Origin: Patescibacteria group bacterium
GTDB taxonomy: Bacteria > Patescibacteriota > Patescibacteriia > Patescibacteriales > JAQTRU01
Length of the DNA stretch: 64,000 nucleotides
Assembly: GCA_028716725.1 (NCBI GenBank)
Contig: JAQUPG010000008.1
Location: 3,653 to 67,652, forward strand
Direction of reading: 5' to 3'
Below, one piece after another: positions 1 through 64,000 of this stretch. The notes beneath the pieces were generated by a model. That model did not search any database. It worked only from the letters and a program-made list of their open reading frames with translations, and had not been told where the DNA came from. Positions within the stretch are counted from its first letter, which is position 1. Every line of letters starts with the position of its first letter. The translations under genes were made by a program, and so were the position numbers.

Positions 1-1390
1 TAACGGCGATTTTTCCGAATCAGTGGCAAAAGCCCTGGAATTAATTGAAGGCACTTTCGGCTTGGCTATTGTCCAAAAAGGAGAAAATAAGATAATCGCG
101 GCCCGGCGCGGTTCACCCTTGGTTTTGGGTTTGGGCGAGGGAGAAATGTTTATCGCCTCCGATGTCTCGGCCGTTCTGGATTACACGAAAAGAATTATTT
201 ATTTAAATGACGACGAATTGGCGATCGTTGAGAAAGATAGTTATTCGGTTAAGAATTTAAAAGGCGAGGAGGTTAATAAAAAAGTCCATGAAATAAAATG
301 GACTTTGGACCAGATTGAAAAAAAGGGCTTTAAGCATTTTATGCTTAAAGAAATTTTTGAGCAGCCGGAAGCGATTATCAATACTTTGCGCGGCCGGATA
401 AAAGAGGGGAAAATAAAGTTAAGCCTTGATTTAAATATGAATTCTTTAAAAAGAATTATCATCGTGGCCTGCGGCACGAGCTGGCATTCGGCTTTAATCG
501 GTAAGCATCTTTTAGAAAAGATTGCCGGCGTTCCGGTAGAAGTTGATTACGCTTCCGAGTTCCGTTATCGGGACCCGCTTATCAGGGAAGGCGATTTAGT
601 AATAGTAATTTCGCAGTCAGGAGAAACCGCGGATACTTTGGCGGCTTTAAGGGAAGCTAAAGCCCGCGGCGCTAAAATTCTCGGAATTGTTAATGTGGTC
701 GGTTCAACAATTTCCCGGGAAGTCGACAGCGGAATTTATCTTCATGCCGGGCCGGAAATCGGCGTGGCGAGCACCAAGGCTTTTACGGTCCAGGTTGTGG
801 ATTTATTGCTTCTGGCTTTATTTTTAAGGCAGGAGAAAGGGCTGGATTTACAGAAGGATATTATTCGTAATTTAGAGACACTTCCGGAGAAAATAAGGGA
901 AGCTTTGGGGCAATCAGATAGCATTAGAGAATTGGCGGAAAAATTTGTAAATTGCAAAAATATCCTTTATCTTGGTCGCGGCCTTAATTTTCCGGTCGCT
1001 TTAGAGGGGGCTTTAAAATTAAAAGAAATTTCTTATATTCACGCCGAGGGCTATCCGGCGGCGGAAATGAAGCATGGCCCGATTGCTTTAATTGATAAAG
1101 ACATGCCGGCTTTATTTATCGCCACTCGGGATAATACTTATGAAAAGATTTTATCCAATATGGAGGAAATAAAAGCCCGGGGCGGAGAAATTATTGCGGT
1201 TGTGAACGAAGATGATAAAAAAGTTATTGGGTTGGCCGGGAGCATTATAAAGGTGCCGTCGGTTTCTTGCGAACTTACGCCGGTAGTTAACGCCATCCCG
1301 ATGCAGCTTTTTGCTTACCATGTGGCGGACTTAAGAGGCATAGATATGGATAAGCCGCGCAATTTAGCCAAGTCGGTAACCGTGGAATAG
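1..1390 (+). CDS. glmS: Glutamine--fructose-6-phosphate aminotransferase, isomerase (2x SIS) part; 5' end cut by window edge
   Basis: Frame open to position 1; SIS motifs ACGTSWHSALIGK and ISQSGETADT; canonical C-terminus LAKSVTVE. Confidence 0.92.
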   Translation, partial: NGDFSESVAKALELIEGTFGLAIVQKGENKIIAARRGSPLVLGLGEGEMFIASDVSAVLDYTKRIIYLNDDELAIVEKDSYSVKNLKGEEVNKKVHEIKWTLDQIEKKGFKHFMLKEIFEQPEAIINTLRGRIKEGKIKLSLDLNMNSLKRIIIVACGTSWHSALIGKHLLEKIAGVPVEVDYASEFRYRDPLIREGDLVIVISQSGETADTLAALREAKARGAKILGIVNVVGSTISREVDSGIYLHAGPEIGVASTKAFTVQVVDLLLLALFLRQEKGLDLQKDIIRNLETLPEKIREALGQSDSIRELAEKFVNCKNILYLGRGLNFPVALEGALKLKEISYIHAEGYPAAEMKHGPIALIDKDMPALFIATRDNTYEKILSNMEEIKARGGEIIAVVNEDDKKVIGLAGSIIKVPSVSCELTPVVNAIPMQLFAYHVADLRGIDMDKPRNLAKSVTVE

Positions 1391-1576
1391 AAAATATGAT
1401 ACTAATATACTAATGAATGCGAATGATGCTAATAATACTAATACTCGAACGCCGCAAATACGAATTCGTATTATTAGTATCATTCGTATTTCTCTGTTAG
1501 ATGTTTAAAAATCACTAAAAATATTCGTATCAAAGTTTAATCTAAAGGTTTAAAAATAAACAAATGTGTTGAACAT

Positions 1577-2032
1577 ATGGCAAATTTAAAATATACAATT
1601 CGGGAACTCAGAGAAGAAGATTTAAATCCGGAGAAAGGATTTTTGAAGACTTTATCTAATTTAAGCAAAACCAATAATCTTTCCCTAAAAAAAATGAAAG
1701 AGATATTCAAGGAAGTAAAAGAAAAAGAAAATAGCTGTATTTTTGTGGCCATAAGCGGGGATGGAAAAATAATCGGTTCAATAAAATTAATAATTGAGAG
1801 GAAGTTTTCTCATGGCGGAAAGCGGGCCGGGCATATAGAAGACGTGGTGACCAGAAAAGGGTTTGAAAATATGGGCATAGCCAGTTCCTTAATTAAAAAA
1901 ACTCTGGAACAGGCCCGGAAGCGCGGATGCTACAAGGTGATTCTTGATTCCCGCGAAGAATTAATCTCTTTTTATAAAAAATTTAAATTTTATAAATTTG
2001 AGAATTGCTTAAGAATTGATTTTAATAAATAA
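1577..2032 (+). CDS. GNAT acetyltransferase resembling eukaryote-type glucosamine-6-phosphate N-acetyltransferase (GNA1)
   Basis: 151 aa; IIERKFSHGGKRAGHIEDVVT ... GCYKVILDSREELISFYKKFKF aligns from memory with yeast GNA1 IIERKIIHELGLCGHIEDIAV ... GCYKIILDCDEKNVKFYEKCGF. Confidence 0.65.
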   Translation: MANLKYTIRELREEDLNPEKGFLKTLSNLSKTNNLSLKKMKEIFKEVKEKENSCIFVAISGDGKIIGSIKLIIERKFSHGGKRAGHIEDVVTRKGFENMGIASSLIKKTLEQARKRGCYKVILDSREELISFYKKFKFYKFENCLRIDFNK

Positions 2033-2035
2033 TAT

Positions 2036-2779
2036 ATGGGAACAACCAAAATTGTAATCTTAGCCGCAGGCAAGGGGGTAAGAATGAATGCTTCCCTGCC
2101 TAAAGTTTTAGTGCCTTTGGCCGGCCGGCCGATAATAGAATATTTAATCCGTTCCATTATAGAATCCGGAGTAGACAGCCGTCCGATACTAGTCGTTTCC
2201 CCGGATAATAAAGAAATAATTAGAAAAGCTTTATCTGTTTATAATTGCGATTACGCTATTCAGGAAGAGCAATTAGGCACCGGCCATGCCTTAGCCTGCG
2301 CCCGTAGCCTATTTGGCCCGGAAATAAAAAACGTCATAAGCTTTTACGGGGACCATCCTTTTGTCCGGGCCGAGGCCGTGAAAAAACTGGCTGACAGCCA
2401 TCAGGGAGTTATTACCATGGTCACGGTAAAGTTGGATGACTTTGAAGATTATAAGAAAAATTTCTATCAGTGGGGCCGGATTATGAGGGGCAAAGACGGG
2501 GAAGTTAAAAAAATCGTGGAATTCAAAGACGCGACCGAAGCCGAGAAGGAAATAAAAGAGGTTAATCCGGGTTTTTATTGCTTTGACAAAAACTGGGTTT
2601 GTGCTAATATTGATAAATTGAAAAATGACAATAAGCAAAAAGAGTATTATCTGACCGATTTAGTCGGTTTGGCTTTTTCTCAAGGTGAAAAAATAAATAC
2701 AATAACGATTGATCCGCGCCAGGCCGTAGGCATCAACAGCCCGGAAGAATTGGCGATTGCGGAAAAATTGATAAAATAA
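2036..2779 (+). CDS. glmU: UDP-N-acetylglucosamine pyrophosphorylase; GlmU N-terminal uridyltransferase domain only, no left-handed beta-helix acetyltransferase domain
   Basis: 247 aa; ILAAGKGVRMNASLPKVL, QEEQLGTGHA, EFKDATEAEKEIKEVNPG, EYYLTD match the GlmU N-domain; ORF stops where the LbH domain would start. Confidence 0.8.
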   Translation: MGTTKIVILAAGKGVRMNASLPKVLVPLAGRPIIEYLIRSIIESGVDSRPILVVSPDNKEIIRKALSVYNCDYAIQEEQLGTGHALACARSLFGPEIKNVISFYGDHPFVRAEAVKKLADSHQGVITMVTVKLDDFEDYKKNFYQWGRIMRGKDGEVKKIVEFKDATEAEKEIKEVNPGFYCFDKNWVCANIDKLKNDNKQKEYYLTDLVGLAFSQGEKINTITIDPRQAVGINSPEELAIAEKLIK

Positions 2780-2917
2780 AAAAATAGATATAATAAAAGG
2801 CAAGTCCTGATACTTAGGGGTTGGCTTTTTTTACTTCTATTGACATTTAAATAATTAGTAGTAAGATAGATTGAACCCTTAATTATTAGTTCACATCATA
2901 ACAAGGAGGTTTAAAAG

Positions 2918-3406
2918 ATGTGGTCCATTTTAATTGTTCTCTTGTTTCTTTGTGGTCTAGCCGCCGTCTTGGAAGCATTTAATGCGCGGGCAACAAATAA
3001 TCTATCGGATCGGATACTCGCCTGTTTGGGCGTTATTACGTTTGTGTTCGGCACGTTTTTCGCGATTATAACCTATGATGCCTATCACACTTGGCCGGTG
3101 CGACATACTCTTAAGCTGACTGTCGTTGCGGCCCAGAAATCTATGGGTCCGATCACGTGCCAATATCAAGATGAAAAGGGTACCATTCGTTTCATCACCA
3201 TCCGTATCTTTGATATTTATCCTAAGGATGGATACACGGTTGACCAAAGGCAGCAACTTGGTCGAATAATTCTTTTCAAACCCCGGGAGATCCATACCGA
3301 TAATATACCCGGCGGAATTTCCCTGGAAGTTATTCCGGCACACTATGAACTTACCGATGAGTTTGATAGGGAAGTCGTCGACCGTCTTAGCCAGCGAGCC
3401 GTGTGA
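2918..3406 (+). CDS. Hypothetical membrane protein (2 N-terminal TM segments)
   Basis: AAGGAGG SD 8 nt upstream; own TTGACA-N16-TAAGAT promoter; higher GC than flanks; no recognisable family. Confidence 0.5.
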   Translation: MWSILIVLLFLCGLAAVLEAFNARATNNLSDRILACLGVITFVFGTFFAIITYDAYHTWPVRHTLKLTVVAAQKSMGPITCQYQDEKGTIRFITIRIFDIYPKDGYTVDQRQQLGRIILFKPREIHTDNIPGGISLEVIPAHYELTDEFDREVVDRLSQRAV

Positions 3407-3507
3407 GTGGAAAGATTTCTCTCTTAGAAGACGAGGAAGAAAAAATCAGCCAGTCCTTAAATACTTGGGGCTGGTTTTTTAATGGGTTTTAAGTCTTTTA
3501 TTTACGG

Positions 3508-3535
3508 TTGACAGAAAATATTTATATGTTAAGAT
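3508..3535 (+). promoter_or_regulatory. Near-consensus sigma70-type promoter (TTGACA-N16-TAAGAT) driving an orphan transcript
   Basis: TTGACA 3508-3513, TAAGAT 3530-3535; the same architecture recurs at about 2848, 31342-31370(-) and 37930-37958. Confidence 0.5.
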
Positions 3536-3541
3536 GTAGGC

Positions 3542-3690
3542 AACATGACGGAGCTATCGGTCGTGCGTCTGCTAAAGCGGATGAAATCCAAACGGCTGGG
3601 TAGAGTTTGACTCCCCTTTAAGCTGTTAGATAGCCCCCACTTTTAATTCGTGTGTTCCGGAACATGCAAATTATAAAGTGGGGTTTTTAT
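3542..3690 (+). ncRNA. Candidate small RNA (about 150 nt), family unknown
   Basis: Promoter-to-terminator unit with no downstream + strand gene; helix GGAGCTATC/GATAGCCC; hairpin CGTCTGC-TAAA-GCGGATG; terminator CCCCACTTT(3635-3643)/AAAGTGGGG(3675-3683)+T5; also contains an SD-less 21-codon ORF at 3545-3610. Confidence 0.35.
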
Positions 3691-3735
3691 TTTATAGGAA
3701 AAATATTTTGTATTGCGGCGGAGAAAAAAAATTAA

Positions 3736-4377
3736 TTACCCTCCCGTGAAAATATAAAGTAAGACAACTATAAATATTATGGTTAAAGTCCAGCCGATTT
3801 TTTTCTTATTATTTAAGAAACAGTAAACAATGCCGATTAAGTTTAAAGATAGGAATAAAATTAAAAGATTAAAGAATAAAAATATGCCTCCCCAAAAACT
3901 GGATAAATAATCTATGTAATCAGCGCATGGCCTCAAACCCTTAGGGCCTCCGCAGGCGGGGCCGTCTTTATAATTAGAAAAAGTATAAGCAAACAACAAA
4001 AAAGGAATGATTAAGCCCAGAAGGAATGCTTTTTTTGATTTTAAAAAGTTTTCTATTTTTTTATGGTTTTTAATAAATTCAAATATAAATCCAATGATGA
4101 AACCAATGACGAAAGCAAGGATTGAGCCGACGATAAAGAAAAGACCATAAGCTATCAGGCATTCGTTAAAGCTGCCGGTTGAGCCAACATAGTTCCGGCA
4201 TTCCCAGTTTTGGCGCGGGCCGATTATAACAGCAATAATAACACTGAATACCAACCATAATACTACGAATTTCACCCCGGTCTTTAAACAAAAAAATAAT
4301 TTTTCTCTCATAAGATTAAATTTAAAAATTTTTATTTTATACCATTCTATTGTAAAATAGTTTATTAAAAATATCAA
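3736..4377 (-). CDS. Hypothetical polytopic membrane protein
   Basis: 213 aa with several hydrophobic segments; no recognisable family. Confidence 0.45.
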   Translation of the reverse strand: MIFLINYFTIEWYKIKIFKFNLMREKLFFCLKTGVKFVVLWLVFSVIIAVIIGPRQNWECRNYVGSTGSFNECLIAYGLFFIVGSILAFVIGFIIGFIFEFIKNHKKIENFLKSKKAFLLGLIIPFLLFAYTFSNYKDGPACGGPKGLRPCADYIDYLSSFWGGIFLFFNLLILFLSLNLIGIVYCFLNNKKKIGWTLTIIFIVVLLYIFTGG

Positions 4378-4451
4378 GGCAGGGAAAGCTGTATTTGCTT
4401 TAAAATTGGCGATTTATTATAATTGAAGTACGTATTAAAATACGTACATAA

Positions 4452-4640
4452 ATGCATACTAAAAATATGGCCAGAAGGAGATTAAACCAAAAGGAAATAA
4501 GAAAAATTACTAAAAACGGGAATAGTTATTCGGTTTCTATCCCGATTGAGGTTCTAAAGGAGTTAAAATGGCGGGAGAAGCAGAAAGTTATTGTTAAAAA
4601 GAAGGGCAGAAATCTAATTATTAGCGATTGGAAAAAATAA
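4452..4640 (+). CDS. AbrB/MazE (SpoVT-AbrB fold) small DNA-binding protein
   Basis: 62 aa; ITKNGNSYSVSIPIEVLKELKW...KVIV swapped-hairpin-type motif. Confidence 0.5.
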   Translation: MHTKNMARRRLNQKEIRKITKNGNSYSVSIPIEVLKELKWREKQKVIVKKKGRNLIISDWKK

Positions 4641-4641
4641 T

Positions 4642-5145
4642 ATGGAGATAGCAATTTATATTATAATTTTATATTTTATCCTTGTTTTTTTTCTTTCCCG
4701 TTTTATTATTCCCCATCTTTCTTTCGGCCCTGACTCAATGCCCGAAAAAATTCCGGCAGAGATGGAAAAAGTAATTGAGGACCTGAAAAATAAAGTTAAT
4801 TCATCAAGGGAATTTTTAGAGCTGGCTTTTAATTATTTAGGGACAAGATATCATTCCGAGCGGCTGGCAACGGTTTTAAAGTTTCATTTTATGTTTAAAA
4901 GTCTGGAAGATATCTGGAGCCGGACCGGTTTTATTCCCTGCAATCAAAGTAATTTTTTACTGCGAATTTTTTTAGTAAAAAGCGGATGGTTTAAAGATGA
5001 AAAAATTCGGCGGAAACATTTTTTTGTTAATTTTGTCCCGCATCAGTATTTGCAAGTTAAATTAGAAAATAAGTGGCTTGATGTTGACGTCGGAGAAAAA
5101 TATCGGGGTATGCCAATCGGGAGACATTTAAAATATTTTGGATAA
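4642..5145 (+). CDS. Membrane-anchored transglutaminase-like (Cys-His-Asp) protein
   Basis: N-terminal TM; GFIPCNQSNFLLRIFLVKSGW ... VPHQYLQVKLENKWLDVDV fits the transglutaminase-core C...H...D pattern; start 1 nt after the upstream stop. Confidence 0.5.
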   Translation: MEIAIYIIILYFILVFFLSRFIIPHLSFGPDSMPEKIPAEMEKVIEDLKNKVNSSREFLELAFNYLGTRYHSERLATVLKFHFMFKSLEDIWSRTGFIPCNQSNFLLRIFLVKSGWFKDEKIRRKHFFVNFVPHQYLQVKLENKWLDVDVGEKYRGMPIGRHLKYFG

Positions 5146-5209
5146 CGACCTCTCCCCTTTCCCCTCTCCTAATTAGGAGAGGGGAGCTAGAGGGGTGAGG
5201 TAAAAATAT

Positions 5210-6562
5210 ATGCGTCAAATTTTAGACCTACATATTCATTCTAGATATTCCCGGGCCTGTTCCTCGCAGCTTAATTTATCCAGCATTGATGCCACCTGCC
5301 GGATTAAGGGAATAGATATTATCGCCACTGGAGATTTTACTTATCCGGAATGGTTTTTTAATATTAAAAGTGAATTGGAGGAGATTGATAATTCGGGGCT
5401 GTATAAACTTAAAGAAGCAAGGGATGATAAAGTAAACCCCGCACCATTTGGCAATTATGCTCAAGGCACCAAGGGTGCTATTGCCAAATGGTGCGGGGTA
5501 AAGTTTTTACTTTCCACGGAATTATCTTTAATTTATAAGGATGGTGAAAGGGTGAGGCGAATTCATATCGTCGTACAGGCGCCGAATACTGCCGCGGTGG
5601 AAGAGCTAAATAATTATCTGGATAAAAAATATAATATCCGCTCTGACGGTAGGCCGATTTTAGGCATGAAAGCGCCGGAACTGGTTAAGCTTTGCTTATC
5701 AATCCATCCCAAATTTTTAATTTACCCGGCCCATATCTGGACGCCCTGGTTCGCGGTTTTCGGCTCTAAATCTGGTTTTGATTCTATGGAAGAATGCTTT
5801 CATGACGAGACAAAAAATATTTACGCCATAGAAACCGGACTTTCAAGCGACCCGGCTATGAATTGGCGTTTGTCGGCTTTGGACAAATTAACGATTCTTT
5901 CCAACTCCGACGCCCATAGTCTGCCCAATCTTGGCCGGGAAGCTAATGTTATGGATTTGGATGAAATTAGTTATGATGAAATATATAGGGTGATAAAAGA
6001 AAAAGATTTGAATAAATTGAAATACACGATTGAATTCTATCCGGAAGAGGGCATGTATCATTTTGACGGGCACCGGGATTGTAAGATAAGATTTTCGCCC
6101 CAAGAAACGAAAAAACATAAAGGCATTTGCCCGGTTTGCAAAAAACCCTTAACTGTGGGTGTGATGAACCGGGTCAATGAATTAGCTGATCGACCCGCCT
6201 TCGCCGAGGCTACGGCGGGCAAGCCCGTTGGTTTAAATCCGCCAGCTGGGCAAGCCAAATTTATTAAATTAGTGGAACTGGATAAAATAATTGCCGAAGC
6301 TTTAAATATAAAAAGCCGCCAGTCACGTCAGGTGCAGGCGGAATATAATAGTTTAATTAAAAAGGTTGGATCGGAGATGAATATTTTATTGAATGAATCT
6401 CTAGAAAATTTAAGCAAAATGACTCTGCCAATAATTGTAAAAGGCATAGAAAGAGTCAGGGAAGGAAAATTAATAGTTGAGCCCGGATTTGACGGCCAAT
6501 ACGGGACAGTAAAAATATTTTCCGCGAAAGAAAAAGAAGATAAACAATGTAAATTATTTTAA
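5210..6562 (+). CDS. Endonuclease Q (EndoQ) family PHP-domain nuclease with Zn-ribbon
   Basis: LDLHIHSRYSRA, PAHIWTPW, SNSDAHS, YHFDGHRDC...CPVCKKPLTVGVMNRVNELADR, PGFDGQYG resemble Pyrococcus EndoQ; carries two GC-rich palindromic in-frame inserts. Confidence 0.75.
   Translation: MRQILDLHIHSRYSRACSSQLNLSSIDATCRIKGIDIIATGDFTYPEWFFNIKSELEEIDNSGLYKLKEARDDKVNPAPFGNYAQGTKGAIAKWCGVKFLLSTELSLIYKDGERVRRIHIVVQAPNTAAVEELNNYLDKKYNIRSDGRPILGMKAPELVKLCLSIHPKFLIYPAHIWTPWFAVFGSKSGFDSMEECFHDETKNIYAIETGLSSDPAMNWRLSALDKLTILSNSDAHSLPNLGREANVMDLDEISYDEIYRVIKEKDLNKLKYTIEFYPEEGMYHFDGHRDCKIRFSPQETKKHKGICPVCKKPLTVGVMNRVNELADRPAFAEATAGKPVGLNPPAGQAKFIKLVELDKIIAEALNIKSRQSRQVQAEYNSLIKKVGSEMNILLNESLENLSKMTLPIIVKGIERVREGKLIVEPGFDGQYGTVKIFSAKEKEDKQCKLF
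5436..5499. repeat. CCCGCACC-family palindromic element, in frame inside the EndoQ CDS
   Basis: Perfect 20-bp arms ACCCCGCACCATTTGGCAAT (5436-5455) / ATTGCCAAATGGTGCGGGGT (5480-5499); nested GCACC/GGTGC; encodes NPAPFGNYAQGTKGAIAKWCG. Confidence 0.8.
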
Positions 6563-6697
6563 CTCGTTGAGGTCAGATACAAACAAAAAACGCCTCAAGA
6601 TTAATTCTGGGCGTTTTTTGTTCCTCCTCGTTCGCCAAACAGATAAGCTTTAATTAATTTACGGCCTATTTGTCTGGCGAAGAGGAGCAATTTTGTT

Positions 6698-6814
6698 TTA
6701 TCTTCTCTTCCTCTTCTTTGTCGCTTTCTTTCTTTTAGCGACCTTCTTCTTAGCCGGTTTTCTTTTCGCAACTTTTCTCTTCTTGGTTGCTTTCTTTCTT
6801 TTTTTCGCTGCCAT
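6698..6814 (-). CDS. Small (38 aa) extremely basic Lys/Arg/Ala-rich protein (histone-H1-like composition)
   Basis: GGGGG SD-like run 9 nt upstream of ATG; MAAKKRKKATKKRKVAKRKPAKKKVAKRKKATKKRKRR; below the ORF-track size cutoff. Confidence 0.45.
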   Translation of the reverse strand: MAAKKRKKATKKRKVAKRKPAKKKVAKRKKATKKRKRR

Positions 6815-7158
6815 TTTAATCACCCCCTTTCTTAAGCGCAGATTATTTTGCGCAGATAAATAAAATAATAAATTTTATTTTTTTATTCCTTCCCTTTATA
6901 TTATACAAAAATATTTTTTTCTTGGCAATGATCTCTTATAATTTTCTTTCATAAAATATTTTTTTATCTTTCAATTATATTATACAGGATATTTTTTAAA
7001 TTAACAATAGTTTTTTTGATAAAATAAAAAAATAAAATAAAAAAATAAAAAACTGTCTCCACATTTTTTATTTTTTTACCCGTTTTCATATTATTTTAAT
7101 CATCTTGCCTTGATAATTTTCTTATGCTATCTTATAGGCAGATTGGATAATATTTTTT

Positions 7159-7261
7159 ACCCCGCACCTTTTAGCGAGGCATTAAAGTCCTCTCTAAAAG
7201 GTTTATTTTCTGCTTAAAAATTCCATTACAAATGGATTTTATACCCTAAAAGGTGCGGGGT
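7159..7261. repeat. CCCGCACC-family palindromic element forming most of the recA 5' leader
   Basis: Perfect 16-bp arms ACCCCGCACCTTTTAG (7159-7174) / CTAAAAGGTGCGGGGT (7246-7261); the inner CCTCTCTAAAAGG can pair with the same 5' arm. Confidence 0.75.
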
Positions 7262-7271
7262 TAGCAAAGAT

Positions 7272-8306
7272 ATGTCAAATGAAGAAAAGATCAAGGAGGG
7301 TGGTGAAAAAGACAAGCGCCAGGAAGCGGCCATGACGGCCATGGACCAGATAAAAGAGAGGTTTGGCGATGGGGCGATTATGAAGTTTGGTGAAGCGAGA
7401 AAATCCGATGTGGATGTTATCCCGACCGGCTGCCTTTCCCTAGATATTGCTTTGGGGATTAATGGGGTGCCGCGGGGGCGGGTGATAGAGATTTTCGGGC
7501 CGGAAGCTTCAGGAAAGACTACCCTGGCCCAGCATATTGTGGCGGAAGCGCAGAAGATAGGCGGGATTGCCGCCTTTATTGACGCCGAGCATGCTTTAGA
7601 CCCGGATTACGCGGCCAGGATCGGGGTGAATATAAAAGATATGCTTATCTCCCAGCCGGATACCGGGGAGCAAGCCTTAGAAATTGTGGAAACTTTAGCC
7701 CGGTCTAACGCGGTGGATATCATCGTGGTTGACAGCGTGGCGGCCTTGGTTCCGCAGAAAGAAATTGAGGGGGAGATGGGCGACCAGCATATGGGTTTGC
7801 AGGCGAGGCTGATGAGCCAGGCCTTGCGGAAATTAACCGGCGTTGTTTCCAAGTCAAAAACCGTAGTAATTTTTATAAATCAGATAAGGTTTAAAATCGG
7901 CGTTTTTTTCGGCAATCCGGAAACGACCACCGGCGGCAATGCTTTAAAGTTTTACTCTTCGGTGCGAATTGAAGTGAGGCGGGCAGCCCAGATTAAACAG
8001 GGAGACAAAATTATCGGCAACCGCGTAAAGGCCAAAGTGGTAAAAAATAAAGTGGCGGCTCCGTTCCGCACCTGCGAATTCGATATTATGTATAATGAAG
8101 GCATTTCCGTGGCCGGAGATTTGCTTGACACCGGCGTGGCTTATGGCGCCATAAGCAAATCCGGCAATTCTTATTCTTTTGGGGATGTTAAACTGGGCGT
8201 AGGCCGGGAGAACGCCAGGAAATTCTTAAGGGCGGATAAAAAATTAATGAAAGAAATCAGAAGGAAAATAATGTCGGAAGTAAAAGCGCGGGAGATGGAA
8301 GAGTGA
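7272..8306 (+). CDS. recA: Recombinase RecA
   Basis: [11 protein letters not shown] Walker [10 protein letters not shown], full-length RecA-like sequence. Confidence 0.97.
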
Positions 8307-8448
8307 GAGTTTATAAAGTTAAAAAGTTCATAAAGTTATAAAGTTGTTTATTTTTTTGTGTTTTCTAAGACTTTGTAACTTTTTACTTTATAAACTTTTA
8401 ACTGATATCTGTTTTAATGCTACTCATTTAATAACCGGTATTACCCTT

Positions 8449-9141
8449 ATGCTTAAGAAAAATACTTACATCATTTCCCTGGGCGGGTCTTTGGTAGTTA
8501 CGCCGGAGGGGATTGACTGGAAACTTTTAAAAGGATTCCGGAGCTTGATTTTAGAAGAAGTCAGGAAAGGCAAAAGATTTTTTATCATTGTTGGCGGAGG
8601 GGTTACCTGCCGGAAATATAATGAGGCTGCCCGCAAAACCGCTAAAGTCAGCCAAACGGAATTGGACTGGCTGGGAATTTATTCCGGCCGGCTTAATGCC
8701 CGTTTATTAAAAACTATTTTTGGGCCGATAGCTTATCCGGAAATTATTACTGACCCGATCGCCCCCTTATCTGCTAAAAACAAAATAATTATCGGTAGCG
8801 GCTGGAAACCGGGCTGGTCAACGGATTATGTGGCGACGGTTATGGCCCGGGAGCATAAAGCGAAGACCGTGATTAATTTGTCGAACATTGACTACGTTTA
8901 TACCGCTGACCCGAGAAAATATAAAAATGCCAAACCAATAAAGGAAATGAATTGGCAGAATTTCAGAAAATTAGTTGGCAATAAATGGAATCCGGGATTG
9001 AACGCTCCGTTTGATCCGGTGGCTTCGCGGTTAGCGCAAAAATTGGGGTTAGAAGTAATAATAATGGATGGAAAGAAATTGGGGAATCTGAAAAATTATT
9101 TGGGAGGTAAACAGTTTAAAGGGACAGTGATAAAGAATTAG
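8449..9141 (+). CDS. pyrH: Archaeal-type UMP kinase (amino-acid-kinase fold)
   Basis: ISLGGSLV, IVGGGVTCRKY, GWKPGWSTD, NIDYVYTADP; internal ATG at 8449 preferred over the TTG at 8344, which adds a nonsense hydrophobic extension. Confidence 0.7.
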   Translation: MLKKNTYIISLGGSLVVTPEGIDWKLLKGFRSLILEEVRKGKRFFIIVGGGVTCRKYNEAARKTAKVSQTELDWLGIYSGRLNARLLKTIFGPIAYPEIITDPIAPLSAKNKIIIGSGWKPGWSTDYVATVMAREHKAKTVINLSNIDYVYTADPRKYKNAKPIKEMNWQNFRKLVGNKWNPGLNAPFDPVASRLAQKLGLEVIIMDGKKLGNLKNYLGGKQFKGTVIKN

Positions 9142-9327
9142 ATTAAGAGACAAAAAATATGCTTTTTAAAGGCATGTTTTTTATTTTTATGACTAATAAT
9201 TAGTTTTATGGTATAATATTCATAATTGGGATTCTTGTGATTTTTAGGATTCTTGGGAGGACGAGGATTTTTTATCCTAGAGATCCTAAGAATCGCAATA
9301 ATCCTAAAAATCTCAAACAACAAACTT

Positions 9328-10107
9328 ATGTTCCCCCATAAATTCTCTCTAATCTTAATATTTTCCATTATTCTGACCCTGGGCCTGTCTGTTTCCCTGG
9401 GGTCTCTAATGGCTGCCTGGACGGCTCCGGCCTCAACTCCTCCGGAAGGCAATATCACCGCTCCGATTAATACTAGTGATACTGGCCAGGCCAAGCAAGG
9501 CGGTTTGATTCTCAATACCGGCGGCAGCGCCAATGGCTTAATCATCCAGTTCGGCAATGTTGGTATAGGCACAACCAGCCCGCAAGCCAAATTGGAAGTA
9601 GCCGGCAATATTATTGCTGATGCTCCGACAGAAAATAATCATTTAGCGACCAAGGGTTATGTAGATGCAAGTTCGGGATCAGGGGGCCTGAAAGTGTATA
9701 AGAGCGATGGAACAACTTTACTCGGAACCTTTGGCGGGTTTTATGGAACTAACCCTCCTTCCGCTTGTTCTGGTTGGGGATTTTGGACACCGGCAGGAGC
9801 ATTGCATGTAATGGGGGGAACAGATTGCAACAATCCGCCGTCCAATGTCACTTTGTACTTTACGGGTACCGGCTGCACTGGTGGCTATCAAGCTAATTCC
9901 GGCAACGGTATTATGAAGAACTGTAATCAGTATTTTAATATTACCGGCGGAGACGGCTATTGTAATAATTTTCAAAGTTACCGCGATCCCGACTGCACCT
10001 GCCACAACATTTCGCAGCAATGTATAAGTATGTATGACTACGTAGCAGAGACTAGCGATCCTGTTCCAGGATACCTTTGCGGAGGAGGAAACTGTGTTGT
10101 GAAATAA
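9328..10107 (+). CDS. Secreted protein: signal peptide, tail-fibre-like module, then a Cys-rich C-terminal domain
   Basis: Signal MFPHKFSLILIFSIILTLGLS; GNVGIGTTSPQAKLEVAGN and HLATKGYVDA motifs; about 14 Cys in the last 130 aa; start moved to the internal Met. Confidence 0.55.
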   Translation: MFPHKFSLILIFSIILTLGLSVSLGSLMAAWTAPASTPPEGNITAPINTSDTGQAKQGGLILNTGGSANGLIIQFGNVGIGTTSPQAKLEVAGNIIADAPTENNHLATKGYVDASSGSGGLKVYKSDGTTLLGTFGGFYGTNPPSACSGWGFWTPAGALHVMGGTDCNNPPSNVTLYFTGTGCTGGYQANSGNGIMKNCNQYFNITGGDGYCNNFQSYRDPDCTCHNISQQCISMYDYVAETSDPVPGYLCGGGNCVVK

Positions 10108-10283
10108 TTACTAATCAAAAAAGGTAAAAAACGGCTTATTTTTTAAGGAAAATGGCCGTTTTTTTATTTCTTCCCCTTTTACTCTTGCCCTGTTTTAATA
10201 TTTCGTGTATAATAACTGCTGTTATCTAAATAGCAAAGAGAGATGAAATTAATAAATTTCATTTTTATTTTTTATTTCAAAAT

Positions 10284-13169
10284 ATGCCAAAAAACTCTAA
10301 TGGCGGACCGGAGGGAAAAATTAAAATCAAGGGCGCCCGCGTCCATAATTTAAAAAACGTCAGCTTGGAAATTCCCCGCAATAAATTCGTAGTCATTACC
10401 GGTTTGTCCGGTTCAGGCAAATCATCTCTGGCTTTTGATACGATTTATGCCGAAGGCCAGCGCCGGTATGTTGAATCTCTTTCCGCTTACGCCCGGCAAT
10501 TTGTGGGCTTAATGGATAAGCCGGATGTGGATTCAATTGAAGGTTTGTCCCCGGCGATTTCTATTGACCAAAAATCAACGTCCCATAATCCCCGTTCCAC
10601 CGTCGGAACGATTACCGAGATTTACGATTATCTGCGGCTTCTTTTTGCCCGCATCGGCGTACCTCATTGTCCGAAGTGCGGCCGGAAAGTAAAGCAGCAT
10701 TCTTTGGATGAAATTGTTGACCAGGTGGGAAAAACTTATTTGGGGGAAAATATAATGATTCTGGCCCCGATTGTTAAAGACCGGAAAGGGGAGCATAAAA
10801 ATATCGTGGAAAGGATTGTTAAAGCCGGATTTAGCCGGGTAAGGTTTGACGGCGCCATTTTTTCATTGGAGGAGATAGAAGATATGGCGGTGGACAAAAA
10901 GAAAAAACATACGGTAGAAATCGTGATTGACCGCTTATTGGTTTCTAAAAACAAAGAAGACATGGCCCGGCTTTCAGAAAGTTTGGAAAAAGCCCTTGAT
11001 CTGGCTAATGGTTTAGTAACGATTGCCCCGCAAAATCAGGCCGGAAAATCTCAGCTGGCCGAGAATACTTATTCCCAGCTTTTTGCCTGCCCGGACTGTG
11101 GCATTAGTTTGCCGGAGTTGGAACCAAGAAATTTTTCTTTTAATTCGCCTCATGGCGCCTGCCCCGAGTGCTCCGGCTTAGGAACAAAACTGGAAATTGA
11201 CCCGCAGCTTATTATAAATTCGAATTTAACTATAGCTCAGGGCGCGATCAGGCCCTGGGCCCATAACACGGCTTCCGGGCAAACCTGGATGATGAGGATT
11301 TTAGGCACGGTCGCGGCCAAGCACGGGTTTGATTTAAATACGCCGGTTAAAGACTTAACCAAAAAGCAATTAGAGATTGTTCTTTACGGCTCGGGTGATA
11401 AAAATTATAACGTGGAGTATTCAAGCGACCGTTTTACCGGCGAAATGACAACCGATTTCGAGGGGGTTATTCCTAATTTGGAAAGGCGGTATAAGCAGAC
11501 AGAATCGGATTATATTAGGAAAGAAATTGAGCAATATATGCGGGTCCTGATCTGCCCGGCTTGCGGCGGCAAAAGGTTAAAGCCGGAAATGCTGGCGGTT
11601 AAGGTTAATGGTTTGTCCATAAACGATATTTCCGTTAAAGCCATAAATGAAGCCAAGAATTTCTGCGAGGAGCTGGAAAAATCAAAAAATTTATCCGCTC
11701 GGGACAAAAAAATTTCGGCCCAGATTGTAAAAGAAATCTGCGCCCGCTTAGACTTTCTCTCTAATGTCGGGCTTGATTATTTGTCTTTAGACAGGGCTTC
11801 GGCGACTTTGTCCGGGGGCGAGTCCCAGCGCATTCGGCTGGCCACCCAGATCGGCTCGGCTCTGGTCGGAGTTTTATATATTTTAGATGAACCTTCTATC
11901 GGACTCCATCAGCGGGACAATAATAAACTGATAAACACCTTGAAGAAACTGCGGGATTTAGGCAATACCGTAATTGTCGTGGAGCATGACGAAATGACAA
12001 TGATGGCGGCTGACCATATTGTTGATGTCGGCCCGGGGGCCGGGGAGCATGGGGGAAAAATTATCGCCCAGGGCAGCCCCGCCCAAATAAAAGCCTCATC
12101 TTCTTCTTTGACCGGCCAGTACCTTTCGGGGAAAAAATCCATTCCGGCGCCGGCAAAATACCGTGCGGGAAACGGGAAAAATTTAACAATACTTGGCGCG
12201 ACCGAGCATAATTTAAAGAATATTAATGTCTCTATTCCCTTGGGCAAGTTTGTAGCCATCACCGGCGTTTCCGGCTCGGGCAAATCTACTTTAATGGACG
12301 ATATTTTAGCCCGGGCTTTAAACCAGAAATTTTATCGGGCTAAGGCCGAACCCGGCCAGCATAAAAAAATCGAGGGCTGGCAGCATATTGATAAAGTCAT
12401 AAATATCGACCAGTCTCCTATCGGCCGCACCCCGCGCTCTAACCCCGCCACTTATACCGGCGCGTTCACGTCCATCAGAGATTTATTCGCTTCTTTGCCC
12501 GAAGCAAAAATCAGGGGATATAAGGCGGGACGTTTTTCTTTTAACGTGGTGGGCGGAAGATGCGAGGCTTGCGGCGGTGACGGCTTAGTAAAAATTGAAA
12601 TGCAGTTTTTATCCGATGTTTATGTGGAGTGCGAAGTCTGCCACGGCCAGAGATATAATAAAGAAGCTTTGGAAATTTATTATAAGGATAAAAATATTTC
12701 CGACGTCCTCAATATGACCGTGGAAGAAGCCATGAATTTTTTTAAGAATATCCCGGCGATTTATCAGAAGCTCGTAACTTTAAATGAAGTGGGATTAAGC
12801 TATATAAAGCTTGGCCAGAGCGCCACGACTTTGTCCGGCGGGGAAGCGCAAAGAGTGAAACTGGCGACGGAGTTATCGCGCCGGGCAACAGGCAGAACCC
12901 TATATATCTTGGACGAGCCGACAACCGGGCTGCATTTTGACGATATAAAAAGATTGCTTGAGGTTTTAGGCCAGTTGGCGGATAAGGGCAATACGGTTTT
13001 AATTATTGAGCATAATTTAGACGTCATAAAATCCGTGGACTGGATTATTGATTTAGGACCGGAAGGCGGAGAGGCGGGCGGAGAAATCGTGGCGGCCGGC
13101 ACGCCCAGAGAAGTGGCGAAAATTAAGAAAAGTTATACCGGGCAATATTTAGCAAAGATATTAAAATAA
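10284..13169 (+). CDS. uvrA: Excinuclease ABC subunit A
   Basis: Two ABC ATPase modules ([34 protein letters not shown]) and Zn-finger Cys clusters. Confidence 0.97.
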
Positions 13170-13171
13170 TA

Positions 13172-13188
13172 CCTGCCTCATCGGCAGG
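13172..13188. repeat. CCTGCC...GGCAGG GC-rich palindrome (degenerate copy)
   Basis: CCTGCCTCATCGGCAGG immediately after the uvrA stop. Confidence 0.6.
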
Positions 13189-13204
13189 CGGGTAAAAATA
13201 TAAA

Positions 13205-13242
13205 GAGCTCAACTCCGACGCGTCGGGGTTGAGCTCCTTTTT
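13205..13242 (+). terminator. Intrinsic terminator of uvrA
   Basis: GAGCTCAACTCCGACGCGTCGGGGTTGAGCTC stem followed by T5. Confidence 0.75.
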
Positions 13243-13246
13243 AGAT

Positions 13247-13279
13247 AAAAAAAGAGAGGCGATGAACAATGTCATCGCC
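13247..13279 (-). terminator. Intrinsic terminator closing the GC-rich region on the - strand
   Basis: GGCGATGA(13258-13265)/TCATCGCC(13272-13279); on the - strand followed by CTCTCTTTTTTT. Confidence 0.55.
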
Positions 13280-14225
13280 CCTTTACTATCTCGAAGTTTT
13301 CTTCCTCCTTATTCCTCGGAAATAGAGGAAACATCAGTCCGGTAATTTCCGCGGCTCATTCCCGGTTAATCATCAGGCTTTGTAGGTATGGAACCGAAAG
13401 CCGGGAAGGCCGGTGGACGGCGGGGAGTATCGTCGTGTGTTGAATCGTGCGATTCCCCGAAACCGGGCTGGCGTGGAAACAGAAATCTCCGCTGCACTGT
13501 TTGGGCTTCAATTTGGTCGCCGAGTCGGGAGTTGGCCTTCGAGCGATAACACTCGTAGAGTGTTTACGGTAAGGTAACCAAAGACTCCTTCGGACGCTGG
13601 TGAGCCGCTTAAAGTGCAGAGTCGCTTTACATCCCCTTGCGGAGGATGTTATTTTTGGTGAAACTTGTTGAATTCGCGCGGTTACCGCCTATTTTCTACA
13701 CGAGGTTTTACTCGTGTCATCATTGGTTATAGCTACCTTTGGTGTTATAGGTTGGGTTTTGCCGCGCCAGACGCGGAATGTGCTGCTTTAGCGCCCCCAC
13801 AACGATATTATCTATTGTGGGGGCTAGTAATTTTTTTGTTCCAACGATTGTGCATGGTGTCGACCCGTCTTTCTTACTTCGGGTTTTCCCGTCCCGTTTC
13901 TTGGCCGCTCGTGTGGGCCGTACGTTTAGGACGGGTTTGTTCCTCGATTCGATCTCAGGCCCGCTTCCTCATCTTCCGGGATTTAGCCGGAGCCGGGGGA
14001 AGCGGTCCGCGCCGAGCGTCAGTGTCGGTTGATGGTCGTACCGGGCGCCGAGGTGTCGATGACGATCATGATCGGATTTTCGAACCCGGTTCCTAACATG
14101 GTGTTGCTTTTGCGATTGGGCGCTGCTCGAGCCATGGAGTGCCTCCGGCGTGGGTTTGGGCGAATGATTCGACCTGGCCTCCGAGGATTGGAGACCGCTC
14201 TTTGCGGTTTTTTAAGCCGCGATGT
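13255..14225 (-). ncRNA. Candidate very large (about 0.95 kb) structured ncRNA, family unknown; strand assignment tentative
   Basis: No credible ORF; GC about 60% against AT-rich flanks; many perfect 7-10 bp helices; end-to-end helix 13305-13320 / 14180-14193; - strand promoters and terminator, but also a + strand hairpin+T6 at 14193-14213. Confidence 0.5.
14019..14135 (-). CDS. 38-codon SD-preceded small ORF inside the GC-rich region (coding status uncertain)
   Basis: GGAGG (14142-14146) 6 nt upstream of ATG; MARAAPNRKSNTMLGTGFENPIMIVIDTSAPGTTINRH. Confidence 0.25.
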   Translation of the reverse strand: MARAAPNRKSNTMLGTGFENPIMIVIDTSAPGTTINRH

Positions 14226-14229
14226 TTTT

Positions 14230-14299
14230 ATTTTAACTGAATATATTTTTTTGTCAAATAACGATTTAGCAATATATCACATCTTTTTAATATTGTCAA
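14230..14299 (-). promoter_or_regulatory. Two tandem near-consensus sigma70-type promoters pointing into the GC-rich region
   Basis: P1 TTGACA(14299-14294)-N17-TATATT(14276-14271); P2 TTGACA(14257-14252)-N16-TAAAAT(14235-14230). Confidence 0.5.
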
Positions 14300-14350
14300 T
14301 AGTTAATGAATAAATTAACTAATATTTATTTAAAATTAGCCAAAAAGTTA

Positions 14351-14923
14351 TTATTCAATATTTTTTTCGCTAAATACCTGGGCCGTAAAGACTTTTAATT
14401 TAACATCCCCTGTCTTTTTATAGCAATCTGGATCTAGCCCGGCTTTTTGCGAGCACAATTGGCTTAAAAATTCTTCTAAATCCCAGCCAGTTTCCCTTGC
14501 TACCTGGGGTAAAAACACGCCGCCCTGCCTACCTTTTTCTACAATTACTCCCTCTTCGCCAAGTTTAATATTCTGCCAATTGTCAATTTCTTCAGGAACG
14601 GACAAGACGCTTATTTCATAATCCAATTTATCTAATTCATTTTCCGCCACGGGGTTAAACCTATAATCTTCGCTGGCTGCCGCTATAGCCATATCGCGCA
14701 CTACTTCCCAAAGAGGTTTGTCAGAAGGAATAATTTGGCCGATGCAGCCGCGCAACTGCCTGCCTTTATGCAAGGTGACAAAAGCGCCCTCCTGCTTTTT
14801 TAATCTTTCATCCTTAATATTAAACTCTGGAACCCTGCCTCCGCGCACATAATCTTCCACGGTTTGGCGGGCAATTTTTAGTAATTCTTTTTTCTGGTTT
14901 TTATTTAATAGTTCCGAGCTCAT
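14351..14923 (-). CDS. AMMECR1 domain protein
   Basis: GAFVTLHKGRQLRGCIGQI signature. Confidence 0.8.
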   Translation of the reverse strand: MSSELLNKNQKKELLKIARQTVEDYVRGGRVPEFNIKDERLKKQEGAFVTLHKGRQLRGCIGQIIPSDKPLWEVVRDMAIAAASEDYRFNPVAENELDKLDYEISVLSVPEEIDNWQNIKLGEEGVIVEKGRQGGVFLPQVARETGWDLEEFLSQLCSQKAGLDPDCYKKTGDVKLKVFTAQVFSEKNIE

Positions 14924-15792
14924 ATTTTCTTCAGAACTTTTAGGATTTGTTTATGGACCTTGCCATTGCTAGCGGCTATATATTTGCTTTTTAAATTCCA
15001 TTCCTTTCCGGAAAAATCAGTTACCTTTCCGCCGGCTTCCCGGACAAGTAAGACTCCGGCGGCCACGTCCCAGGAATTGGCTCCGGGGATAACGATTGTT
15101 TCTACCCTGCCGCAGGCGACATAAGCAAGCTCAATGGCGGCGCTGCCAAGCTGGCGGCAATCCAGGCCGCTTAATTTTTGTTTAGTATGATAAGCCAGGG
15201 CTTTTTTTATATCTTTTTCTCTGTGGCTGTGGCAGAAAGTATTTAAGACCTTGCCGGAGGAAATTTTTGAAACTTTAATTTTTTTGTTATTTAGATAAGC
15301 GCCTTTATTTTTTTCCGCCCAGTATAATTCGCCTAAGACCGGAATAAAAATTACGCCCAGGATAATTTTATCCTTATGGGCCAGGGCGATAGAAACTGAC
15401 CAAAGGGGGTTGTGCATAGAAAAATTAGTGGTCCCGTCCAAAGGATCAACAATCCAGAGATAATCGGTCCCGCACCTTTTAAAATATTCTGCTGATTTAT
15501 GGTAAGTTTTTTTATTTTGTCTAAAAGGTGTGGGATTTGTCTGCCCGGCTTCTTCGGATAATATCTGATGATCAGGGAAATATTTTTTTATGGCTCTGAT
15601 TATAATTTTTTCTGCCGTCAGATCCGCCTTAGTTAAAATTTCATGGCGGGACTTTAATTTTATCTTAGCCCGGTCAAAATTAGCATATTCGCGCAAAAGT
15701 ACTTTTCCGGCTTTTTTGGCGGCCTCAATAGCTACTTTTTTAAATTGGTTGTTCACCCCGTTAGAAGTTTTAAATAAATTGTTCTTTTTCAT
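14920..15792 (-). CDS. Inositol monophosphatase family protein (SuhB-like), with repeat-derived N-terminus and an internal repeat insert
   Basis: WIVDPLDGTTNF, ILSEE, WDVAAG motifs. Confidence 0.85.
   Translation of the reverse strand: MKKNNLFKTSNGVNNQFKKVAIEAAKKAGKVLLREYANFDRAKIKLKSRHEILTKADLTAEKIIIRAIKKYFPDHQILSEEAGQTNPTPFRQNKKTYHKSAEYFKRCGTDYLWIVDPLDGTTNFSMHNPLWSVSIALAHKDKIILGVIFIPVLGELYWAEKNKGAYLNNKKIKVSKISSGKVLNTFCHSHREKDIKKALAYHTKQKLSGLDCRQLGSAAIELAYVACGRVETIVIPGANSWDVAAGVLLVREAGGKVTDFSGKEWNLKSKYIAASNGKVHKQILKVLKKI
15468..15535. repeat. CCCGCACC-family palindromic element, in frame inside the IMPase-family CDS
   Basis: Arms TCCCGCACCTTTTA (15468-15481) / CTAAAAGGTGTGGGA (15521-15535), one G/A mismatch; encodes the PTPFRQNKKTYHKSAEYFKRCG insert. 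Confidence 0.7.
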
Positions 15793-15855
15793 AACTATTT
15801 TTAGTTATACTTATTTTCCCCTTAATAGAAGACGTTCTTTAAACTTCTAATGGGG
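15756..15855. repeat. CCCCGTTAGAA-family inverted-repeat element spanning the IMPase start codon
   Basis: CCCCGTTAGAAGTTT (15756-15770) / AAACTTCTAATGGGG (15841-15855); start codon at 15792 lies inside; encodes ...TSNGVN. Confidence 0.7.
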
Positions 15856-15856
15856 C

Positions 15857-16348
15857 TCATATTAATTCTAAAAGTTTTAATTCTAATTTATTGTTTTTCG
15901 TATTCCAAGTGGCAAAAGTGGCTTTTCCCCACATTCCGCCCAGTTCCCCGGGATTAACTAATTTAACTTCGTCAATTTCTTCCAGGGCGGGTTTATGGCT
16001 GTGGCCGAAAAAAATTATATCACAATGGCCGGAATGTAAGACTTTATCAATGAAGTGAGCTTCATGGCAGAGCCCGACAATCTGCCCGTCAAGTTTAAAT
16101 CTTCCGGTTTTTCCGAAATAACTGATGTTTTTAAATTTTTTTAATTCTTTTTCCCCGTACAATTCAATATTTCCCCTGACAAGATAAATGGAATTTTTAA
16201 ATTTTTTTCCTAAAACGGAAAGAGTCTCACTGTTAGTCAGGTCGCCGGCGCAGATAATTTTTTTAATTTTGTTTTTTTTGCTCCAATTTAGGAATTTATT
16301 TAAATTAACTAAATTATCGTGGATATCAGCGATAATGGCTATGAGCAT
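15857..16348 (-). CDS. YfcE/MJ0936-type metallophosphoesterase
   Basis: IIADIHDN, CAGDL, VRGNIE, FFGHSHKP motifs. Confidence 0.8.
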   Translation of the reverse strand: MLIAIIADIHDNLVNLNKFLNWSKKNKIKKIICAGDLTNSETLSVLGKKFKNSIYLVRGNIELYGEKELKKFKNISYFGKTGRFKLDGQIVGLCHEAHFIDKVLHSGHCDIIFFGHSHKPALEEIDEVKLVNPGELGGMWGKATFATWNTKNNKLELKLLELI

Positions 16349-16352
16349 AAAT

Positions 16353-17492
16353 TTAATTGGCGAAAAAATAATAAAGTTCGTAAATTAAGCCGGCGATGAA
16401 CATAAAAGAAAGAAGAAGTATTATTGGTTTGTTTATTTTATTTTTTATTATAGACGTTTGTTCTTTTTTCTTCTTTACTTCTAAAAGGAGCCAGAGATAA
16501 AGCAGGCCGATTAGACCGCCGGTAAAAGCGCCAGCCAAACTTACTATTTTTGTTAAGTCGCGCAACCCCAATAAATAAAGGAGAAGCGGGATAAAGCAAG
16601 CCAGGGCCCAGGCAATATTTTTATTAAATTTGAAGTCCCACCAGAAAGTTTCCCGGATAGACTGGGCGATAACCAGAAAAGAAGTGACAATTGCCAGTAA
16701 TCCCAAAATTAGGGCAAAAATTATAACGCCGTCTGATAAAACCGAGCGCAGGCCGACTAAAGTGTCGGGTGAGGTGTTATTTCCGGTAATCCCAACAATA
16801 ACAAAAGTAAAGACAAGCATCATGGCCACCGGGATAAAAGTTCCCCAGGCAATCGCACTCTTAATATTTTCTCTTTTTTGGGCCAGGAGTTTACAAACTG
16901 AAGGGACAGCGGCGCTGCCGCCAACGGCAAAGAAAATCGGGCCGTAAGGCAGAAAAAAATTAGGCCAGGAGACAAGATGAAAGTTATCAAAATTGATATA
17001 GCCCCATCCGTGCCAGGCCAGTAGCCCCACCATAAAAACTAACAGTCCGGCCATAATTAATTCTACTGAAGCGATTAATTTAATTCCGGAAAAGACAACG
17101 GCGGCTTGGAATAAAAACAAAATTATAGAATAGGTAAAAACGTTTCCGCCAAAAGCCGGATTTAGCAATTCATAAAGAAAAATTCCGCCGACGATAATAT
17201 AGGCGAGTAGGGCCCCGTAGTCTCCGATCAGGCTTATTACAAGGGAAAAAATTTTTCCCCGCCGGCTAATATATTTTTCCGCATAACCGGGCAACCGGTG
17301 TTTTTCCTCGGTAGACAAGATTATTTCCGCGTAAATTTTGTGGAGGAAATATTGGACTAAACCCAAGGCAGGGAGATAGATAAAAAGCAAAATAATACCC
17401 GATTTATTAATGACAAAAGGAATAGAAAACATCCCGACCCCGATAATGGTTCCGGCTAAAGTGGCAATAGCATGAAAATAATTTTTACTCAT
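16353..17492 (-). CDS. Amino-acid permease-like transporter (about 11 TM; aromatic amino-acid permease-like)
   Basis: 379 aa polytopic protein; N-terminal AGTIIGVGMFSIP pattern; family assignment weak. Confidence 0.5.
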   Translation of the reverse strand: MSKNYFHAIATLAGTIIGVGMFSIPFVINKSGIILLFIYLPALGLVQYFLHKIYAEIILSTEEKHRLPGYAEKYISRRGKIFSLVISLIGDYGALLAYIIVGGIFLYELLNPAFGGNVFTYSIILFLFQAAVVFSGIKLIASVELIMAGLLVFMVGLLAWHGWGYINFDNFHLVSWPNFFLPYGPIFFAVGGSAAVPSVCKLLAQKRENIKSAIAWGTFIPVAMMLVFTFVIVGITGNNTSPDTLVGLRSVLSDGVIIFALILGLLAIVTSFLVIAQSIRETFWWDFKFNKNIAWALACFIPLLLYLLGLRDLTKIVSLAGAFTGGLIGLLYLWLLLEVKKKKEQTSIIKNKINKPIILLLSFMFIAGLIYELYYFFAN

Positions 17493-17508
17493 AAACTAAA
17501 GCGCATAA

Positions 17509-17528
17509 CCTGCCTGCCGGCAGGCAGG
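17509..17528. repeat. Perfect 20-nt GC-rich palindrome CCTGCCTGCCGGCAGGCAGG
   Basis: Intergenic, between two - strand genes; related copies at 13172, 41023, 41165 and 62628. Confidence 0.8.
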
Positions 17529-17564
17529 CGTGGAACGCGTAACGCGAGACAAACCATAGATGGT

Positions 17565-18644
17565 TTATTCTTCAATAATTAATTTTCCCTGTTTTATTTG
17601 TTTTTTACAAGTTTCTGGCAAATCTGACCAGGCAATTAAATCAGAAAAAAATTTTTCTTTTTCCGGTTCTGCCATTAATTCCGGCTGGCTTAGCTTTGAT
17701 TTTAGGGGATAGAGAGAAAACTTGGTTTTTTCTTCTGTTAATTCTACTCCAACTGCCAGTTCCTCCTGTGTGTCGGAAGAAAAATATTGGTCAAAAATGA
17801 AATTGCCCAGAGAATAAAAAATCGGTTTATTTTTGTAAATTTCTAAACCCTGGACGACATGGGGATGATGCCCGATTATTATGTCAGCGCCCGTGTCAAT
17901 TAAAGTATGCGCTACCTCCTGCTGGATTTTATTAAATCGATGTTCGTATTCCGTTCCCCAGTGGATGTTAACAATAACCATGTCCGTTTGTCCGGCTAAA
18001 TTTTCTATTATTTTCTTCGCGGCCGCTTCGTCAAATTTTCTATAAACCATACTGAATCCGGTCAGTCCTATTTTTTTCCCCGCGATTTCTATTATTTTTC
18101 CGCTGCAATCTCCGGTTTGGCCATCCGGGCAGCCGCTATAATAAAAACCTTGGGTTTCCAGGTTATTTCTGGTCTCAATTATACCACGCTCGCCCTGGTC
18201 GGCAAAATGGTTATTGGCCAGGTTAAAGAAATTAAAATTGTATTTTTTTAGATTAGAGATTATCTCCGGAGAAAAAGAAAAATCATAAGACATCTCCGGC
18301 TTATAGTGGGCGCCGTTATCCGTAACCGCCCCTTCTAAATTCCCGCTTATAAGGTCATGGCCAGAGAAAAAATTTTTTTCATCCAAATTTTCAAAAAGAT
18401 AGGAAAATCCTTTTTGGCTAATTTTTTCTCCGACATGGCGGTCAAGCATTAAATCCCCAAGAAAAAGTATTTTTAAAGAGGCGATTTTACCGTCTTCTTG
18501 CCCGGGAGTAAGGAGCGAATGATTATTCGGCCTTTTTATTTCCGAATAAAATGCCAATATTAAAAATAGGGCGGTTAGAAGGACTGCGGCGAGGCTCAAG
18601 GTTTTTATTAGTTTTTTGGGGCTGGTTTTAAGGGGGAAATCCAT
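17565..18644 (-). CDS. CapA/PgsA-type metallophosphatase (poly-gamma-glutamate synthesis CapA family)
   Basis: LGDLMLDR, NLANNHFADQGERG, GHHPHV motifs; N-terminal TM. Confidence 0.75.
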   Translation of the reverse strand: MDFPLKTSPKKLIKTLSLAAVLLTALFLILAFYSEIKRPNNHSLLTPGQEDGKIASLKILFLGDLMLDRHVGEKISQKGFSYLFENLDEKNFFSGHDLISGNLEGAVTDNGAHYKPEMSYDFSFSPEIISNLKKYNFNFFNLANNHFADQGERGIIETRNNLETQGFYYSGCPDGQTGDCSGKIIEIAGKKIGLTGFSMVYRKFDEAAAKKIIENLAGQTDMVIVNIHWGTEYEHRFNKIQQEVAHTLIDTGADIIIGHHPHVVQGLEIYKNKPIFYSLGNFIFDQYFSSDTQEELAVGVELTEEKTKFSLYPLKSKLSQPELMAEPEKEKFFSDLIAWSDLPETCKKQIKQGKLIIEE

Positions 18645-18715
18645 AATTTAATTATAACGCAAATAAAGAAAAAACCATATCCAGGTATGGTTTTTTCTTT
18701 ATTTATAAATTGTAT

Positions 18716-19285
18716 TTATTTCCTCATCTTAACCTCGTAGTTTATCTGTTCTATCTTCCTTAAATTTCCTTTGGCCTGGTCGTATTTAGTGCGCAGGTAG
18801 CCGGCCATGTCAAAGACTATCAATTGGTCCATAATTTCATTCAGGGTGTTTTTTGTTTTCTCCACTTCGGAAAATTTTCCGGCCGCGGCCTGGTTAATGG
18901 CGTAGCGCACCAATTCGCCGGTCGTATCGCAAATTCCTCCCAAATAGCTTTCAAAGCTTAAATTTACTTCTTTAATTTTATCGATTTTTTTGCCGCTGAT
19001 TAAAAAATAAAACATTTTTGCCTCGGCATATTCTTCCGCTCCGGCCCGGTATGCCCCCTCTTCGTTAATCCTTTTCCAGCCGAAATTTTTTTCTAATTTC
19101 TGAAAAATTTTTTCTATGGCCTCGAGATTTTCTTCCGCCTTTTTAATCTCTCCCCGGTGCAGGGAAAAAATCACCCTCTTGGAATCATGCAGAACGATAT
19201 TAGCCAGGCTGATAATTTGCCGGCGCTGGCTATTTTGTTCGTCGTGTTCTTTTTTTAACTTCTCAATGAATTTTTTGTTTATCAT
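18716..19285 (-). CDS. Translin/TRAX family protein
   Basis: SYLGGICDTTGELVRYAIN...YLRTKYDQAKGNLRKIEQINYEV parallels the TRAX DYLLGVADLTGELMR... region. Confidence 0.65.
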   Translation of the reverse strand: MINKKFIEKLKKEHDEQNSQRRQIISLANIVLHDSKRVIFSLHRGEIKKAEENLEAIEKIFQKLEKNFGWKRINEEGAYRAGAEEYAEAKMFYFLISGKKIDKIKEVNLSFESYLGGICDTTGELVRYAINQAAAGKFSEVEKTKNTLNEIMDQLIVFDMAGYLRTKYDQAKGNLRKIEQINYEVKMRK

Positions 19286-19303
19286 ACTATAGTTTATAAT
19301 TTA

Positions 19304-21010
19304 TTACTTCTCTTCGGCGACCCTGAAGACCTCCTCAACGCTGGTCGTCCCGTCCAAAGCTTTTAAGAGTCCGTCCTGGACCATAGTCACCATTCCGTTT
19401 TTAACCGCGATTTCCCGGATATCATATTCGCTTAATTGCGCAGATAAAATCAGTTTTTCTATTTCTTTATTCATAATCAGAATTTCATAAATTCCAATCC
19501 GCCCCTTATAGCCAATTTCCTGGCAGGCCGGGCAGCCGGCGCCTTTATAAAATTTCAGGTTATTAAAATCAATTTCTTTTTTATATTCATCTGATAGTTT
19601 TTCCAGAATTTCTTTTACTCTTTTTAAAGTCTCTTCGTCAATTTCCGCCGGCTGTTTGCATTTTGCGCAAAGCCGCCTGACTAAGCGCTGGCCGATTATA
19701 GCGTTAATGGCCGGGGCAAGCAGAAACGGTTTAGCGCCCATGGACAGGAATCTCGGGATGGCGCCGGCGGCATCATTGGTGTGGATAGTGGATAAAACCA
19801 GATGCCCGGTTAAGGCCGCCTGGATGGCGACTTCCGCCGTTTCCAAATCGCGGATTTCGCCGACCATAATTACGTCCGGGTCCTGGCGGACAATCGAGCG
19901 CAGGGCTTTGCCGAAAGTGTAATCTTTATTCGTTTGAGACTGGTTTATTCCTTGAAGCTGGTATTCAATCGGGTCTTCAACCGTTATAATTTTAGTTTCC
20001 GGCTTGTTTAGTTTTTTTAAAATGGCGTAAAGGGTGGTCGTTTTACCGGATCCGGTCGGCCCGGTCGTGACGATCATGCCGTTGGGCCGCTCCACTTCCT
20101 TTTTTAACTGGTTGAAAGCTTTGTCTCTTATGCCTAAATCTTCAAAAGCCAGCCCGACCGTGCTGGAACGAAGCAATCTCATAACTACGCTTTCGCCGTA
20201 GTTAGTGGGAAGGAAAGAAACTCTTATATCAATCCGTTCCTTTTTGGTATAAATGGAAATGCGGCCGTCCTGGGGCTTGTCATTGATATTTATTTTTACG
20301 CCGGCCAGGCCTTTTAAGCGGGAAATAATTTTTTGCCAAAATTGCTTGTCCAAAATGGCGATATCATGCAGCACGCCGTCAATTCTTAAACGGACTTTTA
20401 TTTCTTTCTCCTCCGCTTCTATATGCATATCCGAAGACCCTGATTTAATCGCCGCCGCCATAATGATAGTAATGGTGTCGCTGATTTGGGAGCCGTTAAT
20501 TTTTTCCTGCAAATCGCGGAAAGAGGAAAATTCTTCGCTGTATTTTTCCAACTCTTCCTCGGTTATTTTTACTCCTTTTATATGCTCGGTAACTTTCGGG
20601 ATTGTTTTATAGAGTTTTAAGGCGTAGTTTAAACTAAAGGAAGAAATTAAATAAATTTTTCCATTAGTATGGTATTTTTCGTTTATTTTTTTAAAAAGTT
20701 CTTCAACCTGGCTATTGTCCGGATCCGCCGTTCCCAGGCGGATATTCCGGCCGTCATAATGAAAACAAACCGTTTTTAAACGGCTGGCTTCCCCCTCGTC
20801 TATAAGAGCGAGGGCTTCGGGGCTGATAGGGAAGCCGTATAAATTAATATAAGGCAGGCCTAAACTCGCCGCTTCTTTTTCCGCCGCCGCTTCCGCTTCT
20901 TTCATTTTTATTTCCCCCTGTTTTTTGGAAAATTTGGCCTGGGCGCTCTCGTCTTCCTCCTTTTCTGGCGGAATGATTAAGTCTTCAATTGATTGGGTAT
21001 TTTTAGCCAT
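19304..21010 (-). CDS. GspE/PilB-type secretion/pilus assembly ATPase
   Basis: TGPTGSGKTTT Walker A, MVGEIRD, HLVLSTIHTNDA, C-terminal CxxC...CxxC. Confidence 0.9.
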   Translation of the reverse strand: MAKNTQSIEDLIIPPEKEEDESAQAKFSKKQGEIKMKEAEAAAEKEAASLGLPYINLYGFPISPEALALIDEGEASRLKTVCFHYDGRNIRLGTADPDNSQVEELFKKINEKYHTNGKIYLISSFSLNYALKLYKTIPKVTEHIKGVKITEEELEKYSEEFSSFRDLQEKINGSQISDTITIIMAAAIKSGSSDMHIEAEEKEIKVRLRIDGVLHDIAILDKQFWQKIISRLKGLAGVKININDKPQDGRISIYTKKERIDIRVSFLPTNYGESVVMRLLRSSTVGLAFEDLGIRDKAFNQLKKEVERPNGMIVTTGPTGSGKTTTLYAILKKLNKPETKIITVEDPIEYQLQGINQSQTNKDYTFGKALRSIVRQDPDVIMVGEIRDLETAEVAIQAALTGHLVLSTIHTNDAAGAIPRFLSMGAKPFLLAPAINAIIGQRLVRRLCAKCKQPAEIDEETLKRVKEILEKLSDEYKKEIDFNNLKFYKGAGCPACQEIGYKGRIGIYEILIMNKEIEKLILSAQLSEYDIREIAVKNGMVTMVQDGLLKALDGTTSVEEVFRVAEEK

Positions 21011-21114
21011 AAATTAAATAAGTAGAAATAGGTTGTAATTTAATCATAGCAGAATAGAAAAAATAAATAAAGAAGGCTTTTGGCCTTCTTTATTATAATA
21101 AATTTTTATTTTTT

Positions 21115-22143
21115 TTATTTTCTCCATCCCTCAACTATCCTTTCAATTTTACTCACTCCCCCGCGGCTGACCAGCTCTGTAAAAAGGCCGGTCCAGGAAG
21201 TTATCTGGAAAGTCGTTAAAGCCGCTCCGCCGCCGACGACTATGGCGAGCAGAACAACCAAGCCGACAATAATTATCAGCCAGAAGCCGATAAAAGATAT
21301 GGCTTTGTATAAAATAAGAGCCAGGAATAAGAAGGGCACAATTAAAATTAAGACGGCTAAAATTATAGCCAGTCCCACCAAGAAGCTGATAAAGAATAAA
21401 ATAAAAGCCATTTCAATGCTTATGAGCCAGTTTTTGGTAAATAATTGCCAGCCCTCTTTTATGGCGTCGGCAAAACGGCTGCCCTTTATAACCACATAGC
21501 AGATAGCGTATTTAACTATAAAAGAAAGGACAATCGCCAGCGGAATAAGAAGTATAAATAAAATTATGTATAGGGAGGCCGTTATTGCCGGGCTCATTCT
21601 CGCCGCCCAAAAGACAACCGGCAGGCTGATTAAGAAAAAAGCCAGGCAGATAATAATTTTTATAATTATATTTAGCCCCAGGACCGGCCAAAAATATTTT
21701 ACTCCGGCGGCCACCCCTCTTCTAACTCCGGAAGGCAGCTCTTTTTTGTTGCCGATAATTTCTGCGGAATTATTTACCAAAGCGGTTTGAGAAACAATCA
21801 TCAGCCAGATTAAGAAAATAAAAAGAGCTAAAATAACCAAGCTAACCAGAATTAAAATAATAGCCGTAACGGGGTCAGTTTTTAAGAGCCCGCCCATATT
21901 AGCCAGGCCGGTTCGGCTAAAAATTCCGGTTTCGGCCAGCCGGGAAAAGTTAGGAAAAAGATTTTGAGTCGTATCGCCGCCGATTCCCCGGACAAGAACT
22001 TGATATTCCCCGCCGCCGCCGATTAGAGTGGCGAATAGACCGAAGAACCACAAGTACTTATGGCGCCAAGTAATGGAAAGGGCCTGCTTTAGAATGTTGC
22101 GATAAAGAGACATATAATTGGAATGATAAATGTCAAATGACAA
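21115..22143 (-). CDS. Hypothetical polytopic membrane protein
   Basis: 342 aa, many TM segments. Confidence 0.5.
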   Translation of the reverse strand: MSFDIYHSNYMSLYRNILKQALSITWRHKYLWFFGLFATLIGGGGEYQVLVRGIGGDTTQNLFPNFSRLAETGIFSRTGLANMGGLLKTDPVTAIILILVSLVILALFIFLIWLMIVSQTALVNNSAEIIGNKKELPSGVRRGVAAGVKYFWPVLGLNIIIKIIICLAFFLISLPVVFWAARMSPAITASLYIILFILLIPLAIVLSFIVKYAICYVVIKGSRFADAIKEGWQLFTKNWLISIEMAFILFFISFLVGLAIILAVLILIVPFLFLALILYKAISFIGFWLIIIVGLVVLLAIVVGGGAALTTFQITSWTGLFTELVSRGGVSKIERIVEGWRK

Positions 22144-22318
22144 ATATCAAATTAAAATTATTAGTTATATTTATATTATAACATAATATTTAGGAATCAA
22201 GAAGTTAAAAAGTGTTATTAGTGTTTTATTGACAAAAATTAAATTGTATGCTATATTATTTAATCCAAGATTTTAGCTCATTCACAAAAAAAACACCCCT
22301 CAAAAAGGATATACAACT

Positions 22319-22729
22319 ATGGGAACGGAAAGAAAAAAGCTGGTTATGGTGGTCTGCCCAGACCGCACAAGAAGGTGCAATATAAGGAATGGTTTGGCCA
22401 GAGCGGGAATTAGGCCCGAAATGATTGTTGAAATAGGTGATATTACTTCTGCCCTGGCAAATTTGATGACCTACGAATTCACCATGATTTTTTCAGACCA
22501 TAACGGTGTAATAAACGCCCTTGATTTTCTGAAGCAATTAAAGGAGTTTGAAAAAGGTAAATTCAAGAACATCCCTTTCGTTATAATAGCAAAGAAGGGG
22601 GTGCTGGAGGATGTTTTCGAAGCAGGAAAACTGGGGGTGATGGGCTTTATCTTGTTTGATCCCCCGGCGACAACCGAATTCGAATTTTTAAAGAAACTGA
22701 AGGATTTGTTAACGGGGTGGTTGATTTGA
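22319..22729 (+). CDS. CheY-like receiver-domain protein with degenerate active site
   Basis: LVMVVCPD ... MIFSDHN ... FVIIAK layout; conserved Lys position not evident. Confidence 0.45.
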   Translation: MGTERKKLVMVVCPDRTRRCNIRNGLARAGIRPEMIVEIGDITSALANLMTYEFTMIFSDHNGVINALDFLKQLKEFEKGKFKNIPFVIIAKKGVLEDVFEAGKLGVMGFILFDPPATTEFEFLKKLKDLLTGWLI

Positions 22730-22765
22730 GCCGTTTTTCTTGTGAAGAAGACGGCTCATTTTTAT

Positions 22766-22881
22766 TTGACTTTTCCCGCTTAAAGAGTTAAATTTAAAGT
22801 ATAAAATAACTAACCCAAGGAGGAAACCCCGATGAGATAAATTAATATCTCACGGGGCAAGGGAGGGTTAGTTTTTTTTGT
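22766..22881 (+). promoter_or_regulatory. Promoter plus terminator-shaped leader hairpin upstream of purN-purL
   Basis: TTGACT(22766-22771)-N17-TAAATT; outer stem AACTAACCC(22808-22816)/GGGTTAGTT(22865-22873), purine-rich internal loop, inner stem CCCCGATGAGAT/ATCTCACGGGG, then T8; SD + ATG AGA TAA mini-ORF at 22832-22840. Confidence 0.4.
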
Positions 22882-22948
22882 CCTTTGATAGAGGGAATGG
22901 AGAATAATGAGTTTTTGATAAATCACACGAAACCGAAGGGAGACGGAG

Positions 22949-23644
22949 ATGAAAGATAATAGTCTGTCAAAACCGAAAGTTTTAGTTTTTGCCTCGGGTA
23001 GTAAGGATGGCGGCGGTTCTGGATTTCTGGAATTGGTAGAATTTTCCAGAACGACCCCGCCAGTTCTTGATGCCGAAATTGTCGGTGTCGTTTCAAATCA
23101 CTCTGAAGGTGGAGTCTACAAAAAAGCAGAAAGATTAGGTGTTCCTTTTTGCCATTGGTCAGGACCTTTTGGAGCAGGTGGCTATGAGTATTATGTAAAT
23201 ATGTTTAGAGCTGATTACGTGATGCTCTCTGGTTGGTTAAAGCTCGTTCACGGCTTAGATCCAGTCCGAACAGTTAATATTCATCCCGGGCCTCTGCCGG
23301 AATTCGGGGGTCCAGGCATGTATGGCCATCATGTTCATGAAGCGGTTATGCGGGCTTACCGTGAGGGAAAAATAACTCAAAGTGCGGTAACCATGCATTT
23401 CGTGGATGAAAGATATGACCATGGGCCAATAATTTTTCAGCTGCCGGTTTTAATCCGGCCGGATGATACGCCGGAAACGCTGGCTGGGCGCGTGAATGAA
23501 AAAGAGCGGGCTTGGCAAAGCTTCATTCTTAACCTGGTGGTTAACGGACATATCAGGTTAGAAGGTGAAATGGACAATTGGCAACTGATTGCCGAAAAGA
23601 AATTCACCGGAGAAGTTCCCGGATTCATAGGCAAGTATATTTAA
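22949..23644 (+). CDS. purN: Phosphoribosylglycinamide formyltransferase
   Basis: VFASGSKDGGGSG, NIHPGPLP, HFVDERYDHGPII motifs. Confidence 0.8.
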   Translation: MKDNSLSKPKVLVFASGSKDGGGSGFLELVEFSRTTPPVLDAEIVGVVSNHSEGGVYKKAERLGVPFCHWSGPFGAGGYEYYVNMFRADYVMLSGWLKLVHGLDPVRTVNIHPGPLPEFGGPGMYGHHVHEAVMRAYREGKITQSAVTMHFVDERYDHGPIIFQLPVLIRPDDTPETLAGRVNEKERAWQSFILNLVVNGHIRLEGEMDNWQLIAEKKFTGEVPGFIGKYI

Positions 23645-23659
23645 GAAAGTGAGAAAAAA

Positions 23660-26600
23660 ATGAGCCAAGAAATGTATCACTTTTACACGACCCCCTTCTT
23701 ATCCGACGAAAAAATCGCGGCTTTGCATTTGACGCTTGGCGGACTGGTTAATGATCTAACTGGCGTGCGGAGTGAGCGGGTTTTCAATGTCGGATCAGAC
23801 AGGGCTTTGACGGAAAAAGAGTTGGAGATACTCAAGTCATTGCTTCACTATCCGCAGTTGCATAACATAGCGGATAACACCTTTTTAGATTGGAGCAGAA
23901 ATACGCTTGAGGTGGCGCCGCGGTTGAATTTCGCAACTTCGGATTCAACCAACGCAGTTTCCATCTGCCAGTCTTGCGGCTTACCGTCTATCTTTCGGGT
24001 TGAACAGGGAAGGCGTTATCGGTTGCTTTTAGGCAACAGGGTCATAACGGATGAAGAAAGAGAACGAATATTGCCCTTGCTTCATGACAAGATGGTGGAG
24101 TGTTTCTATCCGGGCAAACTCAAATCTTTCGACGTAAAACGCGACCCGGAGGAGTACATCACCATTCCGGTGATGGAACGGGGTATTGAAGCTTTGCGAG
24201 AGGCCAATAAGGAATACGGCACTGGCATGGACGAGATGGATATCGGCTACTATTACCATCTGATCACGGAATTACTTAAGCGAAATCCGACTTTGGCCGA
24301 GTTTAGGGATTTGGGTAATTCCAACTCTGAGCATTCGCGCCATCACGTCTTCCGCGCCAAATTGATTATCGATGGCGTTGAAGCGCCGTTTACCTTAATG
24401 GAGCTGATCAGGGGCACGCTCAAAAACACAGCCAACAGCGTTATCGCTTTTCATGATAATTCCTCGGCCATAGCCGGTTATCCGGTTTCGGTTTTGATTC
24501 CGACAGATCCGAGTATGCCCTCGCCGATGAGAATGGCTGAATTGCTGTATCATTTTGTTTTGACCTGCGAAACCCATAACCATCCTTGTCTTTGGGCCGC
24601 TTATCCCGGCGCCGCGACAGGCGGCGGCGGCAGACGGCGGGACAATGAGGATGTAGGACGCGGTGGCATCGTAGTGGCAGCTTCAACCGGATTCTTGGGC
24701 GGAAACCTTTATTTGCCCGATTACCCGTTGCCCTGGGAAGATCCGTCTTTCAAGTACGACCCTAGGACTGAAGCGCCGATTGACTTTTTTATCAAAGCGA
24801 CTAACGGTGCATTTAATGACGGCAACGAGTTTGGTGAACCGGTTATCCTGGGCTTTGCCGAAAGTCTGGGAATTATAATCGGCAAGGAACGCTGGGAAAA
24901 TATCAAGCCAGTGATGTTTACCGGTGGTTTCGGTTTTATAGACCAACGGCATATCGCCAAACGTCAGCCGGAAAAAGGATGGTATGTTGTAAAATTCGGC
25001 GGTTTAGGATATTTGGTTGGTGATGGCGGCGGATCCGCTTCATCAATGATTCAGGGACAGAATGACGCCGACCTGGATTTCAAATCGGTTCAGCGCGCTG
25101 ACGGAGAAATGGCACGTAAGGCCGACAGTGTGATCAGGGCTTGTATCCATTTGGGAGACGATAACCCGATTGAAGTGGCTCATGATCAAGGAGCTGGAGG
25201 CAATGGCAATATACTGAAGGAGCTCGTTGATCCGGCTGGCGCTGAACTCTATCTTAGGGCAATTCCTCTGGGCGACAAGACCATGACCGTGGATCAAATC
25301 TGGGTAGCTGAATATCAGGAAAATCACGGAGTGTTGGTTCGTCCGGAGAATTGGAAAAAGTTTAAAGCTATCTGCGAACGGTATAAATGCCCCTATGCTA
25401 TAGTGGGCGTGATTACTGGCGACGGCAAGGTCGTGGTGATTGACAAAAAAAACAAGACCAAGCCGATTGATCTGAAATTGCAACATATTTTCGGTGATTA
25501 CCCCCAGAAGACCTATGAGGATAATACCAGAAAGCTGGATCTTAGGCCCTTGGCATTGCCATCGGGGTTAACGGTCAGGCAGGCGCAAGAGCTGGTGTTT
25601 CGGCTGATGGGAGTGGCTTCGCATGAATGGATTACGGATAAAGTGGATAGAAGCGTAACCGGCAAAGTGGTGCAGCAACAATGTGTCGGTCCGTTGCAAA
25701 TTCCTTTGTCCAATTATTCCATAATTACGCCAGGGCCTTTCACAACCACGGGCGAGGCGAATTCGATTGGCCAATGCCCATCTATTGGTTTGATTTCATC
25801 TGAATCAATGGCCAGAATGGCGGCGGCGCGAGCGCTCCTAAAGTTGATATGCGTCAAGGTTAGTCGGCGCGATGGGATTAAGGTCTCGGCAAACTGGATG
25901 CTGGCAGCGAAATTGCCCGGCGGTTTGGCCTGGCTCTATTACGCCGCTAAAGCGTTGCACGATTTTCTGGCCTTAATCGGAGTTGATGTTGATGGCGGCA
26001 AGGATTCACTGTCTATGGCCGCTAAAGTCGCCGACGAAATTATCAGGTCTTTCGGTACTTTAGTTATTTCCACTTACGCGGCTTGTCCGGACTACCGGCT
26101 GAGATTGACGCCGGATATCAAATGTCCGGGAGAAAGCAGGCTAATGTATCTGGACTTGGCTAATGGACAAACTCGTTTAGGCGGCAGCGCTTTGGCGCAT
26201 GTGCTTAAGCAGGTTGGTACCGAATGTCCGGACGCTGACGCAGAACAATTGAACGCGGCGTTTGACTTGGTACAAACAATTTTGGAAACAGATTTACTCT
26301 TGTCAGGCCATAAACGAAGTCGCGGCGGATTGGTTGCGACGCTTTCTGAAATGGCTTTCGCCGGAAATTGCGGTTTGGATTTGTCTCTTGCTCATCTAGG
26401 CAACCCCTCGGCTTTGGCCATGATGTACAACGAGGAGCTGGGCATGGTGTTTGAGTATCTGCCCAAACATGAGCAGGAGTTAATTGACAGGTTCGGATCG
26501 GCCGGATTGGAAAAGGCTGTGCATCTGATCGGGACGACCCAAAGGGAAAAGCGAATTAAAATCGCTTATAATGGCGAAGCGGTTCTGGATGAAGATATGA

Positions 26601-27580
26601 GGCAGTCGCGGCAGACTTGGCGTGACACGTCTTTCCATCTAGACCTCAAGCAAACGACCAGGTCTTGTGCTTTGGCCAAGCGCAAGAATATCTTTGATCG
26701 CGTCGGACCGAACTACCGCTTAACCTTTGATCCGGATTTATATCCGGCGGTAACTCTGGATTATCCGGGCAAGCCAAGGGTGGCAATCATCCTGGAAGAA
26801 GGCTCAAACTCGGACGAGGAGATGAAAAACGCGTTTTATCTGGCTGGCTTTGATCCTTGGGATGTCCATATGACCGATATCGCTTCCGGAAAAATTAGTT
26901 TGAGCATTTTCCGCGGTGTGGCATTTGTCGGCGGATTTTCCTACAAAGATGTTCTCGGGTCAGCCAAGGGTTGGGCGGGCGTAATTAGGTATAATGAGCG
27001 CGTGGCTCAAGAGTTCGCCGATTTCTTCGCCCGGCCAGATACTTTCAGTCTGGGTATCTGTAACGGCTGCCAGTTGATGGCCTTGCTCGGCATCGTGCCT
27101 TTCAAGGTTGATGAGGCTAAGCAACCGGTGTTCGTCCAAAACAAGAGTGAACGGTTTGAATCAGGTTTCCCGAATGTCCGAATTTTTCATTCCAATTCAA
27201 TTTTCCTCAAAGGCATGGAAGGTTCGGTGTTAGGCGCGCCAGTAGCGCATGGAGAGGGAAAGTCATTTTTCCCTGACCAGGAAATAATGCAAACAGTGCT
27301 GGCAGAAAATCTGGCGCCCATCAGGTTCGTGGACGATTATGGTGCGCCCACGGAAGATTATCCCTTAAACCCCAACGGTTCGCCGTTGGGCATTACCGCG
27401 TTATGTGATCGCACCGGACGGCATTTAGCTTTTATGGAGCATCCGGAAAGGGTACATATTCCGTACCAATGGCATTGGTGGCCCAGGGAGTGGAAGTATA
27501 TTAACTCCCCCTGGCTGAGGCTGTTTCAGAACGCCTTCCGTTGGTGTCAGGCCACCGAAGATCTTTCGAACATTCAATAA
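23660..27580 (+). CDS. purL: Phosphoribosylformylglycinamidine synthase, single-chain large type
   Basis: 1306 aa; ETHNHP, AIR-synthase-like repeats, C-terminal glutaminase GICNGCQ...HGEG. Confidence 0.95.
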   Translation: MSQEMYHFYTTPFLSDEKIAALHLTLGGLVNDLTGVRSERVFNVGSDRALTEKELEILKSLLHYPQLHNIADNTFLDWSRNTLEVAPRLNFATSDSTNAVSICQSCGLPSIFRVEQGRRYRLLLGNRVITDEERERILPLLHDKMVECFYPGKLKSFDVKRDPEEYITIPVMERGIEALREANKEYGTGMDEMDIGYYYHLITELLKRNPTLAEFRDLGNSNSEHSRHHVFRAKLIIDGVEAPFTLMELIRGTLKNTANSVIAFHDNSSAIAGYPVSVLIPTDPSMPSPMRMAELLYHFVLTCETHNHPCLWAAYPGAATGGGGRRRDNEDVGRGGIVVAASTGFLGGNLYLPDYPLPWEDPSFKYDPRTEAPIDFFIKATNGAFNDGNEFGEPVILGFAESLGIIIGKERWENIKPVMFTGGFGFIDQRHIAKRQPEKGWYVVKFGGLGYLVGDGGGSASSMIQGQNDADLDFKSVQRADGEMARKADSVIRACIHLGDDNPIEVAHDQGAGGNGNILKELVDPAGAELYLRAIPLGDKTMTVDQIWVAEYQENHGVLVRPENWKKFKAICERYKCPYAIVGVITGDGKVVVIDKKNKTKPIDLKLQHIFGDYPQKTYEDNTRKLDLRPLALPSGLTVRQAQELVFRLMGVASHEWITDKVDRSVTGKVVQQQCVGPLQIPLSNYSIITPGPFTTTGEANSIGQCPSIGLISSESMARMAAARALLKLICVKVSRRDGIKVSANWMLAAKLPGGLAWLYYAAKALHDFLALIGVDVDGGKDSLSMAAKVADEIIRSFGTLVISTYAACPDYRLRLTPDIKCPGESRLMYLDLANGQTRLGGSALAHVLKQVGTECPDADAEQLNAAFDLVQTILETDLLLSGHKRSRGGLVATLSEMAFAGNCGLDLSLAHLGNPSALAMMYNEELGMVFEYLPKHEQELIDRFGSAGLEKAVHLIGTTQREKRIKIAYNGEAVLDEDMRQSRQTWRDTSFHLDLKQTTRSCALAKRKNIFDRVGPNYRLTFDPDLYPAVTLDYPGKPRVAIILEEGSNSDEEMKNAFYLAGFDPWDVHMTDIASGKISLSIFRGVAFVGGFSYKDVLGSAKGWAGVIRYNERVAQEFADFFARPDTFSLGICNGCQLMALLGIVPFKVDEAKQPVFVQNKSERFESGFPNVRIFHSNSIFLKGMEGSVLGAPVAHGEGKSFFPDQEIMQTVLAENLAPIRFVDDYGAPTEDYPLNPNGSPLGITALCDRTGRHLAFMEHPERVHIPYQWHWWPREWKYINSPWLRLFQNAFRWCQATEDLSNIQ

Positions 27581-27597
27581 CAAGGAGTAAAACCTTT

Positions 27598-27635
27598 AAA
27601 CCCCGCCAACACGAAGTTGGCGGGATTTATTTTAC
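27598..27635 (+). terminator. Intrinsic terminator of purL
   Basis: CCCGCCAAC-ACGAA-GTTGGCGGG followed by a T-rich run. Confidence 0.65.
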
Positions 27636-27637
27636 CT

Positions 27638-27691
27638 AAAAAAAGAGGCTCGGTTAAACGTGATGATATTGCTATCACGTTTAACCGAGCC
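27638..27691 (-). terminator. Strong intrinsic terminator ending the small-ORF operon
   Basis: Perfect 18-bp stem 27647-27664 / 27674-27691; on the - strand followed by CTCTTTTTTT. Confidence 0.75.
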
Positions 27692-27696
27692 AAAAG

Positions 27697-27726
27697 CTAC
27701 CATTCGTCCCAGTCCCAACCGTACAT
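27697..27726 (-). CDS. 9-codon Trp-rich mini-ORF MYGWDWDEW (translation plausible, function unknown)
   Basis: GGAGGG 5 nt upstream; ATG overlaps the upstream stop (TAAGATG); the terminator follows directly. Confidence 0.25.
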   Translation of the reverse strand: MYGWDWDEW

Positions 27727-27727
27727 C

Positions 27728-27874
27728 TTAGCCCTCCGTCAATTCAGTTTTTTTCAATTCTATTCCCATTTCTGCCGCTACTGTTCTCAATACTTCCGCG
27801 CGGTTTTCTTTGTCTACTCCCGCCAGCGTCTTTTTTATCTGGGCAACTGCCAGATTTTTTTGAGAGTCGCTCAT
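27728..27874 (-). CDS. Hypothetical 48-aa protein
   Basis: AGGAGGAGGG SD; MSDSQKNLAVAQIKKTLAGVDKENRAEVLRTVAAEMGIELKKTELTEG. Confidence 0.4.
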   Translation of the reverse strand: MSDSQKNLAVAQIKKTLAGVDKENRAEVLRTVAAEMGIELKKTELTEG

Positions 27875-27919
27875 TTTCGTTTCCCTCCTCCTGCGGTTGG
27901 TGATATTTTTTTTCGATCT

Positions 27920-28099
27920 TCAGCTTGGCCAGACTTCTTTTGGCAGACTGACCCCCTTAAAACCCCGGAAGCCCGATTCGATAAAATTGGGCTTTGTTAG
28001 GTTGCCATTTCCCGCTGGAGAAAAAGCAGGTTCATCTCCTGCGAGCTCGACTTGTTTCTCGCCATTGCCGGTAAAGCCAGCCTCTGTCTCTTTAGCCAT
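27920..28099 (-). CDS. Hypothetical 59-aa protein (low complexity)
   Basis: GGGGGA SD; start at the internal Met of track ORF 27920..28141, 9 nt after the upstream stop. Confidence 0.4.
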   Translation of the reverse strand: MAKETEAGFTGNGEKQVELAGDEPAFSPAGNGNLTKPNFIESGFRGFKGVSLPKEVWPS

Positions 28100-28109
28100 T
28101 TCTTCCCCC

Positions 28110-28328
28110 TTACAGCAGAGTGTTAAAGATTTGCCGCGCACTTTTCATAAAGCAGCCGTTAATTCCTTGAGTTTCGAAGATAATAATAATTGAACAAATT
28201 CCCTGGAGCAGTTCCAGCCTTGGTTTTTTCTGAAGGCGTTCTAAGGTCTCTTGAAAAAAAACTTTATTGCCGCCAATAGCTGAATTAACGATGATTGAAG
28301 TGAGATCTTGAGTTGATTGATTGTTCAT
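28110..28328 (-). CDS. Hypothetical 72-aa protein
   Basis: GGAGGG SD; first gene of a four-cistron, tightly spaced - strand unit. Confidence 0.45.
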   Translation of the reverse strand: MNNQSTQDLTSIIVNSAIGGNKVFFQETLERLQKKPRLELLQGICSIIIIFETQGINGCFMKSARQIFNTLL

Positions 28329-28553
28329 TCTTCCCTCCGTTTATGTTTTTGTATTTTATAGTCTTTTAGAAAGAGCATATAAAAAAACTGGCTCCCCTTA
28401 CGAGGAGCCAGTTTTTCGTTTTCCCTAGTGAGTTTAACTTATCAAATAGTTAAAGCATCACAAAAAACTGATCTCCTCATGGAGCCATAGAACCAAAAAC
28501 CAAAGAAGAAATAAGTTTTTCGTAATGCCTTAATCATAAAAATATTGAATTTA

Positions 28554-28580
28554 CCCCGTTAGATAATATATTTAATGGGG
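28554..28580. repeat. CCCCGTTAGA-family short hairpin copy
   Basis: CCCCGTTAGATAATATATTTAATGGGG. Confidence 0.6.
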
Positions 28581-28737
28581 TTTTACTCTCTGTGGATAAT
28601 TATATCATAAATATGGGCAAAGTCAAACAAATTGTGGATTTTTTATATTTTTACATTAAAAAATAGCTAATATTAAATAAAAATTAAAAGGCAATTTGTT
28701 TTTAGCAAATTGCCTTTATTTCCCAAATTTTTGCATT

Positions 28738-29127
28738 TCAGGCCATTAAGTCCTGAAAGCAGTTAAGCATGGCCCGGGCGACGGCCATATGGGAATTGGT
28801 CGGGTGTTCGTCGTTCCTTTTGCATCTTCGGCTGTCTCCGTTTGAGCCGATCTGAATATGGGCATGAGCCTTGCACCCGCCCCTATAAGGCAGGTTTGCC
28901 CCGCAGGCAAGAAGCGTTATTTCCTGGTCACTGCCCAGATCGGGGGCGCAAGAAACAACCATTTCTTTTATCGCCCTAAATATGGCGTGGTGGATATTTT
29001 CCTGCCCCTGGCTGGCGCAAGAAATTTTTTCTTCACCCCTTGGGGTAGCGAAAACGAGAGTAGCGGTCGGAATCATTCCCGTCCCGTCAGATACCTGAAC
29101 GGTTTTTATGGCGAGATCAGCAATCAT
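28738..29127 (-). CDS. Stand-alone LeuA-dimer (allosteric R-region)-like domain protein
   Basis: 129 aa; two beta-alpha-beta-like halves (VSDGTG..ATLVFA..ASQGQENIHHAIFRAI / HAHIQIG..NSHMAVARAMLNCF) resembling the C-terminus of LeuA/CimA; assignment by eye. Confidence 0.4.
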   Translation of the reverse strand: MIADLAIKTVQVSDGTGMIPTATLVFATPRGEEKISCASQGQENIHHAIFRAIKEMVVSCAPDLGSDQEITLLACGANLPYRGGCKAHAHIQIGSNGDSRRCKRNDEHPTNSHMAVARAMLNCFQDLMA

Positions 29128-29142
29128 TTCTTTTCTCCCTGT

Positions 29143-29274
29143 TTAGAGATCCATTATGCCGACGAAAATCATTTCTTCCCCGTTCCACCAAAACAATTTT
29201 TCTGCAGAACTGGGGTTTGTTGGCGGTTCGTTTCCCTGACCATCCGTTTCCGGTTTTTCCGTGTCTTCTTCCAT
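29143..29274 (-). CDS. Hypothetical acidic 43-aa protein
   Basis: GAGGAGG SD; MEEDTEKPETDGQGNEPPTNPSSAEKLFWWNGEEMIFVGIMDL; stop 15 nt before the next start. Confidence 0.35.
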   Translation of the reverse strand: MEEDTEKPETDGQGNEPPTNPSSAEKLFWWNGEEMIFVGIMDL

Positions 29275-29501
29275 TTGGCGCCTCCTCGGTTATGAATAGT
29301 TGTGCGGTTGCATATTTAAAAAAGAACAATCAAAAAAACCACCCCATTCGGGTGGCTTTTCCTATGTTTATAAAATAATCTGGTTATAGTTTATTTATAC
29401 GAAAGCAAGCCACCCGAGAGGGAAGTAAGAGTAACAATCCTAACAGCAAGTTTTTTTGAATAGCTTGTTTCATATTATTAAGACTAGTATAACATACTTA
29501 G

Positions 29502-29545
29502 AAAAAAAAGCAACCCCCTTACAAAATGAATTTTATAAGGGGGTT
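29502..29545 (-). terminator. Intrinsic terminator of the cimA-like gene
   Basis: AACCCCCTTA(29512-29521)/TAAGGGGGTT(29536-29545); T8 on the - strand. Confidence 0.7.
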
Positions 29546-29551
29546 TTATAG

Positions 29552-31114
29552 TTATTGTTTTTCCTCCTTTTCTTTTTCTTTGACGATCCGATAGCAGTAA
29601 GCGTCCCAAAGAGCTTCCCAGGCCGCTTCTAGAAAATCGGCGTTAACTCCCATAACCGTCCAGGATTCCTTTTCATCCGTGAAAGTGGCGATGACCCTAA
29701 CTTTGGCGGCGGTATCAAGTTCAAAATTGAATATCTCCGGCCGAAAGTCAGCCAGCCTTACTTCTTCTAGGAAAGGGAAATAAGGAAGTAAAGCGCGGCG
29801 CAGAGCCTGGTTTAAACCGTCAACTCCGCCTGCCCCTTCAGCATTAACCAATATTTTTTCCTCAGCAACAGTTATGGTTAAGCTGGCTTCGCTTTGAATT
29901 GCCTGCCGGCCGATTTTTTCATCCCACGTTCTCCATTTTTTGAACTTAGGAAGAGGAGGAAGCTCTCCTAATTTTCCCAGCAGCCAAAGGTAAAAAGAAG
30001 CTCGGGCTTGTCCTAAATCTTTACCCTCGTCACAGAGCTGGTTAAATTCGTCCATAAATTTTTTGGCTAGCCCTCTGGCAATAGTAAGGCCGAATTCTTT
30101 CGCTACAGTAACCAAATTAGATGCTCCGGAACCCTCGGCCAGTTCGGTTCTTTCCTTATTTCCGACAAATTTTGGAGGAGCGTGAAAATAACTGCCAGGG
30201 TCTTTTTCATGGCCATCAGTATGCATGCCGGCTTTAGTGGCAAAAGCATTTTCTCCTACCCAAGGTTCAAACGGGTTTGGCTTTATGTTTAAAGCGCGGC
30301 AAACCAGGACATAAATCGAGCAAAGGTTTTGTAAAGAATTGAGAGGAAAATTATTTAACCCTTGTTCTTCCCAGACCAGATCAGGAAGGAACGTAGTTAT
30401 GGGTGCGTTGCCGACTCTTTCGCCGATGGTGCCGATGGTTCCCTGAATGTGGTTTATGCCAAGTTCCCAGGCTAGTTCAGAGAGGGCCGAAGCTCTTCTT
30501 CGGTCATCGTGGAAATGAACGCCGAGCCGGTCCAGAGGAATAATTTTCGAGACCTCAGTAATTACTTGAGTTACTTCCAGGAAATTTATTCCGCCGTTAG
30601 TATCGCAGAGGACAATCCAGGTTGCTCCGGCTTCGGTCGCTGCCAAAAGAACCTTCTCGGCATAATCTCTATCGCCGTTTAGCCAAGCATCAAAAGCATG
30701 TTCAGCATCAAAGATTACTTCCAAGCCGGCTTCAACCAAAGTTCTTATTGAATCTCTGATAGTTTGGAGATAATCATCCGGGTTTTGCTTTAGTGATTTT
30801 TCTACATCCCGGCGACGTGTTTTGCCGACTAACACTCCGACCGGAACCCCGAGTTTTATGATGTTTTTTACATCTTCCGGATGAGTTCGGCCAAAAGCAG
30901 CAATTTTGGCTTTTAACCCAAGCTTTAGCGCTTCCTGGATAAGTCGACGACTGGCTCTGCGGGAATTGGCAAAACCAAGTTCAAGGTAGCTAACCCCTAA
31001 TTCGGAAATGGCAGTAGCAGCTTTTAAGACATCTTTGATGTTGGTTATTTTTGCCCATATTCTTTGGGCGCCATCCCGAAAAGTCGTGTCTAAAACCACT
31101 AAATTTTTTTTCAT
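29552..31114 (-). CDS. cimA: Citramalate synthase / 2-isopropylmalate synthase family (DRE-TIM metallolyase + LeuA-dimer C-terminus)
   Basis: LDTTFRDGAQ, GVHFHDD (HxH), C-terminal regulatory domain; the cimA symbol is suggested by the Ile-rich leader and is not proven. Confidence 0.8.
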   Translation of the reverse strand: MKKNLVVLDTTFRDGAQRIWAKITNIKDVLKAATAISELGVSYLELGFANSRRASRRLIQEALKLGLKAKIAAFGRTHPEDVKNIIKLGVPVGVLVGKTRRRDVEKSLKQNPDDYLQTIRDSIRTLVEAGLEVIFDAEHAFDAWLNGDRDYAEKVLLAATEAGATWIVLCDTNGGINFLEVTQVITEVSKIIPLDRLGVHFHDDRRRASALSELAWELGINHIQGTIGTIGERVGNAPITTFLPDLVWEEQGLNNFPLNSLQNLCSIYVLVCRALNIKPNPFEPWVGENAFATKAGMHTDGHEKDPGSYFHAPPKFVGNKERTELAEGSGASNLVTVAKEFGLTIARGLAKKFMDEFNQLCDEGKDLGQARASFYLWLLGKLGELPPLPKFKKWRTWDEKIGRQAIQSEASLTITVAEEKILVNAEGAGGVDGLNQALRRALLPYFPFLEEVRLADFRPEIFNFELDTAAKVRVIATFTDEKESWTVMGVNADFLEAAWEALWDAYCYRIVKEKEKEEKQ

Positions 31115-31172
31115 CTTTTTCCTCCGTCAGTGATTGTGTTTATTTTTGAATGAACGTTTTTTCAGGAATAAA

Positions 31173-31370
31173 CAAAAAATCGCCTGGCTTTGAAGACGAT
31201 TTTTTACAGTTTTTTATTTTAATATTTTGTTTATTCTGATTTTGTCTTCAAAGCACAATAAAATTGATTATCAATAATGATAATCCCGATAATGCCAATA
31301 ATAATTATTGTGCTTTGCGCTAAATTCATATGATTATTCTTATCTTATACGATTGTTTTTAATTTGTCAA
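31173..31370 (-). promoter_or_regulatory. Leader-peptide transcription attenuator (promoter, Ile-rich leader ORF, 1:2 / 2:3 / 3:4 alternative helices, terminator)
   Basis: TTGACA(31370-31365)-N17-TAAGAT(31347-31342); seg1 31317-31305, seg2 31261-31244, seg3 31197-31187, terminator hairpin 31200-31179 + U-run. Confidence 0.6.
31231..31329 (-). CDS. 32-aa leader peptide with 10 Ile codons
   Basis: MNLAQSTIIIIGIIGIIIIDNQFYCALKTKSE; ATG about 6 nt from the predicted TSS (near-leaderless). Confidence 0.55.
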   Translation of the reverse strand: MNLAQSTIIIIGIIGIIIIDNQFYCALKTKSE

Positions 31371-31522
31371 ATGCTTTCTAAAATTAGGTAAATTCGGCCC
31401 TTTCACCAATTTGCCAAAAGCCAATAAATAATATAGAATAAAGATATATTTGGTTATTTTTTACTAGCGTAAAAAAGCCGCAACTACGAATGCGGCACAT
31501 GCGAATTATTAAATAAAAATAT

Positions 31523-32743
31523 ATGGCAAAAGTCATAACTGATAGAAGTAAAATTAGAGAAGTTTTGGAGAGGGGAGTGGAAAATATTTATCCGGATAAA
31601 GAATCTTTGGAAAAAGTTTTATCATCAGGAAAAAGGATAAAGCTTTATTGCGGTTTTGATCCAAGCGCCCCATCCCTGCACATCGGCAATGCCATCCAGC
31701 TAAATAAATTAGCCCAGTTTCAGGCTTTAGGGCACGAAGTTATTTTTTTAATTGGGGATTTTACCGGCATGATTGGCGACCCGACCGATAAAGCGGCGGC
31801 CCGGAAAAAAATGACTAGAAAAGAAGTTTTGGCTAATGCCAAAAATTACAAAAAGCAAGCCAGCGCTTATTTAAGTTTTTCCGGCAGGAACAAAGCGAAA
31901 ATAATGTATAACAGCAAATGGAACGATAAATTAAATTTTGCTGGTTTAATTGATTTGGCTTCTAATTTTACAGTCCAGCAAATGATTGCCAGGGATATGT
32001 TTCAGGACCGCTTAAAAGAAGACAAGCCGATTTATCTCCATGAATTTCTCTATCCTTTGGCCCAGGGCTATGACAGCGTGGCCATGGACGTTGATTTGGA
32101 AATCGGAGGCAATGACCAGATGTTTAATATGCTTTGCGGCAGGGATTTGATGAAAGCCATAAAGGGGAAAGAAAAATTTGTTTTAACTACGAAACTATTG
32201 GTTGATCCGACCGGAAAGAAAATGGGCAAGACCGAGGGCAATATTGTAAACCTGGACGAGAATCCTCAGGACATGTACGGAAAAATTATGTCCTGGCCGG
32301 ACGGAGTGATTATCCCGGGTTTTGAACTTTGTACAAAGATACCGATGGCCGAGGTGGAAAAAATAAAAAGAGAACTGGAGAACGGGAAAACAAATCCCAG
32401 AGATTTTAAAATGAAATTGGCTTATGAGATAACGAAAATGAATTGGGGAGAAAAAAAAGCCGAGGAAGCGCAGGATTATTTTGTTAAGACGATACAGAAG
32501 AAAGAAGCACCGGATGAAGTTAAAAGTAAAAAGTTAAAAGTAAAAAGTATGAATATAGTCGATTTGTTAGTGGAGGTAGAATTGGCGAGTAGTAAAAGTG
32601 AAGCTCGGCGTTTAATAGAACAAGGCGGGATAAAAGTTGGCGAGCAAGTTATTAGTGATATTGGCAAAAAAATTGAGGTAACAAAAAATGGTGTTTTAAT
32701 TCAGAGAGGAAAGAGGCAATTTATTAAAGTAATTGGGGAATAA
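31523..32743 (+). CDS. tyrS: Tyrosyl-tRNA synthetase
   Basis: HIGN and KMGKT class I motifs; C-terminal S4-like domain. Confidence 0.95.
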   Translation: MAKVITDRSKIREVLERGVENIYPDKESLEKVLSSGKRIKLYCGFDPSAPSLHIGNAIQLNKLAQFQALGHEVIFLIGDFTGMIGDPTDKAAARKKMTRKEVLANAKNYKKQASAYLSFSGRNKAKIMYNSKWNDKLNFAGLIDLASNFTVQQMIARDMFQDRLKEDKPIYLHEFLYPLAQGYDSVAMDVDLEIGGNDQMFNMLCGRDLMKAIKGKEKFVLTTKLLVDPTGKKMGKTEGNIVNLDENPQDMYGKIMSWPDGVIIPGFELCTKIPMAEVEKIKRELENGKTNPRDFKMKLAYEITKMNWGEKKAEEAQDYFVKTIQKKEAPDEVKSKKLKVKSMNIVDLLVEVELASSKSEARRLIEQGGIKVGEQVISDIGKKIEVTKNGVLIQRGKRQFIKVIGE

Positions 32744-32910
32744 TTAATGCTTCGCTAGGATTTACTTTTGTGACTCTGCTATTTTCCTTGTCATCCCGGC
32801 CCGCGAGCCGGGATCCAGAATTAAACGGCAGGAATGTCTAGCATAATTTTACTGGTTTAATAGTCTGTGCGGCTTTCTTCTGGATTCCCGCTTTCGCGGG
32901 AATGACGGGG
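32744..32910. repeat. Composite repeat: 5' GCTTCGCTAGGA..TACTTTTG module plus two GC-rich hairpins in inverted orientation
   Basis: TTAATGCTTCGCTAGGATTTACTTTTG matches the 5' ends of the 36585 and 37689 copies; GTCATCCCGGCCCGCGAGCCGGGATCCAGAA (32790-32820) and TTCTGGATTCCCGCTTTCGCGGGAATGAC (32878-32906). Confidence 0.6.
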
Positions 32911-32930
32911 GATGTATTAGTAAGAAGATT

Positions 32931-34658
32931 ATGTATACGTTGGAAAAAATAAAAGAACATATTGCAGAGAAAATTAATAAGGCGCTGGGAGAAGAAATTA
33001 TTAAGGCGTCCTCTTTAGTTTATCCGCCCAGTCTGGAAATGGGAGATTTAAGCTTGCCCTGCTTTCAGCTAATCGGAGCGACGAAAAAATCTCCGGCCGA
33101 GTCGGCTGATTTTTTAATCAATAAGATTTCGGCTGATGATATAATTACTAATTTAAAAGCGATTGGGCCGTATTTAAATTTTACGATTAACAAGGAATAT
33201 TTAACCGAGGAAGTGATGAAAGAAATATCAAAGGAAAAGGAAGAATATGGAAAAAACAAAACGGGCAAGGGCGAGAAGGTAATGATAGAATATTCTAATG
33301 CCAATACGCACAAAGAGTATCACATCGGCCATTTGCGAAATATCTGCTATGGGGAAGCGGTAAAAAGGATTTTGGCAGCCAGCGGCTATAAAGTTATACC
33401 GGTTTCCTATATCAATGATTTCGGCATTCATGTCGCCAAGACTTTGTGGAATTATGACGATTTTATAAAAGAAAAAAGCTTAAAAGAAAAAATCGAAAAA
33501 ATGCCGGAGGAAGAAAAAGGCTATCTTTTAGGCGAAATGTACGTGGCGGCCTGCCGGCGGGAAGAAAAAGATAAGACTGCCAAAACCATGATAAGTTTTT
33601 TTATGAAAAAACTGGAAAGCCGGCAGGGAGCCGAATATAAGCTTTGGCAGAAAACTAGGGAGTGGAGCATAAAATATTTCGCCAAAATTTATGAGGAGTT
33701 GGGCGTTTGTTTTAAAGATATTTTTTACGAAAGCCAGTATATTGATAAGGGAATAAAAATGGTGAAACGTCTCCGGGCCGAAGGGATTTTAAAAGAAAGC
33801 GAAGGGGCCGTAATTGCCGATTTGGAAAAATTGGGCGTGCTTTTATTCTTGCGCTCGGACGGAACCGCGCTTTATCCGGTGGCGGACGTTCCTTTGGCCA
33901 TTGATAAATTTAAAAAATATAAAATAGATAAATCAATTTACGTCGTGGACATAAGACAGAGCCTGTACTTTAAGCAGCTCTTCGCGGTTTTAGAAAAAAT
34001 GGGGTATAAGCAAAAATTAATTCATTTAGGCTACGAGTTTGTCAATCTGCCTTCGGGAATGATGTCTTCCCGGACCGGGAATGTTATCACTTACCGGGGT
34101 TTAAAAGAGGAGATGCTATCTAAAGCCGCGGGAGAAACGAAAAAAAGGCATAAAGACTGGCCGCAAGATAGAGCGGAAGAAGTGGCAGAAAAGATTACTT
34201 TAGGCGCCATGAAATTTGAAATGATAAAGGTTAGTGCTAGTAGCGTTATCACTTTTGACATAAACAAAGCTTTGCAATTTGACGGTTACACCGCGGCTTA
34301 TCTACAATATACTTATGCCAGGATAAACAGCATTTTCCGCAAATCGCAAATCGCAAATCGCAAATCGCAAAATTTCAAGTCTGAAGAATTAGTTGAGGAT
34401 AAGGAAAATAATTTGATATTGAAATTGGCAAAATACCCGGAAGTGGTGGAAAAAGCCGGGGAGAGTTATGATCCGGCGGAAATTGCCAAATATTTATTTG
34501 AGTTGGCCCAGGATTTTAATGATTATTACCATAGCGTACCGGTTTTAAAAGCTGACGATGATGTCAGAAGCGCAAGACTGGCGATGCTTTCGGCTATTAG
34601 CCAAGTGCTCGCAAATGGATTAGAATTATTAGGGATAGAAGCATTAGAAGAAATGTAA
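32931..34658 (+). CDS. argS: Arginyl-tRNA synthetase
   Basis: SNANTHKEYHIGHLRN (HIGH), MSSRTG (KMSKS-like), DALR anticodon-binding end. Confidence 0.95.
   Translation: MYTLEKIKEHIAEKINKALGEEIIKASSLVYPPSLEMGDLSLPCFQLIGATKKSPAESADFLINKISADDIITNLKAIGPYLNFTINKEYLTEEVMKEISKEKEEYGKNKTGKGEKVMIEYSNANTHKEYHIGHLRNICYGEAVKRILAASGYKVIPVSYINDFGIHVAKTLWNYDDFIKEKSLKEKIEKMPEEEKGYLLGEMYVAACRREEKDKTAKTMISFFMKKLESRQGAEYKLWQKTREWSIKYFAKIYEELGVCFKDIFYESQYIDKGIKMVKRLRAEGILKESEGAVIADLEKLGVLLFLRSDGTALYPVADVPLAIDKFKKYKIDKSIYVVDIRQSLYFKQLFAVLEKMGYKQKLIHLGYEFVNLPSGMMSSRTGNVITYRGLKEEMLSKAAGETKKRHKDWPQDRAEEVAEKITLGAMKFEMIKVSASSVITFDINKALQFDGYTAAYLQYTYARINSIFRKSQIANRKSQNFKSEELVEDKENNLILKLAKYPEVVEKAGESYDPAEIAKYLFELAQDFNDYYHSVPVLKADDDVRSARLAMLSAISQVLANGLELLGIEALEEM
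34338..34372 (+). repeat. Tandem heptamer (CGCAAAT x4 plus a partial unit) inside the argS CDS
   Basis: Read directly; translated as RKSQIANRKSQN. Confidence 0.85.
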
Positions 34659-34836
34659 TGTTCAAGACGTTCGTCTATTTTTAAACCTTTTTGTGAACCA
34701 TTAATGCGAATACTTTAGTGATTTTGATAAATTATCAGAGGAATGCGAATGCTACAAATAAATACGAATTATTTATTGTAAAAGAACGGCAACGCTGGAG
34801 AACGTGCCGTTTGGGTAGCCATATTTATAGATTGTT

Positions 34837-35091
34837 TTAACGGGTTATATGCCCGTGTCCCTTTAGGGCTTCAAAAAAAGAGCGGTGAAATACGATACGC
34901 GGAGGGTTTGGTAGGGGCGTAATTAGTGTGTGGTGATCGAACAAGGGTGATTTGGATGATGCTGGGGTATTTCTTTCTCTCGGTGTATGGGAAGATGCGC
35001 TCGGGAGAGGTGGGATCAGTATGTAGTGATTAAATAAGGGCGATCTGGTTGAGCCAGGTCCCGCGGGTGTCCACTTATTAGGATTATTCAT
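34837..35091 (-). CDS. Hypothetical Pro-rich 84-aa protein with an internal tandem repeat (coding status uncertain)
   Basis: GAGGAGGAG SD; repeats SPLFNHYILIPPLP / SPLFDHHTLITPLP; region is GC-richer and G-rich on the + strand. Confidence 0.3.
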   Translation of the reverse strand: MNNPNKWTPAGPGSTRSPLFNHYILIPPLPSASSHTPRERNTPASSKSPLFDHHTLITPLPNPPRIVFHRSFFEALKGHGHITR

Positions 35092-35173
35092 TTTCTCCTC
35101 CTCGTTTTTTCTGGTTTATGCTTACATAATAAAATACATTGATTATTAAGTCAATTATCGATAAAATAATAAT

Positions 35174-36499
35174 ATGGTAGAAGAAAAGAATAATTTAATG
35201 GATAAAATTGAGTCTTTATGCAAAAGGCGGGGTTTTGTTTTTCCTGATTCGGAAATTTACGGGGGTATGGCTAATACCTGGGATTACGGGCCTTATGGCG
35301 CGGGAATGAGGAAAAACATAAAAGACCGGTGGTGGAAAAAATTTGTCCAGGACCGGGACGATATGGTCGGTTTGGACGCGGCCTTGATTATGAATCCGAA
35401 GGTCTGGGAGGCTAGCGGGCATCTGGCTAATTTTAAAGACCCGATGGTGGAGTGCGAGAAATGTCATGGCCGGTTTCGGGAAGATGATTTAGAAAATAAC
35501 CCTTCGGCTGGGGTCGGGGCAGGAAAATGCCCGGATTGCGAAGGGAAGCTGACGGCTCCGAAGCAGTTTAATATGATGTTTAAGACTTTTTTCGGCCCGG
35601 CCGAAGAAAGCGCCAATGTCGCTTATTTCCGGCCGGAAACCGCCCAAGGGATTTTTGTTAATTTTAAAAATATTATTGACACGACCAGGAAGAAACTTCC
35701 TTTTGGCATCGGCCAAATCGGCAAAGCTTTCCGCAATGAAATTACGCCGGGCAATTTTATTTTCCGAACCCGCGAGTTTGAGCAGATGGAAATAGAATAT
35801 TTTATTCCCGTCCCGAAAAAGGACAAGGACTGGGAAAAGTATTTCGAGGACTGGCGGAAAGAAATGATCGGCTGGATAAAAGACTTGGGCATTGACGTAA
35901 AAAAAGAAATCCACGAACTAAACGTGCCTAAAGATGAGCTCGCGCATTATTCTAAAAAAACCATTGATTTTGAATATAAGTTCCCTTTTGGCCAGAAAGA
36001 ATTATATGGTTTGGCTTACCGGACTGATTTTGATTTAAAAAGCCACGGTTTAGATTATACTGACGAAGATGGCAATAAATTTATTCCGCATGTGATTGAA
36101 CCGTCTTTAGGAGTTGACCGGAGTTTTTTGGCAGCTTTGTGCTCGGCTTATACGGAAGAAAAAGTGAAAGATGAAATGCGGGCGGTATTAAAGTTGCCGG
36201 TTTGGCTCTCTCCGGTTAAGATTGCGGTTTTTCCCTTGCTTAAAAATAAGCCGGAGTTGGTAAAAAAAGCCAAAGAGATTTTTAATGGTTTAAAAACAGA
36301 TTATGTTTGCGAGTTTGATGATAACGGCAACGTAGGCAAGCGATACAGGCGGCAGGATGAAATCGGCACGCCTTATTGCCTTACCGTAGATTTTGACAGT
36401 CTGGAAAAAGATGACGTGACCGTGCGCGACCGCGACAGTATGAAGCAGGTGAGGGTAAAAATAAAAGAGTTGGGAGATTATTTTAAGTATAAGCTGTAA
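35174..36499 (+). CDS. glyQS: Glycyl-tRNA synthetase, alpha2 dimeric type
   Basis: Class II motifs (FRPETAQG, GKAFRNEI, GVDR), Zn-ribbon insertion, C-terminal anticodon-binding domain. Confidence 0.95.
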   Translation: MVEEKNNLMDKIESLCKRRGFVFPDSEIYGGMANTWDYGPYGAGMRKNIKDRWWKKFVQDRDDMVGLDAALIMNPKVWEASGHLANFKDPMVECEKCHGRFREDDLENNPSAGVGAGKCPDCEGKLTAPKQFNMMFKTFFGPAEESANVAYFRPETAQGIFVNFKNIIDTTRKKLPFGIGQIGKAFRNEITPGNFIFRTREFEQMEIEYFIPVPKKDKDWEKYFEDWRKEMIGWIKDLGIDVKKEIHELNVPKDELAHYSKKTIDFEYKFPFGQKELYGLAYRTDFDLKSHGLDYTDEDGNKFIPHVIEPSLGVDRSFLAALCSAYTEEKVKDEMRAVLKLPVWLSPVKIAVFPLLKNKPELVKKAKEIFNGLKTDYVCEFDDNGNVGKRYRRQDEIGTPYCLTVDFDSLEKDDVTVRDRDSMKQVRVKIKELGDYFKYKL

Positions 36500-36584
36500 T
36501 AATTTAAATTAAGATATTTTTAACGGCTTAGCATTTTTAAAAATGACTGAGCCGTTTTTGGATTAAAGAGATAACTAAAGATGC

Positions 36585-36785
36585 AATAACGCTTCGCTAG
36601 GACCTACTTTTGCCCGCCTTGCCGTCCGCCTCGTCGGCGAGACGGGGCGAGGCAGGTAACCAAAAGTAGGCAAAAGTTTCGGGGGCCTCCCGCCTTCGCT
36701 AACGCTTCGGCGGGCAAGCAATTCTTAGCTCAGCCTGCCCCGCAGTCTTGCGGGGTTCGGCCCCCGAACCCCATGGTGATTTAAA
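36585..36785 (+). repeat. Structured repeat copy A (201 nt), immediately upstream of the ComEC-family MBL gene
   Basis: AATAACGCTTCGCTAGGAC...; helix CCTACTTTTG(36603-36612)/CAAAAGTAGG(36661-36670); helix TTCGGGGGCC(36678-36687)/GGCCCCCGAA(36759-36768); ends CCCCATGGTGATTTAAA. Confidence 0.7.
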
Positions 36786-36812
36786 GAAGTGTGATTATGC
36801 TATAATTAAAAT

Positions 36813-37670
36813 ATGTCTGCCAAACTTTATAAAATTTTATTGATTTTAGGCATTGTCATAACTTTATCGGCCGTTCCGGTTTTTGTTTTATCTTACGATC
36901 CACCTAAAGAGCTAGAAGTAGATTTTTTTGACGTGGGACAAGGGGACGCGATTTTAATTAAATCGCCAATGGGCCAGAATATTTTAATCGACGGCGGTCC
37001 GGATAATAAAGTTATCGAAGAACTGGGTAAAAATTTGCCTTTTTGGGACAAGCAGATTGATTTAATGGTTTTAACCCACCCGCATGACGACCATGCCACC
37101 GGCTTAATTGAAGTAATAAAGAGATATAGCGTAAAAAAGATTCTTTATACCGGCGTTGTCCATGGCGCGCCTAATTATCTGGCCTGGCTAGAAGAGGTTA
37201 GGGAAAGAAAGATACCCTTGATAATTATTGACCGGCCGCAAAAAATCGTTTTGGGTGATAGCTGTTATTTAGATATAATATATCCGACCAAAAGTTTGCT
37301 TGGGCAAGAAGTGGAAAATTTGAATAATAGTTCTATTGTGGCCAAATTGGTTTATGGCCAGACAAAATTTTTACTGACGGGCGATGCTGAAGCAGAAGTG
37401 GAGAAAGAATTGCTTGACGTTAGGGTTGACTTATCCGCCCAGGTTTTAAAAACCGGGCATCATGGTTCCGATACTTCTTCCAGTGAAGATTTTTTAGAAG
37501 CGGTGAATCCAAAATTAGCAGTTATTCAGGTTGGCAAAGACAATGACTTCGGCCATCCCAGCTTAAGGATATTAAAAAGATTAGAAAGAATTGGGGCAGA
37601 AATTTTGCGGACTGATATTAATGGGGCAGTGAAAATAATAAGCAATGGGAAAGAGATAGATAGAAAGTAA
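36813..37670 (+). CDS. ComEC/Rec2-related metallo-beta-lactamase-fold protein (stand-alone C-terminal domain with TM anchor)
   Basis: FFDVGQGDAILI, LTHPHDDHATGL, GHHGS motifs. Confidence 0.8.
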   Translation: MSAKLYKILLILGIVITLSAVPVFVLSYDPPKELEVDFFDVGQGDAILIKSPMGQNILIDGGPDNKVIEELGKNLPFWDKQIDLMVLTHPHDDHATGLIEVIKRYSVKKILYTGVVHGAPNYLAWLEEVRERKIPLIIIDRPQKIVLGDSCYLDIIYPTKSLLGQEVENLNNSSIVAKLVYGQTKFLLTGDAEAEVEKELLDVRVDLSAQVLKTGHHGSDTSSSEDFLEAVNPKLAVIQVGKDNDFGHPSLRILKRLERIGAEILRTDINGAVKIISNGKEIDRK

Positions 37671-37688
37671 TAGAGTTTAATAATTAAT

Positions 37689-37855
37689 AATAACGCTTCG
37701 CTAGGACTTACTTTTGTAACCGTTCGACTGAGCTCACGCCGAAGCCAAAAGTAAGCAAAAGTTTCGGGGGTCTCAATTCGCTATCACGCTGATTAAGCTA
37801 TAAATTGGCTCGCCTTGGCGCTCAGTTCGGCCCCCGAACCCCCTGGTGATTTAAA
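37689..37855 (+). repeat. Structured repeat copy B (167 nt), immediately downstream of the MBL gene
   Basis: Same conserved ends as copy A; helix CTTACTTTTG(37707-37716)/CAAAAGTAAG(37746-37755) shows a compensatory C:G to T:A change; variable loops. Confidence 0.7.
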
Positions 37856-37964
37856 ACGTCGTTATCCAAATTAGTTATTTAACGAAGCGTAGCAAAATAC
37901 GGCTTGAAAGCCGTATTTTTTTGTTTCCCTTGACAAGCCCTTTTTTATATGCTAAGATAGCCAG

Positions 37965-38208
37965 TTAACAATTAAAGGTCGTTTTAAACGGGTCAGGCAC
38001 GACAAGCATGGGGATTTTCTTATTAGGGTTCTTAGGCCCATAATAGGAAGTAAAAGAAGTAATAAATAAATCCAGATATGCCGGTCAAGAATTAAGAATT
38101 TTTTGTTTTCTGTTTTGGGCTTAGAAACACCTAAAGGAAATTTTCTTGCCTGCCCGTTTAAGTCGGCCTTTTGTTTTAAAAAACACGGTTTTAACGCCGT
38201 GCTTTTTT
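37965..38208 (+). ncRNA. Candidate rod-shaped small RNA (198-nt irregular hairpin), 6S-like architecture; identity unconfirmed
   Basis: TTGACA(37930-37935)-N17-TAAGAT(37953-37958); 5' arm from 37974 pairs with 3' arm ending 38171 (about 27 bp closing stem, then ATTTTC/GGAAAT, TTAGG/CCTAA, TTAGGCCC/GGGCTTAG); A/U-rich centre; no downstream + strand gene. Confidence 0.45.
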
Positions 38209-38224
38209 ATTTTGATGATTCTAT

Positions 38225-40132
38225 TTATTGCTTGATGTCTGCATTCTCCGGAGTTGAAGAAGCGGTTGTTAATTCTTCCACGCCTATAAGGCAGACTTCC
38301 TGCCAGGGAACGTAATGGGAGGAAAATCTTTTAGACTTTACTTCCGGGGTAGAAGTGGCGGTCGAAGCCGGATAAGTGACTTTATAATCGAAATAAGCGT
38401 CCGCTCCGTTATGGGCTTTTTCTGTGCATTTTTTCTCGCCGACTGGTAGATCCAGAGTTTCTACAATCTTGGTTGGTCCGGGTTTGACGATATTGTAAAT
38501 TGTCGGGTCGGTTTTTTCCACGATCCGGCCGTCATTAGTTCCCCAGAAATCGAAATACAAATTATCTCCGGCAATCCGCGTCTGGATTAGAATGTAGTGG
38601 CCGGTATCGTTAATAAACCGGACATCAGGCCAGGGGCTATAAATCGTCGCATCCGTGCCGGCCGGCTCATAATAAGAAACTCGGTAAGAATGGTTTTGTC
38701 TCATAGTTATGGGCAGCCCAGTAGCCACGGCTCCCCGGAACATAGTCGTGCCGATCTGGCATAACCCGCCGCCGTATTCCGGAATAGTTTCATTGCCCTT
38801 TATGACTAATTCAGGCAGATAACCGGTTTCAGCCTCAATTTCTCCCAGGGCTTTATTCAAAGAAAATTCTTCGTCGGGTTTTATTAAGATGCCGTTTAAC
38901 GAATCAGAGCCGACTTTTATATTATGGCGCCTATTAACCGGAGAGCCGGCAAAATTAGACTCCCCGGTGCCGATAATTTCTCTTATGCCCAAATCATTTA
39001 TGGTTCCGGTATCAACCGTACTTTTCATTTCTTCAGTTGTCAGTTCGACCGTATTATTTTTATTATTTATAAATTCATCCCTGATCTTATTTATATCGTC
39101 TTCTATTTTTAACTTTAAGCCGTCCTGGCTGCCCTGAAATTCGGCTACCCGGCCGTTGCTCATTTTAAAGCGGGCGTCAATCGGCTCCCTTTCTATTTCC
39201 GGAGCGACAGTTTTCTCTAAAAATTCGGTTAATTTTTCCGGGCTTAAACTAACTATTATTTCCCCCTCTTTATTTCGGCCGGAATCTTGGCTATTTTCCC
39301 GGCGCTCCAAAGCCAGCATATCGGCCAGCTGCTTTTTTTCTATAATCCATTTCTTTTTTTGGTAGACTAAAGTCAGGGGAGAAGTTTCCAGAATTTTTTC
39401 CGCCTCGGCTTCAACGTTCAGGCATTCATTTTTGTAGATAGAAGGATAATCGGTTTTACTGGTAAGTTCTATCGCAGAGAAATCCAGCTTATTTAATTTT
39501 ATTTTTAATTCTTCTATGGCCCTGGCGTAATCTATGACTTTCCCAAGTTTTTCTTCATCCAGGGAGAAAATAATTTTTTCCGGATTCTCCGGCGTGGTCG
39601 TGGCGGTTAAAGCAGCGCTTCGGCCCGGGTTAGCGAATTTTTCATAATTAGTTTTAAGGATTTTTTCTATTTCCCCCTCATTTAGGGAATAGATTATTCC
39701 GGCTTGTTTTCCGAAGATAAGGGCTGTGGCCTTGTCCTGCAGGTTAAGGAAAAAATTTCTGTCCCGGCCGAAAGAAAAAATTTCCTCGCTGGTTTTTTCA
39801 GGCTCAAAAGAAACAATCCGGTAAGCGAGGTCAGCCTCCAAAGAAGAGATAGTCGGCGTAAGGGTAGTTTGGGAATCGGCATATTTAAACCTTAATCCGG
39901 TCCGGTTAAGATCATCTATTTTTTCTCCCAATAACTTTTCCGCCCCGGCCTTTGTCAGCCCGCTTAAATCTATATTTCCCATTCTAATCCCCGGGTAGAT
40001 TCTTCCTTCATATTGCTTTTCAAAAATTAAAAAAGCGCCGGCCAGTATGGCCAGGGAAATAAAAAAAATAGCCACAAGAATAAGTAGCCATTTCAAAAAT
40101 CGGTTTTTGATCAGGTTAATGCCCGGCATCAT
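38225..40132 (-). CDS. VanW family protein
   Basis: N-terminal TM; C-terminal GGGLCQIGTTMFRGAVATGL...QNHSYRVSYY VanW signature. Confidence 0.8.
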   Translation of the reverse strand: MMPGINLIKNRFLKWLLILVAIFFISLAILAGAFLIFEKQYEGRIYPGIRMGNIDLSGLTKAGAEKLLGEKIDDLNRTGLRFKYADSQTTLTPTISSLEADLAYRIVSFEPEKTSEEIFSFGRDRNFFLNLQDKATALIFGKQAGIIYSLNEGEIEKILKTNYEKFANPGRSAALTATTTPENPEKIIFSLDEEKLGKVIDYARAIEELKIKLNKLDFSAIELTSKTDYPSIYKNECLNVEAEAEKILETSPLTLVYQKKKWIIEKKQLADMLALERRENSQDSGRNKEGEIIVSLSPEKLTEFLEKTVAPEIEREPIDARFKMSNGRVAEFQGSQDGLKLKIEDDINKIRDEFINNKNNTVELTTEEMKSTVDTGTINDLGIREIIGTGESNFAGSPVNRRHNIKVGSDSLNGILIKPDEEFSLNKALGEIEAETGYLPELVIKGNETIPEYGGGLCQIGTTMFRGAVATGLPITMRQNHSYRVSYYEPAGTDATIYSPWPDVRFINDTGHYILIQTRIAGDNLYFDFWGTNDGRIVEKTDPTIYNIVKPGPTKIVETLDLPVGEKKCTEKAHNGADAYFDYKVTYPASTATSTPEVKSKRFSSHYVPWQEVCLIGVEELTTASSTPENADIKQ

Positions 40133-40145
40133 AAGTTTTTCCTTA

Positions 40146-40367
40146 TCAGTTTTCTTCCGTATTTAAAAGTTCGTTTAAGATATCCTTGGCTAGATCTTTT
40201 TTATTTCTCTCTTTTTCTTTATTGCCGGCAATAGTGAAAATTAAAACCGCCCCTTCTTTGGCTTCGGCCGGCAGCTTATCTTTCGGCCAGATAATTGTTT
40301 CCCCCTTTTCTGTTTTTAAAACAGCTTTTTCATTTTCGAAGCGGTCTATTGTCAGAGAATATTCCAT
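40146..40367 (-). CDS. DUF3006-like small protein
   Basis: LTIDRFENEKAVL...IIWPKDKLPAEAKEG pattern. Confidence 0.5.
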   Translation of the reverse strand: MEYSLTIDRFENEKAVLKTEKGETIIWPKDKLPAEAKEGAVLIFTIAGNKEKERNKKDLAKDILNELLNTEEN

Positions 40368-40373
40368 ATTCTT

Positions 40374-40826
40374 TTATTTTTCTTTTATTTTAACGGAAAT
40401 CTGCTTGGTGGCTTTGGACTTAGGCAGGGCGATGGTCAGAACCCCATTTTCCAAAACCGCTTCAATTTCTTCCGCTTTAACTTCGACAGGCAGGATTATG
40501 GAGCGGGAAAAAGATCCCCAATAGCATTCTCTGTATAAATAGTCGTCATCCCGTATTTCTTCCTTTTCCTCTCTTTTTCCCCTAATAGTTAGCATGTCAT
40601 TGTTTATAGAAATATCTATATCTTCCGGCTTAACTCCGGCGATAGTTGACTTTACCACAATCATCTTCGGCGTCTGGTAGACGTCAATTGATAATTGCCC
40701 TTCTTCGTAATCGTCATCCATCCATTCATTTGTTTCTTCCCCGTCCCTTATTTCTAATTCCCCGCCATCGTTTTCTCCAGGAGCTTTATTGTCAATCCCG
40801 GCCAGTTTTTTAAAAAAGTTGCTCAT
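40374..40826 (-). CDS. Hsp20/alpha-crystallin small heat-shock protein
   Basis: GVKPEDIDISINNDMLTIRGKR...FSRSIILP...ENGVLTIALPK. Confidence 0.9.
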   Translation of the reverse strand: MSNFFKKLAGIDNKAPGENDGGELEIRDGEETNEWMDDDYEEGQLSIDVYQTPKMIVVKSTIAGVKPEDIDISINNDMLTIRGKREEKEEIRDDDYLYRECYWGSFSRSIILPVEVKAEEIEAVLENGVLTIALPKSKATKQISVKIKEK

Positions 40827-40922
40827 ATTTTTAAAATGATAAAATATTAAGTTATTATATTCTAATTATAAAATTATTATCGTTTTTAAGCAAGGGTATT
40901 TTAATTTTGAGAGTTTTAAGGT

Positions 40923-41047
40923 GTGGGCTTAAGAGGGCTCGAAGCTCCTCGGTGCCATCCTCGGTGCCGAAACGAGAAAACGGGGTTGACCTTCACGATG
41001 TCAATCCCAAGTACTCGGGACTCCCTGCCTGCCGGTAGGTAACCAAC
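40923..41047 (-). pseudogene. Decayed tRNA-Val-like copy interrupted by GC-rich inserts
   Basis: Keeps the TGGGCTTAAGAGGGCTCGAA, TGACCTTCACGATGTCAA and AACCAACT blocks of the adjacent tRNA-Val; 5' acceptor and D stem lost; contains CCTGCCTGCCGGTAGG. Confidence 0.45.
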
Positions 41048-41069
41048 TTTTAAGGTAATTAAAATTTTT

Positions 41070-41143
41070 GTGGGCTTAAGAGGGTTCGAACCTCTGACCT
41101 TCACGATGTCAACGTGACGCTCTAACCAACTGAGCTATAAGCC
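41070..41143 (-). tRNA. tRNA-Val (anticodon GAC)
   Basis: Hand-folded cloverleaf: acceptor GGGCTTA/TAAGCCC, D GCTC/GAGC, anticodon stem TCACG/CGTGA with loop TTGACAT, T stem AGAGG/CCTCT with TTCGAAC; CCA not encoded. Confidence 0.9.
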
Positions 41144-41151
41144 CATTCTGT

Positions 41152-41264
41152 AGTGCGCTTGGATGCCTGCCTGCCGGTAGGCAGGGACTCGAACCCGCCC
41201 GCCTTGCTTCGCAAGGCGAAGCGGGCGGGCCATCGACCCCCCGTTCACCCCGTTAAATTTTGCG
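41152..41264 (-). pseudogene. Decayed tRNA-Ile-like copy with two palindromic inserts in the T arm
   Basis: GTGCGCTTGGAT / ACTCGAACC / CCATCGACCCCC blocks match the adjacent tRNA-Ile; inserts CCTGCCTGCCGGTAGGCAGG (41165-41184) and CGCCCGCCTTGCTTCGCAAGGCGAAGCGGGCGGG. Confidence 0.45.
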
Positions 41265-41363
41265 CTTTATCGGTGCGCTTGGATGGACTTGAACCATCGA
41301 CCCCCGCTTTATAAGAGCGGTGCTCTAACCAACTGAGCTACAAGCGCAAAATAATTTAACGGG
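41247..41363. repeat. CCCCGTTAAATT / AATTTAACGGGG inverted repeats bracketing the tRNA-Ile gene
   Basis: Perfect 12-nt arms at 41247-41258 and 41352-41363. Confidence 0.65.
41273..41346 (-). tRNA. tRNA-Ile (anticodon UAU)
   Basis: Acceptor GCGCTTG/CAAGCGC, D GCTC/GAGC, anticodon stem CCGCT/AGCGG with loop CTTATAA, T stem GATGG/CCATC with TTCAAGT. Confidence 0.85.
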
Positions 41364-41366
41364 GCA

Positions 41367-41403
41367 AGTAAGAGCGGTGCTCTAACCAACTGAGCTACTG
41401 GTG
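41367..41403 (-). pseudogene. Orphan tRNA 5' half (acceptor GCACCAG, through the anticodon loop CTTAC..)
   Basis: GCACCAGTAGCTCAGTTGGTTAGAGCACCGCTCTTAC; no matching 3' half found in the window. Confidence 0.4.
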
Positions 41404-41533
41404 CTTGAAAATAAAAAAAGCTGTTTTTTCTACTATTAAAGAATTTAACATTATATTAATTTTCTGACAAGAAGGAAAGAAAAAAGGGCTGATTGGGATC
41501 AGCCCCTTTTTTTACGGTGCGATTCTTTGATTT

Positions 41534-41875
41534 TTATCCTACGATTTCCGGTTGTTCTTCTGGATTTTCCACGATAACAAAACCGGCGCGAATGAACAAC
41601 GGCTTATTCCTCTGTTCTTTGGGAAGTTTGGGTTTAATTGCTAGGTCCCACAAAGCCAAGTGGAACGCTATCCTTTGTTCGACTTTTCCACTTTTCTCGG
41701 CACGTTTCTCGGCGGTAAAAAGAGCTTTTTCCAGCAGGGTCATGACCCTGATAACCCTGTCATTCTTTCCCTGTGGAGTTTCTGGTTCGACAAAATCCTC
41801 TGTCTCGAAGATTTCCCAAAATTCCGCGAGATCGGTTCCCTCGAATACTTCAACCGGGTTCAGCACTGTCCTCAC
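41534..41875 (-). CDS. Hypothetical protein (GC-richer, adjacent to the tRNA cluster)
   Basis: 113 aa, acidic N-terminus; GGGGG SD-like run upstream of a GTG start. Confidence 0.4.
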   Translation of the reverse strand: MRTVLNPVEVFEGTDLAEFWEIFETEDFVEPETPQGKNDRVIRVMTLLEKALFTAEKRAEKSGKVEQRIAFHLALWDLAIKPKLPKEQRNKPLFIRAGFVIVENPEEQPEIVG

Positions 41876-41930
41876 CCCCTTCTTGTTTAGATTTGTGAAA
41901 AAGCGATTATTTGAAAAAACGGATTAATTA

Positions 41931-43211
41931 TTAAAACGGGAGTTTTTTTAATTTTTCCTCTATGAGTCCAATGATTTCTTTTTCCGCGGCTCCTAACGGC
42001 TTATTGATTTCCGCCTGAGCCAGCCGCCGGTCGCCGGTCGGATTATATTCCCTGATTAATTCCATAGAGTCGATATTTTTTACCGAATAGACGAATAAAC
42101 TGGTGGTCGGATAATTAAATTTTTGGTTGTTTACCCCGTTAGAAATAATGCCCCGTTGATCTGCATCAGAATTAGATGCCTCATTGGAATTTCTAATGGG
42201 GCTTTCTCCATTCCCCGATATATCATTTTCCGGAACTCTTTCGTAGATAATGGCAATTATTTTTGCCAGGGGGATATTGACGATAAGCTCATCAATCACT
42301 TCGCTTAAATCATCTTCCTCCGCCTCGGTTTTTAAGAAATCAATATGGGAAAGAGTTGACCAGACCAGTTTATTGTCAAGGCTTCCGGTAAGCCGGGCCA
42401 GAACCCGCCCCCATAATTTTAAAACGTTTAAAGTCCGGGAGCGGTAAAGCATATTAACAATTTCTTCCCGGCGCGCGCCCATGGAAATAAGCTCGGAAGT
42501 GGCGTTTAAAGTGTGCGGGGTGATATTCGGAGTCTTAAAACTTCTGGTTTTGTAGATTATGCCGGTCAGCAAGCAAGTGGCAATATCCTCGTCAATTAAT
42601 TCCCGGGAATAGCTTTCGAACAAAGAGAATAAAATTTCGGAAACGGAAACCGCGTTTAACTCCGTAAGGTTTATCTGTCCGAATTCCTCGTTGTCGCTCT
42701 GGTGGTCAATATTTATAATCGGGGTTTTATAAAAGAATTCCGTGTCATTGTCGTAAATTTTTCCGAGAGATTCTAAATCCGGGGCGTCAAGGGTAATAAT
42801 CAAATCGTATTTAAACCCGCCGGTGGAAGAAGTTATGTCATCCTCGGTGAAAAAGCCTTCTTTCGGGGAGATGATAAAGTTTAAGCTGCTTTTTTCCAGC
42901 TTGTATTTTATCTGGCTGACCTTGGCGTTGGTGATGTCCAGGGAAATTATAAATTTGCGCAGATTTTCCAGCTCATTTTTTATTTCCGAAAAAGCCGGCA
43001 GAAAGGAAAAAAGCTTGCCGGCCGTCGGCGAGGAATTATTGGTTTTAGGTTTTTCCGCCACTATTTCCGCGTTTTTTCCTAATTTTTTTAAAAACAAAAA
43101 TAAGGCCAGGGCGCTGGCGACTGAATCTCCGTTCCAAACATGGGAGAAAGTTATTAAGATATTGTTAGCTTTTTTGATTTGTTCAAAAATTTGTTGCTCC
43201 TGAGTCAGCAT
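41931..43211 (-). CDS. DHH/DHHA1 phosphoesterase (NrnA-like) with a repeat-derived insert
   Basis: DGDSVASALAL, DHH-type IDHQ and DHHA1-type GGGH-like regions. Confidence 0.75.
   Translation of the reverse strand: MLTQEQQIFEQIKKANNILITFSHVWNGDSVASALALFLFLKKLGKNAEIVAEKPKTNNSSPTAGKLFSFLPAFSEIKNELENLRKFIISLDITNAKVSQIKYKLEKSSLNFIISPKEGFFTEDDITSSTGGFKYDLIITLDAPDLESLGKIYDNDTEFFYKTPIINIDHQSDNEEFGQINLTELNAVSVSEILFSLFESYSRELIDEDIATCLLTGIIYKTRSFKTPNITPHTLNATSELISMGARREEIVNMLYRSRTLNVLKLWGRVLARLTGSLDNKLVWSTLSHIDFLKTEAEEDDLSEVIDELIVNIPLAKIIAIIYERVPENDISGNGESPIRNSNEASNSDADQRGIISNGVNNQKFNYPTTSLFVYSVKNIDSMELIREYNPTGDRRLAQAEINKPLGAAEKEIIGLIEEKLKKLPF
42134..42201. repeat. CCCCGTTAGAAAT-family element in frame inside the DHH CDS
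   Basis: CCCCGTTAGAAAT (42134-42146) / ATTTCTAATGGGG (42189-42201); encodes PIRNSNEASNSDADQRGIISNG. Confidence 0.75.
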
Positions 43212-43462
43212 AACCTAAAGTTAAAAATTATTTTGTCAGTCTTTTAATATATATTAATTTATCTTTAGTGTCAAGTGTTTAATTCTGAGGGTTAGATAGC
43301 TTAAAAATCTTATTTTAATAATAACAAAAATTTCGTGTTTAAAAAATAAGAGATCCCTCGCTACGCTCGGGATGAGAGTGTTTCATAATTATTCAACACT
43401 CTCAATTTGTGTGGTTTTTTCTTGCCAAAATAAGCTAATTTTGGTAATCTTTAAGGTATGAA

Positions 43463-43561
43463 CCCCGTTAGAAATTCTATCGGTTAAAGGGTAAAGAAAT
43501 TTTTAACAGGGGAAAAGATTTACAAATATGAAGAAAGAAAACAAAAAGATTTCTAACGGGG
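43463..43561. repeat. CCCCGTTAGAAAT-family element containing the valS start codon
   Basis: CCCCGTTAGAAAT (43463-43475) / ATTTCTAACGGGG (43549-43561); the ATG at 43528 lies inside; encodes MKKENKKISNG. Confidence 0.75.
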
Positions 43562-46212
43562 TGAACAAAGATTTGCCAAAAGCGTACAATCCGCAGGATT
43601 ATGAGGATAAAATTTACGGGGAATGGGAAAAGTCAGGGTATTTCAACCCTGATATTTGTGTTCGCAAAGGAATCTGTGAGAAGAATGCCAAGCCATTTAC
43701 CATAATCTTTCCTCCGCCAAATATTACGGATAAGCTGCATTTAGGCCATGGTTCTAATTTAGCGATTGAAGATTTGCTGACACGTTATCACCGGATGAAA
43801 GGTTATCGGACTTTGTGGTTGCCCGGGACTGATCATGCGGCCATTGCTACGCAGAATGTAGTGGAGCGGAAAATCTTAAAAGAAGAGGGTAAGACGCGGC
43901 ATGATTTAGGTAGGGCCAAATTTTTAAAAAAAGTTTGGGATTTTGCAAAAGTTACGCAGGTGACAATCTTAAAGCAGTCTAGGAAAATGGGCGCCTCGCT
44001 GGATTGGTCAAGGCAGGCCTTTACCTTAGACGAGCCGAGAAAGAAAGCGGTGAGAAAAATGTTTGTTGAGATGTATAAAGAGGGAATAATTTACCGCGGG
44101 GAAAGAATCGTTAATTGGTGCCCGCGTTGCCATTCCACTTTAGCTGATGATGAAGTTAATTATAAGGAGCAAAAAGCGAAATTATATACTTTTAAATATA
44201 GCCGGGATTTTCCTTTTGCCATTGCCACCACCCGGCCGGAAACTAAATTAGGTGATACGGCCGTAGCGGTTAACCCGAAAGACAAGCGTTACAAAAAATA
44301 CATCGGGAAAATTTTTGCCATAGATTTTGTGGGTGTGCCTTTAAAATTAAAAATTATTGCGGATAGAAACGTTGATATGAAATTCGGGACCGGCGCTGTC
44401 GGCGTTACCCCGGCTCATTCCATGGTTGACTGGCAAATGGCCGAAGCCAATAGACTGCCAATCGTAAAAGTAATTAATGAGGAAGGGAAAATAAAAAATA
44501 ATTTTGGCAAATATTCAGGCAAAGGCGTTTTGGCCGCCAGAGAAATAATCGCGGAAGAATTAAAAAAACAAAAGTTATTGGAAAAGGAAGAAGAAATGGA
44601 TAATAATTTATCTATCTGCTACCGTTGCGGCACACCGATTGAACCTTTGCCGTCAAAGCAATGGTTCGTGTCCGTGGATAAAAAATTAAAGCGATTAGGC
44701 GATAAGTCGTTAAAGGAAAAAGCCATAGAAGTGGCTAAAACCGGAAAAATAAAATTTATCCCCGAAAGGTTTACGAAAAAATATTTAGACTGGATGGAAA
44801 ATTTACATGACTGGTGTATCAGCCGACAGATTTGGTTTGGGCATGAAATACCGGTTTGGTATAAGGATAAAGAAATTTATGTGGGCGAAGAAATCCCGAA
44901 AGGCAAAGGTTGGGTTCAGGATGAGGATACTTTAGATACCTGGTTTTCTTCTGGCATGTGGACTTTTTCAACTTTAGGCTGGCCTGATGATTTTAAAAAT
45001 AGAAAAAAGTCTGGCGATTTAACAAATTATCATCCCACCCAGGTTTTGGAAACCGGTTATGAAATTTTAACCCTTTGGGTTTCCCGAATGATAATGATGT
45101 CGGAGTTTGCTTTAGAGGAAATTCCTTTTGAGAAGGTATATTTACATGGCATGGTTTTAGACAAGCAGGGCAAAAAAATGAGCAAATCAAAGGGCAATGG
45201 AATTGACCCGATTGATGTTATAAATAAATACGGTACGGATGCGGTCCGTTTGTCTTTACTAATCGGAAATACGCCGGGTAATGACACCAGGGTTTTTGAA
45301 GAAAAAATCGCCGGGTTTAGGAATTTTACGAATAAACTTTGGAATATTTCCCGTTATATAATTACGAATTACGAATTGTCAATTACGAATTTAAAAATTG
45401 ATTATAAGAATTGTACTTTGGCCGATAACTGGATCTTGGAAGAGCTGGATGAGGTTAGATTTTTAGTGGATAAAAAAATAAATAGCTATGAATTTTCCGC
45501 GGCCGGAGAAATATTAAGAGATTTTACCTGGGATAAGTTTGCTGACTGGTATCTGGAGATTGCCAAAATTGAAGGCGATAAATCAAATATTCTGATTTAT
45601 GTTTTAAAGAATTTATTAATATTATGGCATCCATTCATGCCTTTTGTGACAGAAGCAATTTGGCAGGAAATGGGAAATTCGGAATTTTTAATGGTTGAAA
45701 AATGGTCTAAGGTAGGATCATCTATATCCGTAGGAGTTGATGTAAGAGATGGGGGAGGTGTATTAAGAAAGGACGAAATGAATTTGATAAAAGATATTAT
45801 TATTTCTATCCGCAACGCCCGGGCGGAAAATAAAGTTGAACCGGGCAAAAAAGTGAAAGCCATAATTTACGCTGGTCGTCTAAAAAATCTGGTTGAGTCG
45901 CAAGTGGATTTAATTAAAGGATTGCGGACTGGTATTAGCGAATTGGAAATTAAAGAAAATGGCCCGAAGATTAAAAATGAAATTTATTTAACCGTGGCCG
46001 GGGTGGAAATTTATTTAATCGGGGCAATCGACAGGGAAAAAGAAAAAGAAAGAATTAAAAAAGAAATAGCTAATCTCAAAAAAATGATTTCCCTGACCGA
46101 GAAGAAATTAGAGAATAAAGAGTTTACGGCTAAGGCGCCGGCTGAGATAGTTAAAAAGGAAGAGGAGAAATTAAAATCCTGGCAAGAAGCGCTCGAAAAA
46201 TTAAAAAAGTAA
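43528..46212 (+). CDS. valS: Valyl-tRNA synthetase
   Basis: PPPNITDKLHLGH (HIGH), KMSKSKGN, C-terminal coiled coil. Confidence 0.97.
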   Translation: MKKENKKISNGVNKDLPKAYNPQDYEDKIYGEWEKSGYFNPDICVRKGICEKNAKPFTIIFPPPNITDKLHLGHGSNLAIEDLLTRYHRMKGYRTLWLPGTDHAAIATQNVVERKILKEEGKTRHDLGRAKFLKKVWDFAKVTQVTILKQSRKMGASLDWSRQAFTLDEPRKKAVRKMFVEMYKEGIIYRGERIVNWCPRCHSTLADDEVNYKEQKAKLYTFKYSRDFPFAIATTRPETKLGDTAVAVNPKDKRYKKYIGKIFAIDFVGVPLKLKIIADRNVDMKFGTGAVGVTPAHSMVDWQMAEANRLPIVKVINEEGKIKNNFGKYSGKGVLAAREIIAEELKKQKLLEKEEEMDNNLSICYRCGTPIEPLPSKQWFVSVDKKLKRLGDKSLKEKAIEVAKTGKIKFIPERFTKKYLDWMENLHDWCISRQIWFGHEIPVWYKDKEIYVGEEIPKGKGWVQDEDTLDTWFSSGMWTFSTLGWPDDFKNRKKSGDLTNYHPTQVLETGYEILTLWVSRMIMMSEFALEEIPFEKVYLHGMVLDKQGKKMSKSKGNGIDPIDVINKYGTDAVRLSLLIGNTPGNDTRVFEEKIAGFRNFTNKLWNISRYIITNYELSITNLKIDYKNCTLADNWILEELDEVRFLVDKKINSYEFSAAGEILRDFTWDKFADWYLEIAKIEGDKSNILIYVLKNLLILWHPFMPFVTEAIWQEMGNSEFLMVEKWSKVGSSISVGVDVRDGGGVLRKDEMNLIKDIIISIRNARAENKVEPGKKVKAIIYAGRLKNLVESQVDLIKGLRTGISELEIKENGPKIKNEIYLTVAGVEIYLIGAIDREKEKERIKKEIANLKKMISLTEKKLENKEFTAKAPAEIVKKEEEKLKSWQEALEKLKK

Positions 46213-46216
46213 AATC

Positions 46217-46510
46217 ATGTTTTATAATTTAAAGTCATTGCTGCCCAAGTCAATCAAGCGGGCGGGCATTGCTAACGAGCTAAAGAATAAGCAGATTATA
46301 GATTTTTTTAATTTAGCCAAGAAAGTATTTTTACGCGCGGAACTGGCTGACCGGGTCAAGCCTATGTATTTAAGGAATAAAATATTATATATCGCTTCTT
46401 TATCCTCGGTGGCGGCGGAAAGATTGGGGCCCAGGCAGGCGGAAATTGTCGCCGAGATAAATAAAAAATTCGGGCCGGGGACGGTTAAGAAAATAAAATT
46501 TATCACTTGA
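46217..46510 (+). CDS. DUF721 (DciA-like) domain protein
   Basis: 97 aa; ...LRNKILYIASLSSVAAERL...EIVAEINKKFG pattern typical of DUF721. Confidence 0.5.
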   Translation: MFYNLKSLLPKSIKRAGIANELKNKQIIDFFNLAKKVFLRAELADRVKPMYLRNKILYIASLSSVAAERLGPRQAEIVAEINKKFGPGTVKKIKFIT

Positions 46511-46544
46511 AAGAGATGAATTAAAATGGTAAAGTTTTAATATC

Positions 46545-46964
46545 ATGACCCTAAGATCTTACTTGATTATAATGCTTTTAACGACCTTGGTTTGCTGGGC
46601 GGCTTTTATTTTTATTTTATCAACGGTTAACCCGGAAATTACCAACTGGCTGGGTTTTTCCCTTTTTTACCTGTCTTTATTCTTGTCTTTGTCCGGCAGC
46701 GCCGCGATTGTCGGTTTTTTAATAAGGTTTGTCGGCTTAAGGCATGAGCTGGCTTTTTATTCGGTTAAAACCGCTTTCCGGCAGTCATTTTTATTCGCCT
46801 TTTTAATCGTCGCGGTTTTATTTTTACTGGCGTATAATTTATTTACCTGGCTTAATTTGTTTTTCCTGGTTATTGGGCTTTCGCTTTTAGAATTTTTTCT
46901 GATAAACTACGGCTCCCGCCGGGTAAAATATCCGGTTAATAATTTAAACGAAGAGTTCAAATAA
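46545..46964 (+). CDS. Hypothetical membrane protein (4 TM)
   Basis: 139 aa, hydrophobic. Confidence 0.5.
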   Translation: MTLRSYLIIMLLTTLVCWAAFIFILSTVNPEITNWLGFSLFYLSLFLSLSGSAAIVGFLIRFVGLRHELAFYSVKTAFRQSFLFAFLIVAVLFLLAYNLFTWLNLFFLVIGLSLLEFFLINYGSRRVKYPVNNLNEEFK

Positions 46965-46966
46965 AT

Positions 46967-47992
46967 ATGAAAGATAAAATAGAAAAATTAAAAGAAGAAA
47001 TACTGGATAATTTGGTTAAGGCGAAAGAAGAAGGGGCTTTGCGCGATTTAGAAATTAAATATCTTGGCCGCAAGGGCGAACTGACGAAAATTTTGCGCAG
47101 CTTAAAAGATTTAAGCGGAAACGAGAAAAAGGAAATAGGCCAATTAGCCAATGAGATTAAAAAGGAAATAGAAGATAAATTTGCGGAGATGAAAAAAGCT
47201 TTTTCCGGGAAAGAGAAAAAGGAACAGACGGACGTAACTTTGCCGGGCGAAAAAATAGGGCGCGGCCATCTTAATCCGGTTACGATCGTCCAGAACGAAC
47301 TGGAAGATTTATTTATTTCTATGGGCTTTATGGTTTTGGACGGCCCGGAGCTGGAAAGCGATTTTTATAATTTTACCGCCGTTAATATCCCGCCAAACCA
47401 TCCGGCGCGGGACATGCAGGACACGTTTTACATTGATAAGAAAAATAAGGACGGCGAATATGATTTGGTCATGCGGACCCATACTTCCTCGGTGCAGGTT
47501 CGGGCGATGCAAAAATACGGGGCGCCTTTGCGCTGCGTCGTGCCGGGAAAATGCTTCCGCTGCGAGGCGACGGACGTCAGGCATGAGCATACTTTTTACC
47601 AGATAGAAGGACTGATGATTGATAAAAATATAAGTTTGGCTAATATGAAAGCGGTGCTCGAAACCGTGGCTAAGAAACTTTACGGCGAGGAGACGAAACT
47701 GCGCATGCGGCCGAAGTTTTATCCCTTTGTCGAGCCGGGAGCCAACGGGGAAGTGACTTGCTTCCTGTGCCAGGGCGAAGGCTGCCTTTTATGTAAAAAC
47801 AGCGGTTGGCTGGAAATTTTTGGTTCGGGCCTGGTTCACCCCAATGTTTTAAGAAACGGGGGGATTGACCCGAAAATTTACAGCGGTTTTGCTTTTGGCT
47901 TTGGTTTAAACAGAGTCACGCAGCTTAAATACGGGATTGATGATGTACGATTGTTTAATAGCGGAGACATGAGATTTCTGCAGCAGTTTTAG
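46967..47992 (+). CDS. pheS: Phenylalanyl-tRNA synthetase alpha subunit
   Basis: Class II motifs; HPARDMQDTFY, GRCFRCE-like, FGFGLNR. Confidence 0.97.
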   Translation: MKDKIEKLKEEILDNLVKAKEEGALRDLEIKYLGRKGELTKILRSLKDLSGNEKKEIGQLANEIKKEIEDKFAEMKKAFSGKEKKEQTDVTLPGEKIGRGHLNPVTIVQNELEDLFISMGFMVLDGPELESDFYNFTAVNIPPNHPARDMQDTFYIDKKNKDGEYDLVMRTHTSSVQVRAMQKYGAPLRCVVPGKCFRCEATDVRHEHTFYQIEGLMIDKNISLANMKAVLETVAKKLYGEETKLRMRPKFYPFVEPGANGEVTCFLCQGEGCLLCKNSGWLEIFGSGLVHPNVLRNGGIDPKIYSGFAFGFGLNRVTQLKYGIDDVRLFNSGDMRFLQQF

Positions 47993-48071
47993 GTTTAGTT
48001 AATCAGTTAGATAGTTGAATAGTTAAATAGTTTAATTGTTCGTCTGGGAAATTTAATTTACAACCAATGGT

Positions 48072-48449
48072 ATGGCAACAGGCCTAGAGAATTTGAAGAT
48101 TTATAAATTATCTGTTCGACTAGAAATTTTTTTACATAAAGTTCTTAAAGAAAAATTTCCTCCCGAGGAGAAATATAGAAGCGTAGATCAGCTAAAAAGA
48201 TCTTCTTCCTCGGTATCAAACAACATCGCCGAAAGTTATGGCCGGTATTCGTATGGGGTAAAGATAAAACATTTATATATTGCCAGAGGAGAGGCGGAAG
48301 AGACCAGGAGCGGGATGCAGAGAGCGAATAAGAAGGGGTTTGTTTCTGGGGAAATTACCGATTTTACCGTGAATAAATACACAGAATTAATAAAGGCGAT
48401 AAATGGCTATATAAATTTTTTAAAAGATCAACAGAACAAAAATAATTAA
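48072..48449 (+). CDS. Four-helix-bundle protein (23S rRNA intervening-sequence protein family) inserted between pheS and pheT
   Basis: LKIYKLSVRL...QLKRSSSSVSNNIAESYGRYS...YIARGEAEET. Confidence 0.75.
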   Translation: MATGLENLKIYKLSVRLEIFLHKVLKEKFPPEEKYRSVDQLKRSSSSVSNNIAESYGRYSYGVKIKHLYIARGEAEETRSGMQRANKKGFVSGEITDFTVNKYTELIKAINGYINFLKDQQNKNN

Positions 48450-48475
48450 CTGTTTAACTAAGAAACTATTTAACT

Positions 48476-50899
48476 ATGTTACTATCATTAAACTGGCTAA
48501 AAGATTTCGTCGATATTCCGAAGAGCGTTACTCCGGAAGATTTAGGTTTGAAATTGTCCGCCCATACGGTTGAAATTGACAGCGTTAAAGCCGAAAAAGA
48601 AAAGTTCGATAAAATAGTGGTTGGAAAAATTTTAGAACTAAAAAAGCATCCGTCCGCGGACCGGCTGCAGCTTGTTAAAGTTGATATCGGCAAAGAAAAA
48701 TTAGATATCGTCTGCGGGGCGACTAATATCAAGCCGGGTGATTTTGTGCCGGTCGCTTTGGTCGGGGCAATACTCCCCAATGGTTTGGAAATAAAAGCGG
48801 CGGAAATCAGGGGAGTAAAATCAAACGGCATGCTTTGCGCCGAAGATGAACTGGGAATAGGAGAGGATCATACCGGGATTATGATTTTGGCCAAAGGGAA
48901 AAAGGGGGAGAATCTAGCCGAATATTTTAAACTAGGTGATACGGTCTTTGAAGTTGACAATAAATCAATTACCAACCGGCCGGACCTTTGGAATCATCTG
49001 GGCATGGCCCGGGAGATCGCCGCTTTTTTGGATTTAAGATTAAAAGAACCCGGGCTGGATTTAAATAAATTAAACAAAGGCAAAGGCCGGGGAGAAAAAT
49101 TAAAAGTGGCGGTGAAAGATTCTGAATTATGCCCGCGGTACATGGCAATCGCGGTCAGCGGCATAACCATCGGCCCTTCGCCAAAATGGATGCAGGAAAG
49201 GTTGTCCGCCGTCGGCATGCGCCCGATCAGCAATATTGTTGATATTACCAATTACGTGATGCTTGAACTCGGGCAGCCCCTGCACGCCTTTGACGCTAAT
49301 TTAGTCAAGGAAATTTCCGTGCGCCGGGCGAAAAAGGGAGAAGAAATGGAAACTTTGGACGGGCAGAAAAGGGAGCTGGACGAGAATATGCTTTTAATTA
49401 CCGACGGGAAAAAACCCATTGCCGTTGCCGGAGTCATGGGCGGGCTGGCTAGCGAGATTAGCGATAATACCGCCTCCATTATAATTGAAGCCGCCAATTT
49501 CGAGCCGGTGCAGATAAGAAAAACTTCCCGGAAACTTGGTTTGCGCACGGAAAGCTCGATGCGCTTTGAAAAATCGCTTGACCCGAATTTATGCGCCTCC
49601 GCCATTGCCCGGGCCGTGGAGCTCGTTAAGCAATTATGCCCAAAAGCCGAAGTCGCAAGCGATTTGGTTGATATTAAAAATTTTAAACTGGAACAGGGGC
49701 CGATTGCCATAAGTTTGGAATGGCTGGAAAAAATAATCGGGGAAAAATTTGAAGAGAAAAGAATAATAAAGATTTTAGAGAATCTGGGGTTTGCGGTTAA
49801 AAAGAACGGGGAAAAACTGGAAGTGGTTGTCCCGTCCTGGCGGGCGACCAAGGATATTTCCATTCCCGAAGATGTAGTTGAGGAAATCGTCCGGATTTAC
49901 GGATATAACAATCTAAAGCCCCAAATGCCGAAAGTCTTGATGCAGGCGCCGCTTATCAACGAAGAAAGAAAATTGGAGAGAAAAATAAAAGAAATTTTAA
50001 GCCAGGGAGCGAAATTGTCGGAAGTTTACAATTATTCTTTCGTCAACGAGGAGCAACTGAAAAAATTAAAAATGGAAATAAGGGATTATGTGAAACTGGC
50101 TAACCCGATTGCGAGCCAGCACACCCTCCTGCGCCAGAGCCTGGCGCCGAATTTGCTGGAAAACGTAAAGACCAACCAGGCCCGCTACGGCGAATTCGGC
50201 TTGTTCGAAATCGGCAATATTTTTATGGACTTAACCGGCGCGGAAGACAAGGGCGGCCAGAAAGAAAAGCTTCCTTTTCAGGAAAGAAAATTAGGGGTTA
50301 TTTTAGCCGGCGAGAAAAAGGGAGACGTTTTCCGGAAGATAAAAGGGATAGTTGAATATTTATTTGATCATTTCGGCCTCGCCGCCGGCTTTGAAATTTT
50401 AGAAGATTTGCCGGGCTGGGCGGAGAGTAAGACGGCGGCTAAAATAGTTTTAGAGGGAGAAAAAGAAACTGCGCTGGGCCTGGTCGCCGGACTTGATAGC
50501 CGGGTGGCCGCATCCTTAAACATAAAAAAGGAAACGGCCATCGCGGAAATAAGCTTTAAGGAATTAGCCGGCTTAATCTTTGATAAAGGGATAAAGAAAT
50601 ACGAAAAATTACCAAAGTATCCGCCGGTGGTCAGGGATTTGGCTTTTGTCGTCGGAAGCAAGATATTATATAATGATATAAAGAAAGAAATAGAAAATTT
50701 CAGCAAGCTGGTAAAAAAAGTGGAGTTGTTCGACGTTTATGAGGGGGAAGGATTGGGAGAAGATAATAGAAGCCTGGCTTTCCACATTATTTACCAGGCC
50801 CCGGACAGGACTTTAACGGCCGAAGAGATAGAAAGAGAACAGGCCGGCCTGATAAAGACGCTGGAGAAAAAATTCGAAGCGCAAATAAGAAATTTTTAA
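48476..50899 (+). CDS. pheT: Phenylalanyl-tRNA synthetase beta subunit
   Basis: N-terminal tRNA-binding domain, B3/4, B5 and FDX-ACB domains in order. Confidence 0.97.
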   Translation: MLLSLNWLKDFVDIPKSVTPEDLGLKLSAHTVEIDSVKAEKEKFDKIVVGKILELKKHPSADRLQLVKVDIGKEKLDIVCGATNIKPGDFVPVALVGAILPNGLEIKAAEIRGVKSNGMLCAEDELGIGEDHTGIMILAKGKKGENLAEYFKLGDTVFEVDNKSITNRPDLWNHLGMAREIAAFLDLRLKEPGLDLNKLNKGKGRGEKLKVAVKDSELCPRYMAIAVSGITIGPSPKWMQERLSAVGMRPISNIVDITNYVMLELGQPLHAFDANLVKEISVRRAKKGEEMETLDGQKRELDENMLLITDGKKPIAVAGVMGGLASEISDNTASIIIEAANFEPVQIRKTSRKLGLRTESSMRFEKSLDPNLCASAIARAVELVKQLCPKAEVASDLVDIKNFKLEQGPIAISLEWLEKIIGEKFEEKRIIKILENLGFAVKKNGEKLEVVVPSWRATKDISIPEDVVEEIVRIYGYNNLKPQMPKVLMQAPLINEERKLERKIKEILSQGAKLSEVYNYSFVNEEQLKKLKMEIRDYVKLANPIASQHTLLRQSLAPNLLENVKTNQARYGEFGLFEIGNIFMDLTGAEDKGGQKEKLPFQERKLGVILAGEKKGDVFRKIKGIVEYLFDHFGLAAGFEILEDLPGWAESKTAAKIVLEGEKETALGLVAGLDSRVAASLNIKKETAIAEISFKELAGLIFDKGIKKYEKLPKYPPVVRDLAFVVGSKILYNDIKKEIENFSKLVKKVELFDVYEGEGLGEDNRSLAFHIIYQAPDRTLTAEEIEREQAGLIKTLEKKFEAQIRNF

Positions 50900-50918
50900 T
50901 AAATAACCCTTTAAAACT

Positions 50919-51284
50919 ATGAAGGAGATAAAAAGAATAAAAAATCTGTCTTTGGCTAAAATTACCGCGGCGATTTACGGTTTAGTCGGGTTTTTCGTGG
51001 CCATAGCCGTCGCTATCATGACCATGGCTAATATTATTATCCGGGAAGAGGCGAGCGGCTCGGTCCTGCTCATTACTCTTTTTAATTTCGGGATTGGAAT
51101 TTTAATCGGGCTGGCGACCGCGGTGGCCACGGCGATTATCGGCTGGATAATCGGCTTTCTGGGTGCCGCTTTTTACAATATGTTTGCCAAACGCTTAGGC
51201 GGGATAAAGTTTGATTTAGTTGAAAGCGAAGAAACCCTTCGGCAGGCTCAGGGTGAAGACAGAAAAGAAGGGGAGCAGGCATAA
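50919..51284 (+). CDS. Hypothetical membrane protein
   Basis: 121 aa, 3 TM; the C-terminal ETLRQAQGEDRKEGEQA tail looks repeat-derived. Confidence 0.45.
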   Translation: MKEIKRIKNLSLAKITAAIYGLVGFFVAIAVAIMTMANIIIREEASGSVLLITLFNFGIGILIGLATAVATAIIGWIIGFLGAAFYNMFAKRLGGIKFDLVESEETLRQAQGEDRKEGEQA

Positions 51285-51326
51285 AATTATTTAATATTAA
51301 GGAGGATAATTTTCTCCGCTAACAAT

Positions 51327-51641
51327 ATGTATTTAATCCAAGACAGCAAAGACCTTCTTTATGTCGTTTTAGCTTTTTGCATCCTCTGGCTGACGATTTT
51401 TCTGGCCTGGTTTATTTATTATCTGGTTATGATTATGCGCCAGGCCTACAGGATAGTAAAGGAAACCCGGGAAAAAATCAACAAGGTTGACGAAATCCTT
51501 AAATCCCTGAAAGAAAAAATCGAGCACAGCGCCTCTTATCTGGTTTTAATAAGCGACGGCGTGAAAAAATTAGTGGAAGTGATAAAAGAAAGAAGCGAAG
51601 AGAGAAAAGAGAAGAAGATTAAAGTGAAAACGAAGAAATAA
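51327..51641 (+). CDS. Hypothetical membrane-anchored protein
   Basis: 104 aa, one TM plus a charged helical tail. Confidence 0.4.
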   Translation: MYLIQDSKDLLYVVLAFCILWLTIFLAWFIYYLVMIMRQAYRIVKETREKINKVDEILKSLKEKIEHSASYLVLISDGVKKLVEVIKERSEERKEKKIKVKTKK

Positions 51642-51647
51642 ATTTGT

Positions 51648-52076
51648 ATGCCGAAAAAGGTTTTAAAAAATAAAGGCCTAAGCGCTCCTTTTTGTATAGA
51701 CTCCAGGGGGGAAATCAGAAGGTATAATTTCAAAGGCGCAAAGTTTAACGTTTTATTTACTAAAGCCGGAAAATACCGGAGCGGCGATTTTCATCCGGTT
51801 ATTCAGTACGATTTAATTTTAAAAGGCAAGTACCAAATTACTTTTCGCAAAGGCAATAAGAATATAGTTTTTACAAAAGGAGAGAACGAACTGATAATTA
51901 TTCCGCCCAACACCCCGCATTTGTTTAAATCCTTAACCGACACGGTAATGCTGGAATGGTGGGACGGGCCGTTTGAAGTCGGGTATTACCAGCCGTATCG
52001 GAAGATAGTGGAAAGGCAGTTTACCCCGTACCCCAGAAATGCCCCGAGGTCTGCGGGGTTTAAAAAGAAGAAATAA
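51648..52076 (+). CDS. Hypothetical protein, cupin-like beta-barrel (weak)
   Basis: GDFHP...IIIPPNTPHLF pattern only. Confidence 0.35.
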   Translation: MPKKVLKNKGLSAPFCIDSRGEIRRYNFKGAKFNVLFTKAGKYRSGDFHPVIQYDLILKGKYQITFRKGNKNIVFTKGENELIIIPPNTPHLFKSLTDTVMLEWWDGPFEVGYYQPYRKIVERQFTPYPRNAPRSAGFKKKK

Positions 52077-52141
52077 AATATATTTAAATTAAACAAAAAA
52101 GAATGGGTTGCGGTCCCATTCTTTTTTGTTATTACGGATTT

Positions 52142-52366
52142 TTATCTTCCGTAAGTACTAGTATTTTTGTGACAACTTTGGCAGAGAATTTCGCAGTTAC
52201 TTAATACATCAAGTCCACCAGCAGCAATAGAATGTTTGTGATGTGCTTCCCAGCCTAACAGTCCATCACTTCCCTGGGATTCCCAGCGCAATGTTTTATT
52301 GCACTTTTCACATCTTCCCTCGGCGTTCTGCCAAGCTTTTTTAATTACCTCATCTGAAAATGCCAT
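52142..52366 (-). CDS. Small HNH endonuclease
   Basis: CEKC...WEAHHKHSIAAGG...NCEILCQSCHKN. Confidence 0.7.
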   Translation of the reverse strand: MAFSDEVIKKAWQNAEGRCEKCNKTLRWESQGSDGLLGWEAHHKHSIAAGGLDVLSNCEILCQSCHKNTSTYGR

Positions 52367-52600
52367 AAGCTAAATTAAAGTAGAATTGTAAAATATTTAA
52401 GCCAAAGGCGAAATAATATCTTACAATAACGGCTTTAACTAATTATATCCCTTATTTTTTTTAAAACCCGTCTATGGTATAATGAAAATGCTAAATACCA
52501 ATAGGGGAGAGAAGCCCCAAAAGGGTTAAAAAAAGACTTCTCATGGGAATAGGCCGCCGCAAACGGCCTATTCTGTTATATTATCATGTCGTGTTCGAAT

Positions 52601-52649
52601 TTGTCAACTCTTGACGGCTCTTGACAATAAATAGCCTCTACCGTATAAT
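52601..52649 (+). promoter_or_regulatory. Consensus promoter of the LexA/CI-like gene overlapped by inverted TTGTCAA/TTGACAA repeats (possible operator)
   Basis: TTGACA(52621-52626)-N17-TATAAT(52644-52649); TTGTCAA(52601-52607) ... TTGACAA(52621-52627); GTCAA-CTC-TTGAC. Confidence 0.5.
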
Positions 52650-52670
52650 GTTAATAAATAGCCAAATTAT

Positions 52671-53336
52671 ATGAAATTACATCTACACCCCATACAAAGA
52701 AAACTACTTTATATTGCTGATAAGATAAACTATAAAGAAGATGGTTTGCGTAATATTGGTAGAAAAATAGGGGTTTCGCACCCCCAAAAGATTGTGCACC
52801 ACCTTAATCAGCTAGAGGCAAAAAAGCTAATAAAAATAAATAGAGACACGGGCGAAATAGAAAGATTAATACAAATAGAGGAACCCGAATCGGATGTAAT
52901 AAATATTCCTATTTACGGCTTTGCTGATTGCGGTAATGCTACCGTTATCGCTGAGCAGAAAACCGAGAAGTACCTGCAAGTATCAAAAAATTTTTATAAT
53001 GGTTCCCATTTATTTGCTATCCATGCGGTTGGTCAATCAATGAATAAAAAAATAAATAATGGTGATTTCGTCATAATTAATCCCGATGATAAAAATTATC
53101 AAAATGATGATATTGTTTTAGTCGTTATTGATGACTGTGCCACAATAAAAAAATATAAAGAAATAAATGCAAATAAGATTGGACTTTATCCCGATTCAAG
53201 TGATAAAAATTTTCAGCCAATTTTTATAACACCAGGGGATAAGACGGTTATAAATGGAAAAGTGATTGACGTTCTTCCCGGAGATGAATTGGCGCTGGAA
53301 GAAGAATTAATTTATGAACCTGTTGACGATATGTAA
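52671..53336 (+). CDS. LexA/phage-CI-like repressor (wHTH + S24 peptidase domain)
   Basis: IPIYGFADCGNA...AVGQSMNKKINNGDFVII...ATIKKY (Ser...Lys dyad layout). Confidence 0.8.
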   Translation: MKLHLHPIQRKLLYIADKINYKEDGLRNIGRKIGVSHPQKIVHHLNQLEAKKLIKINRDTGEIERLIQIEEPESDVINIPIYGFADCGNATVIAEQKTEKYLQVSKNFYNGSHLFAIHAVGQSMNKKINNGDFVIINPDDKNYQNDDIVLVVIDDCATIKKYKEINANKIGLYPDSSDKNFQPIFITPGDKTVINGKVIDVLPGDELALEEELIYEPVDDM

Positions 53337-53490
53337 CTTAAAATAAAAAACAAAAAATCCGCGTCCCTGGTCAAGGTAGCAGATCTTTTGTATTTCACGT
53401 ACAAATATCCACAGGATATTTATACGCTTTTATAAATTAATTATAGCAAGGTATCCCCCAACTTACAAGCGGATATTTTGTTAAAAATCT

Positions 53491-54207
53491 ATGTTATTAA
53501 TAGAATCACAGGGTTTGCTAGTAAAAAAATTACAGCAGAAATTATTTGAGCTCAGTTATAATACAGGTTCAGTTGACGGTATTTTTGGCCCCAGAACCCA
53601 AAGAGCTATTATATGTTTCCAGCGAGATAACAATTTAGACATTGATGGGGTTGTTGGTGATGAGACATGGAAAAAGTTATTTAATGAACCTTTCCCTCAA
53701 CCTTTAGCGATAGAAACTCCCCCATCTCAAGAAAAATGCTTTCAGATATTTGGCGATTTCCGTATTCCGGGCTGGAAAGAGCAAAGTTTAGTTAAATGCG
53801 ATCTATCGGAATTTAAAGAAGAATTAAAGGATGTATTTTTTGATTGGATGACTGAAAATGATAAAGCTTTTATCCATAATAATTGGTTTGGTTTTATGAC
53901 TCATAAATCAGTTGCTTCTAAATTTCAAGAAGCTTTTAGAAATGTTATCAGCAGAGGATTACATAAACAAATAAAAACTTTTGGTGGTTGCTTTAATCCT
54001 CGCCAGATAAGAGGTGGGCAATCTTGGTCAACTCATTCTTGGGGTATAGCGATTGATATAAACCCTAAATGGAATCGCTTTGGTCAGAAGAATTTTGAAA
54101 TGAGTGAAAATTTAGCGAGATGTTTTGAAGATATAGGTTTTGTCTGGGGCGGAAGATGGACTGGTTTTCCCGATGCGATGCATTTCCAATATGCAACGGT
54201 TAGATAA
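53491..54207 (+). CDS. Peptidoglycan-binding domain + M15-family (VanY/endolysin-like) peptidase
   Basis: VDGIFGPRTQRAIICFQRDNNLDIDGVVG; HSWGIAIDINP...DAMHFQY. Confidence 0.8.
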   Translation: MLLIESQGLLVKKLQQKLFELSYNTGSVDGIFGPRTQRAIICFQRDNNLDIDGVVGDETWKKLFNEPFPQPLAIETPPSQEKCFQIFGDFRIPGWKEQSLVKCDLSEFKEELKDVFFDWMTENDKAFIHNNWFGFMTHKSVASKFQEAFRNVISRGLHKQIKTFGGCFNPRQIRGGQSWSTHSWGIAIDINPKWNRFGQKNFEMSENLARCFEDIGFVWGGRWTGFPDAMHFQYATVR

Positions 54208-54230
54208 TTGCATAAATTAAAAACAAAATT

Positions 54231-54440
54231 ATGCCAATAAATAAAACTACAAAATGTATAATCTGCGGTGTACTCATGGCGGGGTTAGTAGCATCAGAAT
54301 CAGATGTATTATGCCGAGAGTGTTCAGAAAAAAAACAAAAGCATATTCCCGAAAATGGATTTGCTCATGAGGCTTTATTTTATAATTTTTATGATACCCC
54401 ATTAACTACAACCTCAGGAACATTTACTAGCAATTTATAG
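54231..54440 (+). CDS. Small Zn-ribbon protein
   Basis: CIICG...CRECS. Confidence 0.4.
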   Translation: MPINKTTKCIICGVLMAGLVASESDVLCRECSEKKQKHIPENGFAHEALFYNFYDTPLTTTSGTFTSNL

Positions 54441-54458
54441 TTTTGATTATCTATACTT

Positions 54459-55382
54459 ATGCCAGAAGATAATTTTTGGGATATAACGAATAAACCTCAA
54501 ACAAAAACGAAATTAAAAATTTTGAATAATTATTTATTTGCTTGGGCGAAAATATTAGCTAGCCAAAAGTGGTGCAATCAGATGTATTATATCGATTGCT
54601 TCGCCGGCAGAGGGAAGTATAATAATGAGGGCATAGCAGATTCCGTCCTCGGTTCCCCGCTGATTGCCATGGAGATAGCAAAAATAATTAAGAAAAAATA
54701 TAATAAAGATATAAGATGCATTTTTATAGAGGAGGATAAAAAGATATTTTTAGAATTACAAAAGTTTGTCAGTCCATATATTGAAGATGGTTTGCACCCA
54801 GAATTAATATATGGCAACGTGAACAAAAAAATAGAGGATGTAATAAAGGCTGTTTCCGGCCGAGATCCGGTATTTTTTTTCATCGACCCTGATGGCATAA
54901 AAATCGACAGGGGAATGTTGGAAAAGGCTATGAATATACCAAATGTTGCTAAAGAATTTTTAGTAACCTATATCTGTAAGGGGGTAGAAAGATGTTACGC
55001 TCTAGGCAAAAAATGCGATGAAGATTTGCCAATCAGTATACAGAAGAAAGCAATAGGCAACTTAAGAAGAATCCAAAAATTCTTTGGAGACGATTGGAAA
55101 TATTTAACCAAAGAAGAAAAAGGTAATTTAAAAATATATTTGAATATTGTTGCGGATCATAATGACAAAATGGATGGAAAATATAAACTTGGTGCAAAGA
55201 TTATTGATATTTGCTATAACAGTGGACGGAATAAATACTATTTAATTTTTCTTTCCCGAAATGCTAACGCTAAAGGAATTATTGAAGATATTTATATAAA
55301 AATAAAGATTGATGGGACCCTGTTTTCCTCTTTTTCCAAGAGACAACAGAAAGAAATGTTCCAGGGAAAATTTGATATTTAA
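54459..55382 (+). CDS. TcmP-like (three-Cys-motif partner protein) Rossmann/methyltransferase-like protein
   Basis: N-terminal W..T..KT..K...L..YL, YIDCFAGRGKY, GSPLIAME, FFFIDPDG; family name recalled from TIGRFAM, not searched. Confidence 0.6.
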   Translation: MPEDNFWDITNKPQTKTKLKILNNYLFAWAKILASQKWCNQMYYIDCFAGRGKYNNEGIADSVLGSPLIAMEIAKIIKKKYNKDIRCIFIEEDKKIFLELQKFVSPYIEDGLHPELIYGNVNKKIEDVIKAVSGRDPVFFFIDPDGIKIDRGMLEKAMNIPNVAKEFLVTYICKGVERCYALGKKCDEDLPISIQKKAIGNLRRIQKFFGDDWKYLTKEEKGNLKIYLNIVADHNDKMDGKYKLGAKIIDICYNSGRNKYYLIFLSRNANAKGIIEDIYIKIKIDGTLFSSFSKRQQKEMFQGKFDI

Positions 55383-55429
55383 AAGTTTGCTTGGTATAAT
55401 AAAAATATTGAGATACAAAAGCAAACCCC

Positions 55430-56290
55430 ATGCTTAAAATAACAAGGAGCTCTCTACTTTATAAAAGTAGAGTTGAATATGCGGATTATTGCATTAACCA
55501 CATCGAGGGCTGTTCTCACGGCTGTCGGTTTCCTTGCTATGCCATGATGATGAAAAAAAGATGCGGGGTGATAAAGAATTATAACGACTGGATTAAGCCA
55601 AAAATCGTAAGTAACGCATTAGAATTATTAGATAGAGAAATCCCAAAACTAAAAAATAAAATTAAGGTTGTTCATCTTTGTTTTACCTCCGACCCCTTTA
55701 TGTATAACCAGCCGGAAGTTTCCAGTCTGACTTTAAAAATAATAGAGAAATTAAATAAAGCGGGTATAAGATGCACGGTTTTAACAAAAGGAGTTTATCC
55801 GAAAGAATTGGCTGATGTAAGTAAATATAGCGTTAATAACGAGTATGCCATAACCTTGGTTTCTTTGGACAGTAATTTTAAAAATACTTTTGAACCGGGT
55901 GCTGCCCCGTATAAACAAAGAATTGAATCATTGAAACATCTTCATGATAAGGGGCTTAGAACCTGGATAAGTATGGAACCTTATCCAACCCCAAATTTAG
56001 TAGGACAAAATTTACTGAAAATATTAAATGAGATTAAATTTGTTGATAAAATAATTTTTGGCAAATTGAATTATAACGTGCGCGTGTCCGAATTTTTAGA
56101 TAACAAAGATTTTTATGATAGATGTGCGAATATTGTTGTAAATTTTTGCAATCAAAATAAAATTGGTTATCATATAAAATACGGAACAGCTAGGGAAGAC
56201 AATAAAAAGACGGAAAAAATTTTAAAGAAGATTTCCGTTTCGGACAAATTAGAAATTTATAATTTAACCCAGACGTCATTAAATGTATAA
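55430..56290 (+). CDS. Radical-SAM-like / SplB(COG1533)-like protein with a CxxxCxxxC three-Cys motif
   Basis: HIEGCSHGCRFPCYA; downstream CFTSDPF, TVLTKG, EPGAAPYKQRIESL layout. Confidence 0.6.
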   Translation: MLKITRSSLLYKSRVEYADYCINHIEGCSHGCRFPCYAMMMKKRCGVIKNYNDWIKPKIVSNALELLDREIPKLKNKIKVVHLCFTSDPFMYNQPEVSSLTLKIIEKLNKAGIRCTVLTKGVYPKELADVSKYSVNNEYAITLVSLDSNFKNTFEPGAAPYKQRIESLKHLHDKGLRTWISMEPYPTPNLVGQNLLKILNEIKFVDKIIFGKLNYNVRVSEFLDNKDFYDRCANIVVNFCNQNKIGYHIKYGTAREDNKKTEKILKKISVSDKLEIYNLTQTSLNV

Positions 56291-56352
56291 AAAATAAAGA
56301 ATCAAACAAAAAATGAACCCCGGTTGGGGTTCATTTTTTTGTATGTAATTTT

Positions 56353-58590
56353 TTATTTCTTATATCCGCAATCTTTATTGCTGCATTTCACCCCGTCTTT
56401 GGCTTCTACTAATAACGCGCCGCAATCAGGGCATTTCTCGCCGGTGGGTTTTGCCCAAAAAGCGGTTTTACAGTCGGGATATTGGTTGCAGGCGTAAAAG
56501 ATTCCTTTGCGGCCGCGCTTCTGGACAATTTCGCCCTTTTCGCAGGCCGGGCAGTGGACGCCGGTTGATTTATTAGCGGTTTGATTTTCTTTTATATTTT
56601 TTAAATTCCGGCATTTCGGGAAAGCCGTGCAGGCGAGGAAAGGCCCGTAGCGGCCGACTTTTATGGCCATGGGGGAACCGCATTTTTCGCAGGTTTCGCC
56701 TTCGTATTTTTTCTGGATTTCCTCTATTTCCTTGTTATCCGCCCGGCCGTCTTTATCCTTGTCCGTTCCGGGCATGGACTTAATATTCTTGCAGTCGGGA
56801 AAAGCCGAGCAGGCCAGGAATTTTCCATAGCGCCCGGTTTTAATTATCATAGCGGCGCCGCACTTATCGCATTTTTCGTTTGATTTTTCTTCAGGCATAA
56901 TTTTATTTTTATCGATTTCCTGATATTTGTTAGTTAAATTATCATGGAATGGATCATAAAAATTTTCTATAACCGGCTGCCATTCGGTTTTGCCTTCGGC
57001 AATATCGTCCAAATTATTTTCCATGTCGGCCGTGAATTTATAGTCAACGATTTCGGAAAAATGCTTAACCAATAAATCAATCACCACGAAAGCGATGTCG
57101 GTCGGAGCCAGTTTTTTATTTTCGTCGCGGGTAACATAATTGCGCGCTTCAATCGTGGCTATGGTCGGGGCGTAGGTGGAAGGCCGGCCGATGCCGTATC
57201 TTTCCAAAGCTTTAACTAATCCGGCGTCGGAATAGCGGGCCGGCGGTTTGGTAAAATGCTGCTGGTCGTCCAGTTTTATTAAATCCAGCTCTTCTTTTTC
57301 TTTTACTTCCGGCAATTGCATTTCCTTGCTTTTCTCCGGGTAAATTTTCAAATAGCCGTCAAATTGTAAAACCTGGCCGGTGGCCCTAAACTGGTAAGCC
57401 GTGCCCTGAGCGTCAACGTCAATAACCGTGGCGTCGACAATCGCGGCCGGCATCTGGCTCGCTAACGCTCTTTGCCAGATTAATTTGTATAATCTGTATT
57501 GCCCGCCGACCAGAGACGATTTAACCGAGTCCGGAGTTCTGGCCGCTTCGGTCGGACGGATGGCTTCGTGGGCTTCCTGGGCGTTTTTTGATTTAGTTTT
57601 AAAAGCGCGGGGAGAGGGCAGGCAGTATTTTTCTCCCAAGTTTTCCTTTAAATAATCTTTGGCTTCGCTTAAAAATTTTCCGGACAGGTTCAGGGAGTCG
57701 GTCCTCATGTAAGTGATAAATCCTTTTTCGTATAATTGCTGGGCAACCGTCATGGTCTGCTTGGCGCTAAACCCGAGCCAGCGGTTGGCGGTCTGCTGCA
57801 GGGTGGAAGTGGTAAAAGGCGCGGGCGGATTTTTTTTCGTTTCTTTTTTTTCAACCCTGGCGGCGAGATACTTGGCGCCTTTAAGTTCGCTTAAAACCTT
57901 TTTTGCCTGTTTCTCATTTTTTATTTTAAGCTTATCAACGGTTTTCCCGCCTATCTTATTTAAAGCGGCGATAAATTCTTCTCCGGTTTTTTCTTTTTTA
58001 AGGCTGGCTAAAACGCTCCAATATTCTTCGGGCTTAAAATCCTTAATCTGCCTTTCCCGTTCAACGATTAAGCGGACGGCCACGGATTGCACCCGGCCGG
58101 CGGATAATCCCCGGGCTACCTTTTTCCATAAAAACGGGGAAAGCTCATAGCCGACTAAGCGGTCTAAAATCCGGCGGGCCTGCTGGGCGTCAACCAATTT
58201 CATATCAATCTGGCGGGGGCTGTTTAAAGCTTCCAAAATCGCGTCTTTGGTAATTTCGTGGAAAACTATTCTTTTGGTTTTCTTTTTATCTAAGTTAAGG
58301 GCTTCGGCCAAATGCCAGGCAATCGCTTCCCCCTCCCGGTCTTCATCAGAAGCCAAAATGACGCTGGTGGCTTTTTTCGCCAAGTCTTTCAGTTTAGCCA
58401 CGGTTTTTTTTGATTTGGCCGGGATGACGTATTTCGGGGTAAAGCCGTTGGCCATATCAATCCCCATAACGCTTTTCGGCAGATCGCGGATATGGCCGAA
58501 AGAAGACTCGATTTTATAATCGGGGCCTAAAAATTTTGTGATGGTTTTGGCTTTGGTCGGCGACTCGACAATAATTAAATTTTTACTCAT
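56353..58590 (-). CDS. topA: DNA topoisomerase I
   Basis: Toprim IVESPTKAKT, SDEDREGE, catalytic YMRTDS, four C-terminal Zn-ribbons; ATG at 58590 preferred over the TTG at 58626. Confidence 0.95.
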   Translation of the reverse strand: MSKNLIIVESPTKAKTITKFLGPDYKIESSFGHIRDLPKSVMGIDMANGFTPKYVIPAKSKKTVAKLKDLAKKATSVILASDEDREGEAIAWHLAEALNLDKKKTKRIVFHEITKDAILEALNSPRQIDMKLVDAQQARRILDRLVGYELSPFLWKKVARGLSAGRVQSVAVRLIVERERQIKDFKPEEYWSVLASLKKEKTGEEFIAALNKIGGKTVDKLKIKNEKQAKKVLSELKGAKYLAARVEKKETKKNPPAPFTTSTLQQTANRWLGFSAKQTMTVAQQLYEKGFITYMRTDSLNLSGKFLSEAKDYLKENLGEKYCLPSPRAFKTKSKNAQEAHEAIRPTEAARTPDSVKSSLVGGQYRLYKLIWQRALASQMPAAIVDATVIDVDAQGTAYQFRATGQVLQFDGYLKIYPEKSKEMQLPEVKEKEELDLIKLDDQQHFTKPPARYSDAGLVKALERYGIGRPSTYAPTIATIEARNYVTRDENKKLAPTDIAFVVIDLLVKHFSEIVDYKFTADMENNLDDIAEGKTEWQPVIENFYDPFHDNLTNKYQEIDKNKIMPEEKSNEKCDKCGAAMIIKTGRYGKFLACSAFPDCKNIKSMPGTDKDKDGRADNKEIEEIQKKYEGETCEKCGSPMAIKVGRYGPFLACTAFPKCRNLKNIKENQTANKSTGVHCPACEKGEIVQKRGRKGIFYACNQYPDCKTAFWAKPTGEKCPDCGALLVEAKDGVKCSNKDCGYKK

Positions 58591-58638
58591 ATTGTAAAGT
58601 ATTATACAATTTTTTATTTTTCGCAAGCCTGAAGGCTT

Positions 58639-59742
58639 CTATCTGGCTAAAATGTAATACATGCCCCCTAAATTTTTTACCATGCCTTTCATTTCCATTA
58701 TGACCAGTGTACTATTTGTTTCCGCGGTGTCAAGTCCGGAAGCGCGGACAAGCTCGTCAACATGGATTGGTTCGAAGGAAAGAAGGGCGATTATTTTTTT
58801 CTCATTTTCCCCTTCCGGCATTATGGTTTTGGCGCTGATATAGGCCGTGGCCCGGGTAAGATTAAGGGACTCGATAATGTCCGAGGCGCCGGTAACGACT
58901 TTGGCCCCTTCCTTTATAAGCTTATTGGGCCCGGCGGAAACCGGAGAATGGATATGGCCGGGCACGGCAAAAACTTCGCGGTTCTGCTCCAAGGCGTAAG
59001 CGGCCGTGATTAAAGCCCCGGATTTTTCCCCGGCTTCTATAACTAAAGTCCCTAAACTTAGGCCGGAAATAAGGCGGTTTCTTTGCGGGAAATTGTGGCG
59101 CAAGGGCGGAGTGCCAAGAGGCAGTTCCGACATTATGGCTCCGCCGGAAGCGATAATTTTATCCGCCAAATAGCGGTTTTGCGAAGGATAAATATTTTCC
59201 CTGTCCAGGCCCGAGCCCAAGACGGCAATGGTTTTTCCTCCGGTCGCCAAAGTCGCCAGATGGGCCAAAGAGTCGATGCCCAAAGCCAGGCCGCTCGCGA
59301 TAGTCAGGCCGTTAGCCGCCAGATCTTTTACGAGATAATCCGTTATTTGCTCTCCATAAGCGGTGAATTTTCTCGTGCCGACCACGGCTAAAGTAAAATC
59401 ATTTTTTAAATCAAGCTCTCCTTTGTAGTAGATTAGGGGAGGAGGGTTATAGATTTCATTTAAGAGGGCGGGGTAGGATTTGTCCGTAATTGCCATAATC
59501 TTTATATCCTCTTTTATTATCTTGGCGATCAACCGGTCAGGGTCAATTTCCCTTCGGGTCGCGATAAATTCTTCGGCAATATTTTCTTCAACGCCGGCTT
59601 TTAGAAGTTCCGGAAGGCCGGCCCGGAAAGCGTTTTCTAACCGGCCGTCCTCGGGGAGAAAATATTTTAGCAATTTTTTGAACCGGATTGGCCCGAATTT
59701 TTGGAATTTATTTAAAGCCACCCAGTATTTCAGGTTTTCCAT
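58639..59742 (-). CDS. dprA: DNA processing protein DprA
   Basis: AVVGTRKFTAYG, GLALGIDS, full DprA Rossmann domain plus C-terminal wHTH. Confidence 0.93.
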   Translation of the reverse strand: MENLKYWVALNKFQKFGPIRFKKLLKYFLPEDGRLENAFRAGLPELLKAGVEENIAEEFIATRREIDPDRLIAKIIKEDIKIMAITDKSYPALLNEIYNPPPLIYYKGELDLKNDFTLAVVGTRKFTAYGEQITDYLVKDLAANGLTIASGLALGIDSLAHLATLATGGKTIAVLGSGLDRENIYPSQNRYLADKIIASGGAIMSELPLGTPPLRHNFPQRNRLISGLSLGTLVIEAGEKSGALITAAYALEQNREVFAVPGHIHSPVSAGPNKLIKEGAKVVTGASDIIESLNLTRATAYISAKTIMPEGENEKKIIALLSFEPIHVDELVRASGLDTAETNSTLVIMEMKGMVKNLGGMYYILAR

Positions 59743-59756
59743 ACTTTAGGGGCTCG

Positions 59757-59794
59757 CCCCGTTAGAAATTTTAATTTTTAAATTTCTAATGGGG
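59757..59794. repeat. CCCCGTTAGAAATTT / AAATTTCTAATGGGG hairpin copy just upstream of dprA
   Basis: 15-nt arms, 8-nt loop. Confidence 0.75.
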
Positions 59795-59829
59795 TTGACT
59801 AAAAATTTAAGGTGTGCTAATATAATATA

Positions 59830-60190
59830 TCAAAACTCCTCGCCCCGTTAGAGAAATTTTTTAACGGGGCAAAGGTAAGAAATAGACGATTCTGCCCTAG
59901 TTATTTTAAAATCAAAGAGTCGTGGGCTAGAAGTTGGTCATTTTCCGCTGAGGCACAATACTTTTAATAATAGAAAAGCCGATAACGAATAGGGTAATTT
60001 CTCTAACGGGGTAAACCAATGGCCCTCAATTTACTACTTGCTTCTGGGCGTTAGTTTGTAGATTGCTTTCCTCCTTGGTGATTTATAAATTAATTTGTCC
60101 CTTATCAGCAAGTAGTAAATCGGAGGCGATTGGGAAAAACCGGCTATCAAGATTTGTTTTTTTAAATTAAATTACTGATAGCTTTTTTAA
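59830..60190 (+). ncRNA. Possible non-coding transcript(s) in the 0.6 kb dprA-tRNA spacer; very tentative
   Basis: TTGACT-N17-TAATAT at about 59795-59823; helix ATTTACTACTTGCT/AGCAAGTAGTAAAT (about 60040-60120); GCTATCA...TGATAGC + T6 at about 60144-60188; no ORF. Confidence 0.2.
59843..60011. repeat. 169-nt element with perfect 16-nt terminal inverted repeats CCCCGTTAGAGAAATT / AATTTCTCTAACGGGG
   Basis: Arms at 59843-59858 and 59996-60011. Confidence 0.75.
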
Positions 60191-60377
60191 TTTCTGAAAA
60201 TATTTTAACATATTAAAAAAGGGAAAGATAGTATTTAAAATTTTGTCTAGGAGTGATGAAAGTCAAATTGACCCTCCTTGATTTGGCCGAAGTCTCAAAT
60301 AGGGCCTTGTGCCTTTGCTCCTAGGCAATATTTTGAACATTATTTTATCCTCGCACTTTTCTATATTTATTACTGGT

Positions 60378-60454
60378 CGGGGTGTAGCACAGCCTGGTTA
60401 GTGCGCTTGTTTAGAAAACAGGAGACTCGGGTTCAAATCCCGCCACCCCGACCA
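60378..60454 (+). tRNA. tRNA with anticodon AGA (nominally Ser/UCU) but a short variable arm and Pro-like acceptor; identity unresolved
   Basis: Acceptor CGGGGTG/CACCCCG, A73, encoded CCA; D GCAC/GTGC; anticodon stem CTTGT/ACAGG with loop TTAGAAA; T loop TTCAAAT (49:65 T:C mismatch). Confidence 0.7.
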
Positions 60455-60458
60455 AAAA

Positions 60459-60489
60459 AGACCCGCTTTAATTGTTAGGGTCTTTTTTC
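60459..60489 (+). terminator. Intrinsic terminator after the tRNA
   Basis: AGACCC...GGGTCT followed by T6. Confidence 0.65.
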
Positions 60490-60509
60490 TTTTTTATCTT
60501 TTACGTTAA

Positions 60510-61079
60510 TTACAGAGCTAACTCTGTAATTAATTTTTTTATAATTTCCAGCTCTTCTTTCTTGAATTTTTCCAAGACAAATTTACCCGCCTCCATTTCA
60601 TTTCGGCGAGGCAGGTCTGCCGGCACTCTAATTGCCATTTCCGTGCGGATGCCGATTCTAATTCTCTTAAAATTCTTAGTCTTAAGATGGTTTATAATTG
60701 ACTCGACGCCTTTGTGGCCGGCGCTGCGGGAATCAATGGAAATTTTATATTTGCCTAAATTGATGTCAATATCATCGTGAATAACGGTTAAAATTTCCGA
60801 CAAATCGCTGTCTTTAACTTTAAACACGCCTAGTTTTTTCGGCAATAATTTATAGTAGGCTAAAACCGCCCGGACGGATTGGCCGGAATTATTCATGAAA
60901 GTTTGCGGCTTGACTAAAATAGTGTTTCCTCTTTGGCAGATTTGGGCCTGAAATTTTTTATTAGTTTTCCAGCCGCCTCCGATTTTTTCGGCCAAAGCGT
61001 CAAGGGCCATAAAACCGACGTTATGCCGGGTATTCTCATATTTTTTGCCTGGATTGCCCAGGCCGATGATAATATGCAT
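60510..61079 (-). CDS. pth: Peptidyl-tRNA hydrolase
   Basis: IIGLGNPGKKYENTRHNVGF, HDDIDI, GHKG motifs. Confidence 0.95.
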   Translation of the reverse strand: MHIIIGLGNPGKKYENTRHNVGFMALDALAEKIGGGWKTNKKFQAQICQRGNTILVKPQTFMNNSGQSVRAVLAYYKLLPKKLGVFKVKDSDLSEILTVIHDDIDINLGKYKISIDSRSAGHKGVESIINHLKTKNFKRIRIGIRTEMAIRVPADLPRRNEMEAGKFVLEKFKKEELEIIKKLITELAL

Positions 61080-61086
61080 ATGCGAT

Positions 61087-61190
61087 TGTCATTGCGAGGA
61101 GCGAAGCGACGAAGCAATCTAACGAACTATTAAAATAGCAAAATGTACGTGAGATTGCTTCGACCCGAAGCGTCGGGTCTCGCAATGACA
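61087..61190. repeat. 104-nt GC-rich palindromic element filling the pth-der spacer
   Basis: TGTCATTGCGAG(61087-61098)/CTCGCAATGACA(61179-61190); GAAGCAATCT(61111-61120)/AGATTGCTTC(61152-61161). Confidence 0.8.
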
Positions 61191-61191
61191 G

Positions 61192-62589
61192 TTAATTTTC
61201 ATGTTTCCCATGCACTTTCTTCCCCTTGTCTACTTCTATGCCAATCGGCGTCCCCAAAAATCCATATTTTTCCCGCAGGCGGTTGGCGATAAAGCGGACA
61301 TAAGAAAAATGAAGGTCGTCCCGCGATCCAATCCGCAGCTGGAATTTCGGCGGATTGCTGCTTATTTGCTTGAATTCGTAAATGTGGGGCTTCTTTACGC
61401 CCTTGCCTTTGGCCGGCAGATGGATTTTTACGATCCTTAAGAGAAATTTATTAAGCTGGGAATCGCCCAAAATTATTTTTCTTCCCTCGTTAATTTCCAG
61501 GATTAAATCCAGAATTTTATTTGTCTTGCTGCCGGTCAAAGCGGAAGTAAAATGGATCGGCGCCCAGGTTGCGAAAGGAAATGAGCCGTAGATATAATTA
61601 GAATATTTTTTTGGGTCTTTCTTCTTAATTAAGTCCCATTTATTGGCGATAATAAGGAAACTGACTTTTCTTTCCATTATTTCTTCAACCAGCTTGGCGT
61701 CCTGGTGGGTTATGCCTTCATTTATATCAATAACCAGCAAAGCGATATTGGATTTTTCCAAAGCTTTTAAGGATTTGGCAATTCCGTGTTTTTCCAGCCC
61801 TTTAGTTTTTGTCCCTTTTTTGCTGATGCCGGCCGTATCAACCAAGATAATCGGCTTATCTTTGTAGATTATTTCCGTATCCTGCGGTTCGCGGGTGGTG
61901 TGCGGTTCCGGGCTGACAATAACCCGCTCATAGCCCAAAATTGAATTTAAGAGGCTTGATTTGCCGACGTTGGGCTTACCGATGATGCAGACTTTGACGG
62001 CTTCCATTTCCCCCTCTCCTCCCGGAACAGCAATTTTTTTAAATTTTATTTTTTTAAAAATTAAATCAAGCAGGTCCCCGGTGCCGGCGCCGGTAGCGGC
62101 GGAAATCGGGAAAGGTTCGCCCAGGGCCAGTTTATTAAATTCAGCCGATTCGGAGGCCTGCCGGTGATTGTCAACTTTATTAGCCACCAGAATTATTTTT
62201 TTCGTTTCTTTCAAAGATTTTTTAAGAAACAGGGCCATCTGCCTGTCCATCGGCAATAAGCCGGTTTTGGCATCAACCAAAAATAAAATTAAATCGGCCC
62301 GCTTTAAATATTGCCGGGCCTGATGCTGGACCTTGGCTTCTATACTGCCCGGTTTTTCTTCGGCGGAAATTTTCTTCGGCAGATCTATAATACCTCCGGT
62401 ATCGACCACAATAAATTTTTTTCCCCGCCAGCCGACTTCGTTTATGTTGCTGTCTCTGGTCGTGCCGGCGATATTGGAAACTAAGGCCTGATTTTTTTCC
62501 ACCAGGCGGTTAAAAAGAGTTGATTTGCCGACATTGGCCCGGCCGAAGATAATAACGGTCGGGAGGTTATTTTTATTATTTGAGTTCAT
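61192..62589 (-). CDS. der: GTPase Der (EngA)
   Basis: Two G domains (GRANVGKST, GKPNVGKSS) plus a KH-like C-terminus. Confidence 0.95.
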   Translation of the reverse strand: MNSNNKNNLPTVIIFGRANVGKSTLFNRLVEKNQALVSNIAGTTRDSNINEVGWRGKKFIVVDTGGIIDLPKKISAEEKPGSIEAKVQHQARQYLKRADLILFLVDAKTGLLPMDRQMALFLKKSLKETKKIILVANKVDNHRQASESAEFNKLALGEPFPISAATGAGTGDLLDLIFKKIKFKKIAVPGGEGEMEAVKVCIIGKPNVGKSSLLNSILGYERVIVSPEPHTTREPQDTEIIYKDKPIILVDTAGISKKGTKTKGLEKHGIAKSLKALEKSNIALLVIDINEGITHQDAKLVEEIMERKVSFLIIANKWDLIKKKDPKKYSNYIYGSFPFATWAPIHFTSALTGSKTNKILDLILEINEGRKIILGDSQLNKFLLRIVKIHLPAKGKGVKKPHIYEFKQISSNPPKFQLRIGSRDDLHFSYVRFIANRLREKYGFLGTPIGIEVDKGKKVHGKHEN

Positions 62590-62627
62590 AATTCTTTATT
62601 AATAGTCAATAATCAATAATCACATTC

Positions 62628-62647
62628 CCTGTCTGCCGACAGGCAGG
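62628..62647. repeat. CCTGTCTGCCGACAGGCAGG palindrome (variant of the CCTGCC family)
   Basis: Intergenic, just upstream of the der start. Confidence 0.7.
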
Positions 62648-62751
62648 TAAACAATATCTAATAATTAAACTTCAATAACCAGACAATTTATTTAATTGGT
62701 TATTGAATATTGAAATTTGTTTGATTATTGGAATTTGGTTATTGGTTATTT

Positions 62752-64000
62752 TTACTTCTCCGGATTGTCCACTCCCGAAGAAGTTTTGTCCGCATCCTGG
62801 CCCAAAATCAGGATGAAATCCGGCTGCTCGGGATTCTTTTCGTCTTCCAGTTCTTTCTTTATGTCGTCAATCAGCCATTGGGGCAGATTAAAGGAAACGT
62901 TAGCTCCGGTTTTTTCTTTTAAGACGGATAAGGATTCCATTTTTTCCCCGTACGTAAGGTCGTAAATTACGGATTTTTGAAAGTCCCGGTGGCTGCAATT
63001 GCTGATGCGGGCGACGTTAAACCCGTATTTTTCCAAATCTAAAGCGGTAACGCTCGCCAGGCCGTTTATCCAGGTGCCGTTCCTTATATCCAAAGAAGAT
63101 TTTTCCACCTTAACTTTTGTCTTGGCTTCAATCGGAGCGTCGGAAAAAATATTATTGACCAGGTACTGGATTTCCGCGAAGTCGCCGCTTCGGGGAGTTA
63201 GAATATAGGCGCCGTCTTCGCCCCTGGTTTCAACCAGGAGACCGTTGGCGCTATTATCCAGAACTTTGTTGGTGATGTTTTCTCCCGAAACGTCTTTAAA
63301 CATATTCCAGAGTTTTATGGCTTCCCAGATTTTTACGTTAGTGCTTAAATGTTCGTCAAATTCGCTCAAGATGTTGGTAATTATACTTGGCCGGAATAAA
63401 GTATTTTTAGACAGGAATTTATTTTTAGCCGCTTCTATAACTTTCTGCTGCCGCCGGGCGCGGGCGAAATCCGAGCCCTCGGCTCCGCCTGCGTGCCGGG
63501 AGCGGACATATTTTAAGGCCAGTTCGCCGTCCATTTTCTGCCACCCGGCCGGGATATGAAGATGTTCGAACCTGGCTTCATAAGGTTCGGCTTCTTCCAT
63601 TCCCATTATCGGATAAGATGGGTCGTCCAGGGTGTTGTCTACGTAAACGTCAATTCCGCCCAATTCATTTATAATATTTACAAAGCCCTCAAAATCAAGG
63701 CGGATAAAATAATCCACCGGAGTTTCCAAAACATCGCTTAAGGCCTGCGAAATGGCGACTCCGCCGCTTCCCGGAGTCTTCGCCTCCGCATAAGCATTGA
63801 CATTATTTATTTTTCTCCAGCCCAGGCCTTCCATCGGGATGGTTAAGTCGCGGGGGATAGAAAGCAGGGCCACCTTTTTTGTCGAGGGCTCTAAACTGGC
63901 AAGCATTACCGTATCGGTCAAATACCCGCCGTCATGATTTTTTCCGCCCATGCCCAAAAGGAGAAGATTAATCCTGTCCCGGTCTTCGCCCTTTAGCTGC
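62752..64000 (-). CDS. LytR-CpsA-Psr (LCP) family protein; N-terminus beyond the window edge
   Basis: INLLLLGMGGKNHDGGYLTDT, SIPRDL, LCP core followed by a LytR_C-like end; frame open to position 64000. Confidence 0.85.
   Translation of the reverse strand, partial: QLKGEDRDRINLLLLGMGGKNHDGGYLTDTVMLASLEPSTKKVALLSIPRDLTIPMEGLGWRKINNVNAYAEAKTPGSGGVAISQALSDVLETPVDYFIRLDFEGFVNIINELGGIDVYVDNTLDDPSYPIMGMEEAEPYEARFEHLHIPAGWQKMDGELALKYVRSRHAGGAEGSDFARARRQQKVIEAAKNKFLSKNTLFRPSIITNILSEFDEHLSTNVKIWEAIKLWNMFKDVSGENITNKVLDNSANGLLVETRGEDGAYILTPRSGDFAEIQYLVNNIFSDAPIEAKTKVKVEKSSLDIRNGTWINGLASVTALDLEKYGFNVARISNCSHRDFQKSVIYDLTYGEKMESLSVLKEKTGANVSFNLPQWLIDDIKKELEDEKNPEQPDFILILGQDADKTSSGVDNPEK

Follow-up and report, generated by a model that had tools for sequence, protein, structure and literature searches.

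The 64-kb window analysed here (the whole stretch of DNA, 64,000 nucleotides, from a Patescibacteria MAG) contains a valS gene whose apparent start codon lies inside an inverted repeat. This raises the questions of what the repeat is, how it came to stand at the beginning of a gene for an aminoacyl-tRNA synthetase, and whether translation starts within it. The first-pass annotation had placed the valS ATG (43528) and codons 1-11 (MKKENKKISNG) inside a 99-nt element bracketed by the left arm CCCCGTTAGAAAT (43463-43475) and the right arm ATTTCTAACGGGG (43549-43561) on the plus strand. It had also placed the start codon of an inositol monophosphatase (IMPase) family gene inside a 100-nt element with the same arms, and had reported a third element within a DHH phosphoesterase gene. 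All three elements were recovered exactly at the coordinates given; the IMPase element holds the ATG at 15792 and 12 codons. The explanation that we favour, and that we consider probable, is that a MITE-like mobile element of the cut-and-paste type, itself non-autonomous, left a copy here in the form of the 99-nt segment; the subfamily found at valS and at the IMPase gene sits at start codons and brings in an in-frame ATG, whose use as a start is inferred.

The target of the valS insertion is the TGAA within the gene's own ATGAAC. The old start codon (43458..43460, +) stands immediately to the left of the element, followed by the left copy of a 4-bp target-site duplication, TGAA (43459..43462, +), and by the left terminal inverted repeat (43463..43475, +). 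An inner degenerate right-arm copy, AAATTTTTAACAGGGG (43497..43512, +), forms a nested short hairpin with the left arm. The start module (43528..43560, +) consists of the element ATG and 10 codons that are read into valS, and the right terminal inverted repeat (43549..43561, +) supplies its codons I-S-N-G. At the junction (43561..43565, +) the last G of the element meets the right TGAA copy (43562-43565), so that the old start position is now occupied by a GTG (43561-43563), and the element ATG lies 11 codons upstream in the same frame. Read from the element ATG, valS is an ORF of 894 aa (43528..46212, +). The ORF opened by the old ATG is a dead end of 9 codons (ATG AAC CCC GTT AGA AAT TCT ATC GGT TAA).

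Both states of this site were found in DNA from relatives. Three stretches (L002, L005 and L007) showed the DHH/valS synteny of the window and an element at the identical valS site, in which ...ggtATGAA is followed by CCCCGTTAGAAAT, then by the ATG and 10 codons, and finally by ATTTCTAA(C/T)GGGG and TGAA.... The interiors of these elements had diverged, their lengths were 127-159 nt, and the junction codon of L005 was GTA. The valS site of L008 was empty and read taaggtATGAAGAAAGACTTGCC, and no arm was present across 14.5 kb of that stretch. Since an empty site and filled relatives were both available, the ATG at 43458-43460 was identified as the ancestral valS start. The interior of the window copy was no more similar to the valS elements of L002, L005 and L007 than to copies at other genes, and this comparison could not tell one ancestral valS insertion from repeated hits at one site. 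The left arm, which is non-coding, was perfect in the four valS lineages despite the drift of the interior.

Almost all of 120 ValRS homologues start 3-4 residues ahead of a conserved LPKAY motif (MKKELPKAY...). An extension of the type M..KN..ISNGV was present only in P0001 and P0002 (82% and 89% identity), P0012 (75%) and P0104 (64%), and was missing from P0003-P0011 and P0013 (75-79%). Those ValRS hits for which a name is given come from Patescibacteria.

The layout of valS was repeated on the minus strand at the IMPase-family gene (14920-15792, -). Its 100-nt element (15756..15855, -) has a gene-distal arm at 15843-15855 and a gene-proximal arm at 15756-15768; the element ATG (15792-15790, -) is in frame, as is a junction GTG (15756-15754, -). 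The flanks read ATGAG on the left and TGAAC on the right, the duplicated target being represented by TGAG (15859-15856, -) and TGAA (15755-15752, -). The old ATG (15860-15858, -) remains to the left of the element, and the upstream metallophosphoesterase gene ends with the TGA of this old ATGA, so the insertion broke an ATGA start/stop overlap. Most IMPase homologues have ~257 aa and start with M(D/N)NxIKKxA (MNNEIKNIA... type). The SNGV extension was found in P0121 (identical to the window protein), P0124 and P0127, with the variant ISNGL in P0173, and was absent from P0122, P0123, P0125 and P0126, which are 72-81% identical in the IMPase alignment. P0125 is encoded in L195, from a genome shared with L007, and there the IMPase site is cleanly empty, its start reading gctATGAATAACGAA; the site in L142 is filled as in the window. 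Insertion polymorphism was thus observed at both genes. In both families most orthologues begin at the conserved core and only some close relatives are extended. Extension residues without the nucleotide palindrome would have refuted the first-pass interpretation, and the palindrome accompanied the extension in every case. The NCBI annotation gives P0121 as 290 aa, that is, the element ATG was taken as its start.

Further copies occur elsewhere in the window. The motif CCCCRTTAGAA, allowing at most 1 mismatch, had 12 matches against 3.35 expected, a number reached by 0 of 100 shuffles, and all arm pairs of the window gave folding z-scores of -2.8 to -4.7 relative to shuffles. A short intergenic hairpin of 38 nt (59757..59794) lies 15 nt upstream of the dprA ATG (59742, -), and another of 27 nt, also intergenic, is found at 59843..59869. 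A third, degenerate one of 27 nt (28554..28580) is flanked by TTTA/TTTT, which adds a target-site duplication pair to those at valS (TGAA/TGAA) and at the IMPase gene (TGAG/TGAA). A lone right arm, TCTCTAACGGGG followed by TAAAC, was located at 60001..60011 (+). The three short hairpins and the lone arm, like the 4-bp flanking repeats, the old valS ATG and the junction GTGs, are features beyond those in the first-pass annotation. Rfam, run on the window at gathering thresholds, returned three tRNAs only and no match to the elements.

The 68-nt element of the DHH/DHHA1 phosphoesterase gene (41931-43211, -) lies inside the coding sequence (42134..42201, -), where it is indeed read in frame, as PIRNSNEASNSDADQRGIISNG. 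An identical gene is found on GCA_028713775.1. Comparison of orthologues revealed a lineage-variable insert, short in L002, decayed in L007 and absent from L005. The HMMER alignment of the protein to its solved homologue TM1595 (5o1u) ends at residue 327, and the insert starts just after; from this alignment and the known DHHA1 domains we infer that the insert occupies a loop between two strands, the presumed surface loop being residues 336-357. A single-sequence AlphaFold model was too poor to confirm the loop (mean pLDDT 40.9) and therefore the assignment rests on the alignment to TM1595. Survival of the copy may be explained by a length that together with the target duplication is a multiple of 3, by a stop-free read-through frame, and by a variable loop as the site of insertion. 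The earlier observation that one arm is translated as SNGV in three unrelated proteins needs a small correction: S-N-G is encoded by the arm, and V is the junction codon. The same frame is used in all three genes because it is the only stop-free frame of TTCTAACGGGGTGAAC.

The arms are 13-bp terminal inverted repeats made up of a conserved first 11 nt, CCCCGTTAGAA, and two variable but complementary positions, the family ends being CCCCGTTAGAA...TTCTAACGGGG. A strict hairpin search (CCCCRTTAGAA-N(0-30)-TTCTAAYGGGG) was run against IMG/VR and the GTDB species genomes, and matched 5 contigs of the former and at least 120 stretches of the latter; by our own estimate, for 596 Gb and a uniform base composition, ~4 would be expected by chance. 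Family statistics were obtained from 120 non-redundant hairpins of GTDB genomes among the matches listed. Perfect 4-nt flanking direct repeats bordered 62 of these 120 listed hairpins versus 2 of 121 in an offset control, and the target logo among the matches listed was (G/A)-YWWR-(C/T), with T1 never A/G and T4 never C/T. The modal element among the listed matches has 29 nt, a 13-bp stem with a 3-nt loop, and represents the minimal unit of the family. The stem reached 13 bp or more in 82 of the 120 copies listed, positions 12-13 varying with their complementarity kept, and subfamilies with the same interior were found, among the matches listed, at different loci of different genomes. Copy length ranged from 24 to 303 nt and arm spacing from 0 to ~280 nt. 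The host groups among the matches listed were Patescibacteria, Omnitrophota, Nitrospirota/Thermodesulfovibrionia, Planctomycetota, Desulfobacterota, Gammaproteobacteria, Elusimicrobia and one Aenigmatarchaeota MAG; since all records are MAGs, some phylum assignments may be binning errors. The GC content of the listed hairpin loci ran from 0.30 to 0.60, and the neighbours of the hairpins were ordinary housekeeping genes. In related contigs ~242 arms were counted in 565 kb (overlapping contigs counted), and filled sites were 33-160 nt longer than empty ones, with duplicated targets. No convincing match to the element came from annotated plasmid and phage collections.

With its terminal inverted repeats, 4-bp target-site duplication, small size, lack of a transposase gene, dispersed copies and presence/absence polymorphism, the element has everything that defines a MITE structurally, apart from a known parent insertion sequence. 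To our knowledge, no parent insertion sequence has been recognised for this family. Mobilisation would require an enzyme acting in trans, presumably a DDE transposase making 4-nt staggered cuts. Neither a transposase nor a full-length element with these ends was found in the ~1.6 Mb searched. All-against-all clustering of 911 neighbouring ORFs, with Pfam on the largest clusters, revealed no transposase, and none was detected at the neighbours of lone arms or in the ten window ORFs checked. Among arm pairs 150-5000 nt apart, none pointed to an autonomous element (matching flanks were required at 400-5000 nt).

Some of the features above could also be expected of a conserved cis-regulatory RNA or DNA hairpin of a regulon, such as an operator, a translational leader or an mRNA-stabilising 5' stem, which would not be mobile. 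Four valS lineages share strictly conserved arms around element interiors that have diverged, arm positions 12-13 covary in stems that mostly keep at least 13 bp (82/120 of the matches listed), the folding z-scores are low, and Neisseria REP2 offers the precedent of a repeat that doubles as a regulon element (PMC3184786). Such a hairpin would, however, leave unexplained the target-site duplications and the empty sites, an arm spacing that varies from 0 to ~280 nt, and copies inside the coding sequences of SMC, IF-2, Pol I, CPSase and UvrD. Other copies stand beside unrelated genes in many phyla, and there is no Rfam match. We therefore regard a purely regulatory, immobile hairpin as very improbable, although inserted copies could still exert secondary regulatory effects.

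REPs are extragenic, carry a 5' GTAG, do not duplicate their target and are associated with a RAYT gene, and uptake sequences arise by point mutation without adding DNA. As short multi-copy palindromes that are often intergenic, in a genome that encodes dprA and recA, the copies might be taken for REP/REPIN-type elements spread by a RAYT (Y1 HUH) or for uptake-sequence-like motifs in inverted pairs. The resemblance to REP/REPIN extends to very small (21-65 nt) hairpins whose doublets form longer hairpins. It ends there, since the element lacks GTAG, shows a clear 4-bp duplication, has some intragenic copies and has no RAYT gene nearby nor any RAYT-like neighbour that we could find; uptake sequences add no DNA, yet the filled sites are 33-160 nt longer than the empty ones. 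An origin of either kind is in our opinion scarcely tenable. Three specific candidates were also discarded: an IS91-type insertion, considered from the TGAAC/CAAG flanks, because these flanks are variable 4-nt direct repeats; an integron attC, because the order of the core sites is reversed in the element; and a DNA uptake sequence, because filled sites contain added DNA and duplicated targets.

The explanation as a mobile element also covers the copies located inside genes. Among the matches listed, 22 of the 120 short hairpins lay within long stop-free reading frames, and in 21 of these 22 the length plus the 4-nt duplication was a multiple of three (29 + 4 = 33). The peptides added were PVRNxISNGV or PLExFLTG. 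When ten intragenic hosts were analysed with Pfam, 8 matched well-known families: SMC, a CDC48-like AAA ATPase, ArsA, carbamoyl-phosphate synthase, IF-2, a MiaB-like radical-SAM enzyme, DNA polymerase I and UvrD. Along with the DHH copy, these 22 listed hairpins support the likeness to the Rickettsia palindromic elements (RPEs) that had been suggested from the in-frame palindromes in essential genes. RPEs are ~100-150 bp long and confined to Rickettsia (Ogata et al. 2000, as summarised in PMC10969869). Both kinds of element are selfish palindromes that lie in frame within unrelated and often essential genes, to which they add a conserved peptide. The present family differs in its 29-nt unit, its many phyla, its 13-bp terminal repeats and its 4-bp target-site duplication, as well as in having one subfamily specialised for start codons, with its own ATG. 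The likeness is one of behaviour only, given the differences in size, host range and terminal structure. With the present family, the RPE phenomenon would reach beyond a single genus to several phyla.

The valS and IMPase copies belong to a subfamily of 80-300 nt whose right end consists of an ATG, ~7 A-rich codons and the arm read as I-S-N-G. Since the leader of IMPase P0124, MSEKNNKISNGVN, nearly equals those of ValRS P0012 and P0104, metagenome contigs were scanned for this module with the pattern ATGNNNRARRARAAYNNNRARATTTCTAAYGGGG (ATG + NNN RAR RAR AAY NNN RAR + ATTTCTAAYGGGG). The scan returned 60 stretches, less than 1 being expected by chance according to our own calculation. In 60 of 60 the ATG opens an ORF that continues through the arm into a protein; 59 of these ORFs run for 61-1014 aa and the remaining one for 20 codons, after which the contig ends. 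As a control, 24% of all ATGs and 29% of A-rich ATGs at the same loci open at least 60 codons. After removal of the leader the proteins fell into 29 clusters, and Pfam analysis of 20 cluster representatives named 19: MetRS, ProRS, phosphoglucose isomerase, three glycosyltransferases, a LamG protein, a type IV pilin, an NAD epimerase, a nucleotidyltransferase, SHMT, WecG-NUDIX, LytR, UPF0102, an HtrA-like protease, acetyl-CoA synthetase, PfkB, TsaE and thioredoxin reductase (TrxR). ValRS and IMPase are also among the module-bearing families. In several of these proteins the domain begins at residue 13-18. The left flank, where the left arm was detectable, was mostly ATGAA and sometimes decayed to ATAAA, and the right flank was TGAAN. 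The scan demands an intact ATG and stop-free A-rich codons, so it favours selected copies and misses decayed intergenic ones; it also biased the substitution counts by codon position in the leader, which were too small to be informative. When longer elements from other phyla were sampled without bias, most copies proved to be intergenic, in ordinary TTTA/TAAA targets, which indicates that the start-codon habit belongs to the module subfamily and not to the whole family.

Elements of this subfamily are inserted in the host's own start, at A-TGAA-N. The old ATG is left on the left side of the element, where it runs into stops; on the right side, the last G of the element and the duplicated TG form a GTG at the old start, with the element ATG in frame 11-12 codons upstream. 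We infer that ValRS and IMPase are now translated from the element ATG, carrying a leader MKK.N..(I/T)SNG without a function of its own. Because the start would be restored in this way, also an inference, the element could occupy the starts of essential genes in a genome that has hardly any intergenic space to spare.

Which codon starts translation in the two window genes has to be judged without expression, proteomic or 5'-end data. That the element supplies the start of valS and of the IMPase gene, as the first-pass annotation proposed, is upheld insofar as the ATG lies inside the element and in frame. Since both junctions also carry an in-frame GTG, the element ATG is not strictly required in the window, and the proposal remains likely but not proven. 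Our own assessment is that the element ATG is rather likely to be the working start of both genes. Alternatively, a mobile element may have inserted as described while translation starts at the junction GTG, so that the ancestral N-terminus is restored, the element is an untranslated 5' leader, and its ATG and A-rich codons are incidental. Of 31 gene groups (the 29 clusters, MetRS and ValRS being counted separately), 22 have a GTG at the junction, as do both window genes, and this GTG lies exactly where the orthologues start. The frame relation between ATG and GTG proves nothing alone, because it is built into the element. A start at the GTG is nevertheless unlikely in our judgement, since 9 of the 31 gene groups contain one or more members whose junction codon is GTA, GTT, GCA or GCG and in which the frame from the element ATG is kept. 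Where the junction is not GTG, the element ATG appears to be the working start, its use being inferred. In TrxR (L155) the junction codon is GTT, position 1 of the Pfam profile falls at residue 13, and no ATG, GTG or TTG occurs between the element ATG and the domain. Moreover, GTG starts no other complete gene of the window, the only other GTG ORF being at its left edge, and in the predicted fold of the valS copy the GTG is placed at the foot of the 13-bp stem and the ATG is unpaired.

Most window genes have an AT-rich upstream region without a Shine-Dalgarno sequence and an ATGAAA start, and in this they resemble the element ATGs, upstream of which no Shine-Dalgarno sequence was found in the window. 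A scan for consensus (sigma-70-like) promoters detected no site inside either start element of the window. An upstream TTGCCA-17-TAATCT was considered as a promoter and failed the scan criteria.

Start codons carried by repeats have precedents. Delihas (2011) described Neisseria REP2 (CREN) and Borrelia plasmid IR repeats that carry promoter, RBS and ATG, as well as repeats by which genes are lengthened at their 5' ends; REP2 lacks terminal inverted repeats, and no target duplication was described for it (PMC3184786). Like these repeats, the element lies just upstream of many ORFs, bears an ATG and gives unrelated genes a common 5' end. REP2, however, has a recognisable promoter and RBS, neither of which was detected in the window copies, whereas the element sits inside the old start codon, has a built-in frame match and possesses terminal inverted repeats. 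By analogy, the element might be described as RPE-like inside genes and REP2-like at gene starts. Neisseria Correia elements (100-155 bp) have 26-bp repeats and a TA duplication, and provide promoters and IHF sites from upstream (PMC10969869). These and other MITEs are comparable in their terminal repeats, target-site duplication, absence of a transposase, many copies near gene starts and capacity to affect the expression of a neighbour, but the element duplicates 4 bp, goes down to 24-29 nt and, in the start-module subfamily, takes the place of the start codon. Start codons are nowhere mentioned in a 2024 review of prokaryotic MITEs, which lists in-frame fusions (RPE, ERIC, BOX) and MITE-borne promoters (PMC10969869). 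In our literature search the arm sequence and the leader peptide appeared in no paper, and none tied MITEs to CPR bacteria. As to the earlier remark on repeat-derived starts being undescribed for this kind of genome, REP2 and the Borrelia repeats are precedents for start codons carried by repeats in general. Undescribed, as far as checked, are insertion inside the start codon together with an in-frame ATG that the element brings along, a minimal unit of 24-29 nt, and the spread across phyla.

A broader proposal, which we put forward tentatively and to which we give slightly less than an even chance, is that of a start-codon replacement cassette: the element may use the ATGAA/ATGGA of essential genes as safe landing sites in the ultra-compact genomes of Patescibacteria, dozens of unrelated proteins would share an N-terminus encoded by the element and possibly a co-regulating 5' leader, and the 24-29-nt unit would be among the smallest transposable units described. 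For annotation, the consequence is that gene callers already accept element ATGs as starts, so that unrelated CPR proteins share a spurious N-terminal 'motif', which affects alignments, signal-peptide predictions and start-site models. From an evolutionary point of view, this would be a selfish element limiting its own damage by providing an in-frame replacement start at insertion, and its short relatives add exactly 33 nt (29 + 4). Aminoacyl-tRNA synthetases, SHMT, TrxR, pilin and cell-envelope enzymes could be coupled in their expression by the 5' leader that they have in common. Once the enzyme is known, 13-bp transposon ends active in Patescibacteria would aid the genetics of a group that is hard to manipulate.

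The consensus of the start-module subfamily is ~105 nt long and consists of the left arm, a degenerate inner right arm, an AT-rich stretch and the module. Many copies have TAGTAT at positions -12..-7 of the ATG, an observation that is only suggestive; the valS copy of the window has the nested hairpin and lacks TAGTAT. Finally, two loci (L146 and L157) contain two modules in tandem, MGEKNKKISNGVEKKNKKISNGVN, the second of which sits in the ATGGAG of the first with a duplication of TGGA.

The start module (the ATG of the element followed by A-rich codons and the right arm) was found twice in tandem (MGEKNKKISNGVEKKNKKISNGVN...) in a UPF0102/YraN gene of two metagenome stretches (L146, 3615-3648, and L157, 2879-2912). 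In both, the ATGGAG of the first element was the insertion site of the second, with TGGA as the duplication. A WecG-family gene was found to carry the module in other metagenome stretches (L159, L161, L170, L174, and L193), with target copies reading ATAAA on the left versus TGAAT on the right. The old ATG of this gene, which had been displaced by the element, was mutated to ATA in these stretches, as expected if the displaced start were no longer in use.

Analysis of the valS start lacking the element in a relative's genome (L008, ~1795-1825) revealed a 9-nt tandem duplication, AGGTATGAA-AGGTATGAA, that generates two in-frame ATGs (MKGMKKDLPK). Either excision of an element, leaving this footprint, or slippage unrelated to it could account for the duplication. 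The IMPase (14920-15792) was also observed to contain ~20 extra internal residues at positions ~86-109 (NPTPFRQNKKTYHKSAEYFKRCGT); this stretch was common only to the window protein and its homologues P0122 and P0123, and was missing in other orthologues.

Four of the six window hairpins (15756-15855, 28554-28580, 42134-42201, and 59757-59794) showed a single arm mismatch, a G in the left arm opposite a T in the right arm on the plus strand. Such a mismatch would form a G-U pair only in plus-strand RNA or single-stranded DNA, regardless of gene orientation. The GC skew of the window was positive in 13 of 16 4-kb bins.

The hairpin family was also present in IMG/VR "viral" contigs of ~50% GC, L009 (2297-2354 and 5697-5725) and L013 (3245-3324, 3455-3464, and 3962-3990), with 4-5 exact arms each. 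Such contigs might have been misclassified, or they might represent phages infecting hosts that carry the element, or vehicles by which the family spreads.

Inspection of window positions 40900-41410 showed arm-like inverted repeats on both sides of tRNA-Ile(TAT) (41272-41347), the left one (CCCCGTTAAATTTTGCGC) starting at 41248 and the right one (GCGCAAAATAATTTAACGGGG) ending at 41364, and both flanks contained GC-rich hairpin inserts together with halves or other pieces of tRNAs. This layout, which may represent an element that carries or disrupts the tRNA gene, was kept in two related genomes (L002, ~4368-4483; L007, ~6794-6910).

A second family, unrelated to the hairpin element, consists of the perfect palindrome CCTGCCTGCCGGCAGGCAGG, located at 17509-17528, 41166-41185, and 62628-62647, with a partial copy at 41024-41043 (four sites and seven strand matches in the window versus none expected by chance). 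The lone arm (60001-60011) was immediately followed by a 27-nt inverted repeat (60016-60133; 85% complementary, 64 nt between copies), which lies upstream of tRNA-Ser (60378) in a stretch with neither an ORF nor an Rfam match. Finally, a region of ~1.1 kb (27600-28740) contained only short overlapping ORFs, none of them convincing, and the degenerate hairpin at 28554-28580 falls within it.
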